Assembly: GCF_009914755.1 (NCBI RefSeq)
Contig: NC_060931.1
Origin: the human T2T-CHM13v2.0 reference genome, Homo sapiens
Reading direction: 5' to 3' (one strand)
DNA: 64,000 nt
Every line of letters begins with the position of its first letter. The first letter of the stretch is position 1. The translations under genes were made by a program, and so were the position numbers. This document shows, piece by piece, positions 1 through 64,000 of the stretch. The notes under the pieces are model-generated. The model saw only the letters and a program-made list of their open reading frames with translations, was not told the DNA's origin and did no database searches.

Positions 1-1339
1 GAATATCTAGTTTGAGATTTCAAACTTACTAGAAGTTTGAATTAGAATTTGGAGGTAGGTGGTAGGATTTAGGTTTTTACAACATGTCAGAATAAGTGGT
101 GGAATGCATGAAATGAAATGAGACTAGGAGAAAGCTAAGGATGGGCACCAGAGAAAAAATGACTCACACAGGGACCTGAAGGCAGTGACTCAAAAGGCAA
201 GGCAAAGCAAAACCTGGAAGCCTCCTAAAGGCGGAGAAAAGAGCCAAGTGTTACAAAAAGGCTTTGTCCCTAGATCCCAAACAAGTCATCCTAGAATTGA
301 AATTTCTGTAAGTGCTAGATGCATTTTTATCATAGCATGCCTTCTCCACGCAGAGGAGAAATTGCCTCTTATGTTCTGAAGTATCTGGTGCATGGCAAGA
401 AGGTTCCTTCCATTTTTCCTTGGTGTAGCCTGCCTGCCTGTGTTGACACTGGCTGTAGTCAGTCTTTAGGCCCTGTTGTGATCCTTCCTGTTCCACTGGT
501 TTCTATTCACCCACTGATGAGCCTTGGCCAGCTACACTTTTGCTTTGACTGTTCCAAACTTTGTCCAGACCCTATTCACTCTTGTTTATTATGGAATGCC
601 AACAGACATGAGTCTATCACTTACATATTTCTATTGAATTGCTTCTGTGGCTCACTTTTTAGGTGCCAGATTACTTATTTTGTCCTAGATTTCTATTTTC
701 ACATTTGCCACAAGTGATTTTTTGATCAAGCAGTTTCGGGAAATATTGGCCCAAATAAGTGATTCTTAAACTATGTTGTTCTTAAAAACTACCTGAGGGC
801 TATTATTAATATATCCGAACTCAAAGGAGTCTAATTAAGCGGATAGTCCTTGAGAAATAGGCTATAAACCCTGCTCTTTACCTTGCCATCAAAAGACTTT
901 TAAGCTTTAGTCTCAGCTTTCACTAGTCTCATCCCCTGGCATACTTCCCTTAATCACCCACTCACAATCAGTGAGGTCAATGAATCACCTACAGTAGAAT
1001 TATGTGAGATAGATTCCTGAACTTCACCCAAGGGCTACATCTGAAACTCAGGAATTTCTATTTTAAAATAAAACCCCAAGTAATTTGAATGTTAAAGAGC
1101 CCAGCCCAGAACTCCAGTTCAAAACATGGAGTGGTGGTGGCATTCACACAGGTTAAAGATGAATTAAAATCATCTTGTAAGTTTGATCGGAACGAGTGTA
1201 CCTCCAGATTTCTGTTGTCTTTGGAGTTGGGGATTAGGGTACATAGTTTAAGAAAGTTTTCCAGAAGAATCTAAAAATCCTAGATTTTCTCTGTTTCTCT
1301 CTCTTTCTTCTTTCTGCCTGCCCGGCCCCATTATCCAAC

Positions 1340-1595
1340 TGAAATTGTCCATCAAATTTATATCTTCAGGTCATATATCAACTCATCTATAAAAATGTCT
1401 ACATATTCACATTCGAGCAAGATTAACTGCTCTCATAACTGTACTCAAATACTTATTAGATATTTATAATACAAAATTTCCTACACTGAATTATAATCGA
1501 TGGCCTCTGTGTCTTTCTTGTCTACTTAACTGAATTCAAGAGAAGGTGCTGTCTTCTTTATCTTTGTTACGTCCAGAGCATGCTCGATAAATTAT
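1340..1595 (+). mobile_element. L2 3' fragment (degraded)
   Basis: Resembles an L2 3' end (…gtcttctttatctttgtt…cagagcatgctcgataaat). Confidence 0.4.
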
Positions 1596-1889
1596 ATTAA
1601 AGTAATTAAGAATTGCATGTTTTATAAACACAATAAAACAATTCCCTCAGTAAAAGTAATAGAGAAGTAAGGCAAGTTCCAGTTTTGCAATGTTGACACC
1701 CTTGTCTTCAGCAAACTCTGTGTGGCTAGACGCAAAGCAGTTCTATCCATGTGTTCTTAAATTTCTCACTATGAATATCGGTGTAGTCATCATCATCTCC
1801 TTTAAAGGTGTCATCTCCACTATGGGAAACTTTATGATGGATTCCAATTTTATTTTCCTTTAAACTCAAAGGGCGTTATTAAAGGATAA

Positions 1890-2200
1890 TGGCAGATTGT
1901 TTTCACATATTAAACGCCCATTCCTGCAAAAAGATTGTATATCCCCACTCACTTCAACTCAAACATAGCTATGTGACATGCTATGGCCAATCACTATGAA
2001 TGAAAGTGCTGAGCGTTAAGTTCAGAGCAGAAGCTCCAACAGCCAGCAGACGATTACCAAGTCGCTTATTTTTTCCCCTATGCAGCAAATATTATCAATG
2101 TTCTGGGTTGATACTGTACCATCAGAAGGAAAACTAAAACAGGACTGCAGTTGAGTCAAGTGGATATGTAAAGAAAGAACAAAATACACCATGCTTTTGC
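1890..2200. mobile_element. Old MLT1 (ERVL-MaLR) LTR relic
   Basis: Motif atgtgacatgctatggccaatcactatgaatgaaagtg is typical of MLT1H/J-type LTRs. Confidence 0.45.
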
Positions 2201-2359
2201 AAACCCCTTAGCACGGTTTGGTATGTCCTGCCTGAGGCAATGCTCTTGTGACATTGAACTCTAACTCTTGAATAATCATAAGCATCTTAGAATTTCCCAA
2301 GCAGATATGACAATTAGCCTGAACATGGAAACCTCAGCTACTGGGTTTGCTATGGTGTA

Positions 2360-2590
2360 TTCAACAGTGTTTTGAGCTTTTTTGTGGGGAGAGAGTGAAC
2401 ACGGGGACGTTTAGAACTCTTTGGTGTGTGTGTATGTGTGTAGGGGCTTGGCTGTTATAGTTACGGGGGACCTACCGTCATGTAGTACCTAGGGGCTACA
2501 GATGCTATATATCCTGCAATCCAAAAGAGAGCCCTGCTTAAGAATTGTCAAGCCTAAATAACCCATTGCTTTGGTGGAGAGACACTGGAC
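2360..2590 (+). mobile_element. MER20-like hAT DNA transposon relic
   Basis: gatgcta..tatcctgcaat..agagagccc..aagaattgtcaagcctaaat resembles MER20. Confidence 0.45.
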
Positions 2591-3884
2591 CACGCAAACC
2601 AGTGGCAAATGTGCAGATTCATTAGTTATTTTCATAGTGGATTTATCAAAAGCATGTACTAGAATTTAACCTTCATTTAAATAGATTACTGAATCTACTA
2701 GTTTGTCAAGAATATTCACATGTATTCTTCCAAACCCTTGTTCAGAAAGTCATTGCATTTCTAATTTTATGGTACATTCTTAAGCCAATTCGTTAATCTA
2801 AGGCTGATGAAGACTTTTTTCCTGACATAACCTGTTCCCCCCACCAAGATTTTTAATTGTTACTAATGTAGGTATAAATTTATTTATTCCCAGTTTTACC
2901 AGTTGTATGTTTTCCTGCCCTTTAGAAAATATTATCTTTTGCTACTATCCTTAACAGATGTTATATATCTGCAGACTGACTTTATAGCTCCTTTCCCCTT
3001 TGTTTAACAATACCATACATATTTTGATTTTTCATCATAGGCTGATCCTGCCGCTTCATCATCATTCCGGTTGCTATGCTCTGATTTTCCTCTGTACCTT
3101 TTTGTTATTCTAGAAAGAAATGATTCTAAAGAGAATAAATTCTGCCTGCCAGAAGAAAATTTAATATTATATTCAGAAACTGATGAATCTTGTTCGTCCT
3201 CTTCTAATAGATCAAACATTGTGTTATATCTCTTGGGTGATACCTGACACTGTAAACTCATATGCAAGTTGCTGTTTCCTGTCAGCTCGTTGCATCCTTA
3301 GCATTGCTGCTGCGTGTTTCTCTCCTTTTCAAGTTACTCTTGTGCATTGCATTTAATATATGTAGTTCTTACTTGTGCCGGGGCATTGGTGTAATTTTAC
3401 TGGCCTCACTGCTTCTAGTAGCACCTTGTATCAACTGTGAATTTGGTTAGAATATTTCTACTGCCTTCTCCTTATTTAATTATCATATTTAACTTTCACC
3501 TTGAGGGCAGTATCTTACATAAAGCATCCACAGACTCTGGTGGAATCCAAGTATCCTCATCACTAAAAAGTCAAGAAACCAAGAGTGCCTCTGACATCTT
3601 TTCCATGGATCCTTAGTATTAGACCAGGAAGATTGGATGACTGAAAAAATTGGCTTGTCCTAAGACACAAGAAAAGCCAAATAAAGGCATCCACGACCGA
3701 ATTTTAGGGCATGAAGTGAATAAATGAGTTAGTAATATAAGTAACTTTCAACAGCAGCAAAAATCTTTGAGGCAAAATCTATTTTCTTCTTTCTCTAAAT
3801 CTGGATTGATTGTATATATTGTCTGTAGTCATGGGGTGCATTCTAAGTCCTTTATTCCGTTTCTTCTTATCAAGCCCAAGAAAG

Positions 3885-4225
3885 CAGTGTGAATGTTAAT
3901 AGGTACTGAATAAACCCTGTGATCACTATAGTACCTTATAATGATGTGTTCCCAAGCTGCCATATCACGGTTGATTATCACTTCTTTTTCTTTGCAATCC
4001 TTCATTTAATTTCCCTTCCTTACCTTGCTGTTAACATTCCTGACTATTTGAATTCGTTTTAGAGTGCATGAGATGCTGTATCAAATGTTTTTGCTAAAAT
4101 CCAAATGTATTACATCTCTCACATTGCATTCATCCACTAATCTTGTAATTCAATAAAAAAAAAAGCAATCAGATTTGTTTGGCATGATTTGTTCCGTGTA
4201 AATCCATGCTGCTTATTGCTCAATG
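3885..4225 (-). mobile_element. CR1/L3-clade LINE reverse transcriptase relic
   Basis: Minus-strand translation with frameshifts gives SNKQHGFTRNKSCQTNLIAFF / ITRLVDECNVRDVIHLDFSK / TFDTASH and later VIIN..AAW. This matches the CR1 RT motifs QHGF..SCxTNL..F and DVxYLDFSKAFDTVSH. Confidence 0.85.
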
Positions 4226-4752
4226 GTGCTTAAATGATAAGTAGTGCTCAACGCAAATTTCCTCATCTAACTTCTCATTTTAGCTCAGAAAAGTCTATAC
4301 TGGTTTTGTTCATAGATTTCTTCCTGGCACATAGCTAGTTTCTAGGTCCTAAAAACCAGAGAACAGAAAGACTCCACTAGCTTTATTACAGTACCTTTTT
4401 TTTTTTTTGCTTTTGTATTATTCCTTTCCCAATTCATTATTCCTACATTTTCTTATTAGATTTTCATTAAATTTACAATGTCAGTAATTTCTTTATTCTT
4501 ATTTTCATACAATATATGTTTAAGAAAAGTGTTAGTGAAGGTACAAGAAGACTATGAGAATACAATTTATTTCAAGCATCTCCATTGAGAATAACGGACG
4601 ATGCCTTGGTTATATTTAAACAATTTCTTTCTCCATATTAGTCATGTAATATAAGAAAGATAGATTAGCAATTCATCTCTTAATCTCAAATATACTGGTG
4701 GTAATCATTTCATTTTTATGGATCACTTTCATTTGGCCATAATTTAAGAACT

Positions 4753-5151
4753 TGTTATGGGTTGTATTGTGTCTCTCAAAGAAGACATGTTGGAATCCTA
4801 ACCCCAGTACCTCAGAATGTGACCTTATTTAGAGCTAGGGGTCTTTATAGGCACAAGTTGAAATGAGGTGATTTGGGTAGGTCTGAATTCCAGTATGATT
4901 GGTGTCCTTCAAAAAGGGGAAATTTAGTCAGAAACAGAAATACGTACAGGGAAGATGAGAGAGACAGAGAGAGGATGCCATCTACAAGTCAAATAAAGAG
5001 GCCTGAAACAGATCCAGCCCTCAGAAGGTACCGTCCCTGCTCACACCTTGATTTTGGAATTCTAGCCTCTAGAATTACAAGGTAATACTTTTCTGTTGTT
5101 TAAACCACCGTCTGTGCTACTTTGCTACAGCAGCCCTGGCCATCCAATGTA
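4753..5151 (+). mobile_element. MLT1B/C-like solo LTR (ERVL-MaLR)
   Basis: Starts tgttatgggttg; contains cctaaccccagtacctcagaatgtgaccttattt; ends ttctgttgtttaaaccacc..tttgctacagcagccct. Confidence 0.85.
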
Positions 5152-7506
5152 GTACCTATCGTACATGTACATTATTTTGTTATCATCGTTATTCTGTTTA
5201 GATTACACTCTTCCGCAATGTGACAAATATTTCTGGTTCTTACTAATTACTGCTTTTATGCGCACGTACCACCACAGCAAGCTTTAAGATACTTTAGGAA
5301 TCAAAATATTCTTGAAAAAATGGAAGAAAAAGAGGATATTATATATCCAGCAGTTTTCCACATCTAAAGATGGATTATATTATTTTTAGTGACTTTGAGA
5401 AAGACTTGACACACGGGAGTTAATTCTATTTCTTTTTAAGTTTTCAATTACCTCTCATCCATTGGGCAAGGGCTTAATGAGATGGTAAGATAAGACCCCA
5501 TGTCTTTTTATAGGCACAGGGTAGGGATACAAATCAAGGGAAAATTTTTGGTTTCTCTCGTTTGGGTTCTGAATCTTGTGAGAAGTAATACAAGAATGGA
5601 AAGATAGTTGGTGATCATTGATTTCAGCAACAGTGACCTAAATAGACCTATGATTGTCTCCTGCTGGAAGAATCAATAGGAATAACCAATAAATAAGAGT
5701 TTTTAAAGCCAAGTTCTCCATTATTCCATCAGTTTTGCCATCTATTCACATCCTTCTGCTATGCTCTTTGTCTACTTAAAGCAGGCATAGCCATGCTACA
5801 TTCATTTTCATGAAGATATATCTAAAATTTATAAACCTTAAAATCTACCCAGTTCAGCCTCACACAAACTCAGACACATATGTCCTTAATTGCTATAAAT
5901 TTCCATAATTGGTTGACTGATAAAATAGAAGATGAAAGCTATTATGGGTCACCATAGATAAATAAGGGGAAAAAAGGTTAATTTTACCAGATACAGAAAA
6001 GTTTTCCTGTTTGGGATATTTGTTCTGGAAGGATGTTGTGATAATTCAATGATAAAATTTCTCCTGCAAGGCAACCCATGAAGTGCATTTCAACCAGGTT
6101 GTCCGATCTAGGGTGCAGGTAAAGTGTCAATTTATTTTCTAAACTTTGAGAGTAAAAGTGAGTGCTGTTAGCAATACGCTGAGAAAATAGATGTAAACAG
6201 GAACTGTCCTGAGACAAACTGTTGTACATAGGCAGTACCAAGTTAGGAGCTTCCTTTTACAAAATAGTCACTGCAATGGACAGGCAGATCAAGGATTGGA
6301 ATCCCTCAGTGTTGGAAAGATCCTGTGACTCACTTCTAGTGTTCTTTCTGAGCATCCATGGTGGTGGGGTCGGGGCAGGGGGCCAGTTGTTAGGTGTGTT
6401 CCACAGCATCCACAAAATGGGGCCTCTTGGCTTTGAAAACCTCCTAACCAGTTGGTAATTGTTGCTTGGAACCAGCAAACACTCACTAATACAATGACCC
6501 TTTTAGAACACAGTGAGGATTCCTAGTATGTACGTGTGCACAGCAAGTGGGCAGTTGATAAATGCTTTTAATCAAGATGGTCATGATCAAGGCAGTCCAC
6601 AAGTTAATGAGTCAGTGATCTGCCCTGCCTTGATTTTAACTTAAATTTTCAACATCCTACTGCATTTTATGCCATGTAGACCTACTTTAGTGATTAATTA
6701 CTTTATTTGATAGCAACAGATATGATTGAACTTAAACACTCATGAATTTGAATAAAAGTATCCAGGCTTTTCACTGCCATCAGCAATCTTAAAGCTAGTT
6801 ATTTACTGTACTCTTTTTATATAGGGTCTAAACCACATTGTTGAGCACTAAATGAGATATGACATCATATATCATCCAAGTGTGTGTTAGATCAATGTGG
6901 GTTAGTCTTAGTTTGAGGACAGGGATCACTTTTTATAACTCTATTATATCTTCCATAGAATCTACCTATGAATTTGGATCCAGAAAACACACAGTCCACT
7001 GATGCTATAGTGGTCTTTAAAACTGATTAGGAAGATATTCATATTTGGGTATTCTGAAGGATTGAGTAAATGGATTTCCTAACATAGAACAAAGTGAAAT
7101 GAATAATCCAGAGTGTGTTCTAATATGAGTGAATTAATATCCACTCAATGAATGAATCAGTGTACAGTTTTTCTCCTTTAGGATGTAAATTATCCAAATA
7201 TTTATTTTCATATTTCTCCTTGTTTTGGTTTTAGAAATACTGCCTCAAGCTTTCTACAGAATCACAGATTCTCGTGAAAATAAGTGAACAGTTAATGCAG
7301 GGGAAGAAGTCTTTTTTCACTTGATTCTGTTTCATAATTTTCTTGATACTGGTTTTCAGAGGTAAGCATGTGACATAATTTGAGTGGCAATTTTATGAGT
7401 TATATTTGTAGTATTTTCTATTTATGCCTGCAAAACAAGCTCTTCATAAAGCCAAGTCAGAAACAATGAACACACTTGGAATGCATCTCATTAAGGGTTG
7501 GTACCA

Positions 7507-7580
7507 CAGGTGTCCCATGGTATATGCTAGAGATTGGTTCCAGGACCTCCATATGTACTCAAATCTGGGCATTCAAGTCT
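7507..7580 (+). mobile_element. MER2 (Tigger) 5' fragment
   Basis: cag..gtccc..ggtat..gattggttccaggacc..caaatc..tcaagtc. Confidence 0.55.
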
Positions 7581-8070
7581 GAAAAGTCACAGAAAAATAT
7601 TCAGCTTCTGTTTTAATTTAGGAAGTTCTTAATGTTTAAACCAATAATATGGTAAGAGGATAGTGGAGAGAGGGCCAATTTATCTCATTAGCCTAATTTT
7701 ACTTTAATTAAATACTGTTGTTAGATCTAGCGTGTTTGTTTAGGAATTTTTTTTCCTAAAAAAATGTTATGTGAAATTATTACGGTCCTAAAAAGTTTAA
7801 TAATAATCTATGCAATATGTTTGTGTCTTTATGTTAATCAAATTTATTAATTCAAACTAAAGAAACACGAGTTCAAAAGATCAGTTTGTTGTTTGATGTG
7901 GTTTAAGGGGCTGTTTGTAAATATAAATATAAAATGCTGAGTGATTTCAAAATATTCAATAAGCTAGTTAAACTTTTTTTCTTGCAACGGCTATTGGAAC
8001 TATGTAAAATAGTGTTTTACACAACACTATTTATATACAGTGTTCATTTTTTTCCTTAGTAAAGCTATCA

Positions 8071-8382
8071 GGCCAGGCGCGGTGTCTGACACCTGTAATC
8101 CCAGCACTTTGGGAGGCCGAGGTGGGTGGATCATGAGGTCAGGAGTTCAAGACCAGCCTGACCAAGATGGAGAAACCTGTCTCTTCTAAAAATACAAAAA
8201 TTAGCAGGGCATGGTGGGGGGGGCGCCTGTAATCCCAGCTACTCGGGAGGCTGAGGCAGAGAATTGCTTGAATCCAGGAGGCAGACGTTGCAGTTAGCCA
8301 AGATCTCACCATGGCACTACAGCCTGGGTGACACAGCAAGACTCCGTCTCAAAAAAAAAAAAAAGTAATAATAATAATAAAT
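8071..8382 (+). mobile_element. AluS (Sg-like)
   Basis: Full dimer, A/TAA tail, TSD aaagctat. Confidence 0.95.
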
Positions 8383-8543
8383 AAAGCTATTAAACTACAA
8401 TATAAAATCAAGAACAACCTATTAGTAAGTAAACTACAATTAACTTAAATTATTAGAAAGCATAAATTTGCATGTTTAAATTACTAATTGTAATATATGA
8501 AAAAGCATTTCTTTGACCATTTTTAAAATTTATTTTTACTTAC

Positions 8544-9147
<604 letters not shown>

Positions 9148-9195
9148 TCCTTGACCATTTTTGATAATACTTTATGAATAAAAAAATCTAAACAC

Positions 9196-9320
9196 TTTGG
9201 AAATAGATAATGGTGATGGTTGCACAACACTGTGAATGTAATTAATGACACTGAATTGTACACTTAAAACTGGTTAAAATGATGAGTAGTATTTCATATA
9301 CATTTTACTGCAGTTTTTTT
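9196..9320 (+). mobile_element. L1M (L1MB-like) 3' end fragment
   Basis: ggtgatggttgcacaacactgtgaatgta..actgaattgtacacttaaaa..ggttaaaatg. Confidence 0.75.
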
Positions 9321-9341
9321 AAGTATAAAAATATTTGTTTA

Positions 9342-9796
<455 letters not shown>

Positions 9797-9890
9797 GTAA
9801 TGTCACATGTGTAATCTTAATTTTTTTCTTCCCACCAACATTGCCAATTAAATTCCCACATTAAACTTTCTATAAGACAAATAATTTTAA

Positions 9891-10305
<415 letters not shown>

Positions 10306-11233
10306 TTTAGTCTTACTTTCTATTTTAAAAACAATTTTTTGGCTTTTTCTGAATCATTTGACTTGAATCTTCCATGCTTTAAAAGTTTCCCGAAAATTCT
10401 ATTACTTTCAGAAGTCCTGTCTAATAATATAAATTATGGGGACAGTGTATATAACTTTCTGAAGAGTTTGATTAGTATTTCTGTTTCTTCATTAAGCTGT
10501 ACCCATCTCCAATGGAAAGAAACAAAGAGGTACTTCAATCAGTTTGATTTCTGAATGCTTAAAAACACTTAAAAAACAACTCAGTTTATTGTTGCTGTTG
10601 TTTAAATAGTGCTTGATTTCTTTTTAGATTTTTCTACAAGGAATATTCAAAAAAGAAAAAAAATTAAATAACACCGTGTTTCAGCAGAATGTGTTATTAT
10701 TATAGATATTTTTGTCATTAGAAATTAAATCAGAAAAGTAGCTAGGTCCAAGTTCCCCAAAAGGTAGGGTTCATGATTTGCCTGTGACCACGACATCTTG
10801 ACACCAAGACATACTGGTTTTGCCATTAGCTTCAGTTTCTCACCAGACAAAACCAAGCAATTTGGAGGCAGTAACATAATTCACATATCTGTGCTGTCTG
10901 GCATGTGGGAGTCACTGAAATAATTTAGTTAGTTCCCTTCCCCAAATTTCTCCATGATACATTTATTGAAGGATTTATGTGAAACAAGATATTTACAGAG
11001 ATTAGAACGTAGAACTCAAAAAGGATTTATCAGGTGTCCTGGTATCTAAATTATCTAAAAGAATAATATATGGCAAAGTAGTGCAAACACATTACTTGAG
11101 TGCTGTGGTCATAAACTATTAAAAATGACACGATGATTAGAAGACAGTCAAAAATTTAGATGACGTTTATCAGTTTTAGATGTGCTACCTTTCAGAGTGA
11201 TCACGACAGTCCAATATTTTCAGTTTCTGGGCT

Positions 11234-11239
11234 TTTATT
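11234..11239 (-). terminator. Probable distal polyadenylation signal AATAAA
   Basis: tttatt on the + strand; position consistent with the long ETV1 UTR. Confidence 0.6.
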
Positions 11240-12517
11240 TTAGATTTAAATTTTGAGCATATTTAATTTGCTATAATCATGATTTTCATAGCATGTTTTC
11301 TCAAACCGTAAGTATAATTTTAATACAACCAAGTGAATTAAAAATTTTCTTCCCCATAGAAGCATAAATATAATTTTAGAATGAAAGTAACTAATACTGG
11401 AGTCTATATGCAAAAAAGACCCTACCTTACATATGAATCCATAAACAATAGCCACGGTATATACACTTGTAACTGAAAATTCTGAAATCATTAATATTTC
11501 TATAAAGATATCCACTTAGTCTAATCAAATTCTCCTCTTAAACTATACTTTCCATAAACTGTTTTTTTTTTAAGTATGTCAAAGTGAGTCTCATGTATAT
11601 AAAAAAAGAAGTCCTAAAAGTACTAGTTGAGCTCTGAATAAACTGGGTGAAATTTTCTAGTATCATGCCCAACTATTACCATCTTTTTGAAACTTGATTT
11701 TTCCAATTCTTAGTAGAATTGCTTAATATGTACATTTGCCTTCTTTATATTTTTTCCACCATCACTTTTACCCAATTTGTATTTTTTTAATAATTCTATT
11801 TCCTCTCTTCTCCATACCAAATCGCAAATGGAAAATAGCTTACTCACTTCTTATTTTTAAATTTTAGTTTTTGTTTTCTAGGATTCCAAGTAACAAACAT
11901 CCAAATGACCTTCTCCTCTGTAATGTTTTCTCATTACAAGCTCTGAAAAGGCTGCATGATAGACAAAGTGGCTCATTTTAGAAATCCCTATCATCTGGCA
12001 AAATTCTGTAGCTTCTGGCAATATATTTCTTTCCTGGTTATATAAAGATAAGTTGACTCATTTTGCAATTGTTCTTTTGAGTAATAGACATATTTTACAC
12101 ATTGTTCTTACCTAATAAGTAATAATCACTAGCAAATGATAAGATCACATAGTAACCCATATTAACACCAAAAGAAATGTATTAAAAAATAAAATCTGGA
12201 TTAGACCACTGATTTAACTGTTATTACTATTATTATCATACCTTCTGTTTTTCTGTTTCATGACTTAGTGTTTTCCTGGGGGCTGGGGAAGGATTTGAAT
12301 AATCTAAAGGCTTGATGTGATTACCAGACATTTTAGTGGAATAGATGAAATTTAATATAGAAAGTTTTCAAAATTATTTATGCAGAATAAGGGGAAAATA
12401 TCTCAGTGGTAAATAAAAGCAAACTCTAGTACTTTCAAATCCTAGATCCCTCAGCAGAACTCCACTGTTCCTGAGTAAATCAATTAGAGTCTTTGCTACA
12501 CAGTCTTCCTCCTCCGT

Positions 12518-12975
12518 GCGGTGTTCTGAATAACAGCCCTGCCCTCACCCCTTACATCCATGTCCTAATCCCTGGGACCTATGAATAATTATCTAGCCAA
12601 AGGGACTTGGCACACGTCATTAAGTTAAGGATCTTGAGATGGAGAGATTGTCCTGGATTATCTGAGCATCCCCTAAATGTAATCACAAGCATCCTTATAA
12701 GAGGCAGGAAGGAAATTTGACTATAGTAGAAGAGTATGTGACCATGGAAGCAGAGATTGAAGTGATGTAGCCAGGAGCCAAGGAATGTCAGCAGACTCTA
12801 GAAGTGAAAGCTGGAAGAATCTCCCCTGGAGCCTCCAGAAGGAACCAGACCTAAGGACATCTTGGTTTTAGTCTCTTAAGGCTTCTTTTGAACTTCTGCC
12901 TCCAGAACTATAAGATAAATTTGTGTAAATTACTGAAGTTGTGGTAATTGGTTACAGCATCTATGGGAAACTAGA
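12518..12975 (+). mobile_element. MLT1D-like solo LTR inside the ETV1 3' UTR (antisense to the gene)
   Basis: atgtcctaatccctgggacctatgaata; ttaagttaaggatcttgagatggagagatt.tcctggattat; ends gtggtaattggttacagca. Confidence 0.85.
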
Positions 12976-15676
12976 CCTCCAAGATCCGCCCATGATTTGA
13001 GAAAAATGTTCTGCACTGTCAGTCTTGTGGATTTTTATTCTGAAGCACTTTTCATGGACATAACAAGAAAAATTATTTTTACTTAGTTATTTGAGTATAA
13101 GTGTTTGTTGCAATTAATCTATTGGGTATTAACATGTCATCATCAAGAGACAGCAAACAGCAGTGAAGATAAAAGCTGAGAGAAGACATTACATCATTAA
13201 CAAATGATTTCTATGTTTGAGTAGCCAATTCAATGAGAAATTCAAAACACAAGAATCTTGCAGAAATCGGCTGCCAGATTTATTAATCTACCTGAAAACA
13301 AAAACATAAAAACTCAACCAAAAAGTGGAATCAAAACAGAACTTAAAAAATTTTAGATACATTTTTCAAAAGAGTTTATAATGTAATATTTTCAACCCTT
13401 CTGTATTGGAAATACACTTAATGTTGGTCAATTATGTATTTAGTTCAGTGAGTCACTACGTTAAAACAGCAAAACATATAGTTTGTCCTTAAATATTATA
13501 TAACTAATACCATTTCTGCCATTGTTCTCTTGTGATAACGTTAGCATGGCCCAATTCTTCCTCACTGACTGACTAAAACTAGACTATTAAAAAGAAGAAA
13601 AAGGAGAAAAGAGAAAAAGAAAAAAAAGGAACAAAAATGAATCCTCAATACAGTTTTCATTCAGAATATATTTTAAAGACTCACTTAAATTTTCTCCTTC
13701 AATTTCACCAAATCTCAATTATATATCTCAATTCCTTTTTCCAATAAAACTTTCACTGAATATTTTAACATCTGTTTTTATTCTAAGTGCTGTAGATGGC
13801 CACATAAGCATAGTGGGGAGAAAAGGTTCTGATTTTTAAGGCATAGTTTTCTTTTTTAGGCCCAAAATGGGCCAAAATAATACATGATGTATATGAACAA
13901 CAATCATTGAAATCGCAGGTTACATACATATTTTGAAATTGGAGTACTTTTTGTAGGATTAAATGTGAAGAGTAGCAATTTTGGTGTTTGGGTTTCTTGA
14001 TAACTGCTCCACTTAGAGAAATGAGCTGTGATCTGTGTAGTTTTGGAAAATGGGTAGCTGGGGGGATCATCTTTAAACAATCTTTTTCATGCTCATCACG
14101 AAATGCTTTTACAATAGGTTTATTTTGACTTTGTGTTTAGAATTTTTTTTTTTTTTTGCTTTTTGCTATAGACTCTTTAAAAAAGTTGTTCTTCTGGATA
14201 TTATTGATAGATGGAACAAAATTCATGTCCCTTGCTTGAATCTTTTAGCGAGCTATTCAGAGATTCTATATCCCCATTTACTCATGGTTTTTTCAAGGTG
14301 AATGAAACAACATACCCTGCTTTCAATATTTTCTCCAAATGCAAAGCAAAAACAGAACAAAAAACTTTGAAACTTTAAATCTTCTTTCAAACAATCCAAT
14401 CACATTTACAGAAGTGTCCAAAAAGAGATGATGGATAATATCAGTGCCAGCACTATGTCATACAGCAACTTCCTCATATTCTTTGACGGTTTGTAAATAA
14501 TTTTCCATATCACCAAAAGTTACAAAAGGTTCCACAGTTTCCTTTAGCAAGCTGAAGCTTACTCTTCATTTGTCAATGTGCATAAAAGCTGCTTATAGCA
14601 TAGCATGGCGTAAGCTATTTTTTAAGCAATAAATGGTTTGAGTCATCTATTTTGTCCTGAAATGCTATCTGTAGTTAACTGCACTGCTTATAAATGGTCA
14701 TAGTAAATTCAGCATGAAAGTGAATATTACAGAAAAGACAGCAGCAGAAGCATTAGCATTATCTAATATTTATATATGTTATCAACATAACACAGCAGTA
14801 AAAGGTTTAAATGCATATCAATGGGTACCATGTCTAAAAATTACTATAGTACCTATTTAGTGTATTGGATATTTTTCTTAAAGAGTGTTTGCTGTAACTA
14901 GAACAGCATAATACATGATTTAGTACAGTTAATTCTTATTGATTAAATAATGTATTTATGTACTGAAGAAAGTGAAAAGGAGACAGATATTTTTTGCTTC
15001 ATTTTGATTCCAGATTTAACATTTAAATGAAGATTCCAAAGGACCATGACGTGTCATTATTTAACTGAAATGGGCTTCAAAATATTTAAAAGACGGTATG
15101 ATTTGTATCTAAACAGCAAGGTGGCACCAGATACACGTAATGCTACTGGCCTATGACTCAGTTTGGCGCCAGAGTCCAAAATTGTGCCCCTCATTTACAG
15201 TCATGGTGATTATTCAACTTCAGAGAGAATTACCCATTTTATGGTTATCCTCTGCAAGTCATATATAAAGCAAAATAAAACAACAAACAGCAAATGCAAT
15301 CGCTAAATACCTTTTTACAAGTGGTGCAAAAACAGTCATTTCTAACAATTAAACTGCCATTTACAGTAGATTGGGGTTTTTTTGTACACCTGCAGAGACT
15401 CATAAATGACAGGGGAAAATGCCCAAGGCAAATAGTCTCCAAGTGGATATTTACACAACGTGAAATTAACTGTACCATAGATACCCCGATAAAATAAACA
15501 TTATCTTATGTTGTTATGAAATCAAACAGACATGATATAGTTTCATCATACTCAAAACTTGTAGGACCCCATCCCAAGCCTAAGTAAAAAGTAATCCCCA
15601 AATCCCTCTGCCCATTCACCCATTAGCTTCCTGTTACACAGAATAAATGTTTAGATTACTCCCACCCACCCTCAAA

Positions 15677-15684
15677 TAAAGTGC
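15677..15684 (-). promoter_or_regulatory. miR-17/20/93/106 family 8mer site (GCACTTTA) in proximal 3' UTR
   Basis: taaagtgc on the + strand is an exact 8mer seed match. Confidence 0.65.
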
Positions 15685-15853
15685 ACAGTCCATGGCAGAC
15701 CATAGAATAATGCAACAGGAAAAGCCCCTTTTTGTGTATTATTATTTAAAAATAAAATACAAACAACAGAAATAAAACAAAGATTCAGCAATTCTCTGTA
15801 TCTTGCAGAAAAAAGGAAAAGCGCAAAAACGCCCTGCTTGACTGTCACTTGTG

Positions 15854-16075
15854 TTAATACACGTAGCCTTCGTTGTAGGGGTGGGGGTTGCAGCAGCCCC
15901 CTTCCGGCATGTAGGCCATGCTCTCATCAAAGTGAGAAAGAGGCACTGTGTCCTCCTCGTTGATGTGACGTTCCATGTCTGTCTTCAGCAGTGGACGCTG
16001 ATTATCTGGAAAGGCCATGGAGAAAAGGGCTTCTGGATCACACACAAACTTGTAGACATATCTCTCTCCAGCCAC
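15854..16075 (-). CDS. ETV1: ETV1 last coding exon (exon 14 CDS, 222 nt; VAGERYVYKFVCDP...NEGYVY*)
   Basis: C-terminal part of ORF 15854..16222. Acceptor CATCAG|GTGGCT; ends in TAA. Confidence 0.97.
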   Translation of the reverse strand: MAGERYVYKFVCDPEALFSMAFPDNQRPLLKTDMERHINEEDTVPLSHFDESMAYMPEGGCCNPHPYNEGYVY

Positions 16076-16637
16076 CTGATGATAACATGGAAGAGAAAAA
16101 CCCATCCTCACCATCGCCAGATGGGGAAGGACAGGAAGGAAAAAGCCAAAAACGTGGTTTAATATACAGGAAAGGATGGGTAACTCTGGCCCAAAAAAGC
16201 AAACAACTAATAGCAGATACACATAAAAAAAAAAAAAGTCTTTACTTTGTGGAATAAACTACAGTTCAGTCAAGGGAGATGCAAAATGTTGACCTTGAAT
16301 AATAATTAATTAATTCCAGATATAGCTAGGAAGCACAGGAATTTGCTTGTTTTAATATAGAGGTAAACTTACATCGTTGTTTTGAAAAAAAGTCAATTAT
16401 TTAATGCAGGCATTTCATATTGAAAGCTTTTTTTCTGCATTTTAAAAGGTAGTATCTACAAATCTGTACTTTTAAGGTACACGGTCCCTCTTAATATTAC
16501 ATATCTGAAATGGTAGAAAAACTAAATTCAAAATTTAAAAGAAAAATGTGCTTTATTCCCAATAAGACTAGACTAGTAATTCACTGATTCACAGAATAAA
16601 TGGATTCTTTACTTTTTTTCTTTTTTGGCAGTGTGTG

Positions 16638-16757
16638 TTGAAAGAAGAAAGAAAGGAAAGAAATAAAGAAAGACAGAAAGAAAAGAGAGAGAGAAAGAAA
16701 GAAAGGAGAGAGAAAGAAAGAAAGGAGAGAGAAAGAAAAAGAAAAAGAAAGAAAGGA

Positions 16758-16812
<55 letters not shown>

Positions 16813-16813
16813 G
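16638..16813 (+). repeat. (GAAA)n / purine-rich compound microsatellite
   Basis: ~175 nt almost purely A/G, with a pure (AAAG)n block at ~16757-16812. Confidence 0.97.
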
Positions 16814-18872
16814 ATACACAGCCTCATTTAAATGAAAGATGGATCAAAAGGACAGTATCCTGGGTACATCACTTTTAAAAATGAAGGCAAGATGCATTAG
16901 ACAGAGTTAAGGATGTGTGTAAAGTGTCAAATTGAAGTAAGAGGTGTAAAAAAGTGAAAGGAATTTAAAATACACAATGCACAGGGAGGAAATGAGAAAA
17001 AGAAATGTGACAACCGCCTGGAATAAAGAAGTAGTATAATTTATAGGGTATGACATACCCCAAACTTAAATTCTGAAGAGTAATGCTTCCCTAGAAAATT
17101 ATAAACAACTGAGTGAGATGAATACGCCTCTTGTTAATAGACAATGCTGAGATGCTCTCAAAACCCGGGGTGGGGGGATGGGTGGATGAATACAGTTCTT
17201 TCTATTAACTTTGATAGTCACTTTGTATGGGTGTGTGTAAAGGTATGAGATTTTAGAAAGCTGAAGGTGACACAACACCTCCATGTTCCTGTATATCAAC
17301 AAGGCATTTGCTAGTTGATTTTTGATGTGGGGCAACAGTGTGTTCCTGGGTTATAAAGTATTGTTATATCTTTGAGGGAAAAGTAACAATTGTCAATGAA
17401 TGCTGCTGCTCTGAATTCAAATTTAGAACATTTTTTGTTTCTTTTGCCCTGAATTTAAGTAAGAGGAACCACTTTAGAGAATTCAAATAATCTGAATGTA
17501 CCTAGGTTTGAAAGAATGAACATTTAGTAGTTTTTATGAATTTGGACCTGTTTCTTAGACTACCTCTCAGTGGCCTTTGCTGTGAAATGGAGACAGGAAT
17601 GGCGCCTCAGAAAGCCCATTGCAAGGTTGGGATGGAAGTCTCCAGCACAGAGCACTGTGCCAGAAACAGAGGAGTCTGGCATACATTTATTTACTTTAGT
17701 CCTTCATACAAAGAAAATTAAGATCTTAAAGGTGAAATGATGAAATGACCATAAACATAAAAATAGCACTATCAGGAACAAAGCTGAGATAGTAAATCCT
17801 AGTTTTCCTTTATTTTTTTCTTTGTTCAAAGTATTTGGAGAAAAAATAAAATAAAATAAATGGCCTGCATACCTCTGAGTGTTTTATAATGTGCTTTGTT
17901 TTGTTTGGGGCTGTGGAGGAAGAGACATTTGCTTTAAGTACTGGACTTCCTTTGACGGGTTGCTACTGGCTATACTTAAAAATTATGTAATAAATGAATT
18001 AAAATGTGTAACATGCAATCAAGCTTATGCAATCTCTCAAGGACTCTGCCTTTCCTCACTGCTTCCTTCTGTATTGCTTTTGAATAAACATTTTTAGGGC
18101 TACTACTTCATTTGCTGGACTATGTTAAATGCTACTGAGTTTAGAACAAGGGATGATAACCAACCAAGGGGAATGATGTCTTCCATTATGAGTAACAGAA
18201 GTACTAACGTGCAAAATGCTGTACATTAAGTATAGCCAAAATGCAACACTGAGACAGACAGAAAAAACAGGAATTTTTCCAGGGAGATAAATCAAAAGTA
18301 AACAAGGAGATAGCTTTAGAGCTGTGCTTTCAATGGCTGGATATTCAAATTATGTTTTATCTCTTAAAATTTCAGAAGTAATATGGGGATACTGAAGGAT
18401 AAATTAGAAATTATCAATTAAGTTAAAACAAAGGGTCTATAATTATATCATCCAGAATACAATCACCATTAACATATTGGTATATATTGTTCTAGGCATT
18501 TCCTAATTTTGAAATAGAAGTACACATAGGCATTGTCTGTAAGGTAAACATACGCTGTTCCATTGTTTCTTACTTCTTCTGTATTACTAAAATTAATTAC
18601 CAGTTTTCAATTTTTTTAACATGTTCAGATGTAAGTTATTTTTATTTTTCTCTAATCTTCTAATTTTCTATATTATATACACCACATATGCCCACAAAGT
18701 TTTAAGTTAGTGAACAAATATAGCCATATAAATATTTTCTCCTACATGTTAAAATATATAATTCAACATCATAGTTTTTGCTATTTAAAAAAGGACAGCA
18801 TAGTTTTCCTCTGAATGACTATACTAGAATTTACTTGAACATCAGAATGGTACATATCCGAGAATGTGATTA

Positions 18873-18953
18873 GCTGGGTGCAGTGATGCAAACCTGTAGT
18901 TCCAGCTACTCAGGAGGCTGAGGCAGGAGGATTGCTGGAGCCCAGGAGTTCAG
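18873..18953 (+). mobile_element. Truncated Alu monomer (FAM/FLAM-like)
   Basis: cctgtagttccagctactcaggaggctgaggcaggaggattgctggagcccaggagttc, with an abrupt end. Confidence 0.85.
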
Positions 18954-18969
18954 ATATACTTTACATTGT

Positions 18970-19130
18970 GCCAGTTACAATGTAAAGTATCTCAAGTACA
19001 TTATTTCATTTAATAATCACAGCAACTTTAATGAGGCAAGAATATCACCATTTACTAGGAAAATAATCTGTTCAAGAATGTAATCTGGTGAGAGGCTAGC
19101 ATTCAAACCTAATTCCTGACTGCCTTATCT
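18970..19130 (-). mobile_element. MIR fragment
   Basis: cattatttcatttaataatcacagcaac..atgagg..accattt..attcaaacc. Confidence 0.55.
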
Positions 19131-19867
19131 GTTACTGCTGTGCAATACTGCCCGGGGACACTGCTGAGCACCATCTGTGACAGCCCAGGCAATGTGCCCC
19201 CGCATTAGGAAGATGGTGGTGAAAAGAAAGGAATGGAATGTATTTGAAGGATCTTACTACAAAAAGGTAGGTGAGAGAAAGGGAGGAATTAGAAATGACC
19301 CCAGGGTTGAGATGAAAAAGACAGGAGGAGCAGGTAGTAAACTGTTATACATTTTGAAGGCATGATTGAGAAAACAGGAAGCAACTGAAAATCGAAGTCA
19401 GCCTTTTCTTTTAAGGATCATGGAAGTTCTAACGTCTGAGCCAGCAAATTCTAGGGCACTGAGATAATATGCCTCTTGTCAATAGACAATGTTCTAGGAA
19501 AGTCAACAGTGCTATTTTTCGCTGCTCTAATAAGCTTCATGTAGCAACTGGTCTAGTTTTTCTGGGTAAAACTATGGTGACATAAAAATGTGCCACAATC
19601 TATAACATGTAACTATGTTTACAAACCCTAAAATAAACAAATGATACAAAATAAAACTGTAACGTTCACAATAGGTAAATCATAAACTTGGTTCACAGTC
19701 AAAGCAATTAGATTTCTGTACACTTGCAAAGCTAAAGGGTGTAATAAAAACAAATATCCACGTTTTATCTTCATTCATTTATTTATTCCTTTCTTCAAAA
19801 ATGTTGTATTTTATTTTAAGTGTAATTCACTTGTTTTTTCTCTACTCTTTTTTAAAAAGCTACTCTT

Positions 19868-20170
19868 GGCTGGGTGCATTGGCTCATGCTTGTAATCCTA
19901 GCCCCTTGGAGGCCAAGGCAGGCAGATCACCTGAGGTCAGGAGTTCAAGACCAGCCTGGCCAATATGGCGAAACGCCGTCTCTTCTAAGAACACAAAAAT
20001 TAGCTGGGTGTGGTGGTGCGCACCTGTAGTCCCAGCAACTTAGGAGGCTGAGGCAGGAGAACTGCTTGAACCTGGGGGACTGAGGTTGCAGTGAACCAAG
20101 ATCACGCCACTGCACTCTACCCTAGGCGACAGAGCTAGAATCTGTCTCAAAACAAACAAACAAACAAAAA
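19868..20170 (+). mobile_element. AluSx-like
   Basis: Full dimer, (CAAA)n tail, TSD aaaaagctact. Confidence 0.95.
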
Positions 20171-20757
20171 GCTACTTTCAAATATTATGGGAAGCTCATT
20201 TGAAATAAAATATATTGAACTTCCACCAACCAAATAAGATCAAATGTTCATTTTTAATGAATGGTTTAGGATGTCAAACTATCAGATGATAAAACTAGGC
20301 AAGATTTGAGGCAAGGAAGAAAATGTTTTCACAAATGAGAAAAAGAAATGTCAGTTTTAAGAATCAAAACAAGAAAAAAGTACAAATTTATTCTAAAGAT
20401 TCTTTATTGCTATAAACAAAAGCATTCCAAAATTATATAATTGTAGACAATGTGCAATAAAAACTTCTGAAGACAGATGTGCTATTAATACTAAAACAAT
20501 CTTTTTTAACCATGTGCAGCAAAGTAGGACCTTCCAGAAAGCCTATTATTCTGTATACAATATCACTACACATTTGTCTACAATGTCTAGGCATTTATAC
20601 ATAGAAAGGCTTGTAATACCAAAACCAAGAGCTAAGCATTTGTTAAAATGAGTGAAAAACTCGCTTCAGCAATGCAATGATATGTGGCGTTTAAAGTATG
20701 ATGTTCAGATTAATGTGCAACATTTCAATGAATTTTAATGCTGTATTAGCTGCTCAC

Positions 20758-20859
20758 CTTTTGCATAATTCCTTTCTCATAGTAATAGCGGAGTGAACGG
20801 CTAAGTTTATCATAGTTCATAGCTGGCCTGTTTTTCTGAATGCCCCAACGTCGGGCCAC
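20758..20859 (-). CDS. ETV1: ETV1 coding exon (exon 13; 102 nt; ETS recognition helix, [34 protein letters not shown])
   Basis: Acceptor GCGGCAG|GTGGCC, donor AAAAG|GTGAGC. Contains the ETS signature [14 protein letters not shown]; phase 0-0. Confidence 0.98.
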
Positions 20860-21025
20860 CTGCCGCGAAACAGAATTACATTGTAGTGTTAAGTATTAAC
20901 TTATCAGCATATTTCATAAAAATTATTTAATTAATTACTTCCAAACCCACAAAAATGTCCAACTCAAGGATATAAGTAAAGTAGCAAGAGCTATCGTAAT
21001 CTGGATTTCCTGTCTCCTGGTTTGC

Positions 21026-21351
<326 letters not shown>

Positions 21352-23486
21352 TGATCCTTCTAAAACACCACAATAGAATTATTTGTCACTATTGTTTTGA
21401 ATACAAAATTAAATGGAAATAAGGAAATGTTCTTACAACAGGAATGAACAGGCTACAGTTCACCAAAATGAGGCACGTTTTTCATTCTGAGATATACTGT
21501 CTGTTTTATCCTTCTTCGTTTTTCAGACAAAAACTATAGATAAAGAGCAGCTTAGTGATCTCCTTGTAAAGGTGTTTTACTGAGGTTATGATAAGCCAAA
21601 GGAAAAAAGATACCCTGCTCAATACTATATGAAAGAGTGAACAAGTGACAATGTGTGTAGCAGAGGAAACAGTACACAAATTAATAAACCGAACTGCAAA
21701 TACTTTTTATTGCCTAAAGCAGCAGCCGAATAAAACTGTGGGTAATACCAAACTGAAGAATTAAGCATTCATTTAGAGAACGGTAATTGGATGCTAAAAA
21801 TAAGAAGGAAGTGGAAAAGGTCACCATGTATATGAGTCCACAAACAAAAATCTCTAAAGCAGAATGTCTACTCTGTTGTTTAATAAAAAAACTCAGAGCT
21901 TTTTATTATGTGGCTTTGGAGGAGCAATGTATCTAAGAGTTTTTCAATAGAGCTTTAAAAAAAATCCTCTCTCCTCAATGTATATATATCCCTACCTCAT
22001 CACCACCCCAGGCTAGCCAAAGCAGTATACAGAATAGTGTAGCTTGCTTTTCCTACCCCAGCTAAAGTCACTCTCTCATTAATTTCCACTTTTTATTAGT
22101 CTGAGAAGAAACTGCAGCTGCCACGCAAACCTAGGCAACCCCAAGAGGACATTATCTAATAGGGCTAGGGAGCGCCTTCATTTCCATAAAATTCCAAGTT
22201 GTTGCTATGTCATATATACTAAAATAGAATGCTTTTCAAAGAGATCATTCTGTCTCTCTTTGCTTTATTAGTAATAACCTTTCTCCAGGTTTTTTTTTTC
22301 CTTTAGAAATACCGATCCTAGCTATTTTCCCTCTCAGTAATTTTTATTCTCTGAATGAAGAAATAAAGTACTTTAATGACATGCATCAGTATGTTTTTTA
22401 AGAGTAGAGAGATGCGATGTAACAGGGACAACATCATATATCCCAGCAGACAATCACAGTGGCAGGAACATCTCAATTTCCCAAAGATAAACTTCATTTT
22501 AATGTAAATCTTCTGAGCAATAGTGAATTGAAGCGGGGGTGGGGGCGCTGGGGGGAGGCAATAAGAAATGAAAGCATTTTCTAAAGAATATTTCATTCAA
22601 AAACCTAACTATGGACATCAGTGAACCTTTAATAGGCATAGCAGCCGAACTATATGCAAACCTGGAGGGGATGTGAAAATAAAGTATTAGTATCTCCTTA
22701 AACAATAATTTCTGAATCCTTATTCATTTATAAAGGATTATTTTCTAGAAACTCACCAGGATGCACCTAGAAAATAAAATACTCACATACTCACAACAAC
22801 TTTAATACAATGTTGTGGAGGTCTCTGGAGAGAGAAATATGATTTTTAAAAATACCACAGAGTTTGATACTTATCATGCCAGTTCATTCTCAGCATCATG
22901 GGTATTAGTGGACATTTAAAAACAATAAAATGTAGTCTTAGAGTTGTTTTAGTGTCATATTCCTCATAAAGTTGAGGTAAATGGGAGAGAGCAATATGCT
23001 TAAGAGATGCAGACAAGACAAAAGTTATAAATTAACAGCGTAAATAATTCCAGGCCAGGTAGGCCAACCACCAACTAAGAAAGTTCATTCAGCCTTCACA
23101 TACGACCAACCAATCGCCACCATATCCAACACCACTCAAAGTCAAGGCATAGTTTCCAATATGGAGTGGGAAAAATGGTGGGAAAACTTCCAGTGACTTC
23201 CTTATATACGCCTTCAAATGAAAACTTGAGTTGTTAGTGAAGAGAGTAAAAAGATGATAGCACTATGGCATTCACCCTTATTGTCAAATAAATTAAATAA
23301 GATAATGTAATAGTTCAAGCATTAATCAACTTATTTTAAAATATCACGCTTGAATATGTAACACTGAACCTGATAACAACAATCAGGGCCTGGCTATCAG
23401 ACTTCCTGGTAACTCTTCCAGCTCAACAAGCTTCAATTTCATCAAAAGACTTTTATACTGAGTCTTACAGACGACTTTCTATGTTA

Positions 23487-23822
<336 letters not shown>

Positions 23823-26448
23823 CTAGGAGACATGACTAATTCAAAAATAGTATTTCATTATCTCAAATATCTAAGAAAAAGACATGTTAAAGATTATGCG
23901 TTTTCTAAAGTTACCCTAAACACACTGAGCAGATAATCTGTGCAGGTCTGGAGTCTCACTCAATATCATTTTAAAATGCAAGATGAAATATAAAGAAATG
24001 GAACCCATCAGTAATTCCAATAAGATGGCTTCAGAGACATCTTTCACGGACTGTGCTGACACAGGCACCCAATGAGCTGCTAGGCAGTAGAGGGAACAGG
24101 GTGACCACAGGTCACAAAGACAAGAAATTTCACAAACCCTTTCCAAAGAAGAAATTTAAACAAGACCCTACAGTCATTGCCTGATGGAAGTAATTGCAAC
24201 AGTCAGCAATGCAGCAATCAGATATGGGATGTTTCATTTTGAACAAAAGCCTTAGGAGACATTCAGTGCTTATTGCACAATTCCCATTGAGTTGGTTATT
24301 ATTTGGAAACGCTCTACTGACTCTGAATTATCCAGCCTCTTTTTAACTTTATGAGGCTGCTACAGAAGAGTTGTCTAAATGTCAGTCTGTTGTATGGAAC
24401 AGATGTAATTCTACTTCTTCCCTCCATTTAAAAATCACAGTAACTCAGAATTTGATGAAACTTAATGGTCATCTAGTCAAATCTCCTACTTACTCAAATC
24501 TGAACATCATAAAAGTCAACAGTTGCTATATAAAAAGCTTAATCATTTGCAAAAGAATTTTTCTTCTTCTGAGTGGATCAAGAAATACTGGCATAATTCA
24601 GTAATGTTCCCTATCTTAACAAATATATGGCAGGAACAACAACAAAAACCTCTGCTCAGTTCATTTTAATCACAGGTGAAGGGAAATAACTGTTTAACTG
24701 ATACAAATCCCTGTAGAAAGTGCTCAGTTCCAGCATGAACCAACTCTTGCAGTGATTATTAACATCTTCCATGAGGTGAAGAGCACACACTCCCATCATG
24801 CGAAAGGGCTTTCAAATTACTTTGTTAAATGCTTCTAGTCTCAATTTGTTAGTGCTTAACATTTTTGTGGTTCTTTCACTTACATCATGTGAGAGTATCT
24901 ATGAAAAAACTAATCTTCTTTGACAGCTAAGTTAATTTTAAACACACTACAGCATTCAAACACCCAAACGTCATCCTAGATAATGAGAATTTTCAAATAC
25001 TGACATTGAGTCTTCTGTGTGTGCGTGCTTGATGTGGGGCAAGGGAGATACTGCAAAACTAACCCTCTAGTGTTACTAAAGTATTGATATAAACTGAAGG
25101 AGACTTGACTGTTCTAACCAGTGCCTTTTATTTCATACTTTCAGTACATTCTCGAGTCAGATAATCTCTTAAATTTCAAGAAGTTATGTAAACTTATCTT
25201 CTGGGCATCAAATTAGGGCATATTATCTGATTATAGTTGAATACGTGGTTTAATAAAGACAGAAAATTCAAGATGATGGACCCAGTAGTCAAGGGTGTGG
25301 ATGTTCAGTGTATATGAAAATCACTTTGGGTTCAAACATTTTTTAAACTTACTGAATTTTTCAATATTACTGAGGTGTTTAGATTCAATACCTAATATAA
25401 TCAGTTAGAGGTATGGTAGCTAAAAATCTTCCATTGCTTTTTTGGCTGATATAAACTAAAGTCAATTTTAATAGTAGCAGAGAAAGTATCTTTAGTAATG
25501 AAGACACAACAATTTGATATCAACTTCACCTTTCCATCAGCAGTCCAAAATGCTATTGATGAGTTATGCTACAGGAACAATAGTAGCCTTAAGCCTAAAG
25601 CTAGTTCTGGGAAGAATAAAAACTGAACTGAGAAATTCTTCATGGAAATACTCCATTTGTATGTGGGGAGTGGGAAGGAGGGGACAATTGAAGTTAGTTG
25701 AAGGTGTCCTCCATTTCTCTGTACAGTATTATCTCTGTCCAGGCTCTTCTTATTTTAGTAATTTTTTATGTGCTATGGCAACATTTTAAACTTCATCCCA
25801 ACCTTCCAATGGAGTATGCCAGTCCAGCTGACTTGGAACAAGTGTCACGGAGAAAGGAAAATGTTTCTACCAGGCCTGTGTCTTGTAAGAGACACTTAAG
25901 GGCTGAGAATTTTCCACTGTTGCCCTTGCATCCCTTTATCCGCCACAGCTGTTTTTCCCCAATCTTCTTTTGAACATAACTTTGGCCTCTAAATGCTCCT
26001 CTCCAACCCTCATGACAAAATCCAAGTTGTCCAAATAATGATTGCTAATTTGAAAGAATAATTCACCCGTCCCCCAACCAGTTGACTTTTGCAGACATCG
26101 TTCCTCTCTCCTAAGGACCATAAAACCTCCCTCCTGCCTCTTTTCTCTAATTCAGATGCTCCTTTAGAAACCCTGAAGCCAGACATTCTTAAATAAAGGT
26201 GCAAAGCATGCTCTGGTTAATTTTCTCCAACATCAATTTTGTAGGATTGTATACAACCGGAAGGAACACGCAATACATTGGTGATTTTAAAGGTAGACAT
26301 GTTTTATCTTTGCATGCTTTTTAATTCAGAAAGTTTCCCTAAAGTCTTGAAATGATTAAGAATACATTTTTGGTATATTAATCAAATGTGTCAGTTTCTT
26401 TATGTTATAACATGTCTGAGTGTCCTAATTAAAATCTATTAAACTAAC

Positions 26449-26618
26449 CTCTTCAGGCTCAATCAGTTTAAATTCCATGCCTCGACCAGTCCAGGCAATA
26501 AAATGAGAATTTGAAGGGTCATCCAGAAGAGCTACCAAAAACTGCCAGAGCTGAAGTGATCCTCGCCGTTGGTATGTGGGTCCTTCCCGATACATTCCTG
26601 GCTCTTGTTTGATGTCTC
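26449..26618 (-). CDS. ETV1: ETV1 coding exon (exon 12; 170 nt; start of ETS domain, RRGSLQLWQFLVALLDD...FKLIEPEE)
   Basis: Acceptor TTTAG|GAGAC, donor GAAGAG|GTTAGT. Contains the ETS hallmarks LQLWQFL and AWTG. Confidence 0.97.
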
Positions 26619-29600
26619 CTAAATTAAAACATTTTTAAGTTTCTATTATTAGCAATACTATGCTATCTTACATAAAATGTACATTAAATCAATCACTAAT
26701 ATGGTTAAACCACAATCAACCACTTTATGGGCATTTATGAAATATATTATTACCATTAAAGAGGAATTTAAAATAGTTAAATGGTTGAATATAAATGAGC
26801 AAGCTGTACGAACTTACAGATAACTATATATAACACAGGTGCAGAATAAATCCTGTGTCAATATGAATGACACACATCATTTACTTACAAAAATATTGTG
26901 GAACTATCTTTTTTTTTAAATTGATTTCTTTAAAAACCATCGTATCTAATCAGACTTCTTTGCTTTTATTGTTAATGCTATTACCCACTGCTCTAGGCAA
27001 CACTGAAGAGGGAATAATCAATCTTAAGCTCTGGGCATTTGATTCATACAAATTAAATTCTGCAAACTATAATTTATAAATATCTTATTGACCTGCTCAT
27101 GAAAAACTATTGAAAATTTTAATGCAAATATTTCAAAGCAAATTTAATAGTATCCTAAACTGAGTTAAGTAATCTTCACTTTATATAAATAAGGAAAATC
27201 TTGTGGGTAATTCAGGGCATACTGCATTATCGTAGTACTACCCTTCCTTCACCGCATCATATACCTTCCTATTAAAGCTACTACTTTTTCAACTGGTAAC
27301 AAAAATTCTCTCTCATTTTTCTTTATCTCTTGCTTGTACTTCACTCACTTGAATTTAACTTGCTATTGTTTTTTCTAAAAGTCCAATTTAAAAATGCATG
27401 CACGAGAGATTTCTGTAAGTATGTATTTTTAAGCACAAAAAGTTTGTGTTATATTTATTTGATATTCATATCTAGTGTAAAAATCTGTTAAATAGAGCAC
27501 AGCAATAAAGGTGTTCATGTTGCAATGCTTCTGGTATAAATCTGGTCAGTTATATTAATTTTACAAAAAAAAATACAAAGTTTCATGACTTCTGATTATT
27601 TACTTCCATCTCCAGCCACATGTCTCAAAAATAGGTGGAACTGCTCACATTGGGGATTGAGTGTCTAGGGCCCTGCAAGTATGTCATTGTTAGTGCATAA
27701 ATTGCTCTTCTCCGCTAAAGAAACAATCCAGACAAAATATATCTAAGCCTATGTAGTCATACTAAGTGTGCATTATAAAATAGACCAAATTGCACACTTT
27801 CTAAAACTTACCTATGGTCAGTAGAGAGACATATACCTCTTAAAATAATTACAGAAAGGGCAACATTTGAAAAACCTAAACCAAAATATAAAATGTGTGA
27901 GTCAATAGCTGCTAAAATCATTATGTTGTTTTGGTCTTAACATGATAATATAGAAGTGTATCTTCATATCGATTTCAATGACAGTTTTATTTATCTCAGT
28001 TTTTTCCTTCTGAGATTTACAATGTTTTTTTTATGGGAGTAACTGAGTAATTATGCAGATAGAGTGAAACACTGTTACATTTTATAGTCTCTATATTGCT
28101 TCTGCCTATAAATGTGACTGATCACACTGACCATGTACAGTGAAAAAATAACCCCCTCATTTTTCTTTCTTCTTGTTCTACATTACTTATAAAATACAAG
28201 GCAAATACTATCTTCCAAAAAATGTTTTATTAGTGTAAAATTGAAGAGTATTTAAAAGTCGAAGGGAATAAATAATCAAGGCAGCTTGTTCCCTAAATAT
28301 TAGTGTGACTTTGGCCTGTCAGATTATATTGTAATTCTGTCCATAATTTTGAGATATTTTTCTTTCTTATATGCCCTTACTAATTTTCAAGATCTCTGCA
28401 AATATGAAGCTCACCAAACACGAAAGAAACTAATGAAGGTCATTCCAAGAGTAAGAGGCTTTATATACTTTGTCTAAGAGAAAATGCTATATTTTAAGAA
28501 TGCTGATGCTCTGCTAATGTTGCTAAATAGTACGGCTCACCCCTCTGAAATGCAAAGCTTAAAGCTAACATCTATTGTAGAATAAAACCAAAAATGTGAT
28601 TCCTATAATTTTTTTTTTGACCTTGAATGAATTTAGAAATCTAAAGGAGGATAAAGAAGCAGATCTTCCCTAGACTTACCAGCCCTTCTGAGAAGGGTAA
28701 GGGTAGCACAAAGCTCGGGAACATGGGGTAGTCTCCAAGCAACTAATTAGAAATTGAAAAGCAATCTGAGCATGTACATTGCTGTTTAAATAATGACAAT
28801 TTAAAACTTCAGAGAGCACCCAAGTCATTATAGCCATGACCCCCAAAGTTTGTGCAATCAGTGAATCACAGGGCCCCTGCTGGTTTCCTGTCAAACGATC
28901 AAAGCAGGAAATATGAAAACCACTCTGAAGAACCACTAAATCAATTAACTGTTTACTTTTTACCCAAGCTTCCTCAAGATGCCAACTTTTGTCACCTTTG
29001 TCAAAAAAAAAATTCAATTTAACTTGACACCCTTTTCTAACATCTGAGACCTCTGCATTGCAATAGCAAGTGATATTAAAAAGGTAATGCTTTCCTAACT
29101 CCCTTTTAAGCAACTACAAAGTCATGCTACATTAGTAACATACATCTTCCCCAGTTAAAAAAAAAAAAAAAAGGGACTAACAATCACTAACTAAATGGGC
29201 AGTTATGTTGTTCCTGTGTTCCATAATGCATCTTTCCATGAACAATGAAAGAAGAGAGGCCGCGTTAGTCATCGGTCCATCCACAGCAGCACGTTTTCTG
29301 CTCTGCTTTGTTAATTACAGGATCAGCTTTCAATAAATCTCGAATAACAAGCTGCATGTGCTCAGCAGGGCAATGGAAAGCCCCCTCTTACGCTACACAA
29401 AGCTCAGCAAGAATGATGCTCTTTGTCTATTTCTCCAAAAATGAACTCCCTCCTAACACAAAAGAAAAGGTTTCCTACTGGGGCAAGGAAGAGATAAATT
29501 GTAATAGGTCAACGTTGGCTAAAATTAAGTGCATGATGAATTATGTGCATAGGAATCTTTAAGTAGGGATGTCCACTGTTTTCAGAAGAAGCGAAGGTAA

Positions 29601-29650
29601 TCACTCCATCTTTAAAAAAATCAGAACTTGAGGCAAAGTGTAAAACCTAC

Positions 29651-29719
29651 CATCGAATTTTTCTGGGACAACACAGGTGTCATCATAAAACTGCCTGGGG
29701 CCCTTTTCAAACATACAGC
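29651..29719 (-). CDS. ETV1: ETV1 coding exon (exon 11; 69 nt; GCMFEKGPRQFYDDTCVVPEKFD)
   Basis: Acceptor TTCATCCACAG|GCTGT, donor GATG|GTAGGT; translation matches ETV1. Confidence 0.96.
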
Positions 29720-29814
29720 CTGTGGATGAAAAAGGAATACATTTATTCATGATAGAAATGAAGCTCACAAACACTTAAAATATAACCATTTAACATAAAA
29801 ATTGTGATAGAAAA

Positions 29815-29990
29815 TGACTCTGCCACCACCTTTCAGTTCCTTGAGCCCTGGACACATTATTTAACCTCTGTGCCTCAGTTTCCTCATCTATTAAATGGGA
29901 TGACAGTAACACCACTTATCATGTTATAGGGTTGCTGTAGTTTAGAGTGATGCCTAGTACACAGTGAAATATAAAAGTTAGTTATTTACA
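29815..29990 (+). mobile_element. MIR
   Basis: Core ttatttaacctctgtgcctcagtttcctcatctattaaatggga. Confidence 0.8.
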
Positions 29991-31258
29991 TTGTTAACTC
30001 AAGCCAGAGCTCACCTAAACATTGGCAAGGATTTATAACGTATCGTCTCCTTTTTTAGATTCATCTAAATTTTATTGTTCAATGAAAAAGTGAGAAAGCA
30101 AGGTGAATTACTGGTATTCACATTATATTATTAGTCTGATGCTCTGAGACAGATTTATTTTATCCTCTTACTTTCTTGTAAAAATATTTAGATGGGTTAA
30201 CCTTCCTGTACTCAATTAGCAAGATAAGAGGAAAAAAAAAGTTTCCCTTTTTTTTTTTTTTTTTTTTGCTGTAAGGTAAGTCCACAGAAAAAAATGCAAA
30301 ATAAATCAACAGCTTTTCATAATAATGTCCTCTCTCAAATATCCTTCACTGTGAACTTTCGTTGTTGCTATCTGTGATTACCAGGAATAAATTTCATAGA
30401 GTTTACTTTTATTTCTCAAATGTATTGGTCTTTATGGTGGGTATATAATACTAACAACAGAAGCAACAATAATTACATTGCATTTGTGCAAAACTTTTAA
30501 TTTCAAATATTTTACATTTACCATCTCATACTACCCTTTAAAATTCTACTAATATCATTTACACAAAATAACCAATATTAGACCTAGCCTAAAAGAATGC
30601 ATCCAAGTCAATCCTATTAAAGAGATGTAGAGTGTTTAGGTTAGGAACCATGCACATATTTCAGAAATCCTTTATTGAGGATTATATCCAGACGAAATCA
30701 TTTTTACCATTACTTTTTAGGTATCAAAGTCCTTTACAGGCAAAGCTTTCCTACCACGGTTACCACAAGCCTGTCTATGAGAAAACTCTTTCTCTAGGCC
30801 TCCTATGTGAAATCTCATTCATATAAATTATTTGTCCAAAAATATAAAATCCAGAACATTTAAAGGTGAAAACCTTTAAATCGATGGCATTTTACTCCAA
30901 AACTATGACTAGGTCTGTAAAAGCAAAACCAAATATTCCTCAAAGATACATTTCAGTAGTAGTAAAGTGGGCTAATCTATAAAGCATATGTTCTATTTTA
31001 AAAGGATGTGGTTGTTGGCAAAAAAGAACACAGAAATCCACTTTTCAGTTGTTTCTACGCATATGACTCATGTTAACAACAAGATACCACTACTTGAAAC
31101 ATCTTCTTTTTACTTTGGAGATAGTCTTAAAACAATTGCTTAGGGAACATAAATGATTTTTCCCAAATAATATAATGATTAATTAAATGACGTCATATTT
31201 GGGATGTCTGATTATTCTGAACGGTATTTACACGGAATTTCAGTGGTGGACAACTTAA

Positions 31259-31327
31259 CTTCTGTTCTGCTGGGATGAGCCAGGAAGCCTTCTTGCCTCA
31301 TATAAATGGAGTGGCAGCTAGGCACTT
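31259..31327 (-). CDS. ETV1: ETV1 coding exon (exon 10; 69 nt; EVPSCHSIYMRQEGFLAHPSRTEG) with non-canonical donor
   Basis: Acceptor TTTCCTCTTTCAG|AAGTGCCT; translation matches ETV1. The frame requires the exon to end GAAG, followed by intronic TTAAGT. Confidence 0.9.
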
Positions 31328-33344
31328 CTGAAAGAGGAAACAATATTGGTCAAAAAGAGTCTGGAGCTGAAACGCTGCGGTTATCAATGGACAGGGTGCA
31401 GACAGAGAAGATACAGAAACGGACACAGGTTCCAATGTGGGGAACATGTCAACATATAATCAACATTTCAGGCAGGGCCCACACATGAAATGAAAGAATG
31501 AAGAGTATATATCTTGGTGAATGCTGATTCTCTTGAATAGGAAGGTGAATTCAAAGTTTTACCCAAATAAACCTTGCTAAAAGTCAGCTCAAACAGCAAC
31601 CCACATGAATGAGATGGTGTCCTTGAAACAGGGTCACAAGTTTTAAATATGCATCAGGACATTTAGCAAATAAATTTGTATAATCCCATAGCATTCTATG
31701 AATATAGCAACATTGGAAATATTTAGAAGCTTTCAAGTTGAAAATACTGTAAAATGTATTATCAAAAGTTTTATTATGCTATTATACTATGCCTTCTTCA
31801 TATGAAGTATTATGAAGCATATAATTCTGACCATATAAAAGACAGAGTTAACACTGTTTCCTGATATCTGCATTTATAATAGGGTTGCAGTATAGTTAAT
31901 CTTTTGGGTTACCAAATAGTTAGCAATCCATTTTAGCCCAACTTCTTAACCAATGGTACTTCAAATTAATTTTTAATGCTATTTTGATTTATTCCCAGAC
32001 GTAAGGTCCCTTAAAGCAGCTGGGACTGGAAGGGACAGTGTTAATAACTCTGCCATCAGCTCAGCAGCTGCTTTGAGGCAAGCATTTTGTTGAACTAATG
32101 TTGACACCCTGCCACAAAATACTTTTATTGACTGCTGCACACCTGGATTGCGGCTATAAAAACAGCTGGCTGACTCTGGAGGCAGCCAGAGGAAAACAGA
32201 TAGGCTAAACTCTATTACATATAAGTGTGACTAAATGCAGTCTTTCCTTCCCAGAGTGGGAGAAAAGGAGGGAGAAAGGAAGTGCAAACATTTCTGAGAA
32301 ATTCACTATTTAATGTCAAAGAACACCTTATAAAAGTGTTTTAACATATGACAAAATTAGCATAACCCTGGAAAACTAGATATTTGACATCAAATTTGAG
32401 ATCTGATGGATAATTTCACTAATACCATCTCTATTCAAATGGCTGATTTGTTTATTGCTATATTTACTTTATAACATTCTTAATAAATTCTAATCTATGA
32501 TATTTAAGATATACTGATTTAAAATTCATAATAAATTAATAACATATAATAAGGTTAATGCCAGAATCTCCATTACACTTCCAAAGGCCCAACTTGTGAA
32601 CTCAAAAAAGCAATGGATGGCAATTTAGAAATATATGGAATACGACTGTGTTTTTGCCAATTGCTGTTACTATTTATACTCTAGTGTAAATAAAATTAAC
32701 ATCTAGCTCTTAAAATGGATACACTTGGCTAGCATTGTTTAAATCTGGTCTATACTTAAAATTGGTGTCCTTTATACAGTCCAGAGAAGCCTGAAAAAAT
32801 ATGGCTAAGGGGAGATTATCCCCATAAAGTAAGTAAAGTCATGTTATCCTTAAGTGATATCAGTTAATTTATGACTATCAGAGTGGGTCAGACTCTAATC
32901 AAATTGTAGAAACATTTCCAAAGTGATTATTCAATCAAATGACTAACATGGTTAATTAGGAGCCATAAACATTGCTCTGAAGTTCATCAAAGTAATGACT
33001 TGCCCAGAAAAATTACTGCTAATTAAATTGCCTGCTGCTTTCATTTCTACCTTATCTAATAAAAAATCCAACCAATGAAGTTTGGCATTACATTTTAACT
33101 TTTGTTAAATGCTTGACTATGATCCAAACTAGCTAAGCGGCGACTTCAAAGGCAAATGTTTTGTGGCAGAGGAAGGAGGCATTGCATATGCATTCAGTTC
33201 TGTTTCTTCACGAATAAAATGTACAAAGTTCAACAACCGTAACAAGCTGTAGTTTAACTCATGCAAAAATATTAAGATGACAGCATATTCACACTGTCCT
33301 ATTATGCATCCACAGATTATAGTTTAAGGATCATTAGTACAAGT

Positions 33345-33610
33345 ACAGCACAATGGTTATAAACAGGCACCTTGTCATCTGATAGAACTGATTTTGAATC
33401 TCAGTTCTGACATTGCATGGGAGTATGACATTTTGTTGTTATTTAACATCTCTAACTCCCAACTTCCTCATCTGTAAAGTGGGAATAATAATAATAATGA
33501 CATCCTTAAAAGGGTTGTTGGGAGGACCACGTGGAGTAAGTTATGTGCAACATTTCGCACAGTATCTGCACACTGTAAGAATTCACCATATGGGACTTAT
33601 TATTAATAAC
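33345..33610 (+). mobile_element. MIR
   Basis: ttgaatctcagttctg..ttatttaacatctct..cttcctcatctgtaaagtgggaataataata. Confidence 0.8.
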
Positions 33611-33898
33611 ACTATTTTTAAGTGATCCTCACAAGTATTTAAACTGAGTACTTTAACCACAGTACTTAAAACTAAAAATAATTATATATCTAAATAAGTT
33701 ACATTTGTTATCTTACTCTGCTGTTCTTAAATTATATGAGATGACTGATTTGTTGATTATTAGTGTATCTATTTTGGAATATTTTTCACAAATCTATCTA
33801 TTAATCTATGATATCTAAAATACAATAAAATTCATTATAAACTTATAAGGTTTAAGCCAGACTCTCCAGTAGATGCTTTAACTATTTGGGGGTACCTC

Positions 33899-34276
<378 letters not shown>

Positions 34277-35938
34277 TAAAAGTTTTAAATTAAATCTAAA
34301 AATTAAATTATGTAAATTTAATTTAGGACAAAGAATTTTATTTGTTTCAAAACTTGTGGATCAAAATGCTCTATGACATATTAGTACTGGCCAAATCAGC
34401 TTACAGAAATTAAACTGCCTATAATTTGTTACAGATGAGTTCATGGTGATGAAAGCTGATCTAATATGCTGTAAAAATTCAAAGCAACAAAGCCCTGTTG
34501 TCATTTTAATGCACTAATCAATGTAGCGGAAGTTAAGAAGAATAATAAACTAACACCCCAAACTATCTAATTTGATTAGTTTTCACGTTTAGTAACATCA
34601 GTAAAGTTCTCTTCAAATTAAAATACGCAGACAAGAAACTAAAAAAAAAAAAAAAAAAAGTTACCTTCTTCTCTGTCTCTTGATTTGCATTTTCAAGCTA
34701 TGCTGGGAAACATAATATTGATTTGGGAAGCTTTACCAAAGGTTTGACCACAAAGTGCAGTATTGAATTTGCACATTTAAAATTGCTAGGCACTCTCTGA
34801 TTTGCATATTTGCTGCCTCTATAGCAGAATGGAGGCTCTCCTTTAGGGCAGAGTTTGCTTAAAATTTCAAGGATCTACATCAGGCCACGGCAAAGAGAAA
34901 AGATTTGCCACAGTTGTCTGAAATATCTGTACAGAGCTGGCTGAAATTGCTCTGCTATCAAATAGTGTGTAAATCTGGAATTATAACATATTATAACCTC
35001 TAAATAAGGGAGAAAAACAAGTCTTTTCCATTTGATGCTTTTGGTTAAATTCTTCTACCAATAACGACTGTATAACTTAATTAAGCATTTGAATCTCTTA
35101 GAGGAAATGAGAAATCTCAGTAAAATATAAATATGTTTGATGTTGTATTTTAATGTGGTTTTGCTTTCCTATAAGTATATAGTGCAAAGCTGGATTGATT
35201 ATACACTTGACTAACTCCTTGTGGAGTTGATATGACAAAATCAAGTGCACATAAACTTGTCTATTGTATATTGATGATTTCTAAAACTTGGTGCATAAAA
35301 TATCCAGAGCCAAAATGTGTATGTAAACACATATCTGAAATTATCATATACTCAGTAAAAAATGTGTGTATCAATGCATACCTAGGAGTTTCAACTAGTT
35401 TTTCAAAAACATTTGTCTATTATGTAAAAAATACTGAGTTGTATTAAGAATTAATATCACCAATCTCATTCAAGAAAGATGAGCATAGTGACAGATCTTG
35501 CCAACATTTTATCTCTTTTAAACTTAGTACTTCACTAGATTTTTTGTTTGCTTACTTCTTCTCATTTGCTGGTAAGCTCATAGTTTATGTTTAAAATCCA
35601 AAGGTTTACAAGGATGCATAGATTACCTGAGTTTTATGCAGATGTGTTTAAATGCAAAGCCATCACGTATATGCCATACTTTTAGCCTGCTTTTCCAATT
35701 GTCACATGTCAAATTGAGTGCACTCAATTGAGAAAACTTATTTCATAAAGTTTCCTAGAATGAATGATAATGGAAATAATTTTTTTTTTTTTACTTTTAC
35801 CATATGACCACTCTATTGCAGAACAAGTCTAAAAGTAATTATCTTCCAAAATAAGGACATATATATCTGAATTCATGTGAGAATGATAGCAAAAAAGTCA
35901 AGTTTTATAAGACCTATTTGCTGTTCATTAGGAAGCTC

Positions 35939-36106
35939 AATGTGAATATAACATCTTAGTTACTAAACTTGATGTGAATGTAACATCTTAGTTACTGAAC
36001 TGGATGTGAATGTAACATCTTAGTTACTGAACTGGATGTGAATGTAACATCTTAGTTACTGAACTTCACATGAATGTAACATCTTAGTTACTGAACCTCA
36101 TGTGAA
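35939..36106. repeat. 32-bp minisatellite, ~5.2 copies (GATGTGAATGTAACATCTTAGTTACTGAACTG)
   Basis: Units start at 35939, 35971, 36003, 36035, 36067, with a partial unit at 36099. Confidence 0.97.
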
Positions 36107-36377
36107 GAAGGCAGCAAAGCTGGAGAAATCCTGACAAGGGAGTGATGAATTTAGTATTACCTCACTCACACTTAGATGGGATCTTTCTCTTTAGGGTTTT
36201 AAGTAAACTGTGAATATAAATAATGTAAAATCTGCAGAGATACTTACTTCACAATAGCTCGGATGTACTGAATCTACTATTGATTGAGTATGGGGGAGAA
36301 ATATGTTAATTTTTAGATGGTTTTAATATGCTTGTAATAGCATTTGCAAAATCTTAAAAAAAAGAGAGAAAAGTAGA

Positions 36378-36990
<613 letters not shown>

Positions 36991-37310
36991 AAGTAAAAGT
37001 AGAATAAGTAAATAATGCAGTTATCGCAGTTATCTGAATTTACGTGCTTTTGAAAGTTTAAGGCTACATGGCGAAAAATAACAGTATAGAATTTTATCTA
37101 CACAATTATAAACTTCTCTTGTAAGCACCTGGGGTTTTCTTTTGGACAATACCCCACACAAATAATGACCAGATCCAAACAACATTAGATTATATGATCT
37201 ACTAGGCTCGCACTATTACAAGTTTTACAAGCCTGTGATAGTCTTACTAAGCTGAAATTTTAAAATAAAGTTGAAGTGATAGAAAACATAGACACAACTG
37301 TAACTTTGAG

Positions 37311-37638
<328 letters not shown>

Positions 37639-37704
37639 AACTTTGAGTATTTATTTCATACTACCATACTCTGACAATTAACAGAGGTTTAAAAGAAAAT
37701 ATGA

Positions 37705-38075
<371 letters not shown>

Positions 38076-38248
38076 TTAATGTGGAATTTCAATTTTAAAT
38101 TTCTCTCTTGCTGGAAACTACATGATTTGAAAAAAAACATACCATGAACAGCTTTGTCCTCTTGTTTTCATCTCTCCTTGGATCACCACAATATTCAGAT
38201 AACTTTTTCTATTTGCTTTGCATATGAATAATACTAGTAAGAAGTTCA

Positions 38249-38911
38249 TTTGGGTATATACCCAGTAATGGGATGGCTGGGTCAAATGGTATTTCTAGTT
38301 CTAGATCCCTGAGGAATTGCCACACTGACTTCCACAATGGTTGAACTAGTTTACAGTCCCACCAACAGTGTAAAAGTGTTCCTATTTCTCCACATCCTCT
38401 CCAGCACCTGTTGTTTCCTATAAATCATGCTGCTATAAAGACACATGCACAAGTATGTTTATTGCGGCATTATTCACAATAGCAAAGACTTGGAACCAAC
38501 CCAAATGTCCAACAATGATAGACTGGATTAAGAAAATGTGGCACATATACATCATGGAATAGTATGCAGCCATAAAAAATGATGAGTTCATGTCCTTTGT
38601 AGGGACATGGATGAAATTGGAAATCATCATTCTCAGTAAACAAGAACAAAAAACCAAACACCGCATATTCTCACTCATAGGTGGGAACTGAACAATGAGA
38701 TCACATGGACGCAGGAAGAGGAATATCACACTCTGGGGACTGTGGTGGGGTGGGGGGACGGGGGAGGGATAGCATTGGGAGATATACCTAATGCTAGATG
38801 ACGAGTTAGTGGGTGCAGCGCACCAGCATGGCACATGTATACATATGTAACTAACCTGCACAATGTGCACATGTACCCTAAAACTTAAAGTATAATAAAA
38901 AAAAAAAAAAA
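38249..38911 (+). mobile_element. 5'-truncated, 5'-inverted L1PA2-like element
   Basis: Inverted segment 38249-38419, then a sense 3' end 38418-38911 with poly-A. TSD aagaagttca (38239-38248 / 38912-38921). GCTAGATGACGAGTTAGTGGG has GAG, not ACA/ACG. Confidence 0.95.
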
Positions 38912-39109
38912 AAGAAGTTCAGCAAGACTGTTTCTCTTGCTGGACTAGCACAATATGATTGTTTTAAGAGTATTGTCTCTCTTATTTTATCTTATCCTCT
39001 AGCCCCAAATACTGTACTTTAAATTATTAGAAATAATAATGGCATCTTAATAAAGGACTAGCAGTCTTTGAAGAAGTATCTAGTCAAAATAAAATCATGT
39101 CAATGGGAA

Positions 39110-39320
39110 TCCTTTATTATTGCCTGCACCCCTATTATGTGCTAGAAACGGTATCAGTGACTTTATAAACATAACCATATTTACCCGTTACAAAAACACT
39201 AAAAGATGAGAGTTATTTGCCCTTTTATAAATGAAGAAACTGGAGGCATAAGGGGTTACAAAACATGCTCAATATGACACAAATCGTAAATGGATGTCAG
39301 GCCCAGGATTTACTATAATA
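39110..39320 (-). mobile_element. MIR
   Basis: ctattatgtgctagaaac..ccttttataaatgaagaaactggaggcataaggggtta. Confidence 0.7.
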
Positions 39321-39586
39321 TTTCCAGTGTCATGCTAAGTGAGTGGTTTTATTTTTTAATACTAAGAAAAACAGATGGAGCAGTGAAATGTACAGACCCA
39401 CATACTAAAAAAAAAAATTACCAGAACAGAGAGTTGAAAAATACTTTTAAAGAGAATAGTTAAATGAATCACAATAACACATGCTTGTTGTTCTTTTGGT
39501 TTTTTTTTTTTGATACTTTTCATATTTATCTTTGAATTACTCTCCTGTAAAATTTTCCAGATTGTTAGAAACAACTAAATAGAAAC

Positions 39587-39590
<4 letters not shown>

Positions 39591-39626
<36 letters not shown>
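39591..39626. repeat. (CA)18 microsatellite
   Basis: Direct reading. Confidence 0.97.
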
Positions 39627-39630
<4 letters not shown>

Positions 39631-39904
39631 AAGAACAATAACCATCTATTTAATCTGATAAAAATTCCTTGAAAATTTTTTCAAGTTGTTCATATCCTAG
39701 TTGAAAATGTTTTATGAAATAAAATGTCTCTTTTCCTCAAACCTATTAGTTAACTCATTTAAGTATAGAAATCATTTAAGTGTAAAAATTCTAAAACTAT
39801 ATTCAAAACCTAAAAACAGATACTTAGTTATGTAAACACTTTAAAAAATGTTATATGTTCCCTTCTTTTGTTCATATTCATGAAACAGACAAAAACACAC
39901 AAAG

Positions 39905-39935
<31 letters not shown>

Positions 39936-39941
39936 AGAGAG
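39905..39941. repeat. (CA)n(GA)n compound microsatellite
   Basis: Direct reading. Confidence 0.9.
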
Positions 39942-40450
39942 ATCCAAACATGTATCTTTAAACTGTCTCATTTAATTTCAAATCTCAGTTCCACTTATAA
40001 AAACAGTTGTATGTTCACTTTACCCACTTGAAATAAGCAGTTCTGGGCCTAAATATCCTGGTTGTTTTATTAAAAAAGAAACTAAAAGTCCCACCCTATA
40101 AAAGCACACTCCACCCCCTTCTAATTGCCTTTTTCCAAGCTAGTACAACTCACAAGCAGATTATCCATCCCTTCCCCCTTTCCTGCCTGTAAAATCCAAG
40201 TTAGACAAACACTGTGGGGCTGAAATGACATATTTGAATGGAATTCAGACCCACCAGTTCCTGTTTATGTTTCTGATTTGAGAATGTTGTCTTCTCATTC
40301 ACTATACATTAGGAACACTGCAAGGCCATAAATAGTGTCAGGTTACTTGCAAGCAGGACCAATGAGCATTAATCATTACTTCCAGTCAACTGGCATAAGC
40401 AGCAGCTGATGGAACACTACACCCTTCAGCTCTGTATAAATGGACATTCC

Positions 40451-40461
40451 AGAGAGAGTGA

Positions 40462-40492
<31 letters not shown>

Positions 40493-40493
40493 T
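40451..40493. repeat. (GA)n(GTGA)n(GT)14 microsatellite
   Basis: Direct reading. Confidence 0.95.
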
Positions 40494-42489
40494 TTCCTTT
40501 CAGTCTCCATTTTATGAATGAAACTCCAGGCTCTATAGCGTCCATTCATGTAAGAGAAATGCTTACAGGGCTCTGCCCCTAGGGATCAATCAGTCATGGG
40601 TAAAACTGGTATGATTGGTTTAAGACAGCCTTCAGCCTTCCATTACTGCCTTAAAATGCAGTCCCTGTCCATTTGGCCTGTGTTAATGCATAAAGAGTAA
40701 ATCCAGACTGTAGTCTCAACTCTCAAATCAAATCACTAGAGCCAATGCCACTTACTGTAACTGTAGATTTAGAGCATATTTAAGTATTTCTTAGAAAAAC
40801 TGATATAGTGGGCCAGAGTACTGATTTGGGAGATTTGCAATTTTAACTCCAAAAGAAATGAGGAAAACTCATATGAGACATGCTAAGCAATAAAAGGCAA
40901 AGTCAAATTGTGAGGCCAATCTATGACCTCTATTGCAATAACAAAATCAATTAGGAAGACATCACTGTCACTTTTCACAATTGAAGCACCTAAAAATCAG
41001 AGATTAAGTGATCTACTAGTCCACAAATCACTGGATGTGTAAAAGAAAATTATCTTTGGATATTGAGAAAGAGATAAGATGTTAACATTTTCTGAAAGTT
41101 CAATAGCTCATTCTTTAAAGTTCCCAAGTGATCCTACACTTGAATTTCTTTAAGCAATAGTTTTAGAGTTAGGAGGGAAAAAATGAGCTGCCATGTTTCA
41201 GGAGAAAATGTAGCCATAAGCAAGTGATGTTTTGTAATGGAATAAGGCCACGGTTTAGCCTTTGGAAGTGTTACATATCAAGCACAAAAGGCCAAAGTTC
41301 ATGGAATCATAATCATTGCTGCCCTGGAAATTACTAAAGATGGCAATATTTAAAAATATCCAGAGTTTTTATGGAGAGGAAGCAATATATAAGCAATTAT
41401 GGAAATATTTTTTGAAGAGTCAATCCTATCCTGAATAGTATTGAATATGGAATGGGTTTTATCAGCCATTTGTACTTTGTTCCTTGACTCCGAAGGGGAA
41501 AAAAACACTTTTTTCTTTCAGTGACCTGAAGCCATGTGAGAAAAAAGTTGCAGTAAACAGTCCCTGTGTATATCTCTAAACCACTGATCAACAGATCCTT
41601 GCCATGCCTACAGAAAAGGAAGAGGATAAACAGAAAAACTGCCCAGTCTTTGGTTTTAAACCTGGGAAGGATTATTTATTATGGCATTATGACAAATATT
41701 CAACCTCCAATTTCTAATATCTGATTAATACAGTCATACAGAATAAATAAATTTATGGCAGTATGTTAGAGCTCAAAACTAAAATACTTAACATAGGCAG
41801 GTGGGAGATGAACCCACCATTCAGAAAAAATATGGGACAGAGGAAAATCACCAAAGAGTGAACGTATACCGAATTATTAATTTATTGCTAACTTTTTTTC
41901 CAGGGCTTTAAAAATATTCAATATTTTCTAAGGAATTACTTTTTAAGGTGGTTCAAAAATATGTAAATAAAAATGACAAACTGAAAATGAATATCTTCAA
42001 ATGTAATATTTCATATTTAAAATAATTGTAATATGTTGTCTAACTTCCATTATTCAATATATTTAAAGTCTGATCAATGTAATACATGAATTATAAATTT
42101 ATAATTATTAGGGGCTGGATATAAAATTCATAATAGATTGATTTGAGAAGTATATGCATTATCTATATTGAAATAATTTGTTTAGGTGTTCAGAGTTTTA
42201 GATATTGTGGTTTTTATAATTCTAGGCCTTCTATAACTATATAAGAGGGAGGCGGGCCTTGAGATAGACTGTTGTGGTTGCTGAGAAGAGAAGAAGGCAT
42301 ACATTCGTAACAACTTGGTGACACTTCCATACTTTCAAAGGGAATATGAATAGAAAAATACTATTCTACTTCCTTTCCTCCTTAGCTGCCTAATTAGAAT
42401 CCCAGCAATAATACAATTTTTAAAAAATAACTAAGATAAAATAATGTCTTCAATGTGAAAACACTGAATAGTAAGTGACATTGGAATGT

Positions 42490-42640
42490 TCAGACAGTGG
42501 TGGCATGCACCTGTAATCCCAACTACAGTGAGGCTGAGGAGGGAGAATTGCTTGAGGCCAAGAGTTAGCAACTTACCTGGGCAAGACAGCGAGACCCTAT
42601 CTCTTTAAAACACATCAGCCAAAACAAAACAAGACACACA
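42490..42640 (+). mobile_element. FLAM-type free Alu monomer
   Basis: gtggtggcatgcacctgtaatccc..gcttgaggccaagagtt..cctgggcaagacagcgagaccctatctc; TSD gaatgttca. Confidence 0.85.
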
Positions 42641-43774
42641 CACATAGAATGTTCAAGAGGGAGAAATTATTGATCATGGGCTTTCCATTTTGGAAATAAT
42701 GAAGCCTGCTAGTTTATGGTAAGCCTTGAATATTCAAAATAAATATCAGTTACCTTTATTTCTACTCCCTGTGTTCCATCTGACTTTAATTAGTGTCTTT
42801 CAACAGCTTTCCTTTTTGTAATCACTGCATACTTTCTGTTTCCTGGATAATATTTTTGGTTGCTTATGTGTGCCCCAATTGTTCAGAAAGGATGAAAGAA
42901 AAGTGTATTGGAAAATATGTATGAGGTTAGTTTCCCTAGAACACGTATCTCATCTTGTAAGTAAATAGCAATAAATTGTTTTTTAAGGTAAAATATCCTG
43001 ATGACACAATTTCTGAGATATTGCTAGATGAGTAGTAGTAATAAATGCAATAGTAATAGTTTAGAAATAAATGACTGGGATATTTTAGCCCTCTGAATGT
43101 TGTTATTTTTTTCTTAAGTTTTGTGCAAGTTTAGTCAGTTGATTGAGGCTCTGACATGTCATCTCCAAACCTATAAAACACTACACATTTATATTTTTAT
43201 ATGGATGCAGAAAATAACCATGTTGTTCTTGCTCCATTACCCAATTATTTAATCCTACAAGTTTCACTTTCAAACCATATTATAAACTCTGCAAGGGGAA
43301 GCCCAAGCAATGCTTACTACTACAGGCAGCATTAGGAATTACTTCACTACTTTTCCTACTATTTGATTAGGATGAGTATCCACCAACACAGCAAAACATA
43401 GAATAACATTTACAATATAAAAACATTCCTCTCTTGCCATTTCAGAAACCCAAGAGTATTTAAATTTCTTGATTAAAGTGCCAGCTTGGGCCTATGTGAA
43501 TAGCAGATAGATTTGTCAGCTCTGACAGATGAAAGTTAAACATATTCCAGTTTTAACGTATTTAACATAAGGTAAATATTTTTTCAGTATTTATTTCATC
43601 ATTTTTCTGCCTACACATAATTTTTCGATGTGCTAAGGACAGATAACCGTTCTCTAAATTTACAGGCTTTTCTACTGGCTTTTATCAAAGCCCTAATAGG
43701 GTAATAAGGAAGTATATGAGGAGCCTGGGAGGGGTTGTTGGGGTGAATAATGGATGGATTTTAAATGAAGAATG

Positions 43775-44113
<339 letters not shown>

Positions 44114-45553
44114 CTATTCCTCAACAACAGCTTTCTTTACATCGATTTGAGATCCTGTAGTCCCTCATAAGCTTACTTGTGAAAAATGGATTCAGCTGAC
44201 AATGGTCTGAAAAGCACAGCTGAAGGTGAAGTGTAAGCCACTGAGCCATCAAGGGCATTAAGAAAGAAAGAGCGAGGTCCAATGAGAAGACTCAAACTCT
44301 ATGTTCATGCAATCAAGGACTTAGAGCTTGGAAGGGCCATTAATTAGCCACTTTTTCTTCTCATTATTTTTCAGTCTTTTTCAAAAGAGCTATTATAAAA
44401 GATCACTTCTTTGATAATCTCAGTTCTTAAGAATGCTCGTGGTATATTTTTTAAAAGAAAGCAGAATGCATCTTCATAATTTATATCGTTGAATTGCTCT
44501 ATTTTGCTACCTCACTGCGGTGAACACCTAACATTTAGAGTAAAATGTGGGCACTATTTAATGTGAAATGTGCTCCTCCCAAATTAGTGAAAGCACACCT
44601 CGTATCTTCAAGCAGATGCCCTGGATCATGAAGATCCTTCGAAAACCATACAAAAACACTCAGTATTTCCCTTTAATCTGAACAATTATGTAGAAAGACA
44701 AATCATGAACTCTTCACTAAACTAAGAATTAGAAAATCCTAATTTTAGTTTTGGCTGCTTCACAATATATCTGTAACTGATGGTAAATTACTTCATTTGG
44801 ATGAACCTCAGATATTTATCTGTAAAATTTGGGTGTGGAGAAGTTTGAAGTAGGTGAACTTCAAGAGCTTTCATGATAACAGGATTTAGAATTCTATGAA
44901 ACATTTATTTGTGTCAACTTCCCAGTTTAAAATAGCACGAACAACATTTGCTGTCAAAGAGTTACGTGCCTCCAAATTGAAAAAAGGCCTCATGAGTAGC
45001 AGCAGGAGTGGCCTTAAGAAACACAATTTAAAAATGCAAAAACCGTTTCTTCGGCAAACATATGATGTTGAGTTCTCACCTCTACCCTCTGCTTTTATTT
45101 CCTGCTCTCTCTAAGCTCAAAGTATGCAGCATTGTCCTTTATTTTCTTATTTTAGCTATCTTCCTCTTGCCTTTGAAAGTTCTTCTTTCCCTCTCTTCAT
45201 TCCCTACTCTGATTAAGTTGCTCCACCACATGGCCGAGAAGCATTGTTTAAACCTATTAGGATAACAGAATAGGTCTTCAGGGCTAAAAACACCTTATTA
45301 ATGTACATTACTCCTCCAACCAACTACTGAGTTAAGATTTTTAATACACTGCAATGTGCAAAGGAATAAAACCCTAATGGTAGCATTGCAAGCACTGTGC
45401 AAGGTGAACATGAATCCCACTAAGTAAGGCATCATTTTCCCTCCCTCCTCTAAGGCAGTACTAGACACAAACCAATAGAAAGTCATTTACGCTTACAACG
45501 TGTGAGACTATAACATCATTTACTTGTTTTCACTTATAGGACTGACGTGATGA

Positions 45554-45878
<325 letters not shown>

Positions 45879-45949
45879 CGACTGATTTTTTTTTTTAAAT
45901 ACTCATTCTGTTTGATTAGGAAAGCAGCACATAAGCATTGTTAAAATAT

Positions 45950-46275
45950 AAAATATTAATACTTCACAGATACAAAATATCACCTATAATATCACCACCT
46001 ATATATAGCCAAGGTATTTCTGTACTGGCTCTTAATTTGCATGAGTTATGCCTTGCATACTTTTAAAAACTCAGTAGTCTCATTTCATTAAATATTTTTC
46101 AAAAATCTGACTTCTAATGGCTGCATAATATTTCTTTTACAAGTACCCATAACTTACTTTACCGTTCACCTATTATATATTTTTAATATTTTGCTTTCTG
46201 TCTCTCTCAAACATTCACTATGCATCTTTCACTATTTCTTAGAATAAATTCCTGAGAGTGAAATTACCATGTGAA
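45950..46275 (-). mobile_element. Old L1ME fragment
   Basis: taatggctgcataatatt..ccataacttacttta..tttcttagaataaattcctgagagtgaaatt. Confidence 0.6.
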
Positions 46276-47189
46276 CATTGTGTGCTGATATTCTCTAAAG
46301 TCAAAGTTTAGTTTCATGTGCTCACTACTCCCTAAAAAAATCTACTGTAAGATATCAAAAAGTAAAATAAAATGAAACAAAAAAAGCAAAATATCAACCA
46401 ACCACCTAACACTTTCAGCTCTAATAAAATATATTGCTATAAACATCTAAAATATTTGCGTCACTGGACATTCTGAATTTGCAAAACCTCATATGTGGTC
46501 ATGAAAATGAGAAAACAGTCTTGACTCTAAGAAAATAGGATACTTTCTACGGGAATCTCCATGACGCACTCCAGATGAAGCACTCAATGTGTATTTAACA
46601 CTTCTTATGTGGGCATTTGACCATAAGGGCATGAAAAAAAATATCATGTTGGATTTAGACAAAAACAACCAACCAACAACAACAAAAAATGTGTACTGCT
46701 TTATGCAGCATAATAGGCTAGAGAAGAGAAGGAAAGGGACAATAATAGATGGATTGGATTGGATCTTTTAGAACCTAGTATCATGATACAATCATGATCA
46801 TACTGTACTGGTTCATTAAGCTAGCCCTAAATATCTATTTCTTGTTTCCTCACTGTCTTCTGATTGAAGTCTTTTTCTTTTCTCCTGAATAAAAATTTAT
46901 ACTCTACTAACATACTATTTTGCATTTTTTATCTTAAATATTAGGCAGTTGAAATTGCATTCCTGTAATTATAATTATAACTAATAGACCTTCCATTTCC
47001 CATGTCATAATTAATGTCAGGCTTTATTAGAGCACAATCATAAGCTACCTTTTCCCTTACGAGGCTTCTTTTATTTTCACAACATTTATGGTGTATAGAA
47101 TTAAGCAATAAAGAGTTCTAAAGGTCTTCCGTAAGAATAGCCTTTGGATCATAGATGCTGAGTTAACTGACTTAGAAAATGCTTTTTAC

Positions 47190-47533
<344 letters not shown>

Positions 47534-48357
47534 CTATGTGCTTCCTAATGTGCTATTTGTTCAACACCAATAGGTGAAAAAAGAAATCACTGATTCAGTG
47601 ATAAATGCATTAGATTTCCTCAAAGGTTATTAAGTGTACTTTCAGCAAGGATGAAAAAATTAATGACAACCAAACAAAATATCTACGAATCATATTTGTT
47701 GATTGCCATGTATGACATATACATATGTGTCAACTTAACTGCAGCAATTTCATGGCAAGTAAAATACATTTTGACACCCACAGATTAAGTTTTCATAGGC
47801 CCTGGTTATGGGGTTACTATATTTATTTTAAATCCTGTCAGAAAGATACAATTTTACCATTTAACTATTCAAGCAAAACACAACTGTATCCTATTGGCAA
47901 TATTGAAATTAGAACTCAAAGGTGGTATACAACTTTGGTAATTTTAAATATAATTTAAAAGGGAGAATGCAATATAAAATTAACAGCTTTTTAGGTAAGA
48001 ATTTTACAAGTAATCTGCAAGACATGGCATACTTAACTTACAAAAGAGATGCCATACATACCTTCGACAAACGATGCTGGACTATGTTTTGAAGATTATA
48101 TATGACTCAATCTGTGCTTTTGAGGGTCAAATAGTGACTGGCTCTGAAGTCCATATTATGTATGAATGTAATTCTTACAGCACAAGATGCTGTATTTCGC
48201 CCTTATTAGAATTTTAAAATCTCTTTTCCATTAGGTTCACATCTTCTTAAGAAAAGTTATACATTCTCAATACCACACTACATATAACTGTATATACAAT
48301 ATAAATATGAGGAGAAGATATACATGGAGCAATCACAGAATCAAGAAAACAGTTTCA

Positions 48358-49024
<667 letters not shown>

Positions 49025-50287
49025 CTATGCTATACATGTTCTTTGGAATGATTATTTGAGATAATTTATATGATTTCCACATAAAGTTTCTTGAAATCAT
49101 AATGAATTTTAAAAACTACAACAAATTAAAATGTGGTTTGGGGAATAAGGATAATATCAATTAACAGGATTTGAAATTTACAGAGATAAATGTGTACTAT
49201 TTATAATAGAGCCCACTGTATTGCAGGGTTCTTAATTAGAGACACCAGTGGACGATACAAAAGGTTCTAAACTGAAACCACAATGGGAATTTCAAGATAC
49301 TCCCCAAATTACAGTCCCTGGGGCAAAAATTCAAATAAAGACTCTTATACAATCTGTTAAAATTTCTTAAATTATAAATCGGCCAAGCAAACTGATAAAT
49401 AAGGTGTCTTCTCATCTTTGCAACTGTATACCATAACAACCTCTCAGCCATGTCAAGTTTAGTAGCTGAGGAAATCTCTAAAATGAGCCTGGAAGAGTAT
49501 GTGGTATGGAGAGAGCTAGTACCCAGTCTTCAGATCCTGACACACCCCACTTTTTGTCTCTCTTCCTATCCTTGAGCTCAATATTGGGCCACACTGTGAG
49601 AGTTTCACACATCAAGATCCATCCTCATGCCTTCACGAACAACTGCCCTTTAGCCACCCTTGAACCTAGCACTATATATAGGAGCAATGTGCTCTGGTTT
49701 CAGAAAACAGGGCCTGGGATGCACTTACTCAGGCCCTGGAAGTAGACTCAAGGCCACTTGGGCAGAGAATTCATAGGTTTTGGGGAGCTTGCATGCTTTC
49801 TAGAAGTTGAGGCATGCCTCAACGGGGCCAATTCCCTTCGTCCTTTGAACCTATTGGCCAGTGTAGAAGGATGACCAGAGGGAGACTTCTAAGTCACAGG
49901 GCTCTCTTTTGCAGAGCCTTAAGGGCAGTTCATTATCAACCAGGTAATCTTATACGCAAACTGGTAACTCAAGACCTGGAGGTAGTTTTCTTTACTCAAG
50001 TAGACTGATGATAGAAAAACTCAGCAGAGGACGCAATACTCCCTTCATAAAGAATGCCCAAACTTTATATCCAGACAAAAGGAAATGAAACTGTTCTCAA
50101 ATATTTCCACATCCACAACCATCTATTGACCACAGATACAATAATGTTAACAATATTTTACAGGTACATGGTAACCTTATAAACATTAGCTTTTATTTCA
50201 TAGATTATCTTTCAAAATACCTGAGATGTGTTAAAAACAGATGTCCTGATTTGGCAGATTATAGAAGGAAAAACTCAGCAGGGTTAA

Positions 50288-50665
<378 letters not shown>

Positions 50666-50748
50666 TCAGGAAACCCCACTCCCCCACTTGACCCGCTGCT
50701 TTGTACTACTTTCTAGCTCACAGAGACAAAGCTAAACTCTACGAATAA

Positions 50749-51103
<355 letters not shown>

Positions 51104-51524
51104 CCCCAGTAATTTTTTCTTAAATGTTATAAGCAATATGTGACCTAGTTCAGAAGAATATTACTTTCTGTAAACATTTTTATTAAGTAGCACTGTAGTA
51201 GCAAAATAAGAAGAAAAAAAAGTACAGAATTAAGAAAAAAAATTGCAATGTCCCTCTCGAGCTGAGACTGTGCATAATTCTGTAAAGTGTATTTTTCTTT
51301 AAACTGGTTTTGTTTCCAGACACTATTTCAACCATCACCTCATGTCAAAATGACCTGATAGTTCAAATCTTTACACGTAGATGAAGTTTCAATGAACGGA
51401 CAAAATCTGAAAGATCTTATTAAAAAATGGTCAGGAGCTACCTAGTCTGATACCAACACTAACCAATGTGACAAGGGAGGTGAAAAAGTGCCTTGAATGT
51501 AATTTGCGCAGAGCGCAGGCCTAC

Positions 51525-51772
51525 CTGAGTCATATGCAAAATCTCTGGGTTCCTGTTTAATCATCAGAGGAGGGGGAAAGCTTTGGCTGGCCGCACTGCC
51601 AACCATGGTGTTGTGTTCATACACTGGGTCGTGGTACTCCTGCTTAAAGCCTTGTGGTGGGAAGGGGATGTTTGGCTCAGACATCTGGCGTTGGTACATA
51701 GGACGTCCTTCCCTTGGCATCGTCGGCAAAGGAGGAAAGGAGTTACAGGGTTCAGAAAGCTGGCGGCGAAAT
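51525..51772 (-). CDS. ETV1: ETV1 coding exon (exon 9; 248 nt; FRRQLSEPC...IKQEPRDFAYDS)
   Basis: Lies within ORF 51442..51813. Acceptor CCCTAG|ATTTCG, donor CTCAG|GTAGGC. Carries the PEA3-family RRQLS/QRQMS kinase motifs and FKQE/IKQE SUMO motifs. Confidence 0.97.
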
Positions 51773-52060
51773 CTAGGGAATAAGAGAGTGTGTTTCAGAT
51801 GAAACGGTAACATGGAACATTCTTTAAAATACGGATACGGTTTTCCATTTCTTAGTGAACGAACATGATACCAGCTGACCTGAAGCGTAAATCTTTAACA
51901 AGCATTACGTTTTTCTTTCCTGGATTAGTAGCTCTATGTTTTTTAATCATATGACTTATATTCCCTTTCTAATCAGTCTTTTGCAGCACTGTTGCAGTAT
52001 ATGAGTTAAAGATGTACTTTGAGTAAGGATTGGAGAGCAATGAAAAACTTTGAGGATTTT

Positions 52061-52063
52061 ACA

Positions 52064-52095
<32 letters not shown>
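52061..52095. repeat. (CA)n microsatellite
   Basis: Direct reading. Confidence 0.95.
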
Positions 52096-54530
52096 ACGAT
52101 TAATGGCTAAAATGCCTAGTTCTAAATCAATTGGATCACGGATAATTTCCACACAAGATTCTTAAATCATTATATACCAGAAAAAGATCTCAAACTGCAT
52201 CCTCTATCTTTTAATTCTGTTACCAAACTGATCAATAAACAAAAAACCAACCAACCAAAAACCTGCTGAGAAAGCAAGAGAGGAATGACTTTTTTCTCAA
52301 ATCAGGACTTTCAATTCCTCAACAATGTCCTAATTAACATTGCGTTCTAGTAAGAAACAAAACTAGGTATTATAAGGACTCAAACCCAAGCCGGTTGTAA
52401 AAAGACTACCTCTTTACTGTCAAACAGCAATGCAGACCATATTGGCTTCCAATAGATTCAAATACAGTATCAGGTTGATAAAAATAAGCATAAATGCACA
52501 GCTGATCTCCAAAGGTGAAAATAACATATAGTGTTGTATAGGTTTGGGGCAAGTCCCGCTGTTAGGACATGAGGAAGTTCTGAGGCCTCAGCAGAAGGCT
52601 AGAAATGAGTCCTATGCCTCTTTGTTCTTGGTTATACTTTATAACAATTGGCTAATCACATAATCGTTCTGTTCTGTGTTTCTCATCCATAATATCATTG
52701 ACCCACCACAAAGATGTGGATTAATTAAAGATTTAAAAGTGCTCTAAAAATGCCCCAGGAGTGCTTAAAAATAACCTATAAAACATTTCTATGAGCAAAT
52801 ATAAGCCTAATAACCCCCCCACTAAAAGCATTCCTGAGACTTTAATTTGGAAAGTTAGCATTTAATTTCGGTAATGTTAAATAAAAATAAGGTAAAAGCT
52901 AAAGAATGGCAAAGCGATTGCTTTAGCATTTCTAAGAACACTCCATCCTGTGATTTAACTCTAGGCTCACTGGTGGTCATGGAAAGCACTGAAATTCCAC
53001 CTACACCTGCAGAAAATAAACTTAGAAACTCGGATATTGCAGAGCAGTTAGGCTGACTGGCACTGCATTCATTTCCCTTCTCTTGCTTATTTCATTAGCC
53101 AAAAAAAGAAACAGAAATTATCATTAAGAACTGTCAAGGAGTGAATCAGAAAATTGTAACTTGAAGTTAAAATAAGAAACTGGCTCACTTGTGAAGCCTT
53201 AAAAGGAAGTTAATAATACTTGTAACTGAAAGCTTTGTAAGGAATCAAGCCATTTGTTTTTACGAGTCGACCTGATTCCAGTTGGAAGTTGCTGGGGAAC
53301 ATGTATATATCAAACACGCATGCTTCTCAGGAATTTGCAAGGTTTTGGTGCAATTCTTAGGAGCCACTGACCAATGGTAAAGAGAAAGTGATTCAAGAAG
53401 CTTCTGGAAAGGAGTTAACAGATAAGGAGAACATGCTGATGAACTCCCAGATAAAGAAAAACAGGGTGTAAGTGGTGGAAACACTGAGAAAGAGAGACAG
53501 GGCTCCTGCACAGTGGGTTCAGGAAAAAGTGCCAAAGGGCTGGCCCCAGGAGCAGAGTGAGGCTGAGGAAAGGAAGCAGGGTGCAGGCCAGTTGGCCGTA
53601 AAGCATTCCCAGAGTGAAGTGGGGTGCCTGGCTGGAGGGGGTGTTTTGGGGAAAGGATCTGTTCCCAGAGCAAATTTGCCATTTATAACTGAGGGACTGT
53701 CATTTGTTGGCCAGAGCCCTCTAAGAAATCCTCCTCAGAAACATACGGCTTTAGAGATTTTCCTGGGACTGGCCAGCTGGTACTGTCCTCAAAACTCAGT
53801 CAGGGGTCAGTGGGAAAAGACCCCGAGCTTCCCTCTTGGAGTTCCGGGCCGGCTGTTCTCAGTCTCAAATATCTGACTTCAAGTAGAGAAACTAAAATGA
53901 ATTTGGCTAAAGCATTTCAAGTTAGGTCACCTAAAACCAGGCACACTGCTTATTCAGCAGGCACCTTCCCTAAGAAATAACCAGTTTGCACAAAAAGCGA
54001 ATTATACAATCTATAATTCTGGCACTGATCAGAAGAGTGAGATTCAGTTATCAAGAACTCAGAAGTCACCAGTAGTGGAGAAAATAAAACTTGGTTTGTT
54101 CATATTTTTTTGTTCCCTTTCAGCTCTGCACAATGTCCATCTGTTTAATGGCCCACCCTGCAATAAGAATTCTTTCATCTGTATTTACAAAACTGTTTAC
54201 ACAGATGCACATACCATTGCACTCTGACAAAGTCTCAAGGCTACAGGGTGAGAAGAAAAAGATAATAGGAAGCATTTAATAACTACCCCACAAGAGGACT
54301 TAGTGATGGAACCAAGGGTGGAAAAGACAAGGCTTTGTATCACATTGTAAAGAACGCTTTCATCTTACGCCCTTTATAGCAAAATGAGTTTCTGAATTTG
54401 AGATTGAGTCCCATGAAAAAACCTATAAAAAGCACATTTGAGTGCTCCCTTATTTTCAGAAAGTTGCCAGTGGCACATCTTCTGCTTTCCTCTGCTGATC
54501 TAGAAGATTCCTTTGGCTGAGTTATTTTTA

Positions 54531-54948
54531 CAACGGTGTCTCAGGGCCAGTTTGCACTGACTTATTGTCAAACTTGCAGGAATTTTTTGAGCCAGTTCTT
54601 AAACACAGCCACTATTAACAGTTAAATTATATAACTTCACAATCAAAAAATATGTTAAAAACAGAAGATAAAAATGCAAAACTCATCACTTTCTAATTAT
54701 CTTACTACATTTCATTACCAATTATACACCTGAGGTTACTTATGTCTCTGGTATCCGTATGCTAGAAATACTACATTACGCTGTGCTATTGCATCTTTGC
54801 AACTCGGCATTCAGGGTTCTCACAGTGATGGCTCGTAGTGGGCCATGAAAGCAATATGTACATCACAGACCCAGCAAAAGCTACTGATGAGGGCGTTTTG
54901 TTTTTCTCTCATGCAGGCTGTTGCTAAACATTTACCAGCACGCCACTG
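54531..54948 (-). mobile_element. MER63 (hAT-Blackjack) DNA transposon
   Basis: End taaacatttaccagcacgccactg is the reverse complement of the MER63 terminus. The opposite terminus is degenerate (caacggtgtc..gggccag). Confidence 0.75.
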
Positions 54949-55732
54949 CATACAGAAGCACAGGGCAGAAGAGATAAAGAAGGAGAGATGCTGTATATAA
55001 GCAACCTGATTTTAAGCTGTATATTAAGGTAGTACATCTCAGAACCTCTACAGGTTTTATTTAGTATTTTACTTAAATATGAATTTCTTAATCTCAAGGA
55101 GTCATGAATTACCTAACGCAGTATTCTCCTTAGATCTATGCTATGCTTCTTGCCTTGCTCCTTTCTAAGTAATACTAATTGAGTCTCTATCTCTTTAATT
55201 GTATATTCGCAGTGTCCAGAGTCATGCGTCTACTGATATTAAATATTAATCACCTGGAAAAGATGGTCAACAGTTTTAATCAAATAAGTTATATTCTGCA
55301 AAACTATGTACAGCTGAACCATTCAATATAAGGTAGAAAACCTAATTCCATAAGCTACCTACTAAAATTAGTCTCCTAACTTTACAGAACAAGTACACAC
55401 ATATGCTCATAAAAATGGGATGATCTGATTTAAAGTTTAAGTGAAGCAATTTAATTCAAGCAAAGCGAAAGGGAAATGCTCAAATGTCAGTAGATAGATT
55501 AATTTTCCATTTTAGCAACCAATTTAAATGTTTATAAAAGGAATGTTTATAAATGACTTTCTCCACAAATTATAAGTATAGATAGAGTGAGCTCTTTCTA
55601 AAAATATTTTGCACAGATGTGCAAAATTAATAGGCTCACCTTAAATCTACTCTAGGCCTTCAGAATTGTTAATAGAAATTTTTTCCAAGAACGCAAAAAA
55701 CAGTTTCTAGAAAACTGGTATCTGCAGGTTAC

Positions 55733-55921
55733 CTGTGGTCCATGGGGTAGCTGCTATCTGGTATGGACTGCGATGGAGGGAGGTGAGCTGGGAAGGCCCG
55801 GTCAGGTTTCGGTGTATGAGTTGAGTTTGGAGATGCATGATGCAGTGGGGACACTGGCGTGCTGGATGGTGTGGGGGGGTTGGAGGGCCTCATTCCCACT
55901 TGTGGCTTCTGATCATAGGCA
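55733..55921 (-). CDS. ETV1: ETV1 coding exon (exon 8; 189 nt; SAYDQKPQVGMRPSNPPTPSSTPVSP...YPMDHR)
   Basis: Lies within ORF 55729..55968. Acceptor GGGTAG|TGCC, donor CACAG|GTAACC. Pro/Ser/Thr-rich with TP/SP MAPK-type sites; symmetric phase 2-2. Confidence 0.97.
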
Positions 55922-56784
55922 CTACCCAGGGGACAAAAGAAGAGAGAACATTTCTTTCTTTGGAGCAATTTTTTAAAAAAGTTTCTAATCCAAAGGAAGA
56001 AAAGATATTTTAGACTTAAGTCAAATGGAAATGAAAACTTTGTTGTTGCTATTGTTGTTTAAATCCAGAACAGATAAACTTCAAAATCACAACACCCTTA
56101 AACAGAAAATAGGATGATTAATGCAAAACCTTGTAACAGAACAAATATTAAATGTGTATTTTTAATGCATATACAAACAACTTAGTACAGGGAAAATTAC
56201 GTCCAAAAAAGCAGTGGTATTTTTTCCATCTATTCTTGATATATCTATTTGAGAAAGTTTGATAGATCTTTCCTAAATCATTAAATACTTCTGATATTAT
56301 ATTCTTCTTTTATATTATGTAAGATTTTAAAACAAGAACTAACATCAGCTTAATAAGGCAGAGACCACACCTGGCTTGCTTTTATTTGTGGTGGGATTTT
56401 AAGAAGGCAATGCTTTTACTTTATTTTCATTTTATTATATTAAATAAATGATGCTTGGCATTAACTTCCCCACATGGGATAATGAAGATTAATGAGGTAA
56501 ATTAAAATGTCTGATATATTTAAACTTTCTTAGAGAATAAGTAAAAAATAATGTCATTAGGAATAAAATCCTATTATAGTCTAACTTCTAAACACAGTTA
56601 CAGAAGAATAAAATGAGTAAGCTTGATTTTACATTATGATTTTAAACTGCTTTCCTAGGTGTAACTTTCAGGAATGTGATTTAGCTAATTTTGGTCATCT
56701 ATAAAATATTTTACTAAAACTAAATTTTCTTAAATTTTTTTTAACAACAGGGCATTTCTAAGTTAGAATGCTGTATTTCATTTT

Positions 56785-57095
56785 GCTGGGCGCAGTGGCT
56801 CATGCCCCTGATCCTAGCACTTTGGGAGGCTGAGGTGGGAGGATCGCTTAAGCACGGGAGTTTAAGACCAGCCTGAGCAACATGGTGAAACCCCGTCTCT
56901 ACTAAAAATACAAAAAATTAGCTGGGCGTGGTGATGCATGTCTGTAGGCTCAGATATTCACGAGACTGAGGTGAGAGGATCGCTTGAACTCGGGAGGCAG
57001 AGGTTGCAGTGAGCCCAGATTGTGCCACTGCACTCCAGCCTGGCTGACAGAGTGAGACCCTGTCTCAAAAAAAAATAAGTAAAATAAAATAAAAA
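56785..57095 (+). mobile_element. AluJb-like
   Basis: ggaggatcgctt in both arms; A-rich tail. Confidence 0.92.
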
Positions 57096-57850
57096 GCAAT
57101 CATCAGTACACTTTTTTCTTTAGAAAGAAATATTTCTTTTTGAATTAAATTATGTAATAATTTATTCTGTTGCTCCATCAATGCAACGGAATTATATCCA
57201 GCTGCAAAAATCTTTTACAAGGAGTAAAGGAATATATGCTGCACAAGGCAGCTCTTGCTTCAAAGCAAAGTCAACAGTGTTCATATAATGAATTGCATGT
57301 TTGGTTCCACCTATGTTCTTTACCAGTATTTCTGAAGAAAAACCCACTTCTTTTGTGAAATGGTTCACCTAACTCATTCTCATGAATGAAGAAACAAATG
57401 ATACTATTCCCCCATGAAATGCTGTACTCAATAATATTTTCTGTATAGCGATGGAAGTACCAGAATTTATTGCATATGCCATATATCACTGTGGGGACTT
57501 TTCATCCCCCAAAAGAAACACAAAATATTCAGGCAATTCCTTTATTATTGATTTGTGGATGTCAGATATGGCATATAAAACAGTGATGATTTCACAGTCA
57601 CAATTCTGATTAATGCTGAAAGGCAATGACAATTCTATATCTAACTGCCATTGACTAGAAATTCCTCAATATGTTAAATAATTATGCTGTGGATACACAG
57701 TACTTGTAAGGAGAAAATGCAAAAACAAAACTAAACTATAAAATAAAACTCAGATCGATCAATACTGTCTTATCTGAACTCATTATGCTTTAATAGTTAC
57801 CTTCTACAAGAGACCTTTTTTATAAAACTTTGCAGTTTCAATTGAGCTAG

Positions 57851-58300
<450 letters not shown>

Positions 58301-59141
58301 TAAACAGCGTATGCAATAAATATCTGAGGAATTATTTAATAGAAGACCCCTTTGGGTCATAATGTACAATGAATCTGAATTGATATAACTTATAAAACAG
58401 TATGAATATTTGGAATAATTTGTGTAAGTTTGCAAACTAACTTCTTTTAAGAACTAAGTTTCTACTGTAATTGAGAGTGATAATACTCAGTAGAGACAGC
58501 CAACTTTTTCTTTATGCAATTAAAGGCCAATATGAAAAGTAGCATCATACAATTTACTTTGAAGGGTTTTTAATGAACATATATGTGATCAAATTTTCTA
58601 ATAAATGAACAATGCACTTTTACTGCACCACCCTTTATTATCATCAGAAGAACAACCAGCTTTTTAATAGATAATAGCCTCTGCTAAGCCTTATGAAATT
58701 CCAGTTTTATTGCAATTGTCCATGAACTCATCTTACAGATCATCTGCAAAGCCTGGCAGATAACTAATGTACTGCTCAGACCTGCCAAATGTTTCATTTT
58801 TTTCTGCAAACTCTCTATCTAAAGTGTATAATGCATTCATTCTAATGGGAACTTTCAAAAGCTGCTTGTGCCAAGTAAAACCCCTTTTTCAAACCCAAGA
58901 TGCATCACTACAGTAGAAAAGCAACTAATGATCTGGATAAAAATTATTGCTTTAAAATGAATCCAAAGTGTGTGATTGGATGGTAAATGGTTCTTTAGAG
59001 TTCTGCTAAATGCATTACCTAATTAGCTTGTTACATATTAAAGACGTTACTCATAAAATATGACTTGAGATTTCATATTATTCTGGACTTTTTGATTCAA
59101 TAAGAACCACTATCCTACATACATACACCTGGTGGCTTTAC

Positions 59142-59271
59142 CTGACATTGTACAGGCACTTTTCTCCATAGCTGAATTTAAAGGGCTGTTCTTGACTGCA
59201 GGCAGAGCTGATTTCTGAACATGGACTGTGGGGTTCTTTCTTGATTTTCAGTGGCAGGCCATGAAAAGCCA
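59142..59271 (-). CDS. ETV1: ETV1 coding exon (exon 7; 130 nt; [44 protein letters not shown])
   Basis: Minus strand reads TTTCTAG|TGGCTTTTCATGGC...TACAATGTCAG|GTAAAG. Hand translation matches ETV1, and the phase joins the next exon (AG|T = Ser). Confidence 0.96.
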
Positions 59272-59724
59272 CTAGAAAAAAGAACAAAAATATCCACAAA
59301 AATTAAATGCTGTAGGAATTATGGAGATTAATGTGTTCTACTTCTCTTGTTAAAAAGGTCATTCACATTTCATATTAACTTACATATGTAAGAAAAATCA
59401 CGTTTGATGAATTTCAGTAGCAGAAGATTTCAGAGAATCTTCATATACGCCTTTTCTGCCTTTATTGTGTAACAAAATGCATGCTTGAATTTTCTCTCAT
59501 TACTTAAGTGAATCACTTGTAATTTGCTTAACTGATATTAACAATGCTAGAAGCTCAGTTTCAAGAAAGTACATTTTGAAAACATATCAGAAAGGTTTCC
59601 AATGACTAAAGCAGAAAAATTACAGATGATTAGCCAAGAATCAACTAAAGACCAAAATATAATTTTAAGCATTATTGAAAGGAAAATATATCAACTGCAT
59701 CAATAATAATAGTTTAATGAAATG

Positions 59725-59900
59725 ACAACTAGACTGGGGCAAAGAAAATCCAGGCGCAGGTCCAGAAGTGACTGATATTACTTTGGGCAAAAACTCAACA
59801 TCTTTGAGGCCAGTTCTCATCTATAAAATAGAGATTAAGTATCTGCCTATCTAATTACCAGAACTGTGAAGATGAAATCTGAGAAATATGTAAATGTTGT
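59725..59900 (+). mobile_element. MIR
   Basis: ctttgggcaa..actcaacatctttgaggccagttctcatctataaaatagagat. Confidence 0.65.
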
Positions 59901-60026
59901 TTGTCACATGTAATCTACCATGAAACAATTATTCTATATGAAATGATGTTTTCACCTTTTTACTGTGACTTAATGCACAGTAATGCTTATATGCATTTAT
60001 GTTTAATAACGTACAAAGCTACATCA

Positions 60027-60436
<410 letters not shown>

Positions 60437-61613
60437 TTATTCTTCGATATGAAACTGAAGAAATGCCTATTAGAAATCTTATCAGAATAATTAAATTTTT
60501 GGTATAAATGGGAAATTGGTTTAAAAAAGGAAAAAATAATCATAAGAATAGATTCTGTAATTTACATATAATATCCACAGGTATGAATAGTCAAGGGATA
60601 AACACATAACAGAGACACACGTTCTGGAGATTTATTCTAACTCTTATAGAAACTGAAATTAAAACACAGTATGTTAAGTCCGCTTTCCAAAAAGGAAGAT
60701 ATGACAAGAGGAATTTTGTGGTTTATGATGTCATTTGTCATTCAATCTTAATGACGGCATTACAGAATTATAAACTTGCATTAGCTTGAATGTTATATAT
60801 AATTTTTAACATAAAAATTTGATATCACAAACTACCAAGCTTCAGGAAAACAAATACTATTTGTTTTATATGCATATAATTTTGATACAAGTGTTCAACA
60901 GCAATCAAGAGTCATCTGAAATATTCTAGAAAACAAATTTGCCAAATACGCACATTTTACTTAAGTGATCTAAGAGAAACTTAACACATAATAATAAAAT
61001 AATTACCCTTGGTACACTATTTCAAAGCATTTTTTAATGTAGTGTGTGTGTGTACATACATGTTTAGTACGCCTATTCAAAGTAAAGAGAAAAGAAAAAA
61101 GAGAAATTTTGTCTATCTCCATATATCAAGAATACTCATGTGCATTAACTTTACCAAGTCAGAAAGCTCTAATTCTTCTGAAAGAAAAGGCTTAAGAGCC
61201 TCAAGAATCAATTATGAGGACTTGAATTCTGATTTGAACAAACCAACTATAAAAAGACAACTCTGCAATAAATGACATTTTAGTATAGACTAGCTATTAG
61301 ATAATTTAATGTCTGTTAATTTTGTTGGATGTGACAATAGTTGTATTTAAAAAGTTTTAATGTTAGAGGTTCATAAAATATTTACAGATAAAATATCCAG
61401 AATTTTCTTTAAAATACTCTAGAAAAAATAATTGTGTATGAGGAAAGTGATGAATAAGACTAGAAAAATGTTGATAAATGGTAAAAGCCAATTGAAGGGC
61501 AGGAGGGAATTAACATTATTCTCTTAACGTTTGTCTATGTGTCCTAAATTTCCTGGGTAAACATTTTTTAAATGTGAAAAGAAAACCCACGAAGAATTTA
61601 AAGTAGTGCTCTA

Positions 61614-61890
61614 GGCCCAGTACGGTGGCTCACACCTGTAATCCCAGCTCTTTGGGAGGTCAATGTGGGGAGATCACTTGAGTCCAAGAGTTGGAGACCA
61701 GCCTGGTCAACATGGTGAAACCCCATCTCCACTAAAAATACAAAAATTAGCCAGGCATGGTGATGTCCACCTATAATTCCAGCTATCGGGAGGCTGGGGC
61801 ACGAGAATCACTTGAACCCGCGAAGCAGAGTTTGCCGAGATCGCGGCAGTGCACTCCAGCCTAGGTGACAGAGTGAGATTCTGCCTCGAA

Positions 61891-61929
<39 letters not shown>

Positions 61930-61930
61930 A
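61614..61930 (+). mobile_element. Old Alu (J/Sz) with (TAAA)n tail
   Basis: Dimer with a small right-arm deletion. Confidence 0.9.
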
Positions 61931-62005
61931 GTAAGAAAATTGTCTCCCATTGTATATCTGCGTGTTGTCTGTGTGTAGGCGAGATCTTAGAATAAGAAAT
62001 ACTAA

Positions 62006-62343
<338 letters not shown>

Positions 62344-62421
62344 TCTTTTTTTAAACAAGTGGTTTTCGATTATTTATTACATCTTTGAACATATTTAGCA
62401 AAGTGTGTATTTCCAAGTTTT

Positions 62422-62672
62422 GTTTTGTTTTTTAACTTTCACTTTAGGTTCAGGGATACATGTGCAGATTTATTATATAGGTAAGCTCGTGTCATGGGGG
62501 TTTGTGGTACAGATTATTTCATCACCCAGATACTAAGCCTAGTACCCAGTAGTTATTTTTTCTGACCCTCTTCGCTTTTCCACCCTCCATCCTCAAGTAG
62601 CCCCCAGTGTCTGTTCTCCTTTGTCCATGTGTTCTCATCATCTAGCTCCTACTTATAAGTGAGAACATGCAT
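62422..62672 (-). mobile_element. Older L1PA 3' fragment
   Basis: tacatgtgcag..gtacagattatttcatcacccag..cacttataagtgagaacatgc-like; TSD tccaagtttt. Confidence 0.88.
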
Positions 62673-62929
62673 ATATCCAAGTTTTAGCACTTCAGATTAA
62701 GTATTGGTTTTACATTTTCATAAGAAAAAGGAGCAGCGACATATAAGGAATTCAAGTAACAAATCATATTATACTTGAGAGATTAGATCAGGTTTACATG
62801 ACTAAAAATTGATGAACTCTATAGCTAATAAATATGCATGCAGTATGATGTAAAGTTTATCATATTTATCAAAATGTCAGCCATATTGGAGACTATAATG
62901 TTTAATATTACTATATTTTAAGTCTTGAG

Positions 62930-63900
62930 TACCATGAAGTAGGAAAATATTTATAAACAGGACACAAAAAGCACTAACCATAAAAGAAAAAATATCAGCA
63001 AATTAGGCTTCAATGAAATTAAGAACACTTTTTCAAAAGACACTGTTAAAAAAAAGGAAAGTAAGTCACAAGCTATAAGATGTTTTAAGTAGAAAGATCT
63101 GATGAAGAACTCATTTAACAAAATAAGAATTGCAAAATATCAGTAAGACAAGACAAATTCCCCACTTAAAAAATGGGCAAAAAGTCTTGAAACAGGCCAG
63201 TAGTTCACAAAAGCAGATATCCAGATGGCAAAACAAATCGGAACGACAACAAAATATATGCAAAGGTATTTAAAATCTTTATTCTTCAGAAAACTGCAAA
63301 ATAATCCACATGAGATTATCACTATATAGCTGTATCAGATAGTTACAGATATCACTAGAATGACTAACCTGCAAAAGATAGACATTATGAAGTTTTGGTG
63401 AAGACATGAAGCAATGGGAACTTTTATACAAGCTGCTGAGGGTATGGATTAGTATAATAAGCACTTTGGAAAACTTTCTGGCAATATCTACTAGGGCAAG
63501 AGAAATCTACTCTATGATCCATTAATACACCCTTAGGATACATCCAAGAAAAAAGGGTGCATATGTTCATGAAAAGACATGTGTGAGAATGTTCAAAGAA
63601 GCTTTATTCATGATAGCAAAAACTGGAAAAACTCAAATATTCATCAATGGGCAAATGGATAAATAAATCATGGCATATGCATACAATGGAATGAATACAG
63701 GAATAAAAAGGGACAAATTACATGCAAAAACAGATGATCTCACAGGTACAAAGTTACGGAAATATATCTTGCTGGAAACATTTTATATCTTGCTTCTGGG
63801 TGGTGGTTATATGGATATATACACATGTAAAATTCATCAAACTATGCACTTCAGATTTTTGCATTATAATGAATGTATATCAATATAAAGTTTAAAAAAC
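62930..63900 (+). mobile_element. Old L1M (L1ME/MC-like) ORF2 end and 3' UTR
   Basis: aaaagcactaaccataaaagaaaaa; aaaaatgggcaaaagtcttgaa; aatgttca..gctttattcatgatagcaaaaactggaaa; ends atgcacttcagatt..gcatt..aatgtatatcaat. Confidence 0.85.
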
Positions 63901-64000
63901 TCTGAGGGACATTAATCAAAGCTACACTAATTAAGTTACTTGAACATGTATGGCCTTCTGACCCAGCTGAGACATCTGAAAATGTGCTTCAACTTCACAG

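What the first reader, a model, noticed from the sequence alone, without database searches (positions are those of the whole stretch)
31225..31327. Non-canonical 5' splice site (AAG|TTAAGT; TT-AG intron) on ETV1 exon 10
Seen: the exon ends ...AGA ACA GAA G followed by TTAAGTTG, and the next exon begins CACAG|GC TGT ATG. The ETV1 peptide as I know it (RTEGCMFEK) needs GAA G|GC. The intron must therefore start TT, or equivalently run GT...CA. Cutting at the only adjacent GT (GAA|GTTAAGT) gives a 68-nt exon and a frameshift before the ETS domain. Apart from +1, the site matches the U1 consensus AG|GTAAGT perfectly. Known: GTTAAGT donors are the class read by shifted U1 pairing. Inference: this is a deliberately weak, regulated donor with several possible outcomes: TT use (full length), GT use (frameshift/NMD), in-frame skipping (-23 aa), or a weak downstream donor at 31232 (CGT|GTAAAT) that adds 27 nt in frame (VKLSTTEIPC). 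It may already be listed in surveys of non-canonical junctions.
Basis: partly seen in the sequence, partly recalled or inferred. Interest (0 to 1): 0.8.

Follow-up and report, generated by a model that had tools for sequence, protein, structure and literature searches.

The report
Known TT-AG intron in human ETV1
The intron after ETV1 exon 10 really does begin with TT instead of the near-universal GT, but this rare splice junction is already published, tested in a reporter and annotated, so it is a real curiosity and not a discovery.

Summary
On the minus strand, ETV1 exon 10 (31259-31327) ends ...ACAGAAG and is followed by TTAAGTTG. The next exon starts after CACAG with GCTGTATG. Only the annotated 69-nt exon keeps the frame open. 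Of the 7 introns between the window's coding parts, 6 are GT-AG and this one is TT-AG.

It is already known. Parada et al. [quoted passage not shown] Their table lists it in hg19 as TTAG, U2-like, with 19 cDNAs, 10 ESTs and reads in 13 tissues. Erkelenz et al. 2018 (PMC6280755) moved the same site, aAG TTAAGTtg, into a reporter and saw splicing only at +1, before the TT.

I found no support for its idea of a deliberately weak, regulated donor with several outcomes.

One small addition: the homologous phase-1 glycine junctions of the two human paralogues are canonical, GAAG|GTAAGG on chr3 and ATGG|GTAAGG on chr17. Among the three human genes, the TT is therefore specific to ETV1.

Novelty: already known. 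Interest is low.

The parts
31259..31327 (-). ETV1 exon 10 of 14. It is 69 nt, phase 1 at both ends, and encodes (E)VPSCHSIYMRQEGFLAHPSRTE plus the first G of a Gly codon.
   Evidence: The frame is confirmed by the chr3 paralogue's VPNCQSSYMR.
31251..31261 (-). Non-canonical 5' splice site aAG|TTAAGTtg. T is at +1 (31258) and T at +2 (31257). A second GT lies at +5/+6 (31254-31253). An overlapping GT lies at -1/+1 (31259-31258).
   Evidence: The same 11-mer was tested in a reporter by Erkelenz 2018.
29720..31258 (-). Intron 10, 1539 nt, with TT...AG ends. It is U2-type: no U12 donor or branch-site motif, and 17 of the 25 bases before the final AG (25 nt ending in the C and A of CAG) are pyrimidines.
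   Evidence: Parada 2014 classifies it U2_GTAG-like with score 86.1.
29651..29719 (-). ETV1 exon 11, 69 nt. It starts GC TGT ATG and supplies the last two bases of the Gly codon split by the intron.
   Evidence: Its peptide finds the chr3 and chr17 paralogues.
31230..31233 (-). Downstream GT dinucleotides. GT at 31231-31230 (CGT|GTAAAT) would add 27 nt in frame. GT at 31233-31232 would add 25 nt out of frame. I found no evidence that either is used.
   Evidence: Neither is in the hub's RefSeq table.

Best explanation
This is a genuine intron of the major (U2-type) spliceosome whose 5' end is UU instead of GU. It is constitutive, and it has already been described and annotated.

Likely mechanism, step by step:
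1. Inferred from published reporter work on this very sequence: U1 snRNP is recruited through the AG at -2/-1 and UAAGU at +2 to +6. This is a consensus donor with a single mismatch at +1. The overlapping GU at -1/+1 and exonic enhancers probably help. The same duplex can be described as the shifted register of a GUUAAGU site.
2. Shown in a reporter: cleavage occurs between G(-1) and U(+1), not before the G. According to Erkelenz et al., this accuracy depends on a second GU at +5/+6 and on sub-optimal U1 complementarity. The window's site has both: GT at 31254-31253 and mismatches at -3, +7 and +8.
3. The intron is ligated to the ordinary CACAG acceptor. This restores the GGC glycine codon and the frame into the ETS domain.

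How the catalytic centre tolerates U at +1 is not known; Erkelenz et al. say so themselves.
For: Sequence and frame.

Parada 2014, PMC4176328:
- I read passages only, not the whole text. [quoted passage not shown]
- Supplementary table row: hg19 chr7:13949325-13950863, minus strand, TTAG, type U2_GTAG, score 86.1. Read support is 119 mixture reads, 29 GM12878 reads, 19 cDNAs, 10 ESTs and 361 reads in 13 tissues, with many ENST ids.
- The row is also in the sheet of U2/U12-like junctions that have at least 1:20 coverage relative to the main variant.

Erkelenz 2018, PMC6280755:
- I read the abstract, section 6 and the first part of the Discussion.
- ETV1 site aAG TTAAGTtg 'exclusively activated +1'.
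- TT ranks second only to GC among non-canonical donors.
- All high-confidence TT sites contain a GT.

U2-type features: no U12 motifs, a pyrimidine-rich tract, and a yUnAy match with its A at -40.

Paralogues: both flanking exons are coding in the frames that the 69-nt exon joins.
Against: No tool here gives transcripts, so use of the junction rests on the two papers and on the RefSeq model supplied by the hub.

The reporter result is in a foreign context (HeLa, SRSF7 sites upstream). The same paper shows that context can move the cut to -1. It reports that Roca et al. 2012 saw only -1 use for the related FANCC TT site.

In the native gene, TT-AG and GT-CA give the same mRNA. The lariat's 5' end has not been shown in anything I read.

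Supplemental Fig. S2 of Erkelenz et al., which holds the ETV1 gel, was not seen. File 1 of Parada's supplements was not searchable.
Confidence: 0.86

Rival explanations
1. Regulated weak donor. The TT is kept so that ETV1 output can be tuned. A variable share of transcripts would use the GT at -1 (frameshift, NMD), skip exon 10 (-23 aa) or use the +27 donor, depending on tissue.
For: All three alternatives exist in the sequence with the stated frame effects. Erkelenz et al. show that enhancers and neighbouring U1 sites can shift TT sites between -1 and +1, and that non-canonical donors depend strongly on enhancers. Parada et al. report that 76% of U2/U12-like non-canonical sites take part in alternative splicing. 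The paralogues use plain GT, so the TT is not forced by the protein.
Against: Parada et al. single out ETV1 as constitutive. The ETV1 site gave only +1 in the reporter. The hub's RefSeq table shows no alternative end for this exon. No paper found describes such isoforms.
Confidence: 0.1
2. GT...CA intron. The spliceosome cuts before the G (GAA|GUUAAGU), as at shifted-register donors, and uses CA|G as the acceptor one base upstream of the AG.
For: The mRNA cannot tell this apart from TT-AG, because G31259 equals G29720. GUUAAGU is the shifted-register class by my recall of Roca and Krainer 2009, which is not held here. Erkelenz cites -1 use of the FANCC TT site.
Against: In a reporter with a different acceptor the ETV1 site was cut at +1 only. 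The native acceptor is a good CACAG preceded by a pyrimidine tract. A CA acceptor would be a second and rarer violation. Parada's pipeline classes the junction as TTAG, U2-like.
Confidence: 0.03
3. Artefact. A base is missing in the assembly (true sequence GAAG|GTTAAG) or the transcript is misaligned.
For: None found.
Against: hg19 and T2T-CHM13 both give TT. Erkelenz cloned the natural 11-mer with TT. The junction is supported by 19 cDNAs, 10 ESTs and RNA-seq reads in 13 tissues.
Confidence: 0.01

Closest known systems
FBXO9 natural TT-AG junction (Parada 2014; Erkelenz 2018)
   Same: The donor is aAG|TTAAGT.. with a GT at -1/+1 and a GT at +5/+6. It is classed TTAG, U2_GTAG-like with score 86.6, against 86.1 for ETV1, and is annotated in GENCODE.
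   Different: FBXO9 continues ...AT at +7/+8, so it is more complementary to U1. In the reporter it was spliced at both -1 and +1, while ETV1 (...tg) was spliced at +1 only.
FANCC c.165+1G>T pathogenic TT donor (Hartmann 2010; Roca 2012, as cited by Erkelenz 2018)
   Same: The core is G|TTAAGT. Some correct +1 splicing occurs and is the basis of a milder phenotype.
   Different: It is a mutation of a normal GT site and is inefficient. One reporter showed only -1 use. ETV1's TT is the reference state and is constitutive.
Shifted-register GUUAAGU 5' splice sites (Roca and Krainer 2009; not held here, details recalled)
   Same: It has the same heptamer, and the same U1 duplex is possible.
   Different: Those sites are cut before the G. 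ETV1 must keep the G in the exon to stay in frame, and it was cut after the G in the reporter.
FGFR GA-AG donors (Brackenridge 2003, as cited)
   Same: A conserved, efficiently used U2-type donor with a non-GT dinucleotide.
   Different: The GA site depends on a GT 6 nt upstream. ETV1 has no GT in the 30 exon bases upstream other than the one at -1.
Homologous junctions of the human paralogues on chr3 and chr17 (ETV5 and ETV4 by my own naming)
   Same: The exon-intron position is the same: phase 1, inside a Gly codon, between the VPxCxSxYM exon and the DDxCVVPE exon. The chr3 copy even shares the exon end GAAG.
   Different: Both have canonical donors, GAAG|GTAAGG and ATGG|GTAAGG, and AG acceptors. 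Their exon lengths are 60 and 75 nt, against 69 nt in ETV1.

Membership tests
U2-type intron with non-canonical TT-AG ends | The donor matches the U1/U2-type consensus apart from the dinucleotide | tested here: met
   AAG|TTAAGT against consensus AG|GTAAGT: identical at -2 to +6 except +1. Parada's score is 86.1, type U2_GTAG.
U2-type intron with non-canonical TT-AG ends | AG acceptor with a pyrimidine tract and a plausible branch site | tested here: met
   ...TATTCCTTTTTCATCCACAG|G. 17 of the 25 bases before the final AG are pyrimidines. There is a TTCAT match with its A at -40.
U2-type intron with non-canonical TT-AG ends | The junction is used in real transcripts | not testable with these tools
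   Literature only: 19 cDNAs, 10 ESTs and reads in 13 tissues, plus the RefSeq model from the hub.
U12-type (minor spliceosome) intron | Donor RTATCCT and branch site TCCTTRAY near the 3' end (motifs recalled) | tested here: not met
   No match to either motif anywhere in the 1539-nt intron.
Shifted-register GUUAAGU 5' splice sites | The heptamer GUUAAGU is present | tested here: met
   GAA GTTAAGT at 31259-31253.
Shifted-register GUUAAGU 5' splice sites | Cleavage occurs immediately before the G of GUUAAGU | tested here: not met
   That cut gives a 68-nt exon and a frameshift. The reporter shows +1 only.
Accurately spliced TT donors (rule of Erkelenz 2018) | A second GT at +5/+6 | tested here: met
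   GT at 31254-31253.
Accurately spliced TT donors (rule of Erkelenz 2018) | Sub-optimal U1 complementarity outside the core | tested here: met
   Positions -3 (a), +7 (t) and +8 (g) are written as non-complementary by Erkelenz and are the same bases in the window.

The most novel reading that the evidence does not exclude
Among the three human paralogues the TT is specific to ETV1; the other two keep GT at the same codon. It could be a derived state held by selection as a throttle. Under this reading, cell-type differences in enhancer proteins or U1/U6 handling would shift a fraction of transcripts to the -1 GT. Those transcripts would be frameshifted and degraded by NMD, setting the dose of an oncogenic and neuronal transcription factor after transcription.
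Probability: 0.08. Interest if true: 0.45.

Novelty: already known. Interest (0 to 1): 0.12.

Why it matters
ETV1 is a proto-oncogene and a neuronal fate factor. Every full-length ETV1 mRNA has to pass through a donor that standard rules call dead.

In practice this junction breaks aligners and assemblers that allow only GT-AG, GC-AG and AT-AC. Parada et al. show Cufflinks failing to join ETV1 for this reason.

It is also one of very few natural test cases for how the spliceosome tolerates U at +1, which bears on reading +1G>T disease variants. All of this is already in print, so the finding adds no new knowledge. The one addition here is the paralogue comparison.

Tried and rejected
- Paralogue search with the 22-aa exon 10 peptide found only the window itself, 1 match. 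The exon 11 peptide found 3 matches: the window itself, chr3 and chr17.
- The regex for the chr3 downstream exon in L005 found nothing. I located that exon through L003 instead.
- MAFFT aligned the chr17 donor out of register, so I read that junction by hand.
- U12-type intron: rejected, no motifs.
- Assembly error: rejected.
- Literature searches:
  - 'ETV1' + 'non-canonical splice': 8 papers, 2 relevant.
  - 'TT-AG' + 'splice': 10 papers, only Parada bears on ETV1.
  - 'ETV1' + 'FBXO9' + 'splice': 4 papers, 1 relevant.
  - 'ETV1' + 'noncanonical splice': 1 paper.
  - 'FANCC' + 'TT splice': 32 papers, listing only.
  - The search on shifted base-pairing was seen as a listing only.
- PMC2882926 has TT-AG only in a count table and does not mention ETV1.
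- PMC9311317 gave only a general sentence on shifted and bulge registers.
- Roca and Krainer 2009 and Roca 2012 are not held.
- Donor conservation in other vertebrates could not be tested, because no other eukaryotic genome is held. Parada's files that I could search have no mouse column: 0 hits for 'mouse'.
- Their intron length is 1538 against 1539 here. I cannot tell whether that is a coordinate convention or a 1-nt intronic difference.
- The string TTAG occurs 40 times in Parada's file. Junctions are repeated across sheets, so the number of distinct junctions is smaller.

Full report
**What is in the sequence.** ETV1 lies on the minus strand. Read on that strand, exon 10 of 14 (31259-31327, 69 nt) begins after ...CCTCTTTCAG with AAGTGCCTAGC and ends ...CCCAGCAGAACAGAAG. 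The intron then starts TTAAGTTGTCCACC. Exon 11 (29651-29719, also 69 nt) begins GCTGTATGTTTGAAAAG after ...TTTTTCATCCACAG.

Joining the eight annotated coding parts of the window gives one frame that is open for 398 codons up to the terminal stop. It reads ...FLAHPSRTEGCMFEKGPRQFYDDTCVVPE... across this junction. The other two frames carry 9 and 27 stops.

The same call prints every junction. All 8 acceptors are AG. Of the 7 donors, 6 are GT and the exon 10 donor is TT.

G31259 and G29720 are the same base, so the junction can be written in two ways only, TT...AG or GT...CA. No GT-AG placement yields the mRNA.

One search tested each one.
- Cutting at the overlapping GT (GAA|GTTAAGT) makes a 68-nt exon. 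The frame shifts after residue 211 of the in-window translation and runs into a stop after a new tail of 51 residues. That stop lies 188 nt upstream of the last exon junction. By the usual 50-55-nt rule (established knowledge) this predicts nonsense-mediated decay.
- The GT at 31231-31230 (CGT|GTAAAT) adds 27 nt in frame and replaces the glycine with VKLSTTEIPC.
- The GT two bases upstream of that one (31233-31232) adds 25 nt and is out of frame.
- Skipping exon 10 or exon 11 is in frame (-23 residues each).
- No other GT lies in the 30 exon bases upstream of the donor.

**It is already published.** A full-text search for 'ETV1' with 'non-canonical splice' gave 8 papers, two of them directly on this site.

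Parada et al. 2014 (Nucleic Acids Res, PMC4176328): I read passages and the supplementary table, not the whole text.
- They use it as their example of a junction that TopHat cannot align and that therefore stops Cufflinks from assembling one transcript.
- Their supplementary table lists the junction in hg19 at chr7:13949325-13950863, minus strand, dinucleotides TTAG, type U2_GTAG-like, score 86.1.
- Its support is 119 reads in the tissue mixture, 29 in GM12878, 19 human cDNAs, 10 ESTs and 361 reads across 13 of 16 tissues, with a long list of ENST identifiers.
- The row is repeated in the sheet of U2/U12-like junctions that reach at least 1:20 of the main variant.
- The intron length there is 1538 against 1539 in the window. 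I cannot say whether that is coordinate convention or a 1-nt intronic difference.

**Reporter test of this very sequence.** Erkelenz et al. 2018 (Genome Res, PMC6280755): I read the abstract, the section 'Accuracy of noncanonical TT splicing' and the first part of the Discussion.
- They confirmed this with the two natural sites from Parada's list. The FBXO9 site aAG TTAAGTAT was used at both -1 and +1. [quoted passage not shown]
- That 11-mer is identical to window 31261-31251 on the minus strand. It has the GT at +5/+6 (31254-31253) and non-complementary bases at -3, +7 and +8.
- From competition reporters and 2.4 billion gapped reads they rank TT as the best-used non-canonical dinucleotide after GC.
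- They count 121 TT donors among 341,386 Ensembl introns with AG acceptors.
- They note that all their high-confidence TT sites contain a GT.
- They state that it is unclear why U at +1 is tolerated better than GA or GG.
- I did not see their Supplemental Fig. S2, which holds the ETV1 data.

**Type of intron.** The 1539-nt intron has no match to the U12-type donor or branch-site motifs (motifs recalled). It ends in a pyrimidine-rich tract: 17 of the 25 bases before the final AG are pyrimidines. It has a yUnAy match with its A at -40. Together with Parada's classification, this makes it an intron of the major spliceosome.

**Mechanism.** The most likely course is as follows.
- U1 snRNP pairs with AG at -2/-1 and UAAGU at +2 to +6. 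This is the consensus duplex with a single central mismatch, and it is the same duplex as the 'shifted register' of a GUUAAGU site. This step is inference, resting on Erkelenz's complementarity notation and on the general account of alternative registers in PMC9311317.
- Later components fix the cut between G-1 and U+1. This is shown in a reporter, not in the native gene.
- Ligation to the CACAG acceptor rebuilds the GGC codon.

The same paper warns that the surrounding sequence can move TT sites to -1, and that Roca et al. 2012 saw only -1 use of the FANCC TT site in another reporter. The native cut has therefore not been shown directly in anything I read. Roca and Krainer 2009 and Roca et al. 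2012 are not held here; what I say of them beyond Erkelenz's citations is recalled.

**Paralogue comparison (the one addition made here).** The window's genome could be searched.
- The exon 10 peptide found only itself.
- The exon 11 peptide found three places: itself, one on contig 3 (E 0.037) and one on contig 17 (E 2.1). I take these to be ETV5 and ETV4. The names are my own recall; no tool gave them.
- On contig 17 the upstream exon lies in the same locus and ends ...GGGGCCATGG|GTAAGGCAGCC. The next exon starts after ...CCTCCACAAG with GCTATGGCTATGAG.
- On contig 3 the upstream exon was found about 6.9 kb away by tblastn: VPNCQSSYMR against VPSCHSIYMR, E 0.009. It ends ...CAGCAGCCATGAAG|GTAAGGAACC. 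The next exon starts after ...TTCTCTTTCAG with GTTTTTCATATG.
- In all three genes the intron splits a glycine codon after its first G.
- The alignment places ETV1 GAAG-TTAAGT directly opposite the contig 3 GAAG-GTAAGG. MAFFT put the contig 17 donor out of register, so I read that junction by hand.

So the position and phase are ancestral to the family, both paralogues are canonical GT-AG, and among the human genes the T at +1 is specific to ETV1. The comparison also shows that both flanking exons code in the frames that only a 69-nt exon 10 can join. Whether TT is old within vertebrate ETV1 could not be tested, because no other eukaryotic genome is held. The searchable Parada files have no mouse column.

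Its central inference was a deliberately weak, regulated donor with several outcomes. What I could see gives it no support:
- The junction is called constitutive.
- The site was accurate in the reporter.
- The hub's RefSeq table gives no alternative end for the exon.
- No paper in four ETV1- or TT-directed searches describes such isoforms.

A small NMD-masked leak through the -1 GT remains possible and untested.

**Scores.** The feature is real, rare and instructive, but already known, annotated and experimentally examined. Interest as a new finding is low (0.12).

Noticed in passing
window 31259-31327 and 29651-29719: Exons 10 and 11 are both exactly 69 nt and both phase 1 to phase 1. Skipping either one removes 23 residues in frame. 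I recall a 454-residue ETV1 isoform (477 - 23) but could not check which exon it lacks.
   Followed up: partly
window 27812-27875: The hub's table lists a 64-nt exon of other ETV1 transcripts inside the intron between exons 11 and 12. Its length is not a multiple of three, so including it would shift the frame ahead of the ETS domain (a poison-exon candidate). I did not examine it.
   Followed up: no
L005 (G000:C3:188873200-188883199) and L004 (G000:C17:44380860-44383919): The exons homologous to ETV1 exon 10 are 60 nt (chr3) and 75 nt (chr17), against 69 nt in ETV1. The intron that follows is about 6.9 kb on chr3, about 150 nt on chr17 and 1.5 kb in ETV1.
   Followed up: partly
window 31262-31300, minus strand: The exon just upstream of the TT donor is purine-rich (GGCAAGAAGGC and CAGCAGAACAGAAG). 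This looks like GAR-type exonic enhancer sequence, which Erkelenz et al. say non-canonical donors need. It was judged by eye only; no enhancer scoring tool was available.
   Followed up: no
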